A stretch of 64,000 bases of DNA from an uncultured Chthonomonadaceae bacterium (lineage in GTDB: Bacteria; Armatimonadota; Chthonomonadetes; Chthonomonadales; Chthonomonadaceae), in assembly GCA_963817895.1 (NCBI GenBank), contig CAWFQB010000001.1, forward strand, positions 352,001 to 416,000, read 5' to 3'. The translations under genes were made by a program, and so were the position numbers. Of the stretch, positions 1 through 64,000 are shown piece by piece (position 1 is the first letter of the stretch; each line of letters begins with the position of its first letter). The notes below the pieces were generated by a model, which worked only from the letters and a program-made list of their open reading frames with translations, was not told where the DNA came from and made no database searches.

Positions 1-1130
1 GCGAACGAAGAACTATTTCAGCCGCTGCAACTCGGAGCCTTGACGCTGCCGAACCGGATTATTCTGGCCCCGCTGACGCGCTGCCGCTCATCGGAGGGCC
101 GCGTCCCGAACGATCTCATGCGCGAATATTACGTGCAGCGGGCGTCCGCCGGATTGATCGTCAGCGAAGCGACAAGCGTGACGGCAATGGGCGTCGGCTA
201 TGTGGATACTCCCGGCGTGTGGTCGGATGAACAGACGAACGGCTGGCGCAAAATCACGGACGCGGTACACGCGGCAGGCGGGCGCATGTTTCTGCAATTG
301 TGGCATGTAGGGCGGCTGTCGCACCCGGATTTTCTGGACGGAGCCACGCCGGTTGCCCCGTCCGCCATTGCCTGTCCCGGCGACATTCGGCTGCCGGGTA
401 ACGGCCACGCGCCGTATCCTGTTCCCCGCGCCCTCGAAGCCGACGAGATACCCGGCATTATTGAGGAGTACAGAAGGGGCGCGGCAAACGCCAAACGCGC
501 CGGGTTCGATGGCGTGGAGATTCACGGCGCGAACGGCTATCTGCCGGATCAATTTTTGCGCGACGGAACCAATCGGCGCACGGATGAATGGGGCGGCTCA
601 CCAGAAAACCGGGCCAGATTCCTGCTGGCGGTCACGGACGCGGCCATAGAGGTTTGGGGCGCGGATCGTGTGGGCGTTCACCTGTCGCCGCGCAACATGG
701 AGCATCACGGCATCGCGGACTCGATCCCGCAGCAACGTTCGGCTATGTGGCTCGCGAACTCGGCAAACGCGGCATCGCGTTTCTATTTTCCCGTGAGTCG
801 GTCGAGGGCGGGCCGCGCTATACGCCGCCCCTGAAACCGATTTTTGGCGGAGCAGTAATTTCCAACGAGGAGTTTACGCCCGGTCAAGCCGTACAGGTGT
901 TGAACCGGGGCGAAGCGGACGCGATCTCCTGGGGCAAGCTGTTCCTTGCTAATCCCGATTTGCCCGCCCGTCTGAAGCAGGATGGGCCGTACAATACGCC
1001 CAATCCGGCCACCTTCTACGCGCCGGGAGCAACCGGCTACACCGATTACCCATTCCTGAGCGACAGCGAAGAAGCCGATGAACCGCATTTGTCCCCAATG
1101 GCAGAGCGCGAAACGGCGGGAGTACGCTGA
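1..1130 (+). CDS. nemA: Old yellow enzyme / N-ethylmaleimide reductase-like alkene reductase; 5' truncated by the window edge, apparent 1-bp frameshift near 723
   Basis: NRIILAPLTRCR, YYVQRASAGLIVSEAT, LQLWHVGR, GFDGVEIHGANGYL in ORF 40..834; C-terminus (WGKLFLANPDLPARL...FYAPGATGYTDYP) continues in ORF 588..1130. Confidence 0.88.
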
Positions 1131-1203
1131 CAATTGGGCAGAATTACGCGCGGGCAGTAGATGGCAAAGATCTGCTACCCTGCGCAACGATAGAAGGGAA
1201 ACC

Positions 1204-2214
1204 ATGATGAAGACCAGTTTGCAGGCGTTGAATATGCAAAAGTTAAATCGGCGCGAAATGATTGTCGCCGGGGTTGGACTGACTGTAGGGCTGGCATTAG
1301 AAAGCGGTTCGGGCATGGTGTCCGGCGCTTTACCTGCCTTGCCCGCGCCGCCGGACTTCGACCACGATGCCATTCAGACGCTGAAATTGTCCGACACGCT
1401 TTCCGTGCTGATGGGCATGGGCGGCAACATCGCCGTTTTGACGGGCGAGGATGGCGCGCTTCAGATTGATTCGGGCGTTCCTTCCCGCGCCGCCGACATT
1501 GCGCAGGCCATTGCCGCCCTTTCGCCCAAACCCGTTGCCACGCTGATTAACACGCACTGGCATTATGACCATACCGGTGGCAATGAAGCGGTTGGTAAAG
1601 CGGGCGCGCGGATCGTGGCGCAGGACAATACGCGAACACGGCTGGCGACAGCGCAACGGATTGACTTCATGAAAATGGATGTTCCTCCTCTGTCCAAACC
1701 CGGTCTGCCAACCCTGACTTTCGCCGATAGCGCGACAGAATACGCCAATGGCGAGAAACTGGTTCTCGCGCATGTCGCGCCCGCCCATACAGACACGGAC
1801 ATTTTCATTTACTTTCAGCAGGCCAATGTGATTCACGCGGGCGACCTGCTGTTCAACGGCTTTTACCCGTTTATTGACTATTCGAGCGGCGGCTGGATTG
1901 GCGGCATGGTTGCGGCTGCCGACCATCTTCTTGCGGCGGGCAATGCGCAAACGCGCTACATTCCGGGGCATGGCCCGATGGCAAGCCGCGCCGACGTGCA
2001 GAGTTTTCGTTCCATGCTGGCAACCGTACAAAGCCGTATCGCGCCTCTGCGGAAAGCGGGCCAAAGCGAGGCGCAGGCCGTTGCCGCAAAGCCAACGAAA
2101 GACCTTGACGCGAAATGGGGACAGGGCTTTCTCAACGGCGATGCGTTCACCGGTCTGGTATATCGCGGGCTTGCGCAGCACAGCCAAACCAAAGCGCGCC
2201 TGAGCGGAACCTGA
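1204..2214 (+). CDS. MBL-fold metallo-hydrolase (cyclase-like) with Tat-like signal
   Basis: INTHWHYDHTGGN, AHTDTD, GDL, IPGHG motifs; N-terminal LNRREMI. Confidence 0.85.
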   Translation: MMKTSLQALNMQKLNRREMIVAGVGLTVGLALESGSGMVSGALPALPAPPDFDHDAIQTLKLSDTLSVLMGMGGNIAVLTGEDGALQIDSGVPSRAADIAQAIAALSPKPVATLINTHWHYDHTGGNEAVGKAGARIVAQDNTRTRLATAQRIDFMKMDVPPLSKPGLPTLTFADSATEYANGEKLVLAHVAPAHTDTDIFIYFQQANVIHAGDLLFNGFYPFIDYSSGGWIGGMVAAADHLLAAGNAQTRYIPGHGPMASRADVQSFRSMLATVQSRIAPLRKAGQSEAQAVAAKPTKDLDAKWGQGFLNGDAFTGLVYRGLAQHSQTKARLSGT

Positions 2215-2234
2215 GCGCCTATTCTAATAAATTT

Positions 2235-2329
2235 CCCTTCTCCCAAAGGTTGGAAGAAGGGGCAGGAGTTGAGGGCCGATAAGTTCCCCTTCTCCCAACT
2301 TTAGGAGAAGGGGTTAGGGGTTGAGGGCC
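2235..2329. repeat. Tandem pair of REP-like palindromic units (CCCTTCTCCC-N7-GGRAGAAGGGG...GTTGAGGGC)
   Basis: Two near-identical ~45-bp hairpin units in the intergenic space. Confidence 0.7.
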
Positions 2330-2345
2330 AATAGGAGAACATACT

Positions 2346-3363
2346 ATGAAAGCATACGCGATACAGGATCAATTCGGGCTGGACGCGCTGAAACCGATTA
2401 CGCTGCCCGATCCCGAAGTCGGGCCGGGACAGGTGTTGATACGGGTTCGCGCCGTGTCGCTGAATTACCGAGACTGGATGATGGTATCCGGGCAGTATAA
2501 TCCGAAGCAACCCCTCCCCCTCGTTCCGCTTTCGGATGGGGCGGGCGAGGTGGCGGCGGTTGGCGCGGGCGTTACCAGAGTCAAGGGTGGGCGACCGGGT
2601 TGCGGGCATCTTTACGCAGGCGTGGCTGGACGGCGCGTACAAGCCGGAATACTGGCGAACGTCCACGCTGGGCGGGCCGCTACCGGGGATGCTTGCGGAG
2701 TACGCGCTGCTGTCGGAACAGGGCGTCGTCCCTCTGCCGGAATATCTCTCGTATGAGGAGGGCGCCACGCTGCCCTGCGCGGCTGTTACGGCGTGGAACG
2801 GCCTGTTTGTGGCAGGAAATTTACAGCCGGGGCAAACGGTTCTGGTACAGGGTACGGGGGGCGTGTCGCTGTTCGCGTTGCAGATGGCGAAAATGGCGGG
2901 CGCGGAGGTGTTCGTCACGTCCAGCAGCGACGCCAAACTGGAAAAGGCGAAAGCGTTGGGCGCGGCCGGAACGGTCAACTACAACACCATGCCGGAATGG
3001 GGCGAAGCCGTGAAAGCGTTGACGAACGGCGTGGGCGTGGATTACATTATCGAAGTGGGCGGCGCGGGAACCCTGCCCCAATCGTTCAGGGCGGTTCGCG
3101 ACGGCGGGCATATCGCGGTCATCGGCGTTCTGGCGGCGGGCGCGGGCGACATCAACCCGGTTCCCATTCTGCTCAGAGCTTTGCGCCTGACCGGGATTCT
3201 GGTGGGCAGCCGCAAGATGTTCGAGGATATGAACCGCGCCCTGACTCTCAACAACCTGAAACCCGTAATAGACCGCGTGTTCGCTTTTGACGAAGTCGGG
3301 CAAGCATTGGCGTATCTGAAAAGCGGCTCACACTTCGGCAAAATCGTTATTCGCCTTGATTAA
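2346..3363 (+). CDS. NAD(P)-dependent MDR-family alcohol dehydrogenase/quinone oxidoreductase; frameshift near 2585
   Basis: SLNYRD, PLSDGAGEV in 2346..2756; GTGGVS, HFGKIVI in 2536..3363. Confidence 0.88.
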
Positions 3364-3398
3364 GAAGCCCACCGGCCACCGACCGGCAAGACCTGTAC

Positions 3399-4385
3399 TC
3401 ATCTGACGGCACAGGGTTCTGTTTCGCTGTGGGCAACGGCTTGCGACGCGGCGGCTTGCCCCTGATAGACAAGATACTGCTTGTCTACGGGACACTTCCA
3501 GCCGTCGCGCATCCCGCGCAAAAAGTAGATGACGCGGTTTAGTCCGAACGGACGGCGCAGAGCCATAGCCGACCAGAGCGTAGGCGCAACGGCATACGCG
3601 CCGAGTTCCCACAACAGCAGGACAAGGGCCGCCGGGTGTCCGCGTTTGAGGGGCTTGATATGGGCCGCGCCAATGCCATAAAACGCATTGCAGGCCAGCG
3701 CGCGTCCCTCGGTCCAGTTGCGGAAGCCGTAGTGGTACACTCTGCTGTCACGCGATTCGTAGACATGGAACCCGGCAAGAACGCACCGAATGGTCATGTC
3801 CCGATCCACGCAGGCTTTGAACGAGCCGCCGGGGCAGAGTTCGGGGTCGAACCCGCCCAACCCGAGAATATGCCGCCGATTCACAACGGTATTGGCCCCG
3901 ATGCCGCGCGCCGACAGCTTTTGCCAGATGTTGGTGACGAGCCGATCCTGATTGACGTAGTAGGTGGGGATAAATCCTTGCAGCGGGTCGTGGTCTACGG
4001 GCAGCACATTGCCGTAGGTGATCGCCAGTTTCTCATCGCGGGCAAACGCCTGCACCTGCTGAATGGGCCAGTCGGCAAGAACTTCACAATCATCATCCGT
4101 AATGGCAACGAGGTCGTGTTTTGCCAGGCGCAAGCCCTCGTTCAGCGCCAGCCCTTTGCCCTGCGTGTCGGTGTGAATATAGCGCAGGCGCGGATCATCG
4201 CGAAAGGCTCTGAGCGCGTCTTCTGTGTTCGAATCGGAGGATTGGTCTACAATCAGCAATTCCTCGCAGCGCGTGTCGGCGGCAAGGATGCTGCGCACAG
4301 TGGGTATCAGGGAGCCGCCACGATTCCGGGTGCAAATCAGCACGGAAAAAGGGTCGCAGGTTGTAGCCGATTGCTGTAGTAGCAT
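3399..4385 (-). CDS. Glycosyltransferase family 2
   Basis: SVLICTRNR, LLIVDQS, GKGLALNEG, TDDDC (DxD) motifs. Confidence 0.88.
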   Translation of the reverse strand: MLLQQSATTCDPFSVLICTRNRGGSLIPTVRSILAADTRCEELLIVDQSSDSNTEDALRAFRDDPRLRYIHTDTQGKGLALNEGLRLAKHDLVAITDDDCEVLADWPIQQVQAFARDEKLAITYGNVLPVDHDPLQGFIPTYYVNQDRLVTNIWQKLSARGIGANTVVNRRHILGLGGFDPELCPGGSFKACVDRDMTIRCVLAGFHVYESRDSRVYHYGFRNWTEGRALACNAFYGIGAAHIKPLKRGHPAALVLLLWELGAYAVAPTLWSAMALRRPFGLNRVIYFLRGMRDGWKCPVDKQYLVYQGQAAASQAVAHSETEPCAVR

Positions 4386-4641
4386 GTCTCTCTTTTGATT
4401 ATATTTTACATGTCCCGTTCGCGCAGGGCGAACACTCCTCGGACGTTTCCAACGCCTATTTTCGGCGCGTTACGCGGCTCGCTGTAACCTCTTCCCCGAC
4501 ACGATGCGAACTTGTAAGGCAAACGTTCGGCTGCTTCCGGCGGCACTCCTGTGATTTTGACGAATAACCCGGTATATAAGTTCATATTACCAGAAAACGG
4601 GGAAATCGGTACGGTGAATCTACATTTTTCAGGGCTAACGC

Positions 4642-5061
4642 CTCTAAACGGAAAAAGAAAAGAGTATGTAGAGACAGCGTCGAAATATTGGCAATGCAGC
4701 GCTTTCAGCCCAGTGTCTCGTTGTGTCAAGTTTTTATGTCGAGGCGTCGTGACCTCCGTAGGGTTAAGGAGAACGAGTATATACAGGCATCATCCAGCAC
4801 CTCCCTTCCAGGTTAGATTGTTGTGAGCGCAGAGGAACTCCGCGCTTTCAACGGCCCGCCACCTGGCTATTTAGTAGACGCATGTTTAGACGAGGCGAAT
4901 ACAGAAGGGGGTTCGTTTATTTTGCTGTTTAACCAGAAACTTTTCTACCTTTTTTACGCGTTCCTGCTGGCTTTGGCAACAGGAAAAAGGAGCAGGCACA
5001 GCATGGGGGCGAATGTGCCACGACGAGATAGGTGTTGAGCATTTTAGATGCGCCGATCCTG
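4642..5061 (-). repeat. Conserved ~420-bp dispersed element, copy 1 (candidate structured RNA with micro-ORF)
   Basis: Aligns along its length with the reverse complement of 27136..27566; the 4642-4823 core is roughly 85-90% identical by manual alignment. Confidence 0.9.
4764..4790 (-). CDS. Candidate 8-aa micropeptide MPVYTRSP (copy 1)
   Basis: AAGGGAGGTG SD, 7-nt spacer, ATG CCT GTA TAT ACT CGT TCT CCT TAA; same peptide in copy 2 with only synonymous changes. Confidence 0.6.
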   Translation of the reverse strand: MPVYTRSP

Positions 5062-5072
5062 CACCCTTTTAG

Positions 5073-5887
5073 CTATGCGCTTACCGCGCTCCGCTTTTGC
5101 ATCCATTCTGCCGCCTGCTGCGTGGTCAATTTTTTGGTGATGTTGCCTTCGCGGGTGTAGATGTCGCCGTTCAGGTAAACGGGCGTGGCGGAGGGCGCGA
5201 CTTGCACAAGGCAAATCGAACCGCCGGGCAGGGGTTCGACGCGCGGCTGAACCAGGCCATGCGGAAGCGGCTGTAGGCGTTCCGTGACCATCTGGTTGAT
5301 CTTTTCGATCAGGCCGTTTTCATTTTTGTGGTTGCAATGGGGCAGGTCGCGCCCGATGCCTTTGATTTCGCCCTTATCGGATACGCCAATGAGCAGTTCG
5401 CCGCCCCCGGTGTTCAGAAACGCGGCGATCTCCTTCAGGCTCTGCCCCTTTTCGGCGTCTTTGGGATCGCCGGTGTAGGTGTCTACGGCAAGGGTTTCCT
5501 TGAACTCGATGCGCGCGCCTTCGCCTTCAGCGATGCGCCGCAGCAGGGGATGCGAAGTCCAGTAGCCGGGGGGCTGCGCCAGAACGTATTCGCACCGCGC
5601 CAGATGATCGGCGTATTCCGCTTTCACCTGCTCCATTACCTTTTGCGAAATCGCTAGTGTGTCGTAGCGGCGACAGAACCACAGTTCGATCTCGCGTATA
5701 TCTTCGGGTTCTAAGCCATACAGGGCGTAGGCAATTCGGTCAATTTCCTGTTGCTCGTGAAGATGATATGGGTAGCGTGGCTCTACCTTCTGCTTCTCAA
5801 TAATTTGTTCAACAAGAGTGGGAATGTTGGTACGAATAATTTCTTCAACAGAAGGAATTACAAGTTGCTTCATAACTTCTTCCGGAA
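5073..5887 (-). pseudogene. C-terminal part of the type IIG-like methyltransferase with AlbA_2 (Schlafen-like) domain, separated by the IS
   Basis: EIDRIAYALYGLEPEDI is a typical type IIG C-terminus; GEGARIEFKET and IAAFLNTGGGELLIGVSDKG match AlbA_2. Confidence 0.75.
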
Positions 5888-5953
5888 TGTGTCAAGGATT
5901 TTGAGACAAAAAGCGAAAGTATTTTTATGTAGCGAGCAGTCATTCCTCGCCAC

Positions 5954-6985
5954 TCAACCGGCAACCGGTGCTGTGCCTTCGCCAACGGGCAACGCAGGCG
6001 CATTGATCCAGACAACGTTGGGTAACTGCCCCGCCTGCGGACGCTCTCGAAAGCGTTGCGGATGCGCGGCATAGGCGTTATCTAACGTGACTTGCCGCTG
6101 CGCCAATACCTGCGTTGCTTCGCCGAAATGCACCTGTTCGGGCGTAAGCAACACCAAGCCGGTATGGTGGTGGCACGTATTGTACCCGACAAAGTAGTCC
6201 TGGCAGAACGTCTGCGCGTCTTCCTGGCTGCTAAAGCGCTCCGGGAAGTAGGCGCTGTACTTCATCGTTTTGAACCCGGCTTCCGAGTACGGGTTGTCGT
6301 TGCTGACACGCGGGCGGCTGTGCGAACGGGTCACCTGCAACGAAAGTAAGAGCTGCGCTACCGACTGGCTTTTCATCGGCCCGCCGCGATCCGCATGGAG
6401 GGTGAGTTGGTTAGGCGCGATGTTGTATTTACGACAGGTTTCTTGCAGCAGCTTGTGCGCCAGGTATTGACACTCCCGGTCTGCGAGCATCCAGCCGACC
6501 ACATAACGACTGTAGATGTCCATAACCACATATAAGTAATAGAAGCGACCCCGAATGGGCGTCTTCAAGTAGGTGATGTCCCATGTCCACACCTGATTAG
6601 GGCCGGTTGCCTTAAGTTCAGGTTTGCTATACGCCGGATGCCTGCGAACCCGCCGACGCTCACAGATGGCTTGGTGTTCGTGCAGCAGGCGATACATCGT
6701 GCGATAGGAAGCGTGATACACGCCTTCTTGCAGCAATTGCGCATACACCTGCCGGGGCGAAGCGTCTACAAAGCGTTCCGACAAGAGTAGATTGAGCAAC
6801 AGGGCGCGTTCCTCTTCCGACAAGCGGCGAGGAGAACCCCGTTGTGCTTTGGGAACAAGGACGCCTTCTTGGATTGTGCCCGTACCAGCGTGTTGCTCCC
6901 GGTAGAAGCGGGCGCGGCTCAGTTGCACCGCATCACAGGCGCGGCCAATCCCGGTCGTTGCGCCCGCTTCGGCAACCAGGCTTAT
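5954..6985 (-). CDS. IS3-family transposase OrfB (rve integrase core)
   Basis: PNQVWTWDITY, DIYSRYVVGW, HADRGG, SNDNPYSEAGFKTMKY. Confidence 0.9.
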   Translation of the reverse strand: MSLVAEAGATTGIGRACDAVQLSRARFYREQHAGTGTIQEGVLVPKAQRGSPRRLSEEERALLLNLLLSERFVDASPRQVYAQLLQEGVYHASYRTMYRLLHEHQAICERRRVRRHPAYSKPELKATGPNQVWTWDITYLKTPIRGRFYYLYVVMDIYSRYVVGWMLADRECQYLAHKLLQETCRKYNIAPNQLTLHADRGGPMKSQSVAQLLLSLQVTRSHSRPRVSNDNPYSEAGFKTMKYSAYFPERFSSQEDAQTFCQDYFVGYNTCHHHTGLVLLTPEQVHFGEATQVLAQRQVTLDNAYAAHPQRFRERPQAGQLPNVVWINAPALPVGEGTAPVAG

Positions 6986-7428
6986 TCGGGCGGCGTTTCT
7001 TCCAGTGTCAGGTCGAGCAAGGCCGCTACTTTTTTTTGGAGTTCCAGCAGAACGCGCAGTTTCTGGTTCTCGGTTTCCAGAGCGGCCATCCTGCGGGCAT
7101 CGCGTTGGCGGGCGGCTTCTTTGTCTTTGCGCTGCTTCTGCGCCTGGGCAGAGTTCTTCTCGCCCAACTGACCCGCCTCGCGCAGTTTGCGGAAGTTGGC
7201 AAGCGTGGAGGAGTACAGCCCTTCGCGGCGAAGCAGCGCCCCCAACTCTCCCGGCTTGACGCAGGCGTCGGCTTCTTTAAGGATGCGCAGCTTGTACGCA
7301 GCGGTAAAGCGGCGGCGCGTGGGGCGCGTTTGCACCTGCGCCTCCGGGCGCAGCGCGGGGGAGGGCGCGCTGTGGTGTCCATTGTTGGTGAGGCGAGTGG
7401 TTGGGCTGTCTGTCAACGGCGTATTCAT
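6982..7428 (-). CDS. IS3-family transposase OrfA (HTH)
   Basis: RRRFTAAYKLRILKEADAC...GALLRREGLYSS; A8 slippery run at 7030-7037. Confidence 0.85.
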   Translation of the reverse strand: MNTPLTDSPTTRLTNNGHHSAPSPALRPEAQVQTRPTRRRFTAAYKLRILKEADACVKPGELGALLRREGLYSSTLANFRKLREAGQLGEKNSAQAQKQRKDKEAARQRDARRMAALETENQKLRVLLELQKKVAALLDLTLEETPPE

Positions 7429-7504
7429 CTGAGAAATCCATTCTCCGCCCTGGCGATCTACACTATTTCGTGTACGGGATTTTGTCTCAACCTATTGTGG
7501 CACA

Positions 7505-10500
7505 CAGGGTTCTGCGGTTTCGACACCATGAGAAATGTAGCACTTCAATAAGTAGCGCACTGCCTTTGAAGTTAATATGCCAAGTAGCGGGTAGGCATGG
7601 TTATCATCAAAGAACATTCCTGACCCTTTATTTCCATTGATTCCACCACAACCTATCCGAAACGTAGGACTGTATTTGCCCGTTGTTGAGAAAGTCAAAC
7701 CTTTGAGAAATCTAAACTCTGCGTTCGCTAAATCAGAGTGAGAACTCACTCTTCATATCCTGAACAGCATCATAAGACCAGTTGAGAACATATTCAGTAG
7801 GAACGAAGTAGTTGGGTAGCCAACCCTTCTTTGCCTCAGAAGGCCCTCCTTTATCAAATGGAACAAAAGATTTGTTGGCTGTCTTGATGCCTTCCCGCTT
7901 TTCTTCTTCTGTCAACCGAGCTATTTCTTCTTCAGACAAAACTTTATCAGGCTCGACAACAGGCAAATTGCTTCCGCGTACAGAATGATTGGCCTTTCGT
8001 ATATACTTTTCGTTGCTTCCCGTTTTGATGCCTGCGACAATCTTACAAAGACCATCATTGTTCCACTGTTTTCCACTTCGCACTCTACGATAGGTTTTAC
8101 CCAACCTAACGAACTCAGGAACGTCCAAACACCTGAAGGATACGCGGGGATCCTATAAAGAACGAGAGATTGTTGTGGGAAGCAATAAGGTTTTGCAAGT
8201 AGGTATAACGGGCGTATGTTGTCGCCTGTACATCTACTCCATGGGTAGCGACTGTACGCAGATTTTTGTCGAGTGTAGCCCAGTCTTCATCATCTACACT
8301 TCGCAAGTCACCTGCAATTAATGTGTGCTTAATCGTTGGCTTGGATTTTGTCAGAGTAAGAATACAAGTATTGACAGTCGCGCCAAAAATCCAATCTGGC
8401 AAGTCAAGGAGATGCGTTACTGTTGTTTGCTCAAGCAGACGCTTTCGTAAAGGGCGCTGTGTTTTTATAGTGCGCCACGTATCTGATACGATGAAACTGA
8501 ACTGCCCGCCCGTCCGCAGCATCTGCAAGGCCCGCGCCATGAACAGGCCATAGGTTTCTGTTGATTGCGCTCCGTCCGTGTGCCGGGTGAAATAGATGTC
8601 GCGCACCTTTTCTTCCACGCTCGCGCCGTATGGCGGATTGGCGATCACGATGTCGAAACCCGGCAGCGTTTTCTCCACCAATGCCTGCCCCATGTTCATC
8701 GCGCCGCCAACCGTGGTTTCGGACTCCTGCTCGGCAAACACTTCGGCAAACGTGACGCGCCAATCCAGCGAACCGGGCTGTGACGAGCCGACGAGATCGC
8801 GGATTTTGGCCTGTTCCCGCTGAATGTCCGCTTCCACAATGGCTTTGGGCCGGTCGGATACAAAGCGGCGGGGGCGGTAATACTCGTCGTGCAGTTTTTT
8901 CAGTTGCCGGGCGTGTTCGCTGTATCTTTCGCTTTGCATTCCCAGATTGGACGGGTCGGGGGCCGTAAGCGAGTCGCCCTGCTGAATTTTGAATTTCAGG
9001 TTGGGCAGGCTGACGTTCGGCTCGCCCTTCGACCAGTCCAGCGGGTCGGTTTTGTTTTCCACCATGAGCGACAGCCACAGACGCAGCATGGCGATGCTCA
9101 CGGCAAACGGGTCCCTGTCCGCGCCGTACAGATTGCGCTGAATGATGCCGAGTTTGCGGTCGTATCGGTCGGCTTCGGAAACGGGGTTCAGGCGGATTTC
9201 CAGCCGGTCAATCAGGGCGTCCAGTTCGTGTAACATGCCGAGCAGGTACGCTCCCGAACCGCAGGCCGGGTCGCAGACCTGCGCTTCGCCCACCATGCGC
9301 AGCAGGGCGAGGGCTTCCGGGTGCTGCAACTGTTCGGTTTCTTCGCCATCCACCAGCCGGGAGATTTTGGCGGGCGTGACGCTGTGGGGAACGCTGCCCA
9401 ATTCCACGCCGCTTGCCAGATAGCCTTTGAGGGCTTCGCGGCACATGAACGAAACGACGAGCCGGGGCGTGTAGTACGCGCCGCTCTCCTTGCGCTGTTC
9501 ATTCCGCGTCACCACCTTTTCAAACACCTGCCCCAGCATTTCCGGGTCTACCGCCACTTCCACATCGAGGGGCGTACTCTCCACAACCGTAAAATTGTAC
9601 CGCTCGAACAGGTTGAATACCGGGTCGAAAGCCTTGTTGCGAACGGTGATTTTGTCGGGCGGAACCGGGTCGTTGTTCTTGTCGAACAGGCCACCGTTCA
9701 AAAAGGGAATGTCGCCTAATTTGCTTTCCAGTTCCACCCAGTTGTCATACGCGGGGCGTTCGGATGTGGGCGTGTTCAATGCCTGAAAGAAAAGCGGCTG
9801 CAGGTACTCGTCGTAGAAGTTATGGCGCGCGTCTTCCGCGCCCTTGCCCGGTTCGGATTGGGCAAAATTCCACTGCCAGCGCAGATAGTCCTCGCGGCGG
9901 TACAGCCATTTCTTCTTTTGCAGAAACCAGCAGAACATCAGGCGGTTGAACAGAATTTGCGCGAACAGATGCCGCTCGTCCTCGTCCGGCAGGGCCGTGA
10001 GTTCCTGTTTGAAGGCGGTGAACGTGTCGGAATAATCCCTGTAAAAAGCGTCCGTGACCTTCTGTACATCAAAGGCTTGCGCCCACGCGCGCAGCCACGC
10101 CGCGCCGTCATTCGTATCCGTCGGCCATTTCAGATATTCGAGATTCAGCTTGCACAGCGTATGCAGATGCGTGTCGTTCCGCTTCCAATCGAAGCGGGCA
10201 ATACGCGCCTTGTGCCATTTGTCGCCCCGAAACTGCGCGAATGTAAAGCGTTCAAATGTGGAGGTGGCGCATACGAACAGTATATTCTCATGGGGAAACG
10301 AGGGGAGATTGGCGGCTTTATCCTTTTTGGGAACAAGGCCGTTCAGGACGCGGCGCAGGGGCTGATTGAAAATCTCCTCGTCGGTAAACTCGACAAAGAA
10401 AATGGCCCAGGGCTGCGCATCTGTGTAGGGCGCAATTTGCAAAACGCGGGCAATATGCGGTTCATCCTGCGCGTCCAATCCCAATTCATCCGGGAAGTAT

Positions 10501-10610
10501 TCATACGTATGCAGCGGCTCGCCCTGATTCCAACCCAACTCCTGCCGCAAAAACGCCCATAGCGTGTCTTCGCTTTGTATCTTCCTGACCGCCTGAATAT
10601 CTACCGCCAT
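7505..10610 (-). pseudogene. Type IIG/Eco57I-like N6-adenine DNA methyltransferase-restriction protein; frameshifts near 8128 and 7749, interrupted by the IS
   Basis: IPFLNGGLF, DPEMLGQVFE, GAYYTP, DPACGSGAY, GFDIVIANPPY; continuation in ORFs 7733..8128 and 7492..7749. Confidence 0.85.
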
Positions 10611-13595
10611 TCAGCAAACCTCCATCCAGCATATCAGGGTCGCTTTGGCCCCGGTCAGCGCCTGCATGTCGCGCAACGCGCGGTTTACTTTTTGCCGCTC
10701 CACGTCCTGCCGCGCCGTTTTCAAAGCCTCCGCGTTCGCCTGCGTGACGCGGGGCGTATTGCTTGCGCAACGGATGATTTCGGCAATGGCCTCCACGCCC
10801 TCGGCAATCGCGCCGCTTTCTATGTCGCGGAAATACCAGCGCAGGTCGCCGGGGGTATCCTCGGACAGGGCGGGGAAGCGATACGCGCAGAACAGGCCGC
10901 GCGGACTGTCGCCTTCCGCCTTTTTGCCGCTGAACAGGCGCAGGGGCAAGGTGGGCAGACTTGCGTACAGTTCCGGGTGTTCCTGCGCGATCTGCTGTAA
11001 TTCCAGTTCCAGCGTTTCCGTCACGTTTTCCTGCTGCTCGTACTGCGCGTTGAACAGCTTCATGGCGGCTTCCGGGTCGTCCGGGCGCAGAATAGGCGCT
11101 TCGATGCCCAATGTTCGATTGATGCGCAGAATTTTGCCCGACACGCGCTTGAGCAGGTGCAGCAAATCCTCCAACTCCTGCGGCGGCAGGAAATTCACGA
11201 TGTACGCTTTGTCGTGGTGGACCGGCTTGTTCGGGTCCTGCCGCCGATCCACGCGCCCCATACGCTGCATCAGGCGAACCGGGTTCCAATGCACGTCGTA
11301 GTTGAGTAGGGTATTGGCGTCCTGCAAGTTCAGGCCCTCGGAAAGCACATCCGTGCTGATGAGCAGGTCAATGGGGTCGGCGAGATAGCGGGGCAGTTCT
11401 TCGGGCGAACAGTTGTAGTAGGGGGCGAAACGCTTGATGACTTTTTCGCGGTCAATCTTGCGCGTGCTGTCCAATTCCTCAATATTGCGCTCCGGCAGCC
11501 GCTGTTTGAGTTCGCGGAACAGATAGCGGGCGGTATCGCGGAACTCGGTAAAAATAATCAATTTGCGGTCGGCATACTCCGGCGCACAGAGCAGGTTCAG
11601 CAACTGCATCAGCTTGTCATCTGTTGCCGGTTTCAAGCGGTCATGCACTTTGGTTAAAATCGTGACCAGCAGGGACATGTCATCCAGCGTGAGCGTGAGC
11701 AGGCGGGGCAGGTTGTACTTTTGCGCGTCGAGGGCAGGCTTCAATTCAGGAGTATCGTTCTCCTCCTCATCGTCGCTATCGTTTTCCTGCCCCTCCTGCG
11801 CCCGCTGCAACTGATTGATGATAAGCTCATTCCACAAATTGACGTGCTTGGTTTTCCACGTATCCCACATTTCGGGCGCGTTGACCTGCACGAAATCCGC
11901 CATTTTGTGCAGCAGGTCTTCCATGCTCGCCTCAAACGCCTTGTAACTGCTTTCCAATCGCTTGAGCAGCAGGGTGCGAATCAGGCCGAGAACGTTGTTC
12001 TGGTATTCCAGCGTGGATTTATCTTTGTCGGCCTCATTGCGCTTGAAGGCTTCCGTGTTGTATACGGCGAGGGACAGGAGGGGGCTGTCGCGGTCAAAGG
12101 CCAGCTTGATATCCTCGTACAATCCCGCATATACTTTGTTCAGCGAGTAACTGACCACAACAGGCAGTTGCCGTTCGGGGAAGCAGGGGCGGTGTTCGGC
12201 AAGGTTCTCGCTGTCCATCACATAGCGGCGGCTGCGCTGAATAAGAACGGCTTTGAGGAGGGTATCGGTACGCAGAAAGTCGGCGGACTGCGCCTGCGTC
12301 GCCACATCACTGCCCGCGTTTTCCGTCTCCTCCTGCAACCGCTTTTCAGCCTGCGTGAAATGCCCGCGCAGGTTCTGGATTCCCAGACGGGAAAAATGGC
12401 GCAAGTTGCCCTGCGCAAAGAAATTGATGAGGTTGTACAGGTCTACGAGACTGTTGTTAATGGGCGTGGCCGTCAGCAGATAGACCTGCTTGCCCTCGCA
12501 AATCTGCATCAGTTTTTTGGCGCGCGTTCGATGGTGATGCCGAAAATGGTGCGCCTCGTCCACAATCACCACATCGAACAGTTCGCAATAATCGCGCATA
12601 TCCTCGTCTGATACGGTTCCGTCGCGTCCAAAGTCGGTATGATTGCGGATTTCCACCTGATCGCGATAGGCGCGGCGGTAGCGCGGACGGATATACTGGT
12701 CGAGATTGCGCTCCCACACGCTTTTGCGCGCGGATTTCGGCACGATCAGCAGCACCTTTTTGCGCTGATAGAGGGCATGTTCCAGCAGCATCAGGCCGAT
12801 AAACGTTTTGCCCAACCCCACACCGTCACATATCAACGCGCCGTTCCAATCATCGGCGATTTGCAGGGCGCGATGATAGCCGTCCTGCTGGTATTTGGAC
12901 AGCAGGGGGTACATTACCGAGTTGCAGCGCTCCCAATCCGTCTGCGTTTTTTCGCGGCCCACAAAATATTCGTACAACGCTCTGGCATAGACATCGAACG
13001 GCGCATACTCGCGTAAATGCCGCTCCACAACCGTCAGCAGTTCGGGCGCAATGTCTTCGGCTTCTTTCCAAACCTGTTCGTACCATTGCCTTAGCGCGTT
13101 GATCTGATGCTGTTCGGTTGTCAGCACGTTTAATTCAATGTTTTGAGTCAGGCCGGGATAGGTGAAGTTGCTGGAACCAACAATGGCGTAATCCACCAGA
13201 CTGTTGCCGCCGCCCTCCATCAGATAACCCTTGGCATGGAACTTGGCTTTGGTGTAAACGCGCGCCTGAATGTGACTGTTCTGCAAAGACTGCCGCACCG
13301 CCGCGAGTCCGGTCAGCGCGTCATCCTTTTCTTTTGCGGCCTCAATGCTGTCCTCGCTTTGAACGCGCAGGCTTTGCGCCAATTCCGCTCGTGTGCGCCG
13401 CGTAACCTCATCCCCCAACACTACGCGCAGACTTTCCAGCCCTTGCCAGGAACCGTCTAGAGCCAGCAACGCGCCGATCTCAAAGTAGCCGGTAGCGACA
13501 TCCCACTGACGACAGTGCGGCAGCAGGCGCTGGAACGCTTCCAGAACGGAATTGCCATTACGATTATCTAAAAGCGTGGGAAGTTTGGCGGACAT
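10611..13595 (-). CDS. SNF2-family helicase with N-terminal phospholipase D-like nuclease domain
   Basis: KFHAKGY...GSSNFT...N-x-ELN (PLD); DGVGLGKT, DEAHHFR, LLTATPINN, STDVLSEGLNLQ, WNPVRLMQRMGRVDR. Confidence 0.9.
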   Translation of the reverse strand: MSAKLPTLLDNRNGNSVLEAFQRLLPHCRQWDVATGYFEIGALLALDGSWQGLESLRVVLGDEVTRRTRAELAQSLRVQSEDSIEAAKEKDDALTGLAAVRQSLQNSHIQARVYTKAKFHAKGYLMEGGGNSLVDYAIVGSSNFTYPGLTQNIELNVLTTEQHQINALRQWYEQVWKEAEDIAPELLTVVERHLREYAPFDVYARALYEYFVGREKTQTDWERCNSVMYPLLSKYQQDGYHRALQIADDWNGALICDGVGLGKTFIGLMLLEHALYQRKKVLLIVPKSARKSVWERNLDQYIRPRYRRAYRDQVEIRNHTDFGRDGTVSDEDMRDYCELFDVVIVDEAHHFRHHHRTRAKKLMQICEGKQVYLLTATPINNSLVDLYNLINFFAQGNLRHFSRLGIQNLRGHFTQAEKRLQEETENAGSDVATQAQSADFLRTDTLLKAVLIQRSRRYVMDSENLAEHRPCFPERQLPVVVSYSLNKVYAGLYEDIKLAFDRDSPLLSLAVYNTEAFKRNEADKDKSTLEYQNNVLGLIRTLLLKRLESSYKAFEASMEDLLHKMADFVQVNAPEMWDTWKTKHVNLWNELIINQLQRAQEGQENDSDDEEENDTPELKPALDAQKYNLPRLLTLTLDDMSLLVTILTKVHDRLKPATDDKLMQLLNLLCAPEYADRKLIIFTEFRDTARYLFRELKQRLPERNIEELDSTRKIDREKVIKRFAPYYNCSPEELPRYLADPIDLLISTDVLSEGLNLQDANTLLNYDVHWNPVRLMQRMGRVDRRQDPNKPVHHDKAYIVNFLPPQELEDLLHLLKRVSGKILRINRTLGIEAPILRPDDPEAAMKLFNAQYEQQENVTETLELELQQIAQEHPELYASLPTLPLRLFSGKKAEGDSPRGLFCAYRFPALSEDTPGDLRWYFRDIESGAIAEGVEAIAEIIRCASNTPRVTQANAEALKTARQDVERQKVNRALRDMQALTGAKATLICWMEVC

Positions 13596-13753
13596 AGGCG
13601 GGAACTCGCAAACAGTCAGAGCGAAGCGCGTTGTTCAGGCGGAATTAACGCTGCCTGTGCGGAAAAGCGATACTGCGCAATGCGAGGTGTCAAACAAAAT
13701 CAGAGACTTAAAAAGCGGCTGCTTTCCAGTCTCTGTACTCAATCAATAGCCGA

Positions 13754-13826
13754 TACGCCTGGTTGGATTCGAACCAACGGCTTCTTGCTCCGGAGGCAAG
13801 CACTCTATCCACTGAGCTACAGGCGC
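13754..13826 (-). tRNA. tRNA-Arg (CCG)
   Basis: GCGCCTG acceptor stem, CTTGC-CTCCGGA-GCAAG anticodon arm, GTTGG-TTCGAAT-CCAAC T arm; no encoded CCA. Confidence 0.95.
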
Positions 13827-13838
13827 GTAGACAGGCAT

Positions 13839-13867
13839 ACTATACCGCAGGCACGGAGAAAAGTCAA
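13839..13867 (-). promoter_or_regulatory. Sigma70-like promoter for tRNA-Arg
   Basis: TTGACT-N17-TATAGT on the minus strand. Confidence 0.65.
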
Positions 13868-13896
13868 GCAAGGGAAAGAATTGTCGCAATCTCGCC

Positions 13897-13925
13897 TTGA
13901 CAAACGGTTTGGTTGCGTGTATATT
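13897..13925 (+). promoter_or_regulatory. Sigma70-like promoter for tRNA-Thr
   Basis: TTGACA-N17-TATATT. Confidence 0.7.
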
Positions 13926-13973
13926 GTTATGTGCCGAATGTCCTGCGGCGTTTTGGGCCGGTTCGGAGATTTT

Positions 13974-14045
13974 GCCTGAGTGGCGCAATGGTAGCGCAAC
14001 GGTTTTGTAAACCGTCGGTTGCGGGTTCGATTCCTGTCTCAGGCC
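13974..14045 (+). tRNA. tRNA-Thr (TGT)
   Basis: GCCTGAG/CTCAGGC acceptor stem, ACGGT-TTTGTAA-ACCGT anticodon arm, GGTTCGATTCC T loop. Confidence 0.95.
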
Positions 14046-14048
14046 TGA

Positions 14049-14086
14049 AAGCGGCGCGAATATCTGCAAAGATATTCGCGTCGCTT
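14049..14086 (+). terminator. Hairpin downstream of tRNA-Thr
   Basis: aagcggcgcgaatatc-tgcaaa-gatattcgcgtcgctt. Confidence 0.6.
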
Positions 14087-14092
14087 GATTTA

Positions 14093-14193
14093 GAGCCTAT
14101 CCCTGTAGGCCGGGTACAGAGAACGTACCCGTCTGCGTAGCCTGCGCGTTAACGTCCTTCGGACGTAAATGCTTTTCCTGTTGGGATAGGCTC
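14093..14193. mobile_element. Candidate 101-bp MITE with 11-bp TIRs and TTA target duplication
   Basis: tta|GAGCCTATCCC ... GGGATAGGCTC|tta. Confidence 0.6.
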
Positions 14194-17145
14194 TTATGCG
14201 TCCTCTTTTTTGTTTTCTTCCTGTTTATCTTCCTCATCTTCCGCTGACCAGTGGACATACGCGGGCGCAAAGCCCGGTACGCGCAACAGCCCCGAACTTT
14301 GTGTTTTAGGAATACGGTACACAAGGGCGCAACCGAACGCCAACTGCCCGGTTTCCGCGTCCGGGTGTTGCGTGACGCGCAGATGTTCGCCCTCAATCAA
14401 CACTTTGCCGCCGAGTACGTCCAGGGCAACGCCGATGGGATTGAGACTTGAGAGGGATGGCGAGTTGGACACAACATGTTGTGTCCCTACACTTTCTCCT
14501 TCTTCCAGCCGAATCGTCATCAGCGGCAACAACAACGGCGGGACGTGTTCGCGGGTGTCTTTGTTGCTGATGGTGAAGACGATTTCCAGCAGGCGCGTGG
14601 GGTTAGGCGCGTCGGGTTCTGGTTTTGGCTGGCCGACGAATGTGGCGAGGTCACACCGGCTTACGCGCAGTTCCAACAGGCCGTTTTCACCGGGGATTTT
14701 CTCGCCGATTCGGTATGTGGCCGGGTTCTGCCCTCCATTGCGAACGTGCTTGTCCATCCAGGCGAGGCTGCGGCGCATCTCATCCATCTTGTGGTTGGGT
14801 TCGCGCAGTCCGTGTCCCTCGCGTGGATAATGGACGAATTGCGCGGTCACGCCCCGATGCCGCAAGGCTTGATACAGCTCCTTCGAGTTGCTGATGAACG
14901 TGTTGCTGTCCTCGTCGCCATGAATAATCAGGGTCGGGGTTTGAATGGCATCCAAATACGTGCCAGGGGACATGCGGCGATAGATTTCCGGGTCTTCCCA
15001 GTAGTACGCGCCCGCGTATTCGTTTTCCCACCGCGACAATTCCGAGTTGCTGTAATCGGTTTGCAGATGAAAGATGCCGAACATGGAAACAGCGGCCTTG
15101 AAGCGATCCGTGTGTCCAATCGCCCAGTTGGTCATGTAGCCGCCATACGAGCCGCCCATCACGCCCAGTTTTTCCGGGTCGGCAATCCCCTGCGCGATGC
15201 ACCAGTCCACGCCCGCCATGATGTCGGCAAAATCACCGCCGCCCAGGTCGCGCCTGTTGGCGACGGCAAAGTCGTTGCCGTACCCCTCGCTGCCCCGGAA
15301 GTTGGGGCGCAGCACGGCATACCCCTCCGCCGCCCAGACGGGGGCCATACTGTAGTTTTGCAGCGTGTTGGTCGCCCGTCCCTTCGGCCCGCCATGAATT
15401 TGAACAATCAAGGGGTAAGGAGTTGATGGTTGAGAGTTGAGAGTTGACAGGGATTCTTCTCCTTCTCGTATCTCGTATCTCGTATCTCGTATCTTCTCCT
15501 CTTCTCCTTTTCTCCTTTTCTCCTTTTCTTCCCCTGTTTCCGGCAGCGTCAACACGCCCTCAATGACAAGGCCGTCGGGACTGGTCCACGACACCACTTG
15601 CTGACGCGGCAGCAGGTAGTTTTGGGCAACGTCGGCGTTGAGGCGGGTCAGTTGATGCGTTTGTCCGTTTTCGTCGCGCAGAAAGATTTCCGGCAGGGCG
15701 TCCGCGCTCTCCTGCACAAAGGCGAGGCTACGCCCGCCCGGATCGCAGGCGAGGTCGTCCAGAGTGGGTGTTAGGTATTCGGTATTCGGTATTCGGTGTT
15801 CGGTCTGTGAGAGATTAAGAGTAGTGGCGAGATTGGGTTGGTTGGGTTCGCCGGGGGTGATCTGGATAATTTCCGAGCCGGTGCGGACAGCGGCAAGAAC
15901 GTAACCCAACACAGCCGGAGGCGCGTCAGGAGAAGGTTCGGTTACTTCGGCTCCTCCGGTTACTTCCTCTTCTTCGGTTTCCGTTTCGATGGGACGCGCC
16001 CATTCAAACGCGCTCAGGTCGGTATCCAGATCGGTCAGCAGGCGGCACTCCGTCAGGCCGGGCGCGTTCTGCCCGTATTCCGTTGGGGCGTGTTCGGGCA
16101 GTTCTGTGGGCGCGTCTGCCACAAACACGCACTCGCGGGAATAGGACAATTGCGGATCGAGCCACGACAGAAACGCCAGTTGTGTTCCATCCGGCGACCA
16201 GCGCAAGTGGTACTTGCCTCCCCCTCGCGCGATCAGTTTCACGGTTTTGCCCGCGTTCAAATAGCGGATGTACAAATCGGCAAGGTGGTAATCGTTGCCC
16301 TCGCCGCTGTAATTGGTGATGAAGGCCAGCCGGTCGCCATCGGGCGAAAGGGCAAATTCCGAAACGCCGTAATCGCCCATAAATAGCAATTTGGGTTTTT
16401 CTGCTTCTACATCCACGCGCCACACCTGCCGCCGCAATCGGTCATCCTGCTCGACAATCGGGTCTACCTTGCGGCGATGCCGCTCCTCTTTGCGCAGGGA
16501 TTCCAGCGGGCGAGGGCGCGGTTCGGAAGCGAGATAAACGATGCTGTTGGTGTCCGCCGCCCACTCATAGTCCAGTACGCCCTCGCGGGCCGACGTGACT
16601 TTACGCGCTTCGCCCCCGTCAATGGGCAAAATCCAGACCTGCTCCGTCGCGTCGTCCTCATCATCAGAAATGGCTTCGGTTTCATCCAGACGGGAAGACA
16701 GGAAAGCAAGATAGCGTCCATCCGGCGACCAGCGCGGCTGTATCTCCCCATCCCGCGAAAACGTCAACTGCCGCGTGAGATCATCGGCATTGTCGGTTGA
16801 CGATTGACGATTGACGATTGACGATTCCGCCTCCTCTTCTGTCTCCTTTTCTCCTTTTCCCCTTTTCTCCTTTTCTAATTCCTCTTCCTCTTCCTCCGCC
16901 GGCGCAAACTCCGTGAGCCAGAGGTGGCTGATCCAGTGGCTTTCATCGAAATCGGCTTCGGACGCGACAAAGGCGACGCGCTGGCCGTCAGGATGGATTT
17001 GCGGGTCGCTCAGGCGTTTGGTTTCGAGCAGGGCGCGGGCGGTGATACGCTGCTTCACACGCTGCGCGGGCGTGTCAACGGTCCTGGGTGTCGGGCAATT
17101 ATTCGTAATGTTGTCAATGCCGGTGGCAGGTAAATTGTCAGTCAT
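14194..17145 (-). CDS. S9-family (prolyl oligopeptidase/acylaminoacyl) peptidase with beta-propeller
   Basis: WSPDG repeats, IHGGP, PNFRGS, GGSYGG nucleophile, HGDED, YPREGHG; probable leaderless start (TATAAT 6 nt before ATG at 17145). Confidence 0.9.
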   Translation of the reverse strand: MTDNLPATGIDNITNNCPTPRTVDTPAQRVKQRITARALLETKRLSDPQIHPDGQRVAFVASEADFDESHWISHLWLTEFAPAEEEEEELEKEKRGKGEKETEEEAESSIVNRQSSTDNADDLTRQLTFSRDGEIQPRWSPDGRYLAFLSSRLDETEAISDDEDDATEQVWILPIDGGEARKVTSAREGVLDYEWAADTNSIVYLASEPRPRPLESLRKEERHRRKVDPIVEQDDRLRRQVWRVDVEAEKPKLLFMGDYGVSEFALSPDGDRLAFITNYSGEGNDYHLADLYIRYLNAGKTVKLIARGGGKYHLRWSPDGTQLAFLSWLDPQLSYSRECVFVADAPTELPEHAPTEYGQNAPGLTECRLLTDLDTDLSAFEWARPIETETEEEEVTGGAEVTEPSPDAPPAVLGYVLAAVRTGSEIIQITPGEPNQPNLATTLNLSQTEHRIPNTEYLTPTLDDLACDPGGRSLAFVQESADALPEIFLRDENGQTHQLTRLNADVAQNYLLPRQQVVSWTSPDGLVIEGVLTLPETGEEKEKRRKGEEEKIRDTRYEIREGEESLSTLNSQPSTPYPLIVQIHGGPKGRATNTLQNYSMAPVWAAEGYAVLRPNFRGSEGYGNDFAVANRRDLGGGDFADIMAGVDWCIAQGIADPEKLGVMGGSYGGYMTNWAIGHTDRFKAAVSMFGIFHLQTDYSNSELSRWENEYAGAYYWEDPEIYRRMSPGTYLDAIQTPTLIIHGDEDSNTFISNSKELYQALRHRGVTAQFVHYPREGHGLREPNHKMDEMRRSLAWMDKHVRNGGQNPATYRIGEKIPGENGLLELRVSRCDLATFVGQPKPEPDAPNPTRLLEIVFTISNKDTREHVPPLLLPLMTIRLEEGESVGTQHVVSNSPSLSSLNPIGVALDVLGGKVLIEGEHLRVTQHPDAETGQLAFGCALVYRIPKTQSSGLLRVPGFAPAYVHWSAEDEEDKQEENKKEDA

Positions 17146-17161
17146 GCGGGTATTATAGACG

Positions 17162-17198
17162 AAAACAGCGCAGGGAGGCAATTGCCCTGCGCTGTTTT
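17162..17198. terminator. Bidirectional intrinsic terminator-like hairpin
   Basis: aaaacagcgcaggg...ccctgcgctgtttt. Confidence 0.65.
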
Positions 17199-17244
17199 AA
17201 TTCGTTTTCTGTAGACTGCATTCTGGCTGGCGTTCAAATCACGC

Positions 17245-17979
17245 TTATGGCAGTGTGCCAGGCATCACTTCGTCAACGGCCAGAGGGGAGAGGCCGGTGT
17301 AGTACAGGGCAATGTCGGGCGAATTGAGTTTCGTATGGCGATGTATCAGAAAATACGCGCGTGGATCGTGGCCCAGCATCTGCGTGAACCGCAGTAACAC
17401 CGTAGTTCGCCCCTGCATCGTGATCGGTTCGGTGTAAATCGGCGCATTGATGTTGCCTGTCACGAAGGTGGGGGCGTACAAATGCGCAAACTCCGGCACA
17501 TTCGCTTGCAGCCACTCGACATACCTGTCTTTGGCCTGTAAACGAGGTATACCCGCAAAATCAGGGCCGGTAATATCGGTATTCCAGCGCGGTTCACGAG
17601 GCAGCAGAATGGGACGGTTGTTCACAATGCGGAACTCATACGCGGGCTGCTGCGCCAAAATTTGCGCAACCACATCGCGGGCGGTTCCTTTCTGCACCTG
17701 AATGGAAACGGGCGTTGTATCGGCAGTTTCGATCAGAGACAGAGGAACGTGGTAGCGCTGCGTCAACGTCGTCACCACCTCCTCAACCGGCGCATTTGAC
17801 GTTACAAGCGAGGCAATGGGAGTTTGCAGCAGGGATTTGTTTTTGCCCAGAGCAACAAGTTGCCGCTCCGCATTGTTCAGTTCGCCCGCCTTATACCCGT
17901 TTTGTATCCATAACGCGTTTACGTCGGCGCGGTACGCGCGCAACAGGCGCAGCAGCATACGCGCTTCTTCGGGCCACAA
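17245..17979 (-). CDS. Hypothetical protein (start uncertain)
   Basis: 244-aa ORF with protein-like composition, no recognised motif. Confidence 0.5.
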   Translation of the reverse strand: MWPEEARMLLRLLRAYRADVNALWIQNGYKAGELNNAERQLVALGKNKSLLQTPIASLVTSNAPVEEVVTTLTQRYHVPLSLIETADTTPVSIQVQKGTARDVVAQILAQQPAYEFRIVNNRPILLPREPRWNTDITGPDFAGIPRLQAKDRYVEWLQANVPEFAHLYAPTFVTGNINAPIYTEPITMQGRTTVLLRFTQMLGHDPRAYFLIHRHTKLNSPDIALYYTGLSPLAVDEVMPGTLP

Positions 17980-18051
17980 GGTTGCGCCCGCAGGCTGAAC
18001 TCGATACCCCGCATGATGTTGAGGGCTACCAGGTAAAAATAGATAGGCATA

Positions 18052-18894
18052 TCAGTTTTTCCAGAATTGCCAGGGCTTGCGGGTCAATTTATTTTCACAG
18101 GATTTGCACAGGAAGACTACCTTGCCGTCTATCAGGTCAATTTTGCCCTCTTGATTGGTTTTGCCGCAGGACGCGCAGACCGTGCTGCTTTGCCCGCCGG
18201 TTTTGACCGTTTCGGAGGGTGCGATTGCGCCGCCGCCGCGCAGATGCGCGATATACCCGAGTTCGCCAAGCGCCACCTCGCTTGTCGGGTCCAGCTCCAG
18301 CGAGTTCAGAAAACAGGCTTCCGCCTCGTCAAGACGGTTTAGTTCAATTAGCTGAAATCCCTGCCCGCGCAGGGCAGCGGCGCGATCCAGCGGGGAAATG
18401 GCGTCGCCCATTGCCAGCGTTTCGCTGTACAGGGCCAGTGCGCCCTGAAAATCCCCAAGCGAACTCAGCGCTTTGCCCTTTTCCAGTCGGAAATGCGGCT
18501 GCTGCGGCTCCAGTTTCTGTCCGGCGTCCATCCATTGCAGGGCTTGCTCCGGGCGTCCGCGCTCCACTTCGAGAAAGCCCATGTAATAGTGGGCGCGCGG
18601 ATACGCATTCTCCCGCCAGATGACGTCCCGCTCCTGACCGCGCTCCTTTTGCCGCAGGACGTGGTAGATGAACTCCTCCTGATCCCAGAACTTCACGACC
18701 AGCGCGCCGTCCTGTTCAAAGGCGTTCACGTAATCGGGCGGCGTGTTGGCGACCACTTCCCGCAGCAAACGCTCTGCCGTTTGCAAATCGCCCTGCCGCA
18801 GTGTGGCAATGGCCTGATCTACTTTTCTGGCATCTGCCGCTTCCTGACTGTTTTCCTGATTGCTTTTCCCAAAGGATTCTGATTGTGATGACAT
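18052..18894 (-). CDS. TPR-repeat protein with C-terminal Zn-ribbon and KPWQFWK tail
   Basis: TPR-like helices; CASC...CKSC; terminal RKPWQFWKN. Confidence 0.75.
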   Translation of the reverse strand: MSSQSESFGKSNQENSQEAADARKVDQAIATLRQGDLQTAERLLREVVANTPPDYVNAFEQDGALVVKFWDQEEFIYHVLRQKERGQERDVIWRENAYPRAHYYMGFLEVERGRPEQALQWMDAGQKLEPQQPHFRLEKGKALSSLGDFQGALALYSETLAMGDAISPLDRAAALRGQGFQLIELNRLDEAEACFLNSLELDPTSEVALGELGYIAHLRGGGAIAPSETVKTGGQSSTVCASCGKTNQEGKIDLIDGKVVFLCKSCENKLTRKPWQFWKN

Positions 18895-19080
18895 ATTCGC
18901 CAGCCTCCATAATTCTGCTCTGTCTCGCCGCTATGGTATAGTTCGCTGTTGTTGTGTCGCTTCCTGCATTGAAAATAGAAATTTGTCGGCAATCGCGCGC
19001 GTTTTGAAGCAGGAAAAGCGACGAAGCGCGACCAAACTAGCGGCAATCAATCCACTCTCATTGGTGAAGGAAACTATATC

Positions 19081-20184
19081 ATGGAGCCTGTCAATATCGG
19101 CATTGTCGGATGCGGCAACATCAGCGGCATCTATCTCACAAATTTAGGAAAGTTTCGCAATACGCGGGTTGTGGCCTGCGCCGACCTGATTGTGGAACGT
19201 TCGCGCGCCAAAGCCGAAGAACACAACATTCCGAAAGTGTGTACCACTGCCGAACTGATGGCCGACCCGGACATTCAAATCGTCGTGAACCTGACCACGC
19301 CCGACGCGCACTATGACGTATGCCTGCAAGCGCTGAAGGCGGGCAAGCACGTTTATGTGGAAAAGCCGCTGTCCATCACCCGCGAACAGGGTACGGAACT
19401 GCTGGATATGACGCGCGCCACCCATCTGCGCGTGGGCGGCGCGCCCGACACGTTTTTGGGCGGTGGCCTGCAAACCTGCCGCAAGCTGATTGACGACGGC
19501 TGGATTGGCGAACCCATCGGCGCGGTCGCCTTCATGCTGTGTCACGGTCACGAGTCGTGGCATCCTGACCCGGAGTTCTATTATAAAGTGGGCGGCGGGC
19601 CGATGTTCGATATGGGGCCGTACTACCTGACCGCGCTGACCGCGCTGCTCGGCCCGATGAAGCGGCTGTCCGGTTCGGCGCGGGCAACGTTCCCCGAACG
19701 CACGATTACCAGCAAGCCCAAGTACGGCACGAAAGTCACGGTGGATACTCCTACCCATATCGCGGGCGTGATGGACTTTGCAAGCGGCGCGGTCGGCACA
19801 ATTTTAACCACGTTCGACGTGTGGGCCTCCAATCTGCCGCGTATCGAAATCTACGGCACGGAGGGATCGCTGGATGTGCCTGACCCCAACACATTCGGCG
19901 GGCCGGTGCGGGTTCGACGCATGGATGCGAAGGAGTGGAGCGAAGTGCCGCTCACGCATGGTTACGCCGAAAACAGCCGGGGACTTGGCGTGGCGGATAT
20001 GGCGGCTGCTATCCAATCGGGCAGGCCGCACCGCGCCAACGGCAATCTGGCGTATCACGTCCTTGAAGCCATGCACGGCTTCCACGACGCTTCCAACGAG
20101 GGCCGCTACTACGAGATGCAGAGTACGTGCGAACGTCCCGCCGCCCTTCCGCTCGGCCTGCCCAACAACGAGGTGGACGAGTAG
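19081..20184 (+). CDS. Gfo/Idh/MocA-family oxidoreductase
   Basis: [32 protein letters not shown]. Confidence 0.92.
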
Positions 20185-20194
20185 CCTTAGAAGT

Positions 20195-20512
20195 ATGAAC
20201 ACTACGCGAACTCAATTCCTAACATTCTCTCAGGCGGTGCTGATGCGCCCCGGAATGTACACGCTTAATGGAACGCTGCCCGAAGTTATCGCCTTTCTGG
20301 AAGGCTACTACAGCGGAATGGCAAAAGGCAAATTGGATGCGCCACCGGTTCTTGAATGGGTAGCGTTTCGCCAGTGGGTAGCTGCTCAACTGGACGTGGA
20401 TGCTGCGGAGGCATTCGCCGCGTTCGCGCGACGGTATCAGGATAATCAGGCCGCGCTTACAACATTGCGTCAATGGCTTGCGCGATTTCTGGAATCGCAA
20501 GGTAATTCATAG
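20195..20512 (+). CDS. Hypothetical protein (~105 aa)
   Basis: ATG 11 nt after the upstream stop; RPGMYT...EVIAFLEGY. Confidence 0.55.
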   Translation: MNTTRTQFLTFSQAVLMRPGMYTLNGTLPEVIAFLEGYYSGMAKGKLDAPPVLEWVAFRQWVAAQLDVDAAEAFAAFARRYQDNQAALTTLRQWLARFLESQGNS

Positions 20513-20529
20513 CAGGAAGTGATGCCTTC

Positions 20530-20739
20530 ATGGAGAAATCTGAAACCCCGACACGTACACAGGTGCAAGCCTTGATGCGTTCAGCGCGTACCCCGGAGCA
20601 GATTGCTGCCGCCTGGGACGCCCGCGCTGATTGGCTGAATGACCATCCTGATGATGTAGGTATCGAAGATGAGGGCGAAGCGTTGTTTATGCGAGAAGAA
20701 GCTCTGAAACGTTTGGCAGGCGGGAGGAGTTATGCCTGA
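20530..20739 (+). CDS. Small hypothetical protein
   Basis: 69-aa ORF overlapping the next start codon. Confidence 0.5.
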   Translation: MEKSETPTRTQVQALMRSARTPEQIAAAWDARADWLNDHPDDVGIEDEGEALFMREEALKRLAGGRSYA

Positions 20740-21667
20740 ATTTAGCGTCACACGTCGTGAACTACTGCTTGGTGGCTTTGCATTGGGCGGAAGCGTGATG
20801 GTGGGAGAAACGCCTGCTTTTGCCGCGCCTGCGGTTGCGGATTTTACTTTTGTTCATATCACGGATATGCACATTCAGCCGGAGTTGGGGGCGGAAAAGG
20901 GCGTTCGCAAGGCGTTTGCGGCGGTCAAAGCGTTGCCGCGCAAGCCCGCGTTCGCGCTTGTCGGAGGCGATCTGGTGATGGATGCCGCGCTTGTGCCGCG
21001 TTCCCGCGCTGATTTAGTCTATGGAATGTGGCGCGACGCGGCGCGGGAACTCGCCTTGCCGCTGCATTACTCCATCGGCAACCACGATTTGTACGGCTTG
21101 AAGGAGGCGGATGTGGCTCGCGCCGCCGATCCCGATTACGGCAAGGGATTGTGGAAAAAGCGGCTTGGCCTGGAACGTGGTTATGATACATTCGATCATC
21201 AGGGCTGGCGGTTTGTCACGCTCAACTCTGCCGGAATCACGCCCGAAGGCAGTTGGGAGGGCGTATTGCATGACGAGGAGATCGCGTGGCTGGACAGCCT
21301 GCTACGTAAAACGCCCCGCGCCATGCCGATGGTCTTCCTGACGCACTTTCCCATTTTCACCATTTTCAATCAGTACGTAGAAGGCACGACAACCGCTCTG
21401 CCGCCCGGTATGGTCGTCAAGAACGGCAAAACGTTCAAGGAGATGATCCAAAACCACAACGTCAAAGCGGTTTTTCAGGGACATACGCACGTTGTCGAGG
21501 AGGTTACGTATCTCGGTACGCGCTATATCACAGGCGGGGCGGTATGCGGCGACTGGTGGAAAGGCAAGCGGCTGGGCGTTCACCCGGAGGGCTTTGTAGT
21601 CGCGTCCGTAAAAGGTGAAAACCTGACGTGGAAATACATGCCCTATGGGTGGACGGCACAGAAGTAG
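20732..21667 (+). CDS. Calcineurin-like metallophosphoesterase with Tat signal
   Basis: TRRELL; DMH, GGDL, GNHD, H, GHTH motifs. Confidence 0.9.
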   Translation: MPEFSVTRRELLLGGFALGGSVMVGETPAFAAPAVADFTFVHITDMHIQPELGAEKGVRKAFAAVKALPRKPAFALVGGDLVMDAALVPRSRADLVYGMWRDAARELALPLHYSIGNHDLYGLKEADVARAADPDYGKGLWKKRLGLERGYDTFDHQGWRFVTLNSAGITPEGSWEGVLHDEEIAWLDSLLRKTPRAMPMVFLTHFPIFTIFNQYVEGTTTALPPGMVVKNGKTFKEMIQNHNVKAVFQGHTHVVEEVTYLGTRYITGGAVCGDWWKGKRLGVHPEGFVVASVKGENLTWKYMPYGWTAQK

Positions 21668-21793
21668 CAACGCAGACGGAAACGCTCGGAATGCCCGCCA
21701 GCCTGCGTGTTGCTTGACAGCGGCAAGGTAAACTCGTTATACTTACGGAGAGTACAGGCACTTCTTTCACGCTTCACAGGAGCCGCGCCCATT

Positions 21794-22621
21794 ATGGCAG
21801 AAGACACAAGAACACTTTCCGAAGTTCGCGAACAGGAGACCGCCAACGGCCTGAAATGGATCGGCATTGGCGCGGGCATCATCGTGTTCGCGCTGATTAT
21901 GATCTGGATTTTGAAGGTCGCCCTGCGGGGCAATCCCAACCTGACGCACACCATGCAGATCGGCATGTATCTGGGGATTGCCGCCGGGTTTGCCGTGATC
22001 GCGGGCGCGGCGTACCGCATGAGTCAGGTAAAAAACATCCAGACGGTCGCGTTTACCTGCCCCTATTGCGACGCGACGAATCAGTTGATGTCGGAACCGA
22101 CAACGAATTTTGAATGCGAAAACTGCAACCAGACCGTGCGTTTCGAGAATGGCGTCCTCGTTCCCATTCGCGTGGTCAGCTGCGGCTCATGCGGAACCGA
22201 CAACCGCGTGTCCGTCAAATCCAACCGTTTTATCTGTCAGAAGTGCAACGCCACGATTCAGGTGCAGGCTGAACAGCCGGCGTTTGGCGCGGCCCCGGCT
22301 CAGGTGGCAACCCCGGCTTACAATACCGCTGTAGTGGGCACAATGCCGACTGCCGCGCCCCCGCCACAACCCGTCCGCCTGCTGACCGAACACAACATGG
22401 ACGCGCTGATTTACTCTTATGACCATACCCGCGAAGCGCATCTGCTTGCCAATCTGCAAACCCTGCTAGGCGTGGACGCCGAGCAGATAAAGCGGCTGAC
22501 GGGAACCATTTCCGACCGTTCGCCCCTCGTGGTAGGCGTGGACATGCCCCAGGCGGAAGCGGAAGCCCTGCGCGTCCAATTGTCGCAATTAGGGGCGAAT
22601 GTGCATTTGAGGCCGAGTTAG
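21794..22621 (+). CDS. Membrane protein with two TM helices and four CxxC Zn-ribbon motifs
   Basis: CPYC, CENC, CGSC, CQKC; TTGACA-N18-TATACT promoter-like site at 21714-21743. Confidence 0.7.
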   Translation: MAEDTRTLSEVREQETANGLKWIGIGAGIIVFALIMIWILKVALRGNPNLTHTMQIGMYLGIAAGFAVIAGAAYRMSQVKNIQTVAFTCPYCDATNQLMSEPTTNFECENCNQTVRFENGVLVPIRVVSCGSCGTDNRVSVKSNRFICQKCNATIQVQAEQPAFGAAPAQVATPAYNTAVVGTMPTAAPPPQPVRLLTEHNMDALIYSYDHTREAHLLANLQTLLGVDAEQIKRLTGTISDRSPLVVGVDMPQAEAEALRVQLSQLGANVHLRPS

Positions 22622-22696
22622 GAGTGAGAGTGAGAGTGAAGAGTGAGAGAAAGGAACTTGTCTTTTCTCTCACTCTTCGCTCTCACTCTCCACTTT

Positions 22697-22969
22697 ATGG
22701 AGACTGCCGTGCCCGTAATCGTGTACATGACGAGTTGGTGTCCCGACTGTACCCGCTCCCGGCGCGTGTTGCAGCGTTCCGATGTGGCGTTTGTCGAGAT
22801 TGATATTGACAAGATCGAGAGCGCGGAGGACGCCATGCGCGCGCAAAACGGCGGTTCCGGCAAAGTGCCTACCATTTTGATGGACACGCCGAACGGTCGC
22901 ATTGTCCTGATTGAGCCGAGCGATAAGGAACTGTCGGACGCGCTGGCAAGGTTGCCTGCAACCGTTTGA
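22697..22969 (+). CDS. Glutaredoxin/mycoredoxin-like protein
   Basis: YMTSWCPDC...VPTI. Confidence 0.85.
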   Translation: METAVPVIVYMTSWCPDCTRSRRVLQRSDVAFVEIDIDKIESAEDAMRAQNGGSGKVPTILMDTPNGRIVLIEPSDKELSDALARLPATV

Positions 22970-22983
22970 AGGCGAACACAAAG

Positions 22984-23022
22984 ATAGCCGGACAGACAAT
23001 ACAAGATTGTCTGTCCGGCTAT
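22984..23022. terminator. Hairpin between convergent genes
   Basis: atagccggacagacaat-acaag-attgtctgtccggctat. Confidence 0.65.
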
Positions 23023-23076
23023 TATGTCGCTCACCTGAACCCTCTTCCAGTTACGGGCAAGGGGTTAAAATCGTAG

Positions 23077-23352
23077 TTACTTCTTGAGGTGCTGGCGCGA
23101 TTTCTTGGTCAGTTCTTTCGGCAGCGGCTTGACGCCGGTGAGATAGTCCTGAAAGTTGCGGCTGCTCATCACGCTGGTCGTGACTTTCAGGCGCACTTTA
23201 CCTTCGGGCGTGTTGACCGTCACGGTCTGCAAATTCGGCAGGAACGTGTGATTGGTTTTGGGGGCGCGCAGGTTCCACGCGCCGGAGTGCGGGTGGCGTC
23301 GCCGATGCCCTTTGAGGGGGCCGGCCCCGGACACCTGACAAACTCGGGACAT
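23077..23352 (-). CDS. rpmB: 50S ribosomal protein L28 (bL28)
   Basis: MSRVCQVSG...G...KTNHTFLPNLQ...G..VRLKVTT; SD AAGGAG; sigma70-like promoter at 23451-23480. Confidence 0.8.
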   Translation of the reverse strand: MSRVCQVSGAGPLKGHRRRHPHSGAWNLRAPKTNHTFLPNLQTVTVNTPEGKVRLKVTTSVMSSRNFQDYLTGVKPLPKELTKKSRQHLKK

Positions 23353-23521
23353 AATAGTTCTCCTTAAAAATTGGGTATCGGCCTGATAAAACACAAGGGC
23401 AAGTGGAACACCTTTTGTATGCGCAATGGCGCAGGCGCGACAGACTTCCCAATATACCGCACTTTCCCGCCGCCTGTCAAGAATTTTGGCGACAAGTGTG
23501 GTGACTTCCTATTTTCAGGGA

Positions 23522-24334
23522 TTACACTACGCCCATCTGAAGCAGATGCCTCCGTACTCCCTCCTCCACATCGTTTGGGTATTCCACGCCATTTTGTTCG
23601 CATGCAGCCCGCGCGTCCCGCGCAAAGACGTCCATTTCCTCCCGTATGGCGAGGGCGATAGCCTGCGCTTCCGGGGCGGGGAAATAGATTTTGAGTTCCT
23701 GCTGATGGTTCTCGGAAAGCCGGTGCAGGCTGCTCACCCACCAGCCGTCGGGAGCGAGGCCGTTCCCCGTAAGCGCAACTTTCAGATGAGTCTGGAAGAG
23801 AGTTTGCTGCACATACAACATTTTATAAATATCGCTGCGACTGTGATACTTGCCGTTAAGGTACATGTAAATCCAATAGGTGGTGATGTCGCGGCTAAGT
23901 CCGTTCGCATGGGAAGCGGGAGTGGCGGGCAGCGAAGGGAGGGCAGCGAAGAGGCCATTGCGGTCGAAGACCACCTGCTTTGGAGCCGCGCCGGGTCCCT
24001 TATGCGCTTCCCCAACGGAACTGATGTAAAAGTCATAAAGCAGTACCGCATCGTCGCAGGCAAACAAAAAGGCAAAGTTACACGATTGGGGCCGCTCACC
24101 CTCCGGCAGCCACGCGAGAATCGGGCCACACAGCCGCTCGCAAAGCGAACGCAGTTCGGATTTGACGGCCTCATATTCCAGATCGTCAACGACGATGGCA
24201 AGGTCAACATCAGAATACGCATCTGCCGTCTCGTTGCCGAGCGAGCCCCACAGGTACATCGCGGCGCAACGGCGGTCAGCCTGAAAATGCGCCTCGATTC
24301 TGGCAAGCGAAGCGCGAAGACCGGGATGGATCAC
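23522..24334 (-). CDS. Nucleotidyltransferase-domain protein (aminoglycoside adenylyltransferase-like fold)
   Basis: LWGSLG...ADAYSDVDL. Confidence 0.75.
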   Translation of the reverse strand: MIHPGLRASLARIEAHFQADRRCAAMYLWGSLGNETADAYSDVDLAIVVDDLEYEAVKSELRSLCERLCGPILAWLPEGERPQSCNFAFLFACDDAVLLYDFYISSVGEAHKGPGAAPKQVVFDRNGLFAALPSLPATPASHANGLSRDITTYWIYMYLNGKYHSRSDIYKMLYVQQTLFQTHLKVALTGNGLAPDGWWVSSLHRLSENHQQELKIYFPAPEAQAIALAIREEMDVFARDARAACEQNGVEYPNDVEEGVRRHLLQMGVV

Positions 24335-24524
24335 AGGAACTCTCCTTACGGGCCGCCGTCCGTGTTAAACAGTCCGCGCGGTTCTGCGCCGGGACGCAGG
24401 CGCAGTTTGAACGTGCAGCGCGTGTTACTACAAACAGGTGACGGATAGTTTTCGTAAAACAAATCCATTTCTCACCCTGCCTTCAGGCGGGTGAGAAATG
24501 GATTTCCTGTTGAAAAAGCGTTCT

Positions 24525-24992
24525 CTAAGGAGCGTCAAAAAGCGACAATTCCTCGTCTGTTGGCGCTTGAAAAACCTCGGCGCACTGCGCAAATTGGTCG
24601 CGTGTTATCGGGGGATTTTCCATGCCGCGACGTTGAACCCGCTCGAAGAGAACCTCAATCGGAGCCGTGAGGTAGTGCAATTCAACCGCAGCGCCCAGCG
24701 CTCTCGCTCCTATCCGTAAGGCATCCCGTTCCGACCTCCCCCATGTCCCCCACTCGATAATCACCGTCAGCCCCAGCGCAAGAAGTTCCCTGCTAAAGTT
24801 CCACTGCAACGCCTCGATTCTGGCTCTCCTGTCTTCATCGTATAAATCCAGATTAAGAGCCTCCATCCACTCATCGGGACAGAAACGAATGGCGTGGAGA
24901 CGATCCGCAAGCAACTTCGCGCGCGTGGTCTTTCCCGCCCCGGGCAAGCCGCAAACAATAATCAATCTTGAGCCAGCGCCAGACGTTTGCAT
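24525..24992 (-). CDS. AAA_33-type P-loop kinase
   Basis: CGLPGAGKTT, PDEWM, EWGTWGRSER. Confidence 0.85.
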   Translation of the reverse strand: MQTSGAGSRLIIVCGLPGAGKTTRAKLLADRLHAIRFCPDEWMEALNLDLYDEDRRARIEALQWNFSRELLALGLTVIIEWGTWGRSERDALRIGARALGAAVELHYLTAPIEVLFERVQRRGMENPPITRDQFAQCAEVFQAPTDEELSLFDAP

Positions 24993-25037
24993 AGGGGGTT
25001 TTCTCTTCTCTTTCCGCTATCTCCGCCAGTAAGATGC

Positions 25038-25385
25038 TTACTGGCGATAGCCGCCTTTTGGGACTCGTTCCCGATCAAAAGGAAAGCCTGCGGCGTAGAA
25101 GGGTTTGCGCAATTTTGCGGTGTTGCCGTATGCCAGTTTTTTCAAGGCCGCGAACAGAAGCTCGGAGGTCTGTAACCATGGAAGGTTGAGGGCTTCGGCG
25201 ATTTCGGCAATGGTTGCGCCGTTCTCAAAGAACGTGATAATGTCTGATTCCTGTTGAGTAAGCATGATGATGTCCTTTATGCCAGAATAGTCCATGTTCA
25301 TCCTGGCACATCTGAGCCTACGCATCAACTTTTGAGTTCTGCTCGTAAGGGTTTTCTGAATTTTGCTTTTTATGCCTGGTAGCAT
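25038..25385 (-). CDS. Small hypothetical protein, possible HTH (start uncertain)
   Basis: LTQQESDIITFFENGATIAEIAEALNL resembles a LuxR/sigma region 4 HTH. Confidence 0.35.
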   Translation of the reverse strand: MLPGIKSKIQKTLTSRTQKLMRRLRCARMNMDYSGIKDIIMLTQQESDIITFFENGATIAEIAEALNLPWLQTSELLFAALKKLAYGNTAKLRKPFYAAGFPFDRERVPKGGYRQ

Positions 25386-25408
25386 TCGTCAGGAATCGCG
25401 AAGGCCAA

Positions 25409-26443
25409 TCAGACCGATTCATCTAGGCCGATTTCCGCCCAGACAAAAGGTGCTTCACGTTTCAACTGCTCCACTCCTTCAGGAGAAACAAACAAATATG
25501 CTTCCATTAGTGTCCCATGAAAACAATAAGAGTATTTTAAGAGGGAGGTAGCGCTGATAAGACTTCCCAGTTCATGGCGTACGTGAAAATTTACCTTATC
25601 ATATAAATCCAATTGTTCTTCAAAGGTGGCGTTTGGTGCTCCCATTGTCTCATAGTGCATCTCTCGAAATTCAGTAAGTTTTCTTGCCTCATAAGAGTTT
25701 TTAGCACGAAACCACAGTAGTAAAACAGCCTGCCATGGGAATGGCTTACCAGCGAAGCGAGCGCGCAAGATTTCTTTGTTTTTCAAAGCGTGCGCCATGT
25801 AGTAGGCGGCTTCATAAGTAAGTCGTGGCTTTTCTTGCTTAGGCTCTACAAGTTTGCTAGGGACTTCACAGTTTAGACCCTCATGGTCTTCTTGGATGAA
25901 TTGGTAGACTGACATTTCCAGTCCATGCTTGACGTTTGCTGGATAGTAACGAAAAGCAGATACATATCTTCTCCAATAACGCAGAGTTTCATAAACGCGC
26001 ACTCCTACAAGAATCTGATTACCGTCAGCCACACTCATGACTCTCTGTGCCAGATTGATGCCTGCTCCTGCAACGTTTGGATTTCCATTAATGTCGGTTA
26101 TGCGATTGTCCAGATTCTCATTCAAACCAATCCGAACTTTGAACCTTTGCGTATAGTGTTCAGCGTGTTCGTTGTGTTTGTGTACGCCTTTAAGAATGCT
26201 TAAGGCAAGTTGTAAATGAACATCATAAGGTTCTAAGAGGTCAAGTAGCCCTATGCAAATCCCGTCTCCTGTAGGCGAGAGTATATGAGATGACGCAACA
26301 AGCTCATTCGCTTTGAGAGCCTCAATTACAATCTTGTTGAGTGCATCAATAATCTCAGATTGATCCTCCACACACCTATCTAGGGTAAAGCCCACAATAT
26401 CCAAAAAAACGTATTTGGCCTGAGTCGTTTTAGTTTCAGTCAT
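25409..26443 (-). CDS. Class III nucleotidyl (adenylate/guanylate-type) cyclase domain protein with unknown C-terminal domain
   Basis: VFLDIVGFT, PTGDG, VRIGLN, DINGNPNVAGAGINLAQRVM, VKHG; visibly AT-rich. Confidence 0.82.
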   Translation of the reverse strand: MTETKTTQAKYVFLDIVGFTLDRCVEDQSEIIDALNKIVIEALKANELVASSHILSPTGDGICIGLLDLLEPYDVHLQLALSILKGVHKHNEHAEHYTQRFKVRIGLNENLDNRITDINGNPNVAGAGINLAQRVMSVADGNQILVGVRVYETLRYWRRYVSAFRYYPANVKHGLEMSVYQFIQEDHEGLNCEVPSKLVEPKQEKPRLTYEAAYYMAHALKNKEILRARFAGKPFPWQAVLLLWFRAKNSYEARKLTEFREMHYETMGAPNATFEEQLDLYDKVNFHVRHELGSLISATSLLKYSYCFHGTLMEAYLFVSPEGVEQLKREAPFVWAEIGLDESV

Positions 26444-26653
26444 TGAAAATGCCTCATAAGGTGAGTTCCCCCACAAGTGCAAACACAAAATGTCGCCGTA
26501 CTGCTGGACGCGGTATAGATCGTTCCCTGTAGTTACCCTTCACAGCGAACTCAATCCTTGTTCAACTTTTGAGAGGTCCATGTTCCTACGCGATACACGA
26601 ATGTCAGACGCAACTGGCCCGGTTCGTTTTCTGTCAGTTCGGCTTGTTCTGCC

Positions 26654-26809
26654 TCATCCTGATACCGAAACATTCGTTCTGCGGTGGAGCGCCATACGTA
26701 GGCACAGCCAGCCGTCAAGCCCACGTTTGTTAAGCATGGCCTTGATCTTATCCAATTCGTTCAAACCGAACTCCGGTGTGTCAATCTCATATTCAAGTGC
26801 TTCTTGCAT
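26654..26809 (-). CDS. Small ORF or gene remnant (51 aa, MQEALEYEIDT...LNKRGLDGW)
   Basis: Strong SD GAAGGGAGGG upstream; LN..G..GW is reminiscent of DUF4177. Confidence 0.3.
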   Translation of the reverse strand: MQEALEYEIDTPEFGLNELDKIKAMLNKRGLDGWLCLRMALHRRTNVSVSG

Positions 26810-27135
26810 AGTAGTTACCCCTCCCTTCTCAAACGACTTCCCGCAGTCGGGTCTTTTGCGAGACGCGACTGTGTATTTTTGTCTGGCTGATTCTACCGTA
26901 TTTTTACATGTTTTGCAACTTACATATTAGCAATTTGGCGCAACACGGCACTATGCTTACTTTCTAGCGTTGCCCGACTTTCACGCGCAGATCGCGCAGC
27001 AGGGGGACCGGCAGGCCGTAGATAGCATGAGCCTGCGAGATCGTGATCAGGGCGTCTTCGGGCGCGGGCAGGGCGTGGAGGGCATTGCTGTGGCGGAAGT
27101 TGACTATGACACAAACACACGCTATCCTCTCATAT

Positions 27136-27566
27136 CAGGGCCGACGCATCCAAGATGATCAACACCTGTGCTGTCGTGGCACATTCGCCACTATGTTGCG
27201 CCTGTCCTCTCTCCCCGTCGCCAAATTCAGCAAGAACACGCAAAAACGTAGAAAAATATCTGCGTAAATGGCAGAAACAAACGAACCTTCTCCATGTATG
27301 CCTCGTCTTAATCCTTACGCATGTCTACTAAACAAAGACTGCTAACAAGCCGGGCGGCGGGACGTTGAGAGTCTAAAATTCCTTTCAACAATCTAACCTG
27401 GAAGGGAGGTGCAAGAGGATGCCTGTATATACTCGGTCGCCGTAACACTTTCGAGGTCACGACGCCTCTACATACAATTTGACATAACGAGACACTGGGC
27501 TGGAAGCGCTGCATTGCCACTATTTCGACGCTGTCTCTACATACCTTTTTCTTTTCTCATTTAGAG
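27136..27566 (+). repeat. Conserved ~430-bp dispersed element, copy 2 (candidate structured RNA with micro-ORF)
   Basis: Reverse-complement homologue of 4642..5061. Confidence 0.9.
27419..27445 (+). CDS. Candidate 8-aa micropeptide MPVYTRSP (copy 2)
   Basis: AAGGGAGGTG SD, 7-nt spacer, ATG CCT GTA TAT ACT CGG TCG CCG TAA. Confidence 0.6.
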   Translation: MPVYTRSP

Positions 27567-27602
27567 CGGATGCTGTGGGCCAACCGCAGAGCAGCTTGCA
27601 AC

Positions 27603-27658
27603 CTTAACGTAACCTTAATCAAAACTTAACGTTCTCTTAATACTCCGGTGGTTATAAT
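27603..27658 (+). promoter_or_regulatory. Four CTTAA direct repeats at 11-bp period followed by TATAAT (OmpR/PhoB-type activator array)
   Basis: CTTAA at 27603, 27614, 27625, 27636; TATAAT at 27653-27658. Confidence 0.7.
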
Positions 27659-27751
27659 AAGTATGTCGCTGAATCACGATGTCGCGACTATCCTGCAAGC
27701 CCGCTGCATAGCTGCATTTGGGCTGCCGCCTTGAGTTTGAGGAGATAACCA

Positions 27752-28603
27752 TTGAAACGCAAAGCGTTTACCCTGATTGAGCTACTCGTCGTTATTGCCA
27801 TTATCGCTATTCTGGCGGCTATTCTGTTCCCCGTGTTTGCGCAGGCGCGGGAAAAGGCCCGACAGACAAGCTGCCTTTCCAACAACAAACAGCTAGGGCT
27901 TGCATTGAGCATGTACGCTCAAGATTATGATGGCACGCTGATGCAGACTTCGTGGGAACTTGGCAGTTTCAAGGCCAAAGTGCATTGGTCGTACCTGGTG
28001 CAGCCTTACGTCAAGAATCAACAGATTTTCGTGTGTCCCTCCGACCCTACGCCCGTAAAGCCCCTGAACCGATTGTGCGGCCCCGGCGACACCGTTGGCG
28101 TAACCCTGTGCGACGCGCAGGCTCCCCTGTTCTCGTACATCAACAGCTACAACGTGATGCCCGCCCACGACTGGCTGCCGCCGTCAGAAGCCGCCATTGA
28201 CAAGGCCGCCAATACCATTGTTTTAGGGGAACGCCGCAACAATATGAACGACCCCGCCATGACGCTTATCGGGCAATGGAAGGGAACATCGGCCTTTGTC
28301 GCCACGAGCGGCGGACATGGAACCGGCAGCGGCAGCGGCCAGATTTGCCCCGGCGACACCTTTCGCTTTGTGACGCTTGCCGATGTCAATGCGGGACTTG
28401 CGCCCACCAACAGCAACGACAACCCGGAAATCGTGCGCGTGAAATTCGACCGGCACACGGGCGGTTCCAACTACGCCTTTTTCGACGGTCATGCCAAGTG
28501 GTTCCGATTGGAACAGACGTTCGATCCCGGCAACTGGCAGTGGGGCGACAAGTGGTATCCCACGCCGAACCCGGACCCGCGCGCCGCTTCCAAATGTAAA
28601 TAA
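27752..28603 (+). CDS. DUF1559 prepilin-type N-terminal cleavage/methylation protein with H-X9-DG motif
   Basis: [56 protein letters not shown]. Confidence 0.92.
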
Positions 28604-28629
28604 CGCTCACATCGCTTGAAGCGATAAAG

Positions 28630-28661
28630 AAAGCCCCGTGCAGGAGACTGCGCGGGGCTTT
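28630..28661 (+). terminator. Intrinsic terminator-like hairpin
   Basis: aaagccccgtgcag-gaga-ctgcgcggggcttt. Confidence 0.65.
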
Positions 28662-28838
28662 GGCGTGTATAAGGCCATGTTTATGCAAGGCTTGCAGAAT
28701 GATTGCAAGCCTTGTCTCTCTTTGCCACTATTTTCTGAATGACAGCAAAATCTCCTCACCAGTGCCGATAACAGGGTATGATAATGTAGTATCCCAAAAT
28801 TTGCCGCGCGTTCGTCCTACGCAGGAGTTGATGAACCC

Positions 28839-31226
28839 ATGATTGACACGCCTCCGCCTTATGAGAGGGTTCGGGAACAGGAGCCTTCGCCCCTTGCGCC
28901 CGCCCCGATTTAAAAAGCTTCCTTAAACCGCTCGATACGCAAACTGCTGTTCGGCAACCCCATTTCCAGCGAACACGCGGAACACACGCTGTTATCCAAA
29001 ATCATCGCGCTCCCCGTGTTCGCGTCCGATGCGATCTCTTCCACCGCGTATGCCACGCAGGAGATCATACTGGCATTGGGCGCGGCGGGATTGTGGATGC
29101 AATCGCAGCAGGGCGCGTACTCGAACTATACGATGCTGATTGCCAGCCTGATTGTCGGCCTGCTCGTGATTGTCGTCACTTCGTACTGGCAGACCATTCA
29201 CGCTTATCCAAGCGGCGGCGGCTCTTATATTGTTTCCAAAGAGAATCTGGGCGCGAATTACGGCCTGATCGCGGCGGGCGCGTTGCTAATAGACTACGTG
29301 CTGACGGTATCGGTATCCATTGCCGCCGGCGTACAGAACCTTGCAAGCGTCCCCTTTGTGGAACACTATCTGATGCCGGACAGGCATCTTGTGTTGTACT
29401 GCCTGCTGTTTATCGCTCTGTTGACCCTGGCGAACTTTCGCGGCCTGAAGGAGTCCGGGTCGCTGTTCGCCATCCCCACCTACATATTTGTGCTGATGTG
29501 CTATATCATGATCGGCGTGGGAGCCTGTCAGGTATTCGGCTGGTTCGGAATGCACGCGCATACGGAAGAAATACGGCAAATCGCCGCCAATCACCCGCAG
29601 GGGGCGGAAGCCGCCGCCAAAGCCGTTTCCACGTTCGGCTGGCTGATTCTGCTGAAAGCGTTCGCCAACGGCTGCGCCGCCATGACGGGAACCGAGGCCG
29701 TCAGCAACGGCATTCCCGCCTTTCAGGAACCCAAATCGCGCAACGCGCAGCTTACCCTTCTGGCAATGGGCGTGATTCTCGGCAGCCTGTTTATCGGCAT
29801 CTCGTGGCTGGCGACACAATTGCACATCGTTTACTACACCACTGGCCCCAATCCTTCGCCTGCGGTCATTGACCAGATTTCCGGCGCGATATTCGGCAAA
29901 ACGGGCGGCGGCAGCATCTTTTATCTGACGACGCAGTTCTTTACCGCCGCTATTCTGGTCCTTGCCGCCAATACCAGTTATGCCGACTTTCCGCGCCTCG
30001 CGTCCATTCTGGCCCGTGACCGCTATATGCCCAAGCAGTTCTCCAATCTGGGTGACAAACTGGTGTTCAACAACGGTATCATGCTGCTCGGCGTATTTGC
30101 CGCTGTATTGATTGTGGTGAAAAAGGGCGAAGTGGACGCGCTGATTCCGCTGTACGCGACGGGCGTTTTCACCGCGTTTACGCTGTCACAGGCGGGCATG
30201 GTCAAGCACTGGTTTGATCTGCGCGAACGTGGCTGGCAGATGAAAGCGGTTATCAACGGTGTCGGCGCGGTTGCCACTACCATTGTGCTTGTCACCATCG
30301 TTTATGAAAAATTCACCGAAGGCGCGTGGATCATTGTATTTCTGATTGCCCTGCTGTTTATCATGTTCAAGAAAATTCACGGACACTATCTGGACGTGGC
30401 GCAGCAGCTCAAACTCGCCAACTATGAATCCCCGGTCACGCCCCTGAAAAATACGGTTCTGGTGCTGGTTCCCGCCCTGCATCGTGGCGTGATGCCCGCG
30501 CTGGACTACGCGCGTTCGCTGTCTTCGGATTGCCGCGCTGTCCACATCTGCACCGACCCGGAACGGACGCCGCAACTGCGCGAACGTTGGGAACAGTGGG
30601 GGCATGACGTTCCCCTTGTCATTCTGAATTCGCCGTACCGTTCCCTGCTCGGCCCCATTATGCGGTATCTGGACGCCGTTCAGCACGAGCGGCGCAACCA
30701 TACGGTTACGGTTGTCGTGCCGGAATTTGTGCCGACCAAGAAGTGGCATGCCCTGCTGCACGGACAATCCGGCTTCCGGCTGAAACTGGCGCTGCTCAGT
30801 CGGCGCGACGTGGTTGTGGCGAACGTGCGCTACTATCTGGCGCACTCGGAATCGCCGCCGCCCTCGGACGCGCTTGCCGAAGAGGACGCGGGTTTGCATG
30901 ACGCGAACGGACATCACGGACACCAGCCGCCTGTTGACCTTGCCGAAAGCATAGCGCAGCAGGCGATGGAAACCCCGAATATCGGCAGCGCGCAGGACTT
31001 AGCCCTTGCCGGGGATACGGGTTATAATGCGCCCGACGCCCAAAACAGCGCGCAGGCATCGGAGGCAAACGGGCAGGCGGTTTCCCCGACAGGCACACTG
31101 GAAGAGCAGCGGGCGTATGAGACGGGGCTGAACAATCCCCCCGTCGCGCGCCGAAACGATAGCGCGTGGGGTACGGGAACAAACGGCAATGATTCCAATG
31201 ATCCGGCAGCGGGGGGACGCGCATGA
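28839..31226 (+). CDS. APC-superfamily KimA/YdaO-like potassium transporter; in-frame TAA at 28911 may be a base-call error
   Basis: RKLLFGNP..., FASDAISSTAYA, AYPSGGGSY, LLIDYVLTVSVS, GTEAVSNG, SPYRSL, VVPEFVP. Confidence 0.85.
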
Positions 31227-32023
31227 TTATCGAAACACGCGCGGATGTGGTGAAATTGTCCGGGTCGCTGCACAAAAACCAGTGGATGTCCATTCGCGCT
31301 GCGGTAAACCTGCTGCTGCACGATTTCCCGCAGGGCATCATTGTAGATTGCAGCGGGCTGGAGGAGATTTCCGGGGACGGCGCGAAGACATTTCTGGAAG
31401 CCATTCGCGATATCGAGTCCGCCCGCGCCCGCATCATCGTCGTGAGCCTGCCGGAAAAGGTTCTCAGCTTTATCAAGACCGTGCCGGGTGTGCGTTCGCA
31501 ATTGCCGATTGCCCCGACTATCGAGGCCGCGCGCTCGTCCCTGCAAATGCACAAACGCGCGGCGGCAACTCCCGCTTCTTCGGATGGATCGAAGAGCGGG
31601 CAGATCATCGTTGTTCCCCTGATGGCGGACGTGGATTTGAGTTACGGGGCCGATCTTGCCGCCCGTATCGCCCGCGTTCAGCGCGGGGAAGTGCGGCTGG
31701 TGTATCTGCTGGAAGTGACCCGTACCCTGCCCCTCAACGCGCCCCTGCTGGAACAGGAACAGGCGGCGGAAACCGCCCTTGCAACAGCGGCGCAGCTCGC
31801 GCAGCGCAATGGCGCGTCCCCACAAGAGCATGTGGAGCGCGTCCGCGACTCCGTAGACGGCGCACTGGCGGCTATCAAAACATACGGCGCGACCATGATC
31901 GTCATCGGCGCATCCAAACACGCGATGGATCACGGCGACCATGACCGCTTCGATCAGCTTGTCGAAACCCTCCTGCACCGCGCCCCGTGCGAGGTGATTG
32001 TAGGACGGTTGAGCAGAGAGTAG
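31223..32023 (+). CDS. STAS-like domain fused to universal stress protein domain
   Basis: N-terminal VVKLSG..IIVDCSGLEEISGDG; C-terminal USP ending LLHRAPCEVIV; ATGA coupling to the transporter. Confidence 0.75.
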   Translation: MIIETRADVVKLSGSLHKNQWMSIRAAVNLLLHDFPQGIIVDCSGLEEISGDGAKTFLEAIRDIESARARIIVVSLPEKVLSFIKTVPGVRSQLPIAPTIEAARSSLQMHKRAAATPASSDGSKSGQIIVVPLMADVDLSYGADLAARIARVQRGEVRLVYLLEVTRTLPLNAPLLEQEQAAETALATAAQLAQRNGASPQEHVERVRDSVDGALAAIKTYGATMIVIGASKHAMDHGDHDRFDQLVETLLHRAPCEVIVGRLSRE

Positions 32024-32141
32024 GTTGTTAGTTGTAAGGTTGTTAGGATGATACAAGAGTAACACGTTTTCTTTTGCGTACAAGGCTGTCAATTTACCGC
32101 CTAACAACCTGACAACTAACAACCTGACAACGGAGTTTCCT

Positions 32142-32982
32142 ATGTCCTTCTTTCCTCCCGATTGCGAAGAGATTGTACGGCGCGCGCTGCTGGAAGATGT
32201 GGGTACGGGTGATGTGACCACGCTGTTTACAGTTCCGCCGAATGCGCAGGCGACGGCGCGGATGGTTGCGAAATCACCGGGCATTATCGCGGGGCTGCCG
32301 GTTGTCGAGGCCGTGCTGCGCCAGATTGACCCGGATGTTCGCGGAACGCGCCTTGTGGAGGAGGGAGCGCGCGTTCGTTGCCGGGGAACCCATTTTCACC
32401 ATGCAGGGACGGGCGCAGAGTCTTCTTACTGCCGAGCGGGTCGCGCTGAATTTCGCGCAGCGGTTATCCGGCATTGCCACGAAAACTGCCCGCTTTGTGG
32501 AACTAGTGGCCGGGACGCGGGCGCGGATTGTGGACACGCGCAAAACCACGCCCGGACTGCGCGCGCTGGAAAAATACGCCGTCCGTGTGGGCGGCGGCTA
32601 CAACCATCGTTTTGGCCTGTACGACGCCATCCTCATCAAAGACAACCATATCGCGGCCAGTGGCGGCATTGCCCTCGCGGTGCAAAACGCCTTCGCCCAC
32701 GCCCCGCACACTATGACGGTAACGGTGGAGTGCGACACGCTGGCGCAGGTGCAGGAAGCGCTGGACGCCGAAGCCGACATTCTGCTGCTGGACAACATGA
32801 GCCTGGAACAACTGCGTCAGGCTGTAGAACTCATTGGCGAACAGGCGGCAACGGAAGCCAGCGGCGGCGTGAATGAACAAACCGTTGCGGCCATCGCGCA
32901 AACCGGCGTAGATATTATCTCCGTCGGCGCGCTCACTCATTCGGCAACCGCGCTGGATATTAGTTTGGATTTGACCCTGTGA
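32142..32982 (+). CDS. nadC: Nicotinate-nucleotide pyrophosphorylase (carboxylating); frameshift near 32378
   Basis: ALLEDVGTGDVTT; ERVALN, DTRKTTPG, NHRFGL, LIKDNH, LLDNM, EASGG, SVGALTHS. Confidence 0.92.
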
Positions 32983-32983
32983 C

Positions 32984-33763
32984 ATGCCTCTCTTGCTGCT
33001 AAAATCCGTACCCTCCACAATGGACATAGCGCGTGAAAATGTGCTTGCGGGCCGCGTTCGGTTTGAAGCGTCCGGGCGTCCGGTTCCCAATGGCGTCCTC
33101 GCGGAAGAACAGACGGCGGGACGGGGACAGCGCGGGCGGCGCTGGTTCGCGCAGTCCGGCGAATGTTTGTGCGCCACCTACTATTTCGGGTGGGGTCTGG
33201 CCGCGCCCGAAACCGCCGGACAGTTAGCGTTTCTGGCAGGCGTCGCCGTCGTGGAAACTCTGGCCTCATCCTTCCTCCTTCCTCCCTCCTCCTTTGCCCT
33301 GAAGTGGCCCAACGACATCCTGCTCAACGGGCGCAAGGTCGGGGGAATTCTGATTGAATTGATGCAAACGCCGGGAGGGGAATGGATTGCGTTGATTGGC
33401 GTGGGGATTAATGTAAAGACGCGCGAGTTTCCCGCTGAACTTGCGGCTTCCGCCACTTCCCTGTGGCGTGAGGGTATAAAGGTTGAGGACATAGCGACGT
33501 TGGCGGAAGCGATTGGCGGCGCATTGGAACGGTTGGCGCATCTCCGGCAAGACCACGATTTCGAGGCCATTCTTGCCCGTTGGCGAACCTGCGACACGAC
33601 ACCGGGCCGCGTATTTGAAACTGTTCTGGAAGGGAAAACCGTTCAGGGCATCGCGGACGGCATCGAACCGGATGGCGCGTTACGGCTGCGACTGCCAAAC
33701 GGCTGCATCTTGCGCGTTTTGTCCGCATCCTCAATTCAAGATACGAGACACGAGGAGAATTAG
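32984..33763 (+). CDS. birA: Biotin-[acetyl-CoA carboxylase] ligase
   Basis: QTAGRGQRGRRW, LKWPND, KVGGILIE, GVGINV. Confidence 0.9.
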   Translation: MPLLLLKSVPSTMDIARENVLAGRVRFEASGRPVPNGVLAEEQTAGRGQRGRRWFAQSGECLCATYYFGWGLAAPETAGQLAFLAGVAVVETLASSFLLPPSSFALKWPNDILLNGRKVGGILIELMQTPGGEWIALIGVGINVKTREFPAELAASATSLWREGIKVEDIATLAEAIGGALERLAHLRQDHDFEAILARWRTCDTTPGRVFETVLEGKTVQGIADGIEPDGALRLRLPNGCILRVLSASSIQDTRHEEN

Positions 33764-33825
33764 AAGATACAGAAAGTGTCAGGGAAGTTACTTGTATCTC
33801 GTATCTCGTATCTCCTATCTTTCCC

Positions 33826-34557
33826 CTAATTTTTCATTTCGTCAATGACGCGCTGCCAGCGGGGGGCGTTGGTGTTCAGGGGGCGGGCGATCAGGACGGC
33901 GACGCGCTCTTCACTCTCCGCGCTTGCGTCCGGTTTGGTTGTATCGGGGCGTTCGGTTTTCAGTTCCGCGATCTGTTCGCGCAGCAGGCGCAATTCTTCC
34001 TGCAATCGCGCCCGCGTGTCCGTCATTTCCAGCAGATGCTGCTTGACCGACAGGGGCAGCATGGCGACAGACGCCACGCAAAAGGCCAGCGTTTGCGGGT
34101 CGTCGGGCAGGTCCACATCGGGCATCGGCAGATGCGCATGGGCGGCCAGAAGCGCGAGATAGTTCGAGAACAGGCCGGATACGTCGGCAATCAGTTCGCT
34201 CAGGTCGTCCGTCTCTACGTCCCGGTCTTCCCACTCCTCCACGCGCCCGATGAGATAGGGCTGATCGGCTTCCATCGTTTCCAGAACCCGGAAACGCTCC
34301 TCGCACACCGCCAGCAGGTTCATGCGGCCATCGCGCAGCCGTTCCACTTCCAGAATACGCGCCACGCAGCCGACCCTGTGCGGGGTGGCGGGCTCGCCCA
34401 CTTCATTGCCCTCCCGTATCAGCACGACGCCGAACGGGGCATTGTTGTCAATGCAGGCGTTAATCATGGCCTTGTAGCGCTCTTCAAAGATGTGCAGTTG
34501 CAGCGGAAATTGCGGAAACTGTACGCTGTTGAGCGGAAACAGAGGCAGGGTATACAA
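33826..34557 (-). CDS. LON peptidase substrate-binding domain protein
   Basis: LPLFPL...LHIFEERYKAMI...FGVVLI. Confidence 0.85.
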   Translation of the reverse strand: MYTLPLFPLNSVQFPQFPLQLHIFEERYKAMINACIDNNAPFGVVLIREGNEVGEPATPHRVGCVARILEVERLRDGRMNLLAVCEERFRVLETMEADQPYLIGRVEEWEDRDVETDDLSELIADVSGLFSNYLALLAAHAHLPMPDVDLPDDPQTLAFCVASVAMLPLSVKQHLLEMTDTRARLQEELRLLREQIAELKTERPDTTKPDASAESEERVAVLIARPLNTNAPRWQRVIDEMKN

Positions 34558-34575
34558 TCGGGGCGGCTCCGACTA

Positions 34576-35374
34576 TTATTTCTCCATACGGCGCAGCAAA
34601 TCGGCGCGGGCGGCGACACACAAAACGAGTTCTTCTTGTTTACCATGCGCCTGCAAGGGTTGAGATTGGTACAGGGCAATGGCGGCGTTGAAATGCGTCA
34701 GGGCGCGGACTGTATTGTTCGGCTCATCAATTAGTACGTTTGCCAGTAGATTGCCCAATTGGTGGTGACACTCCGCTTGCGCAAGCCAAATGGCTTCCGA
34801 TTCCGTATCTTCAGTCGGTTCGGCAGGCCCGTAAAGTTTCAATGCTTCGAGATAGTGGGCGCTGGGCCTCTTCGGGGCGGTTGCGCCGGAGAAAAATTTG
34901 AGCGATATGCAGGCAGCAATCCGCCTGCCGCGCCCAGGTTCCGGGTTGAAGCGCGAGCTGCTGCTGTTGCCGGATATAACGGGCGATCAGCAGATACAGG
35001 CGGCTCTGCGGATCGTTGCGCAGGGCGGCAATCCCGGCAAGGGCTTTGCGGGCGCACTCGCGGGCATGTTCCTGATCGTCGGGCGGGGATAATTGCCCGT
35101 ACAGGTCGGCGGCCTCCTGAAAGATACTGGCCGCGTCGGCATGTTGCTGTTGCCGCGCCAGCAGGTCGCCACAATGTCGGCAGGCATGGGCGCGAGCGCG
35201 GGTCAGGGCAACGGGAACGCCCCCGCTCTCCTCTGCCATGCGCCATGCCTCGGCATAATGCAGCGTGGACATTCGCCATTGCGCAAGCGCGTCCTGTTCC
35301 GCCCCCGCCTCCAACTGCGCCGCCCTTTCCGCGCATTGTTCGGCCTGTTCCTGTTGAGAATCATCAACGCTCAT
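34576..35374 (-). CDS. TPR-like helical protein; frameshift near 34850
   Basis: ORFs 34811..35437 and 34576..34842 read as one helical-repeat protein. Confidence 0.55.
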
Positions 35375-35478
35375 AATAGTTCTATTACGGTCAGAGGAGG
35401 GTTGGTGTTGGCGAGCAAAGGAGTAATTTAGCGGCATACCGCCCTGAAGCGCCTTGCAGTCCGCAACGCAGACAGCAA

Positions 35479-35743
35479 TCAGCGACGCTCCTCAATGATG
35501 GTTTCCGAAAGTGGCTTGCCCAGAATAGGAACGGGAGGGGGGGTCCGGCTGTGGTGACAGGAAAGGACGCTTGATCTGTTTGACCAATCCCAACTCTTGT
35601 AGTACACGAAGCGCGGCTTCGCGTTCCGCTTCTGGTGATGGCGAGTTGAGAAGAGACTGCACCTCGCGTTCCAGTTCGCGCAAATCTTCCCTCGGCAAAG
35701 TTCTAATCTCATTCAGTAGTTGCGATAGTACTGCCTGCGCCGT
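35479..35743 (-). pseudogene. Antitoxin-like small protein, apparently damaged (ACG in place of ATG, frameshift near 35515)
   Basis: C-terminal GKPLSETIIEERR; SD AAGGAG followed by ACG. Confidence 0.5.
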
Positions 35744-35788
35744 TTCCTACTCCTTTCAAGTTAAGCAACCTCTTTTTACAGCATTATA

Positions 35789-37888
35789 CTACGGCCAGGG
35801 GAAGGTTGGTGTTGGCGTGTAGCGGTCGTAGAGGGCGGGAAGAGTGAACAAAATCGCGGTGGTGAACTCGCCCAACACCATTCCCAAAAAGAACGGGCGC
35901 AGGCGGGCGTACAGGTTCATGCCGCCATAACGCAGCACAACAGTTTTGCATAGCCAGGCGACGAAGCAGGGGAACCAGAAGACATCCATCGTCCACGTTC
36001 CCGAAAGCGCGTAGCCGAGCGGATGCAGCGGGAACCACAGCAGGCGCGTTCGCAGTGTCGCCAATCCTACCGTGACCAGTGCGCCGATGAAGAAATTGAT
36101 TGTGGCCCAGAACGGTAGGGGCGGGCCGCTGTGATTCAGTTGCGTATTCGCGTCGTTGAACGCCCATACCGGATTCATCTGATACACGTAGCTGTACATC
36201 TGCACCGCGCCGAAACGATAGGGCAACGCGATGTGCATATACCCCGACACGAGAAGCGCGACGACGAGCGCGAGCGTAAACACGCCGAGCAGCGAACTTC
36301 GGCGCACGCGAACGCCGTCCGCAAACTTCATCGAATCGAGAAATCCCGTTAGAATCAGACCGCGCTGATCCCGCATCCACAGCGCGTCCAGAAACGCCAG
36401 TCCCGTCAGGTTCGCGGCTCCCAGATTGCGAACATCGCCCACCATCCGGTAAATGTCTATGGGTCGGAAACTGGTTTCTGTCATCAGCATTCCCGACTCG
36501 CACGTACTCCGCGCCATCACAAGCGCGACCACGAACAGCAATATGGCAATTTCAAAGAGGGCCAGCCAGTACGACATCCCCAACAGCGACATCCACCCCG
36601 CCATGCCGAGCAAGCACACAATCAATCCCCAGAACGCCGTCCGGTAGGAGAGCAACTCATCCTCGGAATTTTCGATTTTCGATTTTCGATTTTCGATTGC
36701 CTCTCCTTTTCTCCTCTTCTCCTTTTCTCCTTTTCTTCCCACCGCCGCCTGCCATACGCGCTTCAAATGCGGACGGGCGGACCAGAACATATACGCGACA
36801 AGCACCACGTAGCAGCCGATAATCTGGTAGCCCTGATACACTTTGCAGCCGTACATGGGCATGGTTTCGGGCTGATACCCTGCGCTTGCCGCCATCACGT
36901 CTTCCACTTTGGTCAGCAGAAAAAAGAACCACAGGGAGAAAAGCAAATCCGTTGGCAGCAGATAGAAGAACCCGATGGCGGCGAACGACAGATAGATGTG
37001 GAAAAATCCCGTCTGGTTGTAGGGCGGCTGCGTGAGAAATTCGCCCAGGTTGATGTCGGTTGTTACATCCGGGATGGTCGGCATGTACTGGTGCAAACCC
37101 TTCAAGCCGAACACGCAGGCGGTTATGGCGAAGCCCATCCATGTCAGGCGGTTTTGCAGGAAGCCCTCTGTTTTCGCGCCTGCGCGTCCGCCGATTGCGG
37201 TTGTGTTTTCGCCCTTGACCATTTCGAGGGGCAACTGCACAAGCGGAAATGACAATTTTTCGTTGTCCACCCACTGCCGACGCAAAATTACGGCAAGACA
37301 CAGATACGCGGTAAACATCATCGCCACGAACACGCCCCACGCCAATAGCGGCATCACCCACAACTGCCAGGGGATATGCGCGCCGGGAGGCAGGTGGTCA
37401 TAAAAGTGCGCGGCTACATCCTGTTTGGCGTCGCCAGCCGGGTTCCAGGGGACGGCCCAATGCGGAATGTTCTTGAAAAACTTCTCTTTCCAGCCGTTTT
37501 CGGGCGTGGCGAAATAGTTGGGAACAACCAGAAGCGGGATCAATTTTTGCAGCAATCCGCGCGACGACACCATAGACGCGAGGAGCATCATCACATACAC
37601 GGTAAACATCTCGTGCGGGCGCAATTGCAGGCGAGTCGAGAACCGCCGAAACAGGGCTTGTACCCCAAGCAACATTACCAACATGCCAATCACAACGGGC
37701 GGCAACTGCAAAAATCCGATCTGGATTTTGCCCACAACCAGTTCCGCATAGCATACCACCACGCAGGTTATTGCCACGCAAATCAACCCTACCACAAGCG
37801 CAGGCAGGGTCATTGCGCTGACTCTGGCGTTGGCAGCCATCGAGGCATCGGCGGCAGTGAAATTGGGTTGTGTGGAGTTGGTTTGCAT
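35789..37888 (-). CDS. DUF6785-type multi-pass membrane protein (putative transporter)
   Basis: LRRQWVDNEKLSFPLVQLP, WFPLHPLGY, LRYGG..LY..LRPFFLG. Confidence 0.8.
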   Translation of the reverse strand: MQTNSTQPNFTAADASMAANARVSAMTLPALVVGLICVAITCVVVCYAELVVGKIQIGFLQLPPVVIGMLVMLLGVQALFRRFSTRLQLRPHEMFTVYVMMLLASMVSSRGLLQKLIPLLVVPNYFATPENGWKEKFFKNIPHWAVPWNPAGDAKQDVAAHFYDHLPPGAHIPWQLWVMPLLAWGVFVAMMFTAYLCLAVILRRQWVDNEKLSFPLVQLPLEMVKGENTTAIGGRAGAKTEGFLQNRLTWMGFAITACVFGLKGLHQYMPTIPDVTTDINLGEFLTQPPYNQTGFFHIYLSFAAIGFFYLLPTDLLFSLWFFFLLTKVEDVMAASAGYQPETMPMYGCKVYQGYQIIGCYVVLVAYMFWSARPHLKRVWQAAVGRKGEKEKRRKGEAIENRKSKIENSEDELLSYRTAFWGLIVCLLGMAGWMSLLGMSYWLALFEIAILLFVVALVMARSTCESGMLMTETSFRPIDIYRMVGDVRNLGAANLTGLAFLDALWMRDQRGLILTGFLDSMKFADGVRVRRSSLLGVFTLALVVALLVSGYMHIALPYRFGAVQMYSYVYQMNPVWAFNDANTQLNHSGPPLPFWATINFFIGALVTVGLATLRTRLLWFPLHPLGYALSGTWTMDVFWFPCFVAWLCKTVVLRYGGMNLYARLRPFFLGMVLGEFTTAILFTLPALYDRYTPTPTFPWP

Positions 37889-38151
37889 AACGCCGCAATG
37901 TTCTTGCAACATTGCTGTTTTTCCTGCCTTGCTGAAAATACCTCGGTCAAAAATCAATGCTTCAACGCGCAATTTATGCAACAATGGAAGCGATTGGCTG
38001 TCATAAGTATTCAAGAAGGCGCGAAAACTATTCCGCCAGATTTGTGTTGTTCTGTGCTTGCTTGCTATCGGCCCCGCCGCCGCTGTGAGTTTGCCTGCTG
38101 TTTGATACGGGCTTTCCATCCGGCCCGTCTTTCGCTGTTGAGGAACTTGCA

Positions 38152-40758
<2,607 letters not shown>

Positions 40759-40785
40759 CGCCGTAGTATCGCCTTAACAGTCGAG

Positions 40786-41106
40786 ATGGCTGAATACCAA
40801 TGGATTGAAGGCGGGACAAGGGGTATGTCGAATCACACCGGAAGTCATTTGTTAAACGATGTTTTCTCCATTCTGGTAAAGGAGAAAGTGTTTGAACCGC
40901 CTGGCAGGGAAGCCACACAGAAGATTGTGCTGGAAATAGTCGAGATTGCCAGAAAAAGGTACGATTGTAACTACGGCGAAATTCTGGAAGATAATGCTCA
41001 AGCTCTGGGCGTCTGTCAACGTTGCCTAAAGCCCGCCAACAAACTGACGCGCGGTTTTTGTAGAAACTGCCATATAGAGCGCATAAAGTACGAGAAAAAT
41101 GAGTAA
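40786..41106 (+). CDS. Small Cys-rich hypothetical protein
   Basis: CQRC...CRNC; lower GC than flanks. Confidence 0.55.
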   Translation: MAEYQWIEGGTRGMSNHTGSHLLNDVFSILVKEKVFEPPGREATQKIVLEIVEIARKRYDCNYGEILEDNAQALGVCQRCLKPANKLTRGFCRNCHIERIKYEKNE

Positions 41107-41118
41107 GGTCAAACATAC

Positions 41119-41956
41119 ATGTCCAAACCATTCGACGCAACGCTGAAGACGCTTGTAGAAAAGTACCCATTGGCATGGCTGGCGCAGGCCGGTATTCCTG
41201 TCATGGGCAGCGTAGAAGTGCTTGATACCGATTTGTCTACGGTAACAACCGCCGCAGACAAGGTACTGCTCGTTCATAAACCGGAACCGCGCATAATCCA
41301 CGTCGAACTGCAATCCAGTCGTGATGTGGGCTTGCATCGCCGCCTGTTGCTGTAATGTACTGTTGTACGACCGTTACGGCTTGCCGGTACATACGATCCT
41401 TGTCCTGTTACGACCTGAAGCGAAAACGTCTGCGTTGACGGGGCGCGTCAGTTACGCTTCTCCTTTCGGCAACAGCACTTTGGAGTTCAGTTATCAACTG
41501 ATTTGCATCTGGCAGCAGCCCGTAGACATGTTTCTGAATGGCGAATTGGGAGTTCTGCCGCTTGCGCCTGTCAGCAAAATTTCACAGGAGGAGTTGCCGG
41601 GGATACTGCGGCAGGTCAGTGACAGGCTAGACCGCGAAGCCAGCCCTGCTGAAGCGGAAACCCTCTGGACGGCGACGTATATTTTGGCTGGCCTGCGTTA
41701 TCCGTCATCTGTGGTCGCACAATTATTTGCAGGAGTTAGGGACATGAGAGAGTCTTCCACTTACCAAGCGATTCTTGAAGAAGGGCGCGTCGCTGGTGTC
41801 AGGCATCTGTTGTTTGCGCTTGGCGAGAAACGTTTCGGTAAACCGAGCGCAACGATGCAAAGAATCATCGAAGCCATTTCGGACGCGCAACATCTGGAAC
41901 AATTGACAACGCGCACTCTGGACGTGAACAGTTGGGATGAACTGCTGGCGTCGTAG
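41119..41956 (+). pseudogene. Rpn-like PD-(D/E)XK / DUF4351-type protein; frameshift near 41353
   Basis: MSKPFDATLK, AADKV, IHVELQS, MRESSTYQAILEEGR. Confidence 0.75.
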
Positions 41957-41996
41957 CGCAGTACGCTGATGAGATGTGTGATGTGAGGAGAAGAAA

Positions 41997-43324
41997 ATGC
42001 TGGACATTGAAATCGGGGCGAAACGGGATTGCGAAGGCTTTACGCGCCGGGACGTGCTGCGCATCGGCGGATTGACGCGCGTTTGGCCTGACCCTGCCCA
42101 ATCTGCTACAGGCGCAAACCGCCAATCCACAGGCGAAAATCGGCAATCGTAAATCCGACATGTCGTGTATTCTGCTGTGGATGGGCGGCGGGCCGAGCCA
42201 TATTGACACGTTCGATCCCAAGCCCGACGCGCCGCAGGAGATACGCGGCTCGTTCGGCGTGGTGGAAACCAATGTCAAAGGCGTTCGCATCAGCGACCAG
42301 TTGCCCAAACTGGCGAAGCAGATGGACAAGTTCAGCATTTTGCGCTCCGTCACATCCCCGGATGGAACTCACGAAACCGCCACGCACTATCTGCTTGACC
42401 GGCTACCCGTTCGGCCCCGCCGCCGAATATCCCGGCTATGGCGCGGTTGTGGCGCGAGAAAAAGGCTTCCAGAACGGGATGCCGCCCTACGCAATGTTCG
42501 GCGGATTGCCCAACAATCACGGCGGCGGCGGCTACATGGGCGCGACCTACAACCCGTTTATCATCGGCGGCGACCCGAACAACCCGGCTTTTCGCGTGGA
42601 AGACGTAGCCCCCCCGAACGGCGTGGATGTGGCCCGCATGGATCGGCGGCGATTATTGCGCGGGGCGTTGGACGATTTTCAGCGCGATAAAGAAACGGCA
42701 AGCAAAAGCGCGCAAACAATGGACGAGTTTTATCAGCGCGCGTACACCCTCGTCACCTCGCCCGTCGCCAAAAAAGCCTTCAATCTCAAGGAAGAACCCG
42801 ACAAACTGCGCGATCAGTACGGGCGTACTTATTTCGGCCAATCGTGCCTGCTGGCGCGGCGCATGGTGGAAGCGGGCGTCCGCGTCGTGTCCATCAACTA
42901 CAACGGCTGGGACACGCACGAGAACAACTTCAACGCGCTTAAAAACAATCTGCTGCCTCCGCTCGATCAGGGCTACGCGGCTCTGCTCAACGACCTGAAG
43001 GAACGCGGGATGCTGGACACCACGCTTGTCGTCTGGATGGGCGAGTTTGGTCGGACTCCCCGCGTCAACTCTTCGGCAGGCCGTGACCACTGGCCCGGCG
43101 CGATCAGCGTGTGTATGGGCGGCGGTGGCGTGAAAACCGGCGTCGTCGTCGGCAGTTCCAACGAGCGCGGTGAATTTCCAAAAGATCGCCCGCTGCGCGT
43201 CGAGGACGTGGCCGCGACGATCTACAAGGCGATGGGCATCAACTACGAAAAAGAGTACATGTCGCCGCAGGAACGCCCGCTGAAAATCAACTACGACGGC
43301 ACGCCCATCAGCGAACTCATTTAA
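41997..43324 (+). CDS. DUF1501 domain protein; frameshifts near 42077 and 42396
   Basis: TRRDVLRIGG, LWMGGGPSHIDTFDPKP, CLLARRMVEAGV, WDTH, GEFGRTP, GRDHW. Confidence 0.88.
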
Positions 43325-43509
43325 TGGACAAATCACTTGAACATTGCACAACCCAGCGTTCGCAGCCAATTGGCCAGTAGGCCTAACAACCGGTATTTTA
43401 GATGCCGGGACAGCACGATTGTACAATCTTTAGTTGCTTTGTCCATAAGTTAGCCGCGAATAAACGCGAATAAACGCGAATAATTCAAGAACATCAGGTA
43501 AGCAGATTC

Positions 43510-45363
43510 ATGGCACGAAAACGTTTTACACAGGAAGGGTCACAACCTTTTACTATCTTTTCTTCTCCATTCGCGTTCATTCGCGTTCATTCGCGGCTCT
43601 TCTCGTTTAGTGTGTTGGCGCTGGTTGCGGGCAGTGTTCTGGCGCAGGGCGGCAAGTCGGGTACGCCTGCCAAAGCGGCGGCAAGTACGGCTCCCGCTTA
43701 CAAGGACGTGCAGGCGGTGTTGAAGGCGCGGTGCGTGGTGTGCCACAGTCAGCAGATGTTGAGCAATACCGTGATTTCGGGCGGGCTGGCATTGGACACC
43801 TATGCGGCGGTGAAAAAGGGCGTTGTGGGGGACAAGGGCGGGCATGCCATTCTTGTGGCGGGCAAGAGCGAGGACAGCGAACTTATCAAGCGGCTGGTGG
43901 CGACAAGCCCGACGAAACTGATGCCCAAAGGCGGGCCTGCCCTTCCGCCCGCGCAAATCGCGCTGTTCAAAAAGTGGGTGGATGCGGGCGCTCCGGGGCC
44001 GGCGGGCGAGGAAGCCACTGCGAATCCGGGCGCGGACATTTTGCCCATGCCCGCGCTTGTCGGGACGCAGGATGTCAACTGGAAAACCCGGATTGCCCTC
44101 GCCCCGGACGTGCTGGGCAAAACCACGCCCAAAAACCCGATGCTGGCCTTTGCTTTCAAAATCGGGCCGCTGCCTCCGCTGACTGCTGTTGCCTTTGCGC
44201 CCGATGGCAAGCATCTGGCAGTTGGCGGGTATCGGGCGGTGACGCTGTGGGATATGGCGACGGGCAAGCCGACAGCCGCTCTAACGGGATTGTCCGGGCC
44301 GGTGCAGGCCCTCGCGTTTCGACCGGACGGCGCGCAGCTTGCGGTGGCGAGCGGCAATCCGGGCGTGTCGGGCGAAGTGAAAATCGTGGACGCCAAAACC
44401 TTGCTCAGCGCCGGCCCGATGCTGACGGGACATGCGGACGTTGTGTTCGGCGTGGCGTGGAACAGCAAGGGAACGCAGTTGGTTACGGGCAGTCAGGACA
44501 AAACGGCGCGAATATGGGAGTGGCCGACGGGCAAGGAAAAACTGGTTCTCAAAGACCATTCCGATGCCGTCACCAAAGTCTGCTTCGCGCCGGATGATAA
44601 ATCCGTGTATACCGCCAGCCTGGACCACAACGCGCGCCGTTTCGATGTGAATGACGGCAAAGTTCTGCGAGTGTTTACGGGACACGCGGACGGCATTACC
44701 GCGCTTGCCATCAACCTCAAAGGCGACCGGATTGTGACGGCAGGACCGGAACCGGAACTGCGCTGGTGGAATGTGGATACCGGGCGACGTAGCCACCAAT
44801 CAGGGCGGGCATGGCGGCGCGGTCAACGACATTGCGTTCAGCAAGGACGGCAAATTCGTCGCGTCCGGTTCGCCGACCATACCGTTCGCCTGTGGGACGG
44901 CAACAGCACGGGCGGGTTGCGCAGTCTGGAAGGCGCGAACGACTGGATGTACGCGGCTGCTATCAGCCCGGATGACAAGTTTGTGGCGGGCGTGGGCGCG
45001 GACGGTATCGCCAATCTATGGGAAGCGGCAAACGGGACGATTGCGCGTTTCGCTTGCCGCCTGGCCCCCGTCCGGCAAATCCACCGCTATCGAATACGCG
45101 GTCATCACGCCGGAAGGCTATTTCGACGCTTCGCCCGGATGGGCCGCGCGCCTGCATCCCGCAACTTGCCGGAGTGGATACGCCCCTGCCCAAACTCGCC
45201 GGTTGGGCGCAAACCCTGCGTCGCCGGAAAATGTCGTCAAGGGCTGGCAGGGCGCGGCTCTGGACCCCGCCAAAATCGAGCCGCCCAAACCGTTGTGCCG
45301 GCCCCGGCGGTTACGCCTGCTAAAACCTCTGCCGCGTCCCCCGCGCCAGATAAAAGCAAATGA
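43510..45363 (+). CDS. Planctomycete-type cytochrome c domain plus WD40 repeats; several local frameshifts 44780-45300
   Basis: CVVCH...MPKGG; GH...WD-type repeats. Confidence 0.82.
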   Translation: MARKRFTQEGSQPFTIFSSPFAFIRVHSRLFSFSVLALVAGSVLAQGGKSGTPAKAAASTAPAYKDVQAVLKARCVVCHSQQMLSNTVISGGLALDTYAAVKKGVVGDKGGHAILVAGKSEDSELIKRLVATSPTKLMPKGGPALPPAQIALFKKWVDAGAPGPAGEEATANPGADILPMPALVGTQDVNWKTRIALAPDVLGKTTPKNPMLAFAFKIGPLPPLTAVAFAPDGKHLAVGGYRAVTLWDMATGKPTAALTGLSGPVQALAFRPDGAQLAVASGNPGVSGEVKIVDAKTLLSAGPMLTGHADVVFGVAWNSKGTQLVTGSQDKTARIWEWPTGKEKLVLKDHSDAVTKVCFAPDDKSVYTASLDHNARRFDVNDGKVLRVFTGHADGITALAINLKGDRIVTAGPEPELRWWNVDTGRRSHQSGRAWRRGQRHCVQQGRQIRRVRFADHTVRLWDGNSTGGLRSLEGANDWMYAAAISPDDKFVAGVGADGIANLWEAANGTIARFACRLAPVRQIHRYRIRGHHAGRLFRRFARMGRAPASRNLPEWIRPCPNSPVGRKPCVAGKCRQGLAGRGSGPRQNRAAQTVVPAPAVTPAKTSAASPAPDKSK

Positions 45364-47671
45364 GAAACATCATGCTATCTTTGCGCCAGGGGTTGAAAAC
45401 CCCTGTCTATATGGCGTTCCGCCAGGCGTCCTACGGACGCCAATTCAGACAATAGATTGCGTCCGCAGGACGCTTGTTCTTTCCTGCCGGGTATTTTCAA
45501 TACCTGGCACTCTACTGGCGTTGCTGGCGTTGGCAGCCTGTGCGCAGGCGCAAACATCGTTCCCGATGCTGGGGGGCGCGTATCCGCTTGGGGTGCAGCG
45601 GGGCAAAACGGCGGAAGTAACCGTGTACGCGGGCGGCAATGGCGGCGCGAACCTGTATGGCGCGTATAAGGTTCTGGTGGAGGGCGCGGGCGTCAAGGCC
45701 GAAGTGGTTCTGCCCGAAAAAGGCTGGCCGGAAAAGCCCAAGCCCGATCCGAAAGACCCCAAAAAAGAGTGGGCATTGCCCGGAGTGGGCGAAATCAAAC
45801 TGCGCGTCACGGTTGCGCCGGATGCTCCGCTCGGCGTCCGCGAACTGCGAATCGCTACGCCGCGCATGGGACTGTCTACCATCGGCATGATCGTTGTCAG
45901 CGACGAGACGCAGGTTATGGAAGTGGAACCGAACAACGATGTGGCTCACGCCCAACCGATAACGCTGCCCTGCGACGTGAATGGCAAAATTCAGCAGGCC
46001 GAGGACGTGGACAGTTACAAGTTTACGGCTGCGGCGGGACAGGAAGCGGTTTTCGCCGTGCAGTCCGCCCGTATGCAGGACAAAATTCACGATTTGCAGG
46101 AACACGCCGACCCTGTATTGATACTGCGTGACGAAAAGGGCGTGGAAATCGCCCGCAACGACGACTACTATCGCGCCGACCCGCTCCTGCACTACAAGTT
46201 TGAAAAGGCCGGAACGTACATTGTGCAAATTCGCGACGTCAACTATCAGGGCAACGGCTTCTGGATGTACCGCCTGAGCATGACGACGCGGCCTTACGTT
46301 GTCGCCACTGTTCCCTGCGCCGTCAAACCCGGACAAAGCGCCGACCTGCGCATTTCCGGCTTTGGGCTAAACGGCGCGACAACCGCCCATGTTGACGTTC
46401 CCGCCAACACGCCCCCCGGCCTCTGGACAACCCCGCTCAAAGTGGGCGGCCAAAACTCCAATCTTGTTTCTCTCCTCGTCACCGACGCCCCGCAAGTGGT
46501 TGTCGAAAACACGCCCGCGCCGCCCGCTTCAACGACAAAAACAATCAACTATCAACCCTCAACTACCAACTCCTCATCCCTCATCCCTCATCCCTCATCC
46601 TTACACCTTCCCGGCGGCGTCAACTCTACCCTTTTGGCGACCGGGCAGATTGACCGCTATACCTTCACGGCGAAAAAGGGGACATCGTGGGGCTTTGAAG
46701 TGGCTTCGCGACGGCTGGACTCGGAAATGGACTCGGAGTTGAAATTGCGGGACGCGAAGGGGAATGTGCTGGCGGCAAACGACGACGCGCTCGGCAAGGA
46801 CTCGCGCATTGACTGGGGCTGTCCTGCCGACGGCGAGTATTCCATTGAGATACGCGACCTGACCGGGCATGGCGGCCCGACCTACTTTTACAATCTGACC
46901 GCCACGCCCCTGCGCCCCGATTTCAGCCTGAAATGCGATGGCGACCGGGCGATGATCGCGCCCGGAAACCGAACCGCGTGGTTTGTCATCGTGGACCGCA
47001 AATACGGTTTTGCCGGCGATGTGTCTGTGGAGTTGAAAGGGTTGCCGCCCGGAGTGACGGCCTCCCCGCTGACGCTTCCCCCGACGATGACACAGGGCGT
47101 GATTCTGCTCAGTGCCGCGCCGGACGCGAAAATTAATATGGCGGAAGCGCAGGTAGTCGGCGCGGCGCAACTGCCGGGAGCGGACGGCAAGCCTACAGCC
47201 GTAACCCGAGTCGCGCATCCGCTCTCGGAAATCTATCTTCCCGGCGGCGGCAGAGGGCTGTTGGAAGTGGATACGCAGGGGGTCGCCGTGACGGAACCGA
47301 ACGACATGGAGGTATCCGTCGCCAATCCCAACATCACCCTCAAACCCGGCGAAACCCTCAAAATTGATGTTACCATCAAGCGGCGTCCCGATTACGATAA
47401 AGCCGTGACACTGGACTTGCGCGTCAATCATCTTGGCGGCATTTTCACCAATCCCCTGCCGCCCGGAGTGACGGTAGAAGATGGCGCAACCATTCCCGAA
47501 GGCAAAACCACCGGCCAGATCACCCTCAAAGCCGCGCCGGACGCCAAACCCATCGCCAACTGGCCCCTTGCGGTCATGGCGAATTCCAGCGTCAACTTCG
47601 TCATGAAAGTCTGGTACGCCGCGCCCATTACGCTCACCATCCCCGCGCCTACTCCGCCTGCAAAGAAGTAA
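45360..47671 (+). CDS. Secreted pre-peptidase C-terminal (PPC) domain protein; start approximate
   Basis: PLGVQRG, EVEPNND, DVDSYKF, NDD motifs in ORF 44771..47671. Confidence 0.78.
45384..45508. repeat. REPIN-like inverted palindrome pair
   Basis: gccaggggttgaaaacccctg..gcgtcctacggacgc / gcgtccgcaggacgc..gccgggtattttcaatacctggc. Confidence 0.6.
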
Positions 47672-47806
47672 GAAAGCGGATTCAGCCGCAAATGAACGCG
47701 AATACACGCAAATAAAGTTAAGATCATACGCCGAATAAAATTATGTCGGCAATATGAATTCTTCTCATTTGCGTGTATTCGCGTTCATTTGCGGCTAACT
47801 ACTCCT

Positions 47807-49810
47807 CTACAAAGCGTTGCTTGCAGGTCTATGATCTGTCGGCGGAATGTCGGAAGTTCCGGGCTGATCGGTGTCACACGCGAAGGTGTTTCCCGCGAGA
47901 ATGACAACTGGCGCAACGCCATCCGAACCTCCATTTGACGTTTGCCCATCACCGACGCGCAGGGGAGTTATCTGCGCGTTCTCCACTTCCACATGTACCG
48001 GCAAGCCATTGCCCGCATGAGTGGCGTGGCCGTTACCGGTCCCGGCAATAGCGGCCTGCGCGTTTCCGCGTTCCACAATTGCAGCCTGTTCAGCGGGATG
48101 TTCAGGGTAGGACGGCGATTCAGAGCCGTCGGGAGTTGGTTTCCGGCCCTGATTCTCCTGCTCGCGTTGCTCAATGATATGCTGGAAACTCTCGCGCAGG
48201 GCGGGCAGATGCTCGATGAGTTCACTGAGGTCTTTTTTGGGAACGCTCAATACATCCAGCGGCTCTACGGCGCGAATGGTAGCCGTGCGCGTGGTCTGGT
48301 TCAGCAGCGCCATCTCCCCGAAGAATTGTCCCGCCTGTAGGGTGACGATTTTACGCGCGAAACCGTCATCCATGCGAATCACGTCGCAACTGCCCTTCTT
48401 GATAATGTACAGCCGGTCGCCAATGTCGCCCTGATTGAAAATCACCTGTCCGGGTTCGTAATGCTCCTGCACCACGCCCCGCGTCTCTTCCAGTCGCAGT
48501 TCCACAATATCCTGCGGCAGCACCTGGCTCATCAGCCAGGCGGTAGCCGTGCGAACTTTGCGATCCCATCCGGGCATTTTCATCAGATACACGCCCCGCC
48601 ACATCAGCCAGGCTACCACGCCGCTCAATCGAAACCCGAATACCTGCGCTACAGCGGAGTGGTGGCCGAGCGCGCCCATGTTTCCCAACCCCTTGAAGCC
48701 AAATGTTTTTTTACGGGCATTGCGAATGGTCGCCACGATGTTGTAGGCGCAGACTTCACCTTGCCGCACGGCATGTTGCGCGGTCGGCGGGCAATGCGTG
48801 GCTCCCGTTGGATCGTTGGGATCGGGAATAGCCGCGCAGTCGCCGACCGCCCAGATATGGTCGCTATCCTTGACCTGAAGCGTCGTGTCGGTGAGAACGC
48901 GATGGCGTTTGTCTTTGGGCAAATTCAGGGATTCTATGATTGGATTGGGGCTGCTGGGAACCGTAGAAACCAATGTTCGCGTCGGGATTCCCTCAATTTC
49001 ATTCGTATCCTTGTGCTTGACAATGGCTTCCGTGCCAGTGGCGGCAGTGAGCAGGCTGGAAAAGCGAATATCCACGCCGGCATTCTGCAACACGCGCTGC
49101 GCCAGCACGCGCAGACTGGGAACCAGTTGTTCCAGAATGGTGTCGCCGGCATGGAGCAAAATGATGCGAACATCCTCTGCCTTGAGACTGCGATAGGTAT
49201 GCAGCGTACCCCGCACCAGGCTGTTGATTTCCGCCACGCACTCCACGCCGCTCCACCCGCCACCCGCTACAACAAACGTCAGCAGGGCCTGGCGGACAAA
49301 AGGGTCGTCTTCGATGGCTGCCTCTTCCAGCGCATGAATCACGCGATGGCGCAGGCGCAGCGCGTCCTCCATTGTTTTGAAGGGGAGGGCGTGCTGTGTC
49401 AGGCCTGTCATGCCCCGAAAGTCCGTGACATTGCCAAGCCCCAGAACCAGGTAATCGTAGTCAATCCGATGCGGCACGGGAACGATGCCCGGACTGGTGG
49501 TAATGACTTTATTTTCCAGATCAACATGTTCGATGTCGCGCACCAGGACGGTTGTTTTGCGCAACAGTTGCCGCAGCGGGCTGACAGTATCGAAGACGCC
49601 GACGTTGCCGGAAATGATCTCGGCGAGCATCGGCTGGTACACGAAATAGTTTTCGCGGTTGATGAGAATGATCTCGTAGTCGTCGTGCCAGGAGAGCAGT
49701 TTCTCCAGTTTCATGGCCGCGTACAGGCCGCCGAACCCAGCGCCCATAATCACGATGCGCTTTTTGTCGGCAACGACCATTTTATTCGAGGCAACCAGTT
49801 GTGTGTGCAT
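47807..49810 (-). CDS. Type II NADH dehydrogenase-like FAD oxidoreductase fused to a cyclic-nucleotide-binding domain
   Basis: GAGFGG, YQPML, VAGGGWSGVE, WAVGDCA, PPTAQHAVRQG; FFGEMALL...RTATIRA. Confidence 0.88.
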   Translation of the reverse strand: MHTQLVASNKMVVADKKRIVIMGAGFGGLYAAMKLEKLLSWHDDYEIILINRENYFVYQPMLAEIISGNVGVFDTVSPLRQLLRKTTVLVRDIEHVDLENKVITTSPGIVPVPHRIDYDYLVLGLGNVTDFRGMTGLTQHALPFKTMEDALRLRHRVIHALEEAAIEDDPFVRQALLTFVVAGGGWSGVECVAEINSLVRGTLHTYRSLKAEDVRIILLHAGDTILEQLVPSLRVLAQRVLQNAGVDIRFSSLLTAATGTEAIVKHKDTNEIEGIPTRTLVSTVPSSPNPIIESLNLPKDKRHRVLTDTTLQVKDSDHIWAVGDCAAIPDPNDPTGATHCPPTAQHAVRQGEVCAYNIVATIRNARKKTFGFKGLGNMGALGHHSAVAQVFGFRLSGVVAWLMWRGVYLMKMPGWDRKVRTATAWLMSQVLPQDIVELRLEETRGVVQEHYEPGQVIFNQGDIGDRLYIIKKGSCDVIRMDDGFARKIVTLQAGQFFGEMALLNQTTRTATIRAVEPLDVLSVPKKDLSELIEHLPALRESFQHIIEQREQENQGRKPTPDGSESPSYPEHPAEQAAIVERGNAQAAIAGTGNGHATHAGNGLPVHVEVENAQITPLRVGDGQTSNGGSDGVAPVVILAGNTFACDTDQPGTSDIPPTDHRPASNAL

Positions 49811-49959
49811 AATATTCAAACTTCCTCATCGGAAGAGGCAGGCGTTTCTTTCTGCTGATGTCCGTAGAATGTCACGGCGGGAGAACGGACAACCGGTTCA
49901 AGAAACCCCTGCCGATACAGGAAGCGCGGTAAAGAGAGCAAGTCTGACCGGACGCGCTT

Positions 49960-51225
49960 CTACTGAAAACTCGGATGCTTTACTTTGGTCAGCAGCCAGA
50001 GTATAGGCATAACCGCCATGAAGGACCAGAAAATCGCGGCAACGATAGCCCGCGTTACAGCGACATCCAGTTGTTTGGCCTGCACGGTATGCGACACGTT
50101 AGCCTGCATCCGTCCGAACTCGCTGCTCAGGTTGTTGGAGAACAGCACCACCAGGAAGGCGCCAATCGGGTACAGATGGGGAATTTCCGCCCAACCGAAG
50201 TCCATGACCATCAGTTTGGTGAACACATACACCATCATCAGACACCACACGCGGCAGAACACGCCCACCATCAGCAGGAAGCCCGTCAGCACTTCGGCAA
50301 TCGCGAAGCCCAGAATCCAGCACTCGCGCTGATGGTTTTGCATGTAGGCCGGGGAGTTGGCAACGGCATTAGCCCAGGGCTGATGGCCCGTGCCATACCA
50401 GAACATCTGGATCATAGGATCGTGCATGACAGCCGGGAAATTGTCCGCTACGCCCACAGACAGGTAATAGTTGTAAATTTTCATCCAGCCGAGCGCGAAG
50501 AAGCCGAAGCCCAGCACGATGCGAACCCACCGCATTTGTCCGGGCGTGATCGTGGTAATCGCCTGCTTCCACGAGTCCCAACTTGCGGAAACGTAGACCA
50601 CCCCGACCGTCAGCACGGGCAGCACGTCTACAGCGATTTTCCAATCGAAGGCGAACAGCAGATAGATAAAGGTGCCGAAGATGGTCGCGCCGCCGAGCGG
50701 CAGGAAACTTTGCGTCAAAATCCCGATAGCCATGACAACCTGCACGATTTGAAACAGAAAGCGCGTTTTGGGTTCCAGCGGATAACTGGGCATCACCAGC
50801 GCGTTGTTGGCAGCGGAAAACATCAACACGAGAGCCGGACAGCGCAGGAAAAATACCACGACCCACTTGCTCAGGGCGGTAAATTTTGGCGCGCGAACGG
50901 GCTTATCGAACACAAAAGCGGCGGCGTACTCCACGTAATCCTGCAATTGCAGGCTCACGCGGGGAAAAATGCGGTCAATGATAAAGTTGTAAACCGGTTC
51001 CCGCATGAACCAGACAAACAGCATGGCCGCCATCATCACCATCACGCGGGTGGCAATGTTGAGCATATCGCCGTTCAAATGTTTGAAGAATTCTTCATCA
51101 ATGGGCCATTTGGCGGCGTGGGGAATAAATCGCTCGTGAGCCAGAGCCGCGCAGGGCAGCAGCAGCAGCATGACGGCGGCCCAAACAGTTCGTTTTCCAG
51201 AAAGCAGGCGCTTAATAATATCCAT
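49960..51225 (-). CDS. Multi-pass membrane protein (DoxX-like C-terminal half)
   Basis: Signal ending ALA-HERF; many TM helices; GWAEIPHLYPIG. Confidence 0.7.
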   Translation of the reverse strand: MDIIKRLLSGKRTVWAAVMLLLLPCAALAHERFIPHAAKWPIDEEFFKHLNGDMLNIATRVMVMMAAMLFVWFMREPVYNFIIDRIFPRVSLQLQDYVEYAAAFVFDKPVRAPKFTALSKWVVVFFLRCPALVLMFSAANNALVMPSYPLEPKTRFLFQIVQVVMAIGILTQSFLPLGGATIFGTFIYLLFAFDWKIAVDVLPVLTVGVVYVSASWDSWKQAITTITPGQMRWVRIVLGFGFFALGWMKIYNYYLSVGVADNFPAVMHDPMIQMFWYGTGHQPWANAVANSPAYMQNHQRECWILGFAIAEVLTGFLLMVGVFCRVWCLMMVYVFTKLMVMDFGWAEIPHLYPIGAFLVVLFSNNLSSEFGRMQANVSHTVQAKQLDVAVTRAIVAAIFWSFMAVMPILWLLTKVKHPSFQ

Positions 51226-51300
51226 CAGGTCACTCCCTGGCATGATTGCCGAAAAGGACAAAACACTAAAATCAAGTCAATACTGGTCCGTCCGGGCAGA

Positions 51301-52149
51301 TTACTGAAGCACGGCGATGTGCATCTCTTTGGGAACGTAGCCGATGCGGCGCAGCACTTTGAGAACTTGCGCCAAATCTGTGGGCTTTTTGTCCTCAAAT
51401 TCCAGTGTCAGGCCATCGAGTTCCACATTGGCGTTTTTCAGCGAAGGCAGTTCCTTCAGGTCGTCATACAGCGGGTTATCCCGACTGCGGTCGCAAATTT
51501 TGCCGACTGCGCTTGTGCATGTTGGGCAACACAGATGCGGCAGAATGATGTGAAGATTGAAGTGCGGGATATTTTTCACCTTGAATTTTTCCAGCGCCAA
51601 TCCTTCCACTTCAATATCCCGATAGATTTTCATCAGGTCAATGATGCCTGCCTGCGTCGCGTCCATATCCGCAATGACTTCACCATAATAGGTGGGCGAG
51701 GGGTGAGGCTTAACCGTTTGGGCTTCCTGCTGTGTCTGCAAAGACAACGCCGTCTGCGGCGCGCGCATATCCTGTGTCGTCACAGGCTGCTGCATGGACA
51801 TCGGCAGAGTTGTCGCAGGCGGCGTTGTCGCAGAGGGCGTTGTCACAGGTAACGTTGTCGCAGAGGGTGTTGTGGTGGATTGTGTGGAATGATCCATTGT
51901 CAGGGCGTCACCTGTATACAGCATAGGGTTGGTCAGCCAGGATTGCTTCTTGACGGCCTGATACACATTGTCAAAACAGCCCCCGCAACATAAATGGTTG
52001 AGGCCGAAAATAATCTGCGGCTTTGTGGCGGAGCCGGCCCCGGTGGTTCGCTCGGGGTGAACGTTGAATCTCAGGTCGATGACTATCAGCATTACCGCCC
52101 ATAGAATCATCATAATCAGCACTTGTTGGGTACGGCCAAGTCCGGGCAT
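51301..52149 (-). CDS. Membrane-anchored protein with two HMA-like HLCCxxC motifs
   Basis: LNHLCCGGC and LPHLCCPTC; 15-bp tandem repeat linker 51809-51873. Confidence 0.65.
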   Translation of the reverse strand: MPGLGRTQQVLIMMILWAVMLIVIDLRFNVHPERTTGAGSATKPQIIFGLNHLCCGGCFDNVYQAVKKQSWLTNPMLYTGDALTMDHSTQSTTTPSATTLPVTTPSATTPPATTLPMSMQQPVTTQDMRAPQTALSLQTQQEAQTVKPHPSPTYYGEVIADMDATQAGIIDLMKIYRDIEVEGLALEKFKVKNIPHFNLHIILPHLCCPTCTSAVGKICDRSRDNPLYDDLKELPSLKNANVELDGLTLEFEDKKPTDLAQVLKVLRRIGYVPKEMHIAVLQ

Positions 52150-52411
52150 GGATTATCCTCCTGTGTGGAAAGTGAGAAGTCTCTCATCTATAGATACAAA
52201 TATGATTACACATTTTTACGATTTTTCCTGTGATACACCTCATAGTTGAAAAAAAAATCTCCTCAGCGCGGGAGATAAGCGGCACAGGCTCCGGCGGGGA
52301 GAAGAAGGAAGAGTAGGTTGTTAGGTTGTTAGGTTTTGAAGCCATCAGCGAGTTGCAGGCGCATATCTTGCGAAACTAGCAACTTAACAACCTAACAACC
52401 TAACAACCTAA

Positions 52412-53203
52412 CTACGGGGAGTCCAGCACAAATTTCGCGGTCAGCGGCTGCGTGGAACCGGGTTCGTTGGAGCCATAAATGAACAGCGTGTAAGGCAGGG
52501 AACCGGCCAGATTGACGTTGTCCAATTGCAGCAGCAGATTACGGTTGTTGTCGCGAATCAGAATGGTATACACGCCCGCTGTCTGCACCACGTAGTTGTT
52601 GGTGTTGATGTTAGGCTGAATCTGTGTGCCATTATAGCCGTAAGGATTGCTGGCAATAAAGATAACTTCCGCGCCACTCTGCACATCCGGCGAAATCCCG
52701 GTCACGAAGATGGAGGGAATAGAAGCCGAGGGAGACAGGTTCAGCGTCCGCACGGCCACTTTGTCCGGGGGCAGGTTGGCCGGGATTTTATCGTCAATGG
52801 CGATGACCTGCGGCACATAAGGGCCGCTTGTCTGCCCGATTTGTCCGATGGCGGCAAGCGTGTAGTTGGTTCCGGCGGCCAGTTTCAGCGTGTTCTGCGC
52901 AAGCGTTTGTCCGCCTGCGCTGGCCGTTGTGCCGGTCACCTGCGCGCTGGTTGCAGTCACATACTTGCCGGCCGTTCCGAGCGCGAGGCTCTGCTGGGTG
53001 TAGCCCGCGCTGGTGATGTCTACGGGCGTGTTGCCGGAAACTCCAAGCAGGCCGTTGAACGACCGAACGCGGCTGGTAGTGGTTGCGGGAAGATTTCCCA
53101 GAGGATTGGTGCCGTTACCATCGCCCCCACATCCGGTCAGGCCGAATGTGAGCGCGGCGACAGCGGCGCAAGCCGTATGCAGTACATAGCGGCGGGAATA
53201 CAT
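52412..53203 (-). CDS. DUF4397-like lipoprotein
   Basis: SRR...LTGC lipobox; VRSFNG, YTLAAIG, VRTLNLSP. Confidence 0.7.
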   Translation of the reverse strand: MYSRRYVLHTACAAVAALTFGLTGCGGDGNGTNPLGNLPATTTSRVRSFNGLLGVSGNTPVDITSAGYTQQSLALGTAGKYVTATSAQVTGTTASAGGQTLAQNTLKLAAGTNYTLAAIGQIGQTSGPYVPQVIAIDDKIPANLPPDKVAVRTLNLSPSASIPSIFVTGISPDVQSGAEVIFIASNPYGYNGTQIQPNINTNNYVVQTAGVYTILIRDNNRNLLLQLDNVNLAGSLPYTLFIYGSNEPGSTQPLTAKFVLDSP

Positions 53204-53280
53204 AGCGCAGTCTCCTGAAGTAGCTAGTAGCTAGTAGCTAGTGGCCGGTAGTCTGTCAAAGTAAAATGTTTGAGTAGTTT

Positions 53281-53340
53281 GTAGGGGTTCTGCTTGCTGA
53301 ACCCTCCTCAGAACAGGGCGCGGCAAGCAGCGCCCCCTAC
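53281..53340. repeat. GTAG-type REP doublet
   Basis: GTAGGGGTTCTGCTTGCTGAACCC ... GGGCGCGGCAAGCAGCGCCCCCTAC. Confidence 0.65.
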
Positions 53341-53442
53341 GCCTGCCTTCTACCTGACGGATTACCAGTGGCTGGTGAATGGTTTGCGCCAGGCAGGGCT
53401 GTATAACAATCTCTGCCTGGCACACAGTATAGGAAGCGCCGG

Positions 53443-54898
53443 TTACAGCGACAGGAGGAAGTTGATCAAATCCTGCTTGCTGTCTTCGGGCAGATTGCGG
53501 AACGCGAGCGCGGCGGGATGCCCTTCGCTGTCCGTGTCATTGCCATAGTTGTCATGCCGCTCGATGGCTTCGCGCAGCGCGCTGGCCTGTGACTGGTTGG
53601 CGGTGACGCGCCCGTCGTGCAGATGGGGCGGCCCGACCAGGCCGATGCCCATAAGGGGCGCGGTGCGGAACTGGCGGCCATCCGCGCGTCCCTGACCCGG
53701 CAGAGTGTTATCGGCAAGCGCCGCGCCCATGTCATGCAGCAGGAAGTCGCCGAACGGATAGAACCGCTTGTTGCTCAGGTGGCTTCCGCCCAGTCGGGCT
53801 GGTGACGCGCCCGTAATCATCATGGGCGTATGGCAGCCGGAGCAGTTGAGCATACGGTCTTGCGCAATGCCATGCGGCTGCGTGTAATCCACGCCGAACA
53901 GGATACGGCCCCGGTCTTCGGAAGAGCCGACCGCGAATGTGCCGCGTTCCGGGGGAGCAATCAGGCGAATCAGGGTGCGCAAATCGCGCAGATTGTTGGC
54001 CGTGAGTCCGGGGGACGGAACGGGCGCAGGATTGGGCGTATTGTTGTTGGCGCCGGGCGTAAAGGGACTGGTCAGGCCGATTTCGCCGTTTGTGCCGCCC
54101 GTGTCGAACTGTTCCAGGGAGGGACCTGCCGCGCGCAGACCAAAGCGGCCCAGGCGAACGACGGGGCTGCCGCCGATCAGCGCGGAAGCCTCGCTGGCGC
54201 GGTTTTCAAAGCCTTCGTGTCCCAGGCCATTAACGGACGGGTCTTTGAGGGCAAGGATGGCGGAATCAGGGATGCCTTCGATCAGGCCGCGCCCGATGTA
54301 GGGCGGGGCCGCGCGCATACCCGACACGCGCACAAACGGAGCGCCCGGAAGGGGCGGCATTTGCTGCGGCGGGAAGCCTGCTACCTGATGGCGGTGGAAG
54401 ACGGGGCCACCCGCATCGCGCGCGGGGGTTGAATTCGCCGGTAGCGGGATTGAAATCGCCGAAGATCGTAAAAGCGTCTTCCGTGCGGGCGCGGGATACA
54501 GGCGTGGCCGGGTTGCCGGAACGCTGCGCCATGTGGCATCCCAGACAGTTGCGCTGATTGAAATACGGGCCTTCGCCGTCGAACGCATCGGTTCGCTCTG
54601 CGGTGAACAGGTTCAGGCCGCGCTGAACCGCGGCGCGCTCTTCAGCAGTGGCGCTGGGAAAGACAAGGCCGTCTACGGAGAGCGTTCTGCCGAATTTATC
54701 GCGCGGCATGAATTCCGCGTCCACCACTTTGGTCGGGTCGGTAGGACCGGCCAGGCTGCTGATGTCGGTGTCGCCAATTGTGGACTGATTGTTCACGGCG
54801 CTGCCGCCGCCCTGACAGCCCACAACCGCCACGCCCATCAGAACCGAAGTCAAGCCGAGCAGACCGCCCCACACGAGTTTCAAACGTGGGTGTTGCAT
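53443..54898 (-). CDS. Di-haem oxidoreductase family (DHOR) lipoprotein; frameshift near 54422
   Basis: VVGC lipobox; GPYFNQRNCLGCH, GRFG, CSGCHTP, DFLLHDMG, FRTAPLMG, LHDGR. Confidence 0.85.
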
Positions 54899-54959
54899 TG
54901 TATTACTCCTCTTTTTTGCTTCATTTATCTTGAATGAAAACTTCGAGAATGAAACGCGC

Positions 54960-56418
54960 TTAGAACGAGCGGGACACGTCCACGAAGATGCGATCCGTGC
55001 CGTTGGTTTTGGTGGGCGCCCCCTCGAAGCTGTGATACGCGATGCGCAGCAGCGTATTCGACAGGAAGCGGTACGCGAAACCGAGCTGATAGCCCCGGTA
55101 GTCCGTACCCGCGCCCAGATCGGAATCGGCAAAGGTTGCCAGCGTAGCGTCGGGAGCCACGTCGCGATAGGTGAACCAGGCCGTATACGCGCCCTTCGCC
55201 GTGCCGCCTTTGGTCGCGCCGACAGTTACGCCATAACCCTCATTGCCCACCCTCGCGGAGAAGTTGCGCAGGTAGTCCGCTGTGACAAACGGCTGCAGCG
55301 TTGTTCCCTTGATGTGGGGCAGCAGTTGCCCGGTCAGATGCAGGATGTCGAACGTGTTGCCGGCGAATCCGAAGGCCGTACCGTATGTATAGTGGTTGTT
55401 CGTGGCCTGTACGCCGTTGTTGCGCAGCAGAAAAGCGTTTTGCGGAGTTGACGTGTCAATGCCGAAGCCGGGAATATAGGTCGGAATCAGCAGGCCGGAG
55501 TTCAGGTTATCGTAGACCGTATAGTTGATGGCTCCACGAAATACGCCCGCGTCCACTTTCAACTGGTTGACAATGGCGTAGGTGTCCGTTGTCAGGCCGG
55601 CAAAGCGCTGTCGCTGCGGAATGTTGATGGTGAAGAAGGCGGGGGTATACACCAGGCCGATTTTGGAGTTGCCTTTCGTAAGCGGAAGCCGCAGCGCGAT
55701 GCCTTCAGGGGATACATCGTGATCCCATTCGATTTCATCGTCCCAGTTGCCGATTTCCGCGCGCCACAGGGGGTTGTCCATTTTGCCGACCGTAAGGACA
55801 GGCGTGCTGGCTTTGGCCTTGTCGCCGAAATAGTAGTTCAAAAAGGCGCGTCCCAGATTGAACGTTTTGCTGCGGAATGCATCGCCGAGCGCGACAAACG
55901 GCACACCGGGATTTGGATTGAGTCCCGTAGTGATCTGGAAGCCGCCTTCGGAGCGCTCACTGAGGGGAGCGCCGAAGTTCAGGCGTACCCGTTCGCGGAA
56001 CGAACCCTGATCGCCGACGGGAATCAGCCCGGTTTGCAGGCTTCGGGTTGTAGTGTTGTCGTAACGAAAGGTGATGTCGCCGCCGATAATCACGGGAGGC
56101 TTGTTGGCCGGGGGCGGCGCGGTCTGCCGATCCGGGCGCACCACCTGCGGGCCGGTCGCGTTCGGATTGGGGCCATTCGGCCCCGGGTTGGGCTGCGTTG
56201 TGCCGGGCTGTTTGGTATTCAGCGCGCTTTGCAGGTCTTTGATGGTTTTTTTGTCGACGGCCTGTTCATCTTTGAGCCGCTGTTGTTCTTTGAGCAGCGC
56301 CTGTACCTGCTCCTCTAATTTCTTTCAGTCGGTCGCCGTCGCTGTCCTGGGCGTGGGCTGCGCCCCCGACAAAAAGTAGTCCGGCGAGACCCAATAGGGC
56401 AATCCGGCTCTGTTTCAT
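54960..56418 (-). CDS. Putative outer-membrane porin with N-terminal coiled coil; frameshift near 56320
   Basis: Signal peptide AHAQD; GDITFRY, RERVRL, GKMDNP, WDHDVSPEG, amphipathic strands, terminal F. Confidence 0.75.
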
Positions 56419-56671
56419 GCGCATTCTCCTTGATGTGGGGTGTCCGTCTGGTATGGCGTCATTGCGCCTGCGGACTTGCTGTTTCGCGTGCGGAAAAGAA
56501 AAGGGGTGGTACGGGTTTGCGCTACGGGGCGCGTGAAACACTGGTAAATATTATAACCAATCTTTACGCATTTGTCACCTGTTGAACGGGGTACAAACAG
56601 ACAATTCTTTTATTTTTTATCCCCGGCGTTGATTTCTTTTCAGAAACGGCCGGGAATATGACAAAAAACGC

Positions 56672-58135
56672 TTATACGGCTCTTGTGAGCGGGAGTTTGG
56701 ACGCGGTTTGCGTGAGGAACGCATCCACATTGTGGGCGGCTTCGCGCCCTTCAGCGATAGCCCACACGATGAGCGATTGCCCTCGCCGCATATCTCCACA
56801 GGCATATACGCCGGTGACGCTGGAAGCATAGTTCCGGTCGGTCTTCACATTGTCCCGCTTATCGAATTCCACGCCCAGATCGGCCAGCAGACCCTCCTGT
56901 TGCGGATGTACAAAGCCAAGCGCGAGCAGCACCATGTCGGCGTCCATCGCGAACTCGGAATCGGGAACCGGTTGCATTTTGCGCTTGCCTTGCGCGTCGG
57001 GCAGGCTCCATTCCACCCGAACGCCATGCAGATGGGTAACTTTGCCGTTTTCGCCGCTGAAGTGGGTTGGTATTGATGCTCCAGTCCCGCTTGCCGCCCT
57101 CCTCATGCGCGGCGGACGTGCGCATAATCATCGGGTAGTGCGGCCAGGGCATGGTTTCGTCGCGCTCATTCGGCGGTTTGGGCATGATTTCGAACTGATA
57201 CACTTCGGTTGCGCCCTGCCGGATTACGGTTCCCAGGCAGTCCGCGCCCGTATCGCCGCCGCCCAGAATCACGACTTTTTTGCCTTCCGCCGTCAACTGC
57301 GGCCTGTCGTCCTGCCAGATTCCCGCCACCTGTTTGTTCTGCTGCGGCAGAAAGTCCATCGCGAAGTGGATGCCGTCGAGTTCGCGGCCCGTTACGCGGC
57401 AGGTCGCGCGGTTTGGTCGAACCGCCCGCCAGCACGATCGCGTCGAATTGCGCCTGCAGTTGCGCCGCCGTGATGTCCACGCCGACATTCAGCATGTACG
57501 CGAAAAGCAACGCCCTCCGCTTCCATCTGCTTCAAGCGGCGATCCAGCACCCATTTTTCCATTTTGAAGTCGGGAATACCGTAGCGCAATAGCCCGCCGA
57601 TTTTGTCGTCGCGCTCGAAAACCGTCACGGTATGGCCGGCCCGGTTCAATTGCTGCGCGGCGGCCAGTCCCGCCGGCCCGGAACCGACAACGGCGACGGT
57701 CTCTGCCCGTCCGCGAGGTCGGGCGGTTCCGGCGCGATCCAGCCCTCGGCCCAGCCGCGCATCGCAAGCGACTCTTCGATGCGCCGAATCGTCACCGGGT
57801 CCTGATTGATGCCCAGAACGCAGGCCGACTCGCAGGGCGCGGGGCACAGTTTGCCCGTAAATTCGGGGAAGTTGTTGGTGGCGTGCAGTTCGTCCAGCGC
57901 TTCGCGCCATTTGCCCCGGTACGTCAGGTCGTTCCAATCGGGAATGATGTTGCCGAGCGGGCAGCCCTGATGACAGAACGGAATGCCGCAGTCCATGCAG
58001 CGCGCGGCCTGCTTTTGGAGTTTGTCATCAGGAAACTCCTGATACAGTTCGATCCAGTCGTGCGTTGCGCTCCTCAATGGCGCGGCGCGACGGCAATTCG
58101 CGCCCGTATTTCAAAAATCCTCTTGGGTCTGCCAT
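56672..58135 (-). CDS. gltD: Glutamate synthase small subunit; multiple frameshifts
   Basis: [61 protein letters not shown]. Confidence 0.9.
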
Positions 58136-58221
58136 TCGCGTTTTTTCTCGTCCCCGTTCTTCTCGTTTCTGTTCTTCTCGTCCTCAATCGCGGATGCGCG
58201 GGATTGCGCCTGAACAGCCGA

Positions 58222-58872
58222 TTATTTCAAATTCGCAATCAGATCTTCCAGCGCCTTTTTGTTGCGTTCCGAGGCAAAGGGCTTGTCCGGGTCCGGCGGC
58301 GCGGCCCCGCCCCCGCCGCCCATCATGGCTACCGGAGCGGGACGGCCTCCACTCATCGGCGCGCCGCTACCCCCGCCCATTCCTCCACCGCCGCCGCCCT
58401 TTGCTCCGCCGCCCGCTCCTCCACCGCCGCCTCGCCCGCCGCGCTGTGGCGTTAAATCCGTGAGCATCTGCTGCTGATCGGCGGTCAGCGCTTTTTTCAC
58501 CGCGTCCAATTTGGCGGTGGCTTCAGCTTCGGGCAGGGTGTCGGCCTTCTGAATGGCTTCCATCAGGGGCAACAGTTGTTTTTTCTGCTCTGGCGTCAGG
58601 CCCTTGTTTTGCACTTTCTCCACCGTGTTCAGGCTGGATACCAGCCGGGTCAGATCACGGCCGGGATTAGGCGCGGCTGCGCCGCCTGCGCCGCCCGCTC
58701 CTCCGGGCGCTCCACCACCGCCGCCGGAGGATTTGCCCATCACCGCTGTTGAGGAAGCGGAAACAGGCTTCATTTGCATGTCGCGCGTAAAGTAGCCGAA
58801 CACGCCGCCCAGCATCAGGCAAATCAGGCCGGAGGCGACGGACGCAGGCACGTTGGGACCTTTTTTAACCAC
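58222..58872 (-). CDS. Gly-rich membrane-anchored hypothetical protein
   Basis: N-terminal TM; LTPEQ/LTADQ helices; own TTGACA-N17-TATACT promoter at 58929-58957. Confidence 0.7.
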   Translation of the reverse strand: MVKKGPNVPASVASGLICLMLGGVFGYFTRDMQMKPVSASSTAVMGKSSGGGGGAPGGAGGAGGAAAPNPGRDLTRLVSSLNTVEKVQNKGLTPEQKKQLLPLMEAIQKADTLPEAEATAKLDAVKKALTADQQQMLTDLTPQRGGRGGGGGAGGGAKGGGGGGMGGGSGAPMSGGRPAPVAMMGGGGGAAPPDPDKPFASERNKKALEDLIANLK

Positions 58873-59025
58873 GATCTTGCTCCTTTGAACTACAGAAAAA
58901 CAGTGTTGAACCCTGAATCAGTTGCGAGAGTATAGCCGACTGTGGCAAGCCTGTCAAGAGCAGGATTGTTCAGGCGTATATGAACGAAGGTCTAACAGGC
59001 GCGGCAGGGCGCAGAATTGGCGGTA

Positions 59026-59796
59026 TCACAAAGGATTTTGATTGAGCCACTCCCGCGCGAGTGGCTGAAGTGCTGGCAGGCGGTCGGCAAATAGCTGCTT
59101 GCGCTGCGCGTTGCCGGGTCCGGCGGACGGGTGCGGCAGACTGAGAACGAGGCGATTGTGGGCGCGCAATTCGTTTGCAAGCAGGGTTTGCAGCGCGTCC
59201 GACACGCTGCGCCCCAACAGCAGTATCAGCGCCGCGCCGATGTGTGCCAGTTCTTCTTTCAGCGTGGTTTCGATATAGTGGCGCAGGACGGGCGTTTTCA
59301 GCATGTCCGGCGCGTAACCCGAATAGTTGCCACCGTTTACGAAAACCGGGTAGCGAACGGCGGCGGACGAGTGCAGCAGATGCGTATGCGTGTCGAACAG
59401 GGCCGCGCCGGATGGCGATACCAACCGCCTCGGGCACGTTTAAGGCGTCCAGCATGGCGATGAGATTGACGCGGGTTTGCCCCACCCATTGCGCCCGCCG
59501 TTTCGCTCGTTCCTGCGCTTCGTCATGCTTCATTCCCGCCCGCAAACAGTCGCGCGGCTTCCTGATACGCGAGCTGCATGGGCGCGAAACCGGGACAGAT
59601 GCCAATGCAGAACCACTTTGGCGTGCGCGTTCACCACGTCAATGGGCGAGTAGTAGATTTCCAGCAGCCCCGCCCGCGTGGTTTCCTGATGCAGCCGGAA
59701 TTGCGGCAGCAGCAGATCGGCTTTCGTGAGCGGCGCATGATTGGGCAGCGCGGCAATGGCGGGCGCAAACTGTTCAAAACGGGTGCCGAGTATCAT
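59026..59796 (-). CDS. Uracil-DNA-glycosylase-like fold protein; frameshifted
   Basis: IYYSPIDVVNAHAKVVL, VRYPVFVNGGNYSG, LILLLG, LPHPS. Confidence 0.6.
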
Positions 59797-59805
59797 AAGG
59801 TTGCT

Positions 59806-60543
59806 TCACGCCGCGCCGCCATGCTGCTCCCGCGGAATATCAAAGGCTTGCCGCGCGAGTTCCGCCAGCGTTCGCATGTCCGGCACTTCCATATCGGGCT
59901 GCGCATTGGCGGGCGGAGTTGCGCCCGCGCCGGTTTTGCCCTGCCGCCGATTGATCCACACGGTTGCAATACCGAGCGAACGGGCGGGCGCAATGTCGTG
60001 GTACAAACTTTGAGCGACGTGCAAGACCTGCTCTTTCGGGACGCCGACATGGGCCAGCATGTACTCAAAATTGCGCGGGGACGGCTTGTAACTGCCAATC
60101 TGTTCCGCCGTCATCACTTTATCAAATGGAACCTGCAACTGCGCGGCGGTAATCGCAAACAGGTCATCATCCACATTGGTCAGCGGCATGAGTTGGTAAT
60201 GCCGATGCAGCGAACGAAGCGCGTCAACCGTATCCGCAAACGGCCTCCAACCGTCAAAGGTATCCACCAAAACATTCAGGTCGGGGTGAGCATCAAACCC
60301 GAACTCCGCGCCGAACTGTTCCACAACGTCGCGCAGCACATCTTTGTACTTCCGATACGCCCCGGCCTCAATCCGCGCCTCATAGCGCCCGTAACGTTCC
60401 AGAATCTCCTCGTCCGCCCGCGTCACGCTATGCCGTTCCAGCAGGGGCCGTAGTCCTGCCAAAATGCCCGCTTCCCAATCCACCAGCGTTCCATAACAGT
60501 CGAACGTCAGCACCTTGAATTGTCGCAGGTTCAGTGTTGTCAA
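59806..60543 (-). CDS. Haloacid dehalogenase type II (HAD)
   Basis: LTFDCYGTLVDWE, LTNVD, IGSYKP, HVAQSLYHD. Confidence 0.9.
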   Translation of the reverse strand: MTTLNLRQFKVLTFDCYGTLVDWEAGILAGLRPLLERHSVTRADEEILERYGRYEARIEAGAYRKYKDVLRDVVEQFGAEFGFDAHPDLNVLVDTFDGWRPFADTVDALRSLHRHYQLMPLTNVDDDLFAITAAQLQVPFDKVMTAEQIGSYKPSPRNFEYMLAHVGVPKEQVLHVAQSLYHDIAPARSLGIATVWINRRQGKTGAGATPPANAQPDMEVPDMRTLAELARQAFDIPREQHGGAA

Positions 60544-60561
60544 TTCTGTCTCGTAGACGAA

Positions 60562-63500
60562 TTATTTGACGCCGGCAGGCATCTGGTCGGCTACGTCTTC
60601 CTTGCCGCCCGCTTTGGCGGCGGCGAGTTCCTGCTGTATCTGGCGGTATTCGAGGGATACCACTTTGACGAATTGCGCCTGCGTTTCGGGCCAGTTTTGC
60701 AGCAGGGACGCGCCCCGGTCGCTGCGGGTGTACTGGACGTGCCGCTCGATCAGGGTTTTCAGTTCGGCTGTGTCGGCCTCGTCCGTGACGGCTTCGAGGG
60801 CGGTTTTGCCGCCGTTGCGGTTGCAGCGGGCGGGGAAGCGGCCTTCGGGATCCCACACATAGGCCACGCCGCCGCTCATGCCCGCCGCGAAGTTGCGCCC
60901 GACATTGCCCAGCACGACAACGGTTCCGCCTGTCATGTACTCGCAGCCGTGATCGCCCGCGCCCTCCACAACCGCAGTCGCGCCGCTGTTACGAACCGCG
61001 AACCGTTCACCCACCACGCCGCGCAAAAACACTTCGCCACTGGTTGCGCCGTACAAAAGCGTATTTCCGGCAATGATGTTCTCGGCGGGGTCGAAGGGCG
61101 ATTGGCGCGGCGGGTACACGATGATGCGTCCGCCCGATATGCCCTTGCCTAAGTAGTCGTTGGAGTCGCCTTCCAGTGTCATAGTAATGCCGCGCGCCAG
61201 AAACGCGCCGAACGATTGCCCCGCGCTGCCCGTAAATTTAAGGCGAATCGTGTCTTCCGGCAGGCCCTCCTCGCCGTATTTCAGCGCGATACGTCCCGAC
61301 AGCATGGTTCCCACGGTGCGGTTCCGGTTGTAAATGGGCAGTTCCGCCGCGACGGGAATCCCTCTGTCTACCGCGCCCTGCGAAAGCGCGATCAGATGGT
61401 AGTCCAGCGCGTCGTCAAGCCCATGATCCTGATGCTTGGCCCACGCCTGCGCGTGTTTGTCCGAACCTTCGGGCTGCGTCAGAATGGGCGTCAAGTCCAA
61501 GCCTGCCGCTTTCCAATGCTCAATGGCGCAGGTGGCGTCCAGCATGTCTATGCGGCCTACCATCTCGGCAACCGAGTTGAAACCCAGTTCGGCCATGATC
61601 TCGCGCAATTCTTCGGCCACAAAGAAGAAGTAGTTGATAACGTGTTCCGGCTGGCCCGTAAACCGCTGGCGAAGCGTTGGGTCTTGCGTCGCGATGCCGA
61701 CGGGACAGGTTCCCAGATGGCATACGCGCATCATAATGCAGCCCATCGCGACAAGCGGCGCGCTGGAAAAACCGAACTCTTCCGCGCCGAGCAGGGCGGC
61801 AATCGCCACATCGCGCCCGGTCTTCAGTTGTCCGTCCGTTTGCAGGACGACGCGCCCGCGCAGGTCGTTTTTCACCAGCGTTTGCTGCGTTTCCGCCAGT
61901 CCCATTTCCCACGGAATGCCCGCGTGTTTGATGCTGGAAACGGGCGACGCGCCCGTACCGCCGTCGTAGCCGCTGATGAGGATATGGTCGGCATGGGCTT
62001 TGGACACGCCTGCGGCAACCGTGCCGACGCCCACTTCCGCCACCAGTTTCACCGAAATACGCGCGGCAGGATTGACGTTTTTCAGGTCGAAAATCAACTG
62101 CGCGAGGTCTTCAATGGAATAGATGTCGTGGTGCGGCGGCGGGGAAATAAGGGTTACGCCGGGCGTGGTATGCCGAACGCCCGCGATATAAGCGTCCACT
62201 TTGGTTCCGGGCAGTTCGCCGCCCTCGCCGGGTTTGGCGCCCTGCGCCATTTTGATCTGCAGTTCGTCGGCATTGACCAGATAATGCGCGGTGACGCCGA
62301 ACCGCGCGGACGCGACCTGTTTGATGGCGCTGCGCCGGTTGTCGCCGTTCGCGTCGGGTTTGTAGCGAGACGGGTCTTCGCCGCCCTCGCCCGTGTTGCT
62401 TTTGCCGCCCATCCAGTTCATGGCAATGGCAAGGGTTTCGTGCGCTTCGCGGCTGATGCTGCCAAGCGACATAGCCCCGGTCACAAATCGCTTCACAATC
62501 TCCCGCGCCGGTTCCACTTCCGCAATCGGGATCGGCGTCCCCGCCTTGAAATGCAGCAAACTCCGCAGGGTCGCCAGCGCCTCACTCGTATCGTTGACGT
62601 GCCTGCTGAACTCTTTGAAGTCTTTAAATCCCGGGTGTTCGGTGTTCGGTGTTCGGTGTTCGGTATCTGTCTCCTTTTCTCCTTTTATCCTTGTATCCTT
62701 GTCTCCTTGTCTCACTGCCTGCTGCAATTTCGCCACCGTATCCGGGTTGTAGGCGTGGTGTTCGCCGAAACGCCGCCACTGGTACTGCCCGCCCGGATCG
62801 AGGTCAATGCTGCCTTTGATGTCCATTTTCGGATAGGCGTACTCGTGGCGCGACAGGGCTTCGCGCTGAATGATGTCCAGTCCGATGCCGCCCAATCGGG
62901 AGGGCGTACCCGTAAAGTAATCGCTCTGACCAGTTCTTTATCCAGACCGATGGCCTCGAATATTTGCGCGCCCCGGTAGCTTTGCAGCGTGGAGATGCCC
63001 ATTTTGGCGAACGTTTTCAGCAGGCCCTTGTTGACGGCCTTGATGAAGTTGACGCTGGCTTTGTCTACCGTAATTTCGGGCGGGAACATCTTGTCGCGCC
63101 CCATGCTGTCGAGGGTTTCCAGCGCGAGATAGGGGTTGATGGCGGACGCGCCGTAGCCGATGAGCAGGGCAAAGTGCATCACTTCCCGCGCTTCGCCGGA
63201 CTCGACGATGATGCCGACGCAGGTTCGGGTTCCTTCCCGAACGAGATGATGATGCACCGCGCTTGTCGCCAACAGGCTTGGAATGGGCGCGGTATGCTCG
63301 TCCACGCCCCGGTCGGACAAAATCAGGAAGCTGTAGCCGTCCTTTACCGCCTGCGACGCGGACGCGCACAGGTTTTCGACCGCTGTTTGCAGGGCGTCGG
63401 GACCGTCCTCCACGTCGAACCACGTCGGCAGGGTTTTGGCGTTGAACTCGCCCGTGCGAACCGCCCGCAGTTTTTCCAGCTCGAAATTGTGCAGGATGGG

Positions 63501-64000
63501 CGATTCCAGTTTGAGCATGTTGGCGTGTTGGGGCGTGGCGTCGAGCAGGTTGCCGTCGCTGCCAATAAAGTCCACAAGCGACATTACCAACTCTTCGCGG
63601 ATGGGGTCAATAGGCGGGTTCGTCACCTGCGCGAAGAGCTGCTTGAAATAGTTGTACAGCAGTTGCGGGCGGCGGGACAGGACGGCGATAGGGCGTGTCC
63701 GTCCCCATGCTGCCCAGCGGCTGTTCGCCATTGGTCGCCATCGGGTACAAAATCAGGCGAATGTCTTCCAGCGTGTAGCCGAACGCTTTCTGGCGCGTGA
63801 GCAGGGTTTTCTCGTCCGGCAGATGGATAATGGGCGGTTCGGGCAGGCTGTCAAGCGTGATACGGTTCGCGTCCAGCCACTCCTTATAAGGATGCTGTGT
63901 ACAGATTTCGCGCTTGATGTCTTCGTCATCCACAATGCCGCCGCGTTCGGGATCAATCAGGAACATGCGCCCCGGCTGCAATCGGCCTTTTTGCACGATG
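60562..64000 (-). CDS. gltB: Glutamate synthase large subunit; 5' truncated by the window, frameshifts near 62922 and 63690
   Basis: [72 protein letters not shown]. Confidence 0.95.

Follow-up and report, generated by a model that had tools for sequence, protein, structure and literature searches.

Introduction

The gene for release factor 2 (RF2, prfB) carries an autoregulatory site in which UGA followed by C forms a deliberately weak RF2-dependent stop beside a strong Shine-Dalgarno (SD)-like element. A second group of precedents comes from nascent chains. In R-A-P arrest the Arg is critical, a change of Ala to Ser is mild and a minimal RxPP is sufficient for arrest (PMC10951233); in TnaC, Arg23 helps to block RF2, and overexpression of tnaC depletes tRNA-Pro (PMC11890864). 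Termination is influenced by the fourth base (PMC5373646), and protection by the ribosome extends to +17, counted from the P site (PMC6238534).

Here we describe a very short open reading frame (mini-ORF) found at two sites in a 64,000-nucleotide stretch of DNA (the window) from an uncultured Chthonomonadaceae bacterium, together with the family of repeats to which both sites belong. With the prfB site the mini-ORF shares a weak RF2-dependent UGA-C stop near a strong SD-like element, but here neither a +1 nor a 0 frame is conserved past the stop, and the length of the linker varies by single nucleotides. With the RAPP/RxPP peptides (ApdA, ApdP) and SecM (PMC10951233) it shares, counting from the A site, Arg at -3 and Pro at -1 around a tolerant middle residue, as well as a determinant that lies close to the peptidyl transferase centre and could therefore act even when the nascent chain is very short. 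Unlike in those systems, the A site of every copy here would hold a stop codon read by RF2 and no Pro codon, and for this reason the known RAPP mechanism is not simply transferable. In addition, the frames have 8-16 codons, there is no secreted monitoring substrate, protein-localisation genes do not follow the copies, Leu replaces Arg in one subfamily, and stalling is a prediction from sequence. With TnaC, PepNL, SpeFL and MsrDL the likeness is a short upstream ORF with arrest at the stop codon, predicted here (PMC11890864; PMC8450073), and with TnaC also a last residue Pro before an RF2-type stop and an Arg nearby (PMC11890864). In contrast to the TnaC type, there is no Trp/Asp sensor region, the peptides of 8-9 residues being too short, free of Trp and variable in their N-terminal halves; nor is there a dedicated downstream operon (no tna), the copies are mobile and number 47-161, and the Arg stands at -3 rather than -2. 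The conserved features suggest that the mini-gene would hold a ribosome at its stop codon rather than make a useful peptide.

Results

A short reading frame behind a strong SD

Copy 2 of the module lies on the + strand. Its SD, GGGAGGTG at 27404-27411, is complementary to the 16S 3' end of this genome and is followed by a 7-nt spacer and by the mini-ORF at 27419..27445, in which eight codons (MPVYTRSP, ATG at 27419) precede TAA at 27443-27445; conservation covers its frame and stop as well as R at -3 and P at -1. Copy 1, on the - strand, has GGGAGGTG at 4805-4798 and the mini-ORF MPVYTRSP plus TAA at 4764..4790 (ATG at 4790, TAA at 4766-4764). The original prediction, which had drawn attention to both modules, described SD, 7-nt spacing, ATG and stop as they stand at the two sites, and the three differences that it reported between the ORFs of copy 2 and copy 1 (CGG/CGT, TCG/TCT and CCG/CCT) are each synonymous. 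Its description of copy 1 is correct except for an overlooked second in-frame ATG at 4793-4791, 3 nt upstream of the ATG at 4790. The motif GGAGG[TC]G is present in 43/46 copies of this genome, the SD of the other three being weak, as compared with only 2 of 3,634 called genes that have it upstream.

That there are only two diverged copies, as first claimed, proved to be a large undercount. The 45-nt module is part of a core of ~170 nt which has 47 copies in this genome and 161 and 13 in two congeners. A blastn search of this genome with the core gives 48 matches, a 31-nt block within the core occurs 47 times here and 161 and 6 times in the two congeners (reversed control 0), and a covariance model finds 47 copies here and at least 83 and 13 in the congeners. 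Outside its own genus the core was not found, with 1/207 genera positive by pattern and 1/23 by covariance model. By genome, the pattern is present in 3/401 and the covariance model is positive in 3/42 genomes of the family; BLAST against 40 relatives matches the 2 congeners only and none of 38 genomes from other genera, and a scan of all species has, among the matches listed, records of two Chthonomonadaceae MAGs only. Because the family is confined to one genus, its copies share recent ancestry, and because one pair of copies has a 99% identical core but different flanks, gene conversion is likely. Against Rfam 15, the whole window gives two tRNAs and nothing else at the gathering threshold, and the region 27050-27750, searched with E up to 10, gives one chance-level match (E = 7.6) outside the element core. 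Our literature search found no description of such an element and, for ISAs1 combined with MITE, nothing relevant by title or abstract.

Selection on the frame, the last codons and the stop

In all 46 alignable copies of this genome a start codon (45 ATG, 1 CTG) opens a frame that runs to a stop in a common column. The ORF is 27 nt long in 31 copies and 30 nt in 15, with indels of 3 nt only, in contrast to the neighbouring linker, whose length varies by 1-nt steps between 20 and 27 nt. Arg is found at -3 and Pro at -1 in 44/46 copies each (the final Pro is absent in 2/46), and in a set of 72 copies the -3 codon is CGN in 69 and the -1 codon CCN in 70. On the tree of these 72 copies the Arg codon undergoes 19 changes, 3 of which alter the amino acid, the Pro codon undergoes 27, of which 2 do so, and there are 14 switches among stop codons with 0 losses of the stop. 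In Fitch steps at codon positions 1/2/3, the Arg codon (-3) takes 2/2/18, the Pro codon (-1) 2/0/26 and the stop 0/13/1; the spacer bases +8 to +10 take 25-27 steps. Third codon positions change at the rate of the spacer and first and second positions are frozen; the codon-position bias that was to be expected from the original prediction is present on the 72-copy tree as a concentration of changes at the third positions of the Arg and Pro codons. This mini-ORF pattern is far beyond chance.

The stop is TGA in 39, TAA in 32 and TAG in 1 of the 72 copies, and TGA in 75, TAA in 1 and TAG in 1 (the same copy as in the 72-copy set) of 77 further copies. Overall UAG ends 1/134 copies, as compared with 27.8% of the 3,634 called genes genome-wide. 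The base at +4 is C in 63/72 copies (22.6% genome-wide), and the other positions of the 7-nt spacer between stop and hairpin 1 (27446..27452 on the + strand in copy 2, C at +4) vary freely. The length of this spacer is 7 nt in 69/72 copies, 8 nt in the other 3, and 7 nt in 76/77 further copies. We rejected read-through or a +1 frame past the stop: the spacer has no codon periodicity, and the linker varies by single nucleotides.

Independent subfamilies share this design despite having other peptides. One congener has versions of 15-16 codons that end in R-P-P-stop and start with GTG, CTG or TTG, and the type D subfamily ends in L-P-P-stop, with Leu at -3 and a recoded hairpin 1 that has alternative stems. 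Single copies have Gly, Leu or His at -3. Broken copies are also found: 2/77 are frameshifted, and one has an in-frame TGA after a GTG start.

Thus the original prediction of selection on a short translated frame that gene callers miss stands, but its extension to the octapeptide itself does not: the supposedly conserved micropeptide MPVYTRSP occurs exactly in 4/46 copies of this genome, among 30 distinct peptides, with N-terminal halves as diverse as MPVY, MFHP, MLCL and MYYY. Functional peptides of very short length exist, and a strong SD with an intact frame in nearly all copies is what a diffusible micropeptide or a dual-function small RNA, with the 8-9-residue product as the active molecule, would have. 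Set against this are the number of distinct peptides and their variable N-terminal halves, a length that ranges from 8 to 16 residues across species, the lack of a recurrent export, modification or receptor gene nearby, and a constraint on stop type, +4 base and spacing for which a free peptide has no need. The constraint is confined to the C-terminal end, the stop and the spacing, and this speaks against a diffusible signalling peptide. We regard the micropeptide reading as highly improbable.

Two hairpins and an invariant block behind the stop

In copy 2 the consensus fold places hairpin 1 at 27453..27468 on the + strand (GAGGT-CACGAC-GCCTC); that of copy 1 lies at 4741..4756 on the - strand and likewise starts 7 nt past the stop. 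Behind it, alignments define a linker (27469..27488, + strand, in copy 2) that is A/C-rich and G-poor and has a TTGACA box, and then hairpin 2 (27489..27537, + strand), which contains the invariant 31-nt block at 27499-27529. A search with the block places its counterpart in copy 1 at 4679..4709 on the - strand (contig 356679-356709). Both hairpins covary. The second stem pair of hairpin 1 is A-U in 63, U-A in 5 and C-G in 2 of 70 copies, and the basal stem of hairpin 2 has pairs that are C-G in 61 and A-U in 7 copies, and A-U in 64 and G-C in 2. Pairing holds in 98.7% of cells over both hairpins, double-sided changes occur at 4 pairs, and 0/500 shuffles reach the observed covariation score. 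Because the conserved pairs include G-U, the sense strand is fixed. Minor alleles make up 2.7% of cells in the block and 2.9% in hairpin 1, compared with 45-47% in spacer and tail, a rate difference of ~15-fold. The fold is not unusually stable, its folding energy being no better than that of shuffles (z = +1.5, -0.76, -0.17).

Copy 2 ends in TACATA and a pyrimidine-rich tail (27538..27558, + strand), a possible 3' end; over 44 copies the 28 nt past TACATA are 42% T and 33% C. A consensus scan called no terminator at this tail, and none that is canonical at either window copy. Sequestration of the SD by the tail was considered and set aside: the two pair in the minimum-energy fold, yet the duplex energy is unsupportive, with means of -13.6 for a copy's own tail, -14.3 for shuffled tails and -11.1 (sd 4.0) for random intergenic 28-mers. 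A target of the block in trans was likewise dismissed, as its 50 sense or antisense 13-mer matches outside elements are chance-like and have no recurrent locus.

The block is invariant even at positions that are looped in the RNA model, and its GGAAGC and CGAC boxes, 18 nt apart, may resemble ECF-type promoters. Both points would suit a block that is a DNA-level signal, either an outward-facing alternative-sigma promoter or a protein-binding site, with the mini-ORF merely insulating it from incoming transcription and translation. However, the stems flanking and inside the block covary and retain G-U pairs, which the opposite strand would render as A-C mismatches, promoters are not normally frozen in their spacer, and the spacing of a sigma-54 site, read by eye, is 2 nt off; we regard a DNA-level signal as highly improbable. 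As for a sigma-70 promoter, the sole promoter-like match in copy 2, at 27365-27392, coincides with hairpin arms whose spacing varies between copies and was rejected, and a promoter scan of copy 1 found none.

A MITE with an ISAs1 partner

The long form of the element, to which both window copies belong, is a MITE of 430-476 bp without transposase. Its ends are 19-nt terminal inverted repeats (TIRs), the left and right 19-mers being reverse complements, and it makes 10-bp target duplications: 5/10 complete copies match at >=9/10 positions in 10-bp direct repeats at the TIR borders, where 0/2,000 mismatched flank pairs reach 8/10. Copy 1 is a complete MITE of 432 bp at 4630..5061 on the - strand (left TIR 5061-5043, right TIR 4648-4630), and its flanking 10-mers agree at 6/10 positions only, a decayed target duplication. 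In copy 2, the left TIR at 27136..27154 (+ strand, CAGGGCCGACGCATCCAAG) has 3 mismatches to the 19-nt consensus and lies 363 nt upstream of the block; the left edge of conservation in 14 long copies coincides with it. The right TIR, at 27558..27581 (+ strand), is decayed, was read by eye and fails a 5-mismatch threshold. Between left TIR and SD, copy 2 has the 5' domain of the long form (27155..27403, + strand), with a conserved GTCTACTA box and hairpin arms at 27364-27371 and 27382-27389, and the alignments contain compensatory variants of these arms from other copies. The domain is confined to ~12-15 copies per genome.

An autonomous partner is present in the same genome, in the form of ~1.25-kb elements with identical TIR ends. 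The 388-aa ORF of this insertion sequence (IS) matches NF033564, ISAs1 family transposase (402 bits, cut-off 70), as well as DDE_Tnp_1_assoc and DDE_Tnp_1. What the original prediction called a non-genic element is thus a MITE-like family of mobile repeats, with TIRs, target duplications and ISAs1 ends, whose mobility had gone unseen. Like bacterial MITEs mobilised in trans (ISAs1), it shares its 19-nt TIRs with an IS, has 10-bp duplications and no transposase, and its copies are all intergenic, randomly oriented and very unequal in number between sister species. Unlike in such MITEs, the interior is not neutral filler: the TIRs are less well conserved than the mini-ORF and the two hairpins. 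In most copies the core has outlasted the TIRs: allowing <=5 mismatches, the left TIR is found in 9/47 copies of this genome, the right in 11/47 and both in 3/47, ~31/47 retain the core without either, and the ~170-nt core is also found behind two other 5' modules that have no TIRs.

These data bear on whether the element is simply a selfish MITE without cellular function, in which recent bursts from master copies plus gene conversion produce the conservation and the ORF is incidental. The TIRs, the target duplications and the matching ISAs1 insertion sequence would all be expected of such an element, as would copy numbers of 6-13, 47 and 161 across congeners at non-syntenic positions (for neither window copy do the congeners have a syntenic counterpart of the flanks, with or without the element) and one subfamily peptide that occurs 26 times in one genome. 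It is harder to reconcile with the ~15-fold rate difference among segments of the same copies, with first and second codon positions that are frozen beside third positions at the spacer rate, or with the many copies that keep the core after losing both TIRs. Moreover, the IS that bears the transposase has no core, and the core is therefore dispensable for transposition. We judge a purely selfish origin of the pattern improbable.

Neighbouring genes

On crude gene calls, 28/48 copies have a co-oriented gene downstream, starting 23-430 nt away, and 20/48 a convergent one; a congener has the same mix. No gene stands out as a target of regulation. Both window copies are among the co-oriented ones, with a DUF1559/N-methyl gene at 27752 and a GT2 glycosyltransferase gene at 4385. 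This arrangement would fit a portable 5' leader or attenuator, in which a stalled ribosome controls read-through (by Rho, or with hairpin 2 as terminator) into the downstream gene, the MITE distributes this switch, and use is made of it only where copy and gene are co-oriented. The order of SD, Pro-stop uORF, G-poor linker, hairpin and pyrimidine tail also resembles tnaC-type or leader-peptide control (PMC11890864). But the convergent copies face the 3' end of the neighbouring gene, often at <100 nt, orientation relative to neighbouring genes looks random, and no downstream gene family is shared, the neighbours being unrelated. Further, no antiterminator alternative pairing is conserved across subfamilies in a by-eye reading of the alignments, and no canonical terminator is called. 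An attenuator is in our view unlikely.

Discussion

Of the options raised in the original prediction, ribosome arrest at a Pro-stop end, as in TnaC, fits these results best, with stalling as the predicted outcome. Our leading reading, which we hold tentatively and would call plausible rather than probable, is that the family encodes a mini-gene that acts in cis by making ribosomes pause at termination, and that this mini-gene forms the front of a structured RNA module of ~170 nt. From the conserved features we infer that the element is transcribed and translated, that a pause occurs and that the pause has a consequence. In this scheme a ribosome would load at the perfect SD site, translate 8-9 codons (15-16 in a congener) and terminate slowly at the stop codon. 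Four features may contribute to the delay: a P site occupied by Pro-tRNA, in most copies preceded by an Arg at -3 that recalls R-x-P-P arrest motifs; a stop, UGA or UAA, of the kind that RF2 and no other factor can always read; a C as the next base; and a hairpin that begins exactly 7 nt past the stop, which would place it at the edge of the ribosome footprint. The paused ribosome could then decide what becomes of the RNA that follows, namely hairpin 1, hairpin 2 with the invariant block and the pyrimidine tail, with folding, stability and 3'-end formation as candidates.

Going further, it is possible, if doubtful, that the mobile element has captured, and now spreads across the genome, a new class of programmed termination arrest, (R/L)-x-P + UGA/UAA + C + hairpin at +7, which would act on RF2 instead of an incoming Pro-tRNA. 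Under this proposal 47-161 strongly initiating copies could gauge or sink the capacity of RF2, Pro-tRNA or EF-P, or each copy could be a ribosome-capped sRNA of unusual stability whose invariant 31-nt loop domain binds a cellular partner shared by all.

MITEs are usually taken to be neutral DNA, or crude regulators at most, and arrest peptides to be leaders that each serve one particular gene; in this family the two meet: a very short ORF borne by a transposon keeps one message, which is to end in Arg-x-Pro, then an RF2 stop, then a hairpin. For the discovery of small proteins this is a caution, as a textbook signature of synonymous substitution need not make the peptide the product. Should the ribosome indeed pause, the R-x-P rule would reach beyond elongation arrest and cover termination as well, a minimal arrest cassette of 8 codons would be easy to test in vitro, and transposition would prove able to spread such cassettes, seeding new regulation or taxing the translation machinery.

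Two window modules belong to a genus-level repeat family

Both modules lie in the window exactly where the original prediction had described them. In copy 2 (+), the SD GGGAGGTG (27404-27411) is followed, after a 7-nt spacer, by an eight-codon frame (MPVYTRSP) that opens with ATG at 27419 and closes with TAA at 27443-27445. Copy 1 (-) has an identical SD (4805-4798), an ATG at 4790 with an additional in-frame ATG 3 nt 5' of it, and a TAA at 4766-4764. The three differences between the two ORFs are indeed all synonymous. Pairwise alignment shows that the similarity spans ~430 nt, not 45 nt, and is strongest 3' of the mini-ORF. When we compare the flanks of the two copies with the two congeners, G001 and G002, we find no synteny.

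The family is far larger than the two copies first reported: blastn with the core (27380-27570) gives 48 matches on 12 of the 14 contigs of the window's own genome (G000; 7.48 Mb, 81% complete). A pattern search for the 31-nt block, the invariant stretch of the core, at up to 2 mismatches finds 47 copies in G000 (24 +, 23 -), 161 in G002 (76 +, 85 -) and 6 in G001 (3 +, 3 -), and the reversed pattern, used as control, has no match in the same genomes. A covariance model of the core, built on 64 copies, recovers 47 copies in G000, at least 83 in G002 and 13 in G001, and has no match in the other 39 family genomes (positive in three of 42 genomes and one of 23 genera). Likewise, BLAST over 40 relatives matches only the two congeners and none of the other 38, the block pattern at up to 3 mismatches is present in 3 of 401 genomes and one of 207 genera sampled across the phylum, and an all-species scan, in which a single genome stands for each species, gives, among the matches listed, only two Chthonomonadaceae MAG records. 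Because these genome sets are samples, we describe the element as not found in those searched rather than as absent; no homologue was found outside the genus among these genomes. The BLASTN check against the own genome and relatives that had been proposed thus yields dozens more copies, all within the genus.

Anatomy and RNA structure of the core

Alignments of core copies (A2, A3 and A4) give a common order: SD, spacer, mini-ORF, 7-nt spacer, hairpin 1, linker, hairpin 2, and TACATA followed by a pyrimidine-rich tail (42% T, 33% C). The SD, which complements the 3' end of the G000 16S rRNA, reads GGAGG[TC]G in 43 of 46 G000 copies and stands 6-9 nt from the start (7 nt in 36 of 46). Since GGAGG lies no more than 20 nt from the longest-ORF start in only 200 of 3,634 well-scoring G000 ORFs (a rough count, as start sites are unrefined), the SD of the element is exceptional for this genome. 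In hairpin 1, a stem of 5 bp closes a CACGAC loop. The A/C-rich, G-poor linker is 20-27 nt long, taking every value from 20 to 24 nt, and also 27 nt, in G000, and hairpin 2 (49 nt) contains the 31-nt block. In some copies (L075 in G002, L010 in G000), a variable number of ATCAACT heptamers forms a length-variable stretch within the element, between a 5' hairpin and the SD.

Both hairpins are supported by RNAalifold and by pair counts over 70 copies, in which 98.7% of cells are paired and two-sided changes occur at 4 pairs (17 cells), in an alignment that had been fitted to the covariance model and is thus biased toward structure. The covariation score is reached by none of 500 shuffles, and every slid control is lower. 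Three well-conserved G-U pairs would become A-C mismatches on the opposite strand, which places the structure on the ORF-bearing strand. In a diverged G001 subfamily both stems are recoded with pairing kept: hairpin 1 as GTGG...CCAC or TCGGC...GCCGA, and the basal stem of hairpin 2 as GAGAAG/CTTCTC, GAGAAC/GTTCTC or GAGAAAC/GTTTCTC. We find neither an excess of fold stability for the element nor support for pairing of the SD with the tail, and Rfam has no match to the element. The window's only Rfam matches are two divergent tRNA genes at 13754-13826 (-) and 13974-14045 (+).

Selection acts on the end of the mini-ORF rather than on one peptide

MPVYTRSP as a conserved micropeptide does not survive the larger sample: it occurs in 4 of 46 G000 copies, which encode 30 different peptides. 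What is kept is the frame. In all 46 alignable G000 copies the start codon (45 ATG, 1 CTG) and the terminal stop each fall in a common column, and none has an internal stop, with frames of 27 nt in 31 copies and 30 nt in 15.

Anchoring on the stop, we tabulate 72 copies (46 from G000, 21 from G002, 5 from G001), having excluded 4 of 76: two fragments without the ORF region and two that fail the hairpin pattern and nonetheless have intact ORFs. Codon -3 is CGN in 69 of 72 (CGT 46, CGA 9, CGG 8, CGC 6), codon -2 is mainly TCG, CCG or GCG (Ser, Pro or Ala), and codon -1 is CCN in 70 of 72 (CCC 35, CCG 15, CCT 15, CCA 5). The stop is TGA in 39, TAA in 32 and TAG in one; base +4 is C, the weakest fourth base for termination, in 63; and hairpin 1 follows the stop after 7 nt in 69 and 8 nt in 3. 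Genome-wide in G000, among the 3,634 well-scoring ORFs of a simple gene caller, TAG ends 27.8% and C directly follows the stop in 22.6%.

As to the codon-position bias that the original prediction proposed to check, the Arg and Pro codons change mostly at third positions on a parsimony tree inferred from the non-ORF parts of the copies. The Arg codon takes 2, 2 and 18 steps at positions 1, 2 and 3 (19 codon changes, 3 amino-acid changes), the Pro codon 2, 0 and 26 (27 codon changes, 2 amino-acid changes), and the stop codon 0, 13 and 1 (14 switches, no losses); spacer bases +8 to +10 take 25-27 steps each. The short length and poor resolution of this tree inflate all counts equally, without producing the contrast.

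A second set comprises 77 copies, 62 of them new, parsed from 80 loci among the matches listed in the all-species scan. Among these listed matches the stop is TGA in 75, TAA in one and TAG in one, the 7-nt gap to hairpin 1 is present in 76 of 77, the most frequent peptide is MFHPSRSP (26 of 77), and two identical-sequence copies share a frameshift. Both sets contain the one TAG copy, which is from G001, so TAG ends 1 of 134 distinct copies, the second set being limited to matches listed; our binomial test on TAG used 2/149, which counts 15 copies twice.

Arg at -3 is usual, not universal, beside Pro at -1. One G001 set has 15-16 codons, a TTG, CTG or GTG start and an R-P-P-stop end, with an in-frame TGA after the GTG start in one copy. 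A second peptide type, M-[LI]-x-L-[LI]-P-L-P-P-stop, has seven members in G001, one in G000 and a few in G002, and single copies end in R-S-T, R-P-S, G-A-P or H-P-P. With peptides so varied, what the copies share is a strong SD ahead of a short frame, Pro at -1 (mostly together with Arg at -3), a stop that RF2 can read, C at +4 and a hairpin 7 nt beyond the stop.

The module is carried by a MITE and outlasts its ends

The carrier of the mini-ORF module is a MITE, 430-450 bp in its long form. Fourteen long copies share the left boundary CAGGGCCGGCGCATCTAAAA, whose reverse complement lies 3' of the pyrimidine tail in many copies. Allowing up to 5 mismatches in 19, we find a left TIR in 9 of the 47 G000 copies, a right TIR in 11 and both in 3. 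Among the 10 complete copies at the loci we examined, 5 have flanking direct repeats of 10 bp that match at 9 or 10 of 10 positions, whereas 8/10 is never reached among 2,000 mismatched flank pairs. Copy 1 is a complete 432-bp MITE (4630-5061) with a decayed target duplication (6/10 matching); copy 2 keeps its left TIR (27136-27154) and has a degenerate right one.

Elsewhere in G000, ~1.25-kb elements bounded by the same ends as the MITE encode a 388-aa ISAs1-family transposase (NF033564, 402 bits, cut-off 70) with DDE_Tnp_1_assoc and DDE_Tnp_1 domains; the core is absent from these insertion sequences. Copies of this insertion sequence, all with the MITE's terminal repeats (L079 at G000:C4:225300-226970, L080, L081, L082 and L083), range from full-length to frameshifted and internally deleted, and the intact transposase ORF has a short tandem duplication within it, seen as two matched stretches. 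Two further 5' modules stand ahead of this core in short copies that apparently have no TIRs; one of these modules has a conserved TGTTAATAT box resembling an extended -10. A REP-like CCCTTCTCCC...GGAGAAGGGG palindrome occurs 5' of several short (family B) copies elsewhere in the genome, and also in each of two tandem 52-nt units at window 2227-2330.

Conservation is higher in the core than in the parts required for transposition. Minor alleles fill 2.7% of cells in the 31-nt block of G000 copies, 2.9% in hairpin 1, 8.7% in the SD and 9.1% at positions 1 and 2 of the last three codons, against 38% at third positions of those codons, 45% in the 7-nt spacer, 47% in the tail and 39% in the 5' flank. 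Simple neutral decay of copies following a burst is a rival account of the family, and the persistence of the core in ~31 of 47 G000 copies that have no recognisable TIR speaks against it. The copies are related, and gene conversion among them is likely because one G000 pair is 99% identical across 141 nt of core with different flanks.

Genomic context

All 48 core matches are intergenic by our gene calls. The downstream gene is co-oriented at 28 and convergent at 20, often with less than 100 nt between a convergent gene and the 3' end of the element; G001 copies show a similar mix. The neighbours of copy 2 (a DUF1559/N-methyl protein and a cyclase) and of copy 1 (a GT2 glycosyltransferase and a Schlafen/AlbA_2 protein) are mutually unrelated, so no gene family has the element as its dedicated leader. 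We found no trans target for it. The DUF1559 gene with an N-terminal methylation motif (prepilin-like; 27752-28603, +) has many partial 5'-end DNA matches across G001 and so belongs to a large paralogous family. The window also holds arrays of 7-8-nt tandem units of CTCGTAT and CTCCTTTT types (repeat family D1) at five sites (15465-15529, 16826-16876, 33798-33840, 36678-36744 and 62654-62712) and a related pair of CCGAACA arrays (15742-15789, 38271-38318).

A possible role for slow termination

According to PMC10951233, in R-A-P-P arrest peptides an essential Arg enters a PTC pocket, replacing Ala by Ser is mild and a minimal RxPP suffices. PMC11890864 describes RF2 being blocked in TnaC by Arg23 and rRNA bases and tRNA-Pro depletion on tnaC overexpression, and it cites studies of C-terminal Pro and of SsrA tagging at stop codons. 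Termination is influenced by the fourth base (PMC5373646), and the ribosome's footprint on the mRNA extends to +17, counted from the P site (PMC6238534). Counted from the first base of the Pro codon in the P site, hairpin 1 begins 14 nt away, at the edge of this footprint, and therefore must interact with any ribosome waiting at the stop. Our literature search found no description of such an element.

The observation behind the original prediction is thus real and much stronger than a reader of the window could have known, while its interpretation as a micropeptide conserved in two copies gives way to another. From sequence comparison we tentatively read the element, with a little less than even confidence, as an arrest-like mini-gene within a mobile, structured RNA module. 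Such a module would be built for slow, RF2-dependent termination, and the ribosome waiting at the stop would govern the RNA behind it; the module could thereby affect the stability of a small RNA, the formation of 3' ends or read-through into its neighbours, or it could titrate RF2 or tRNA-Pro.
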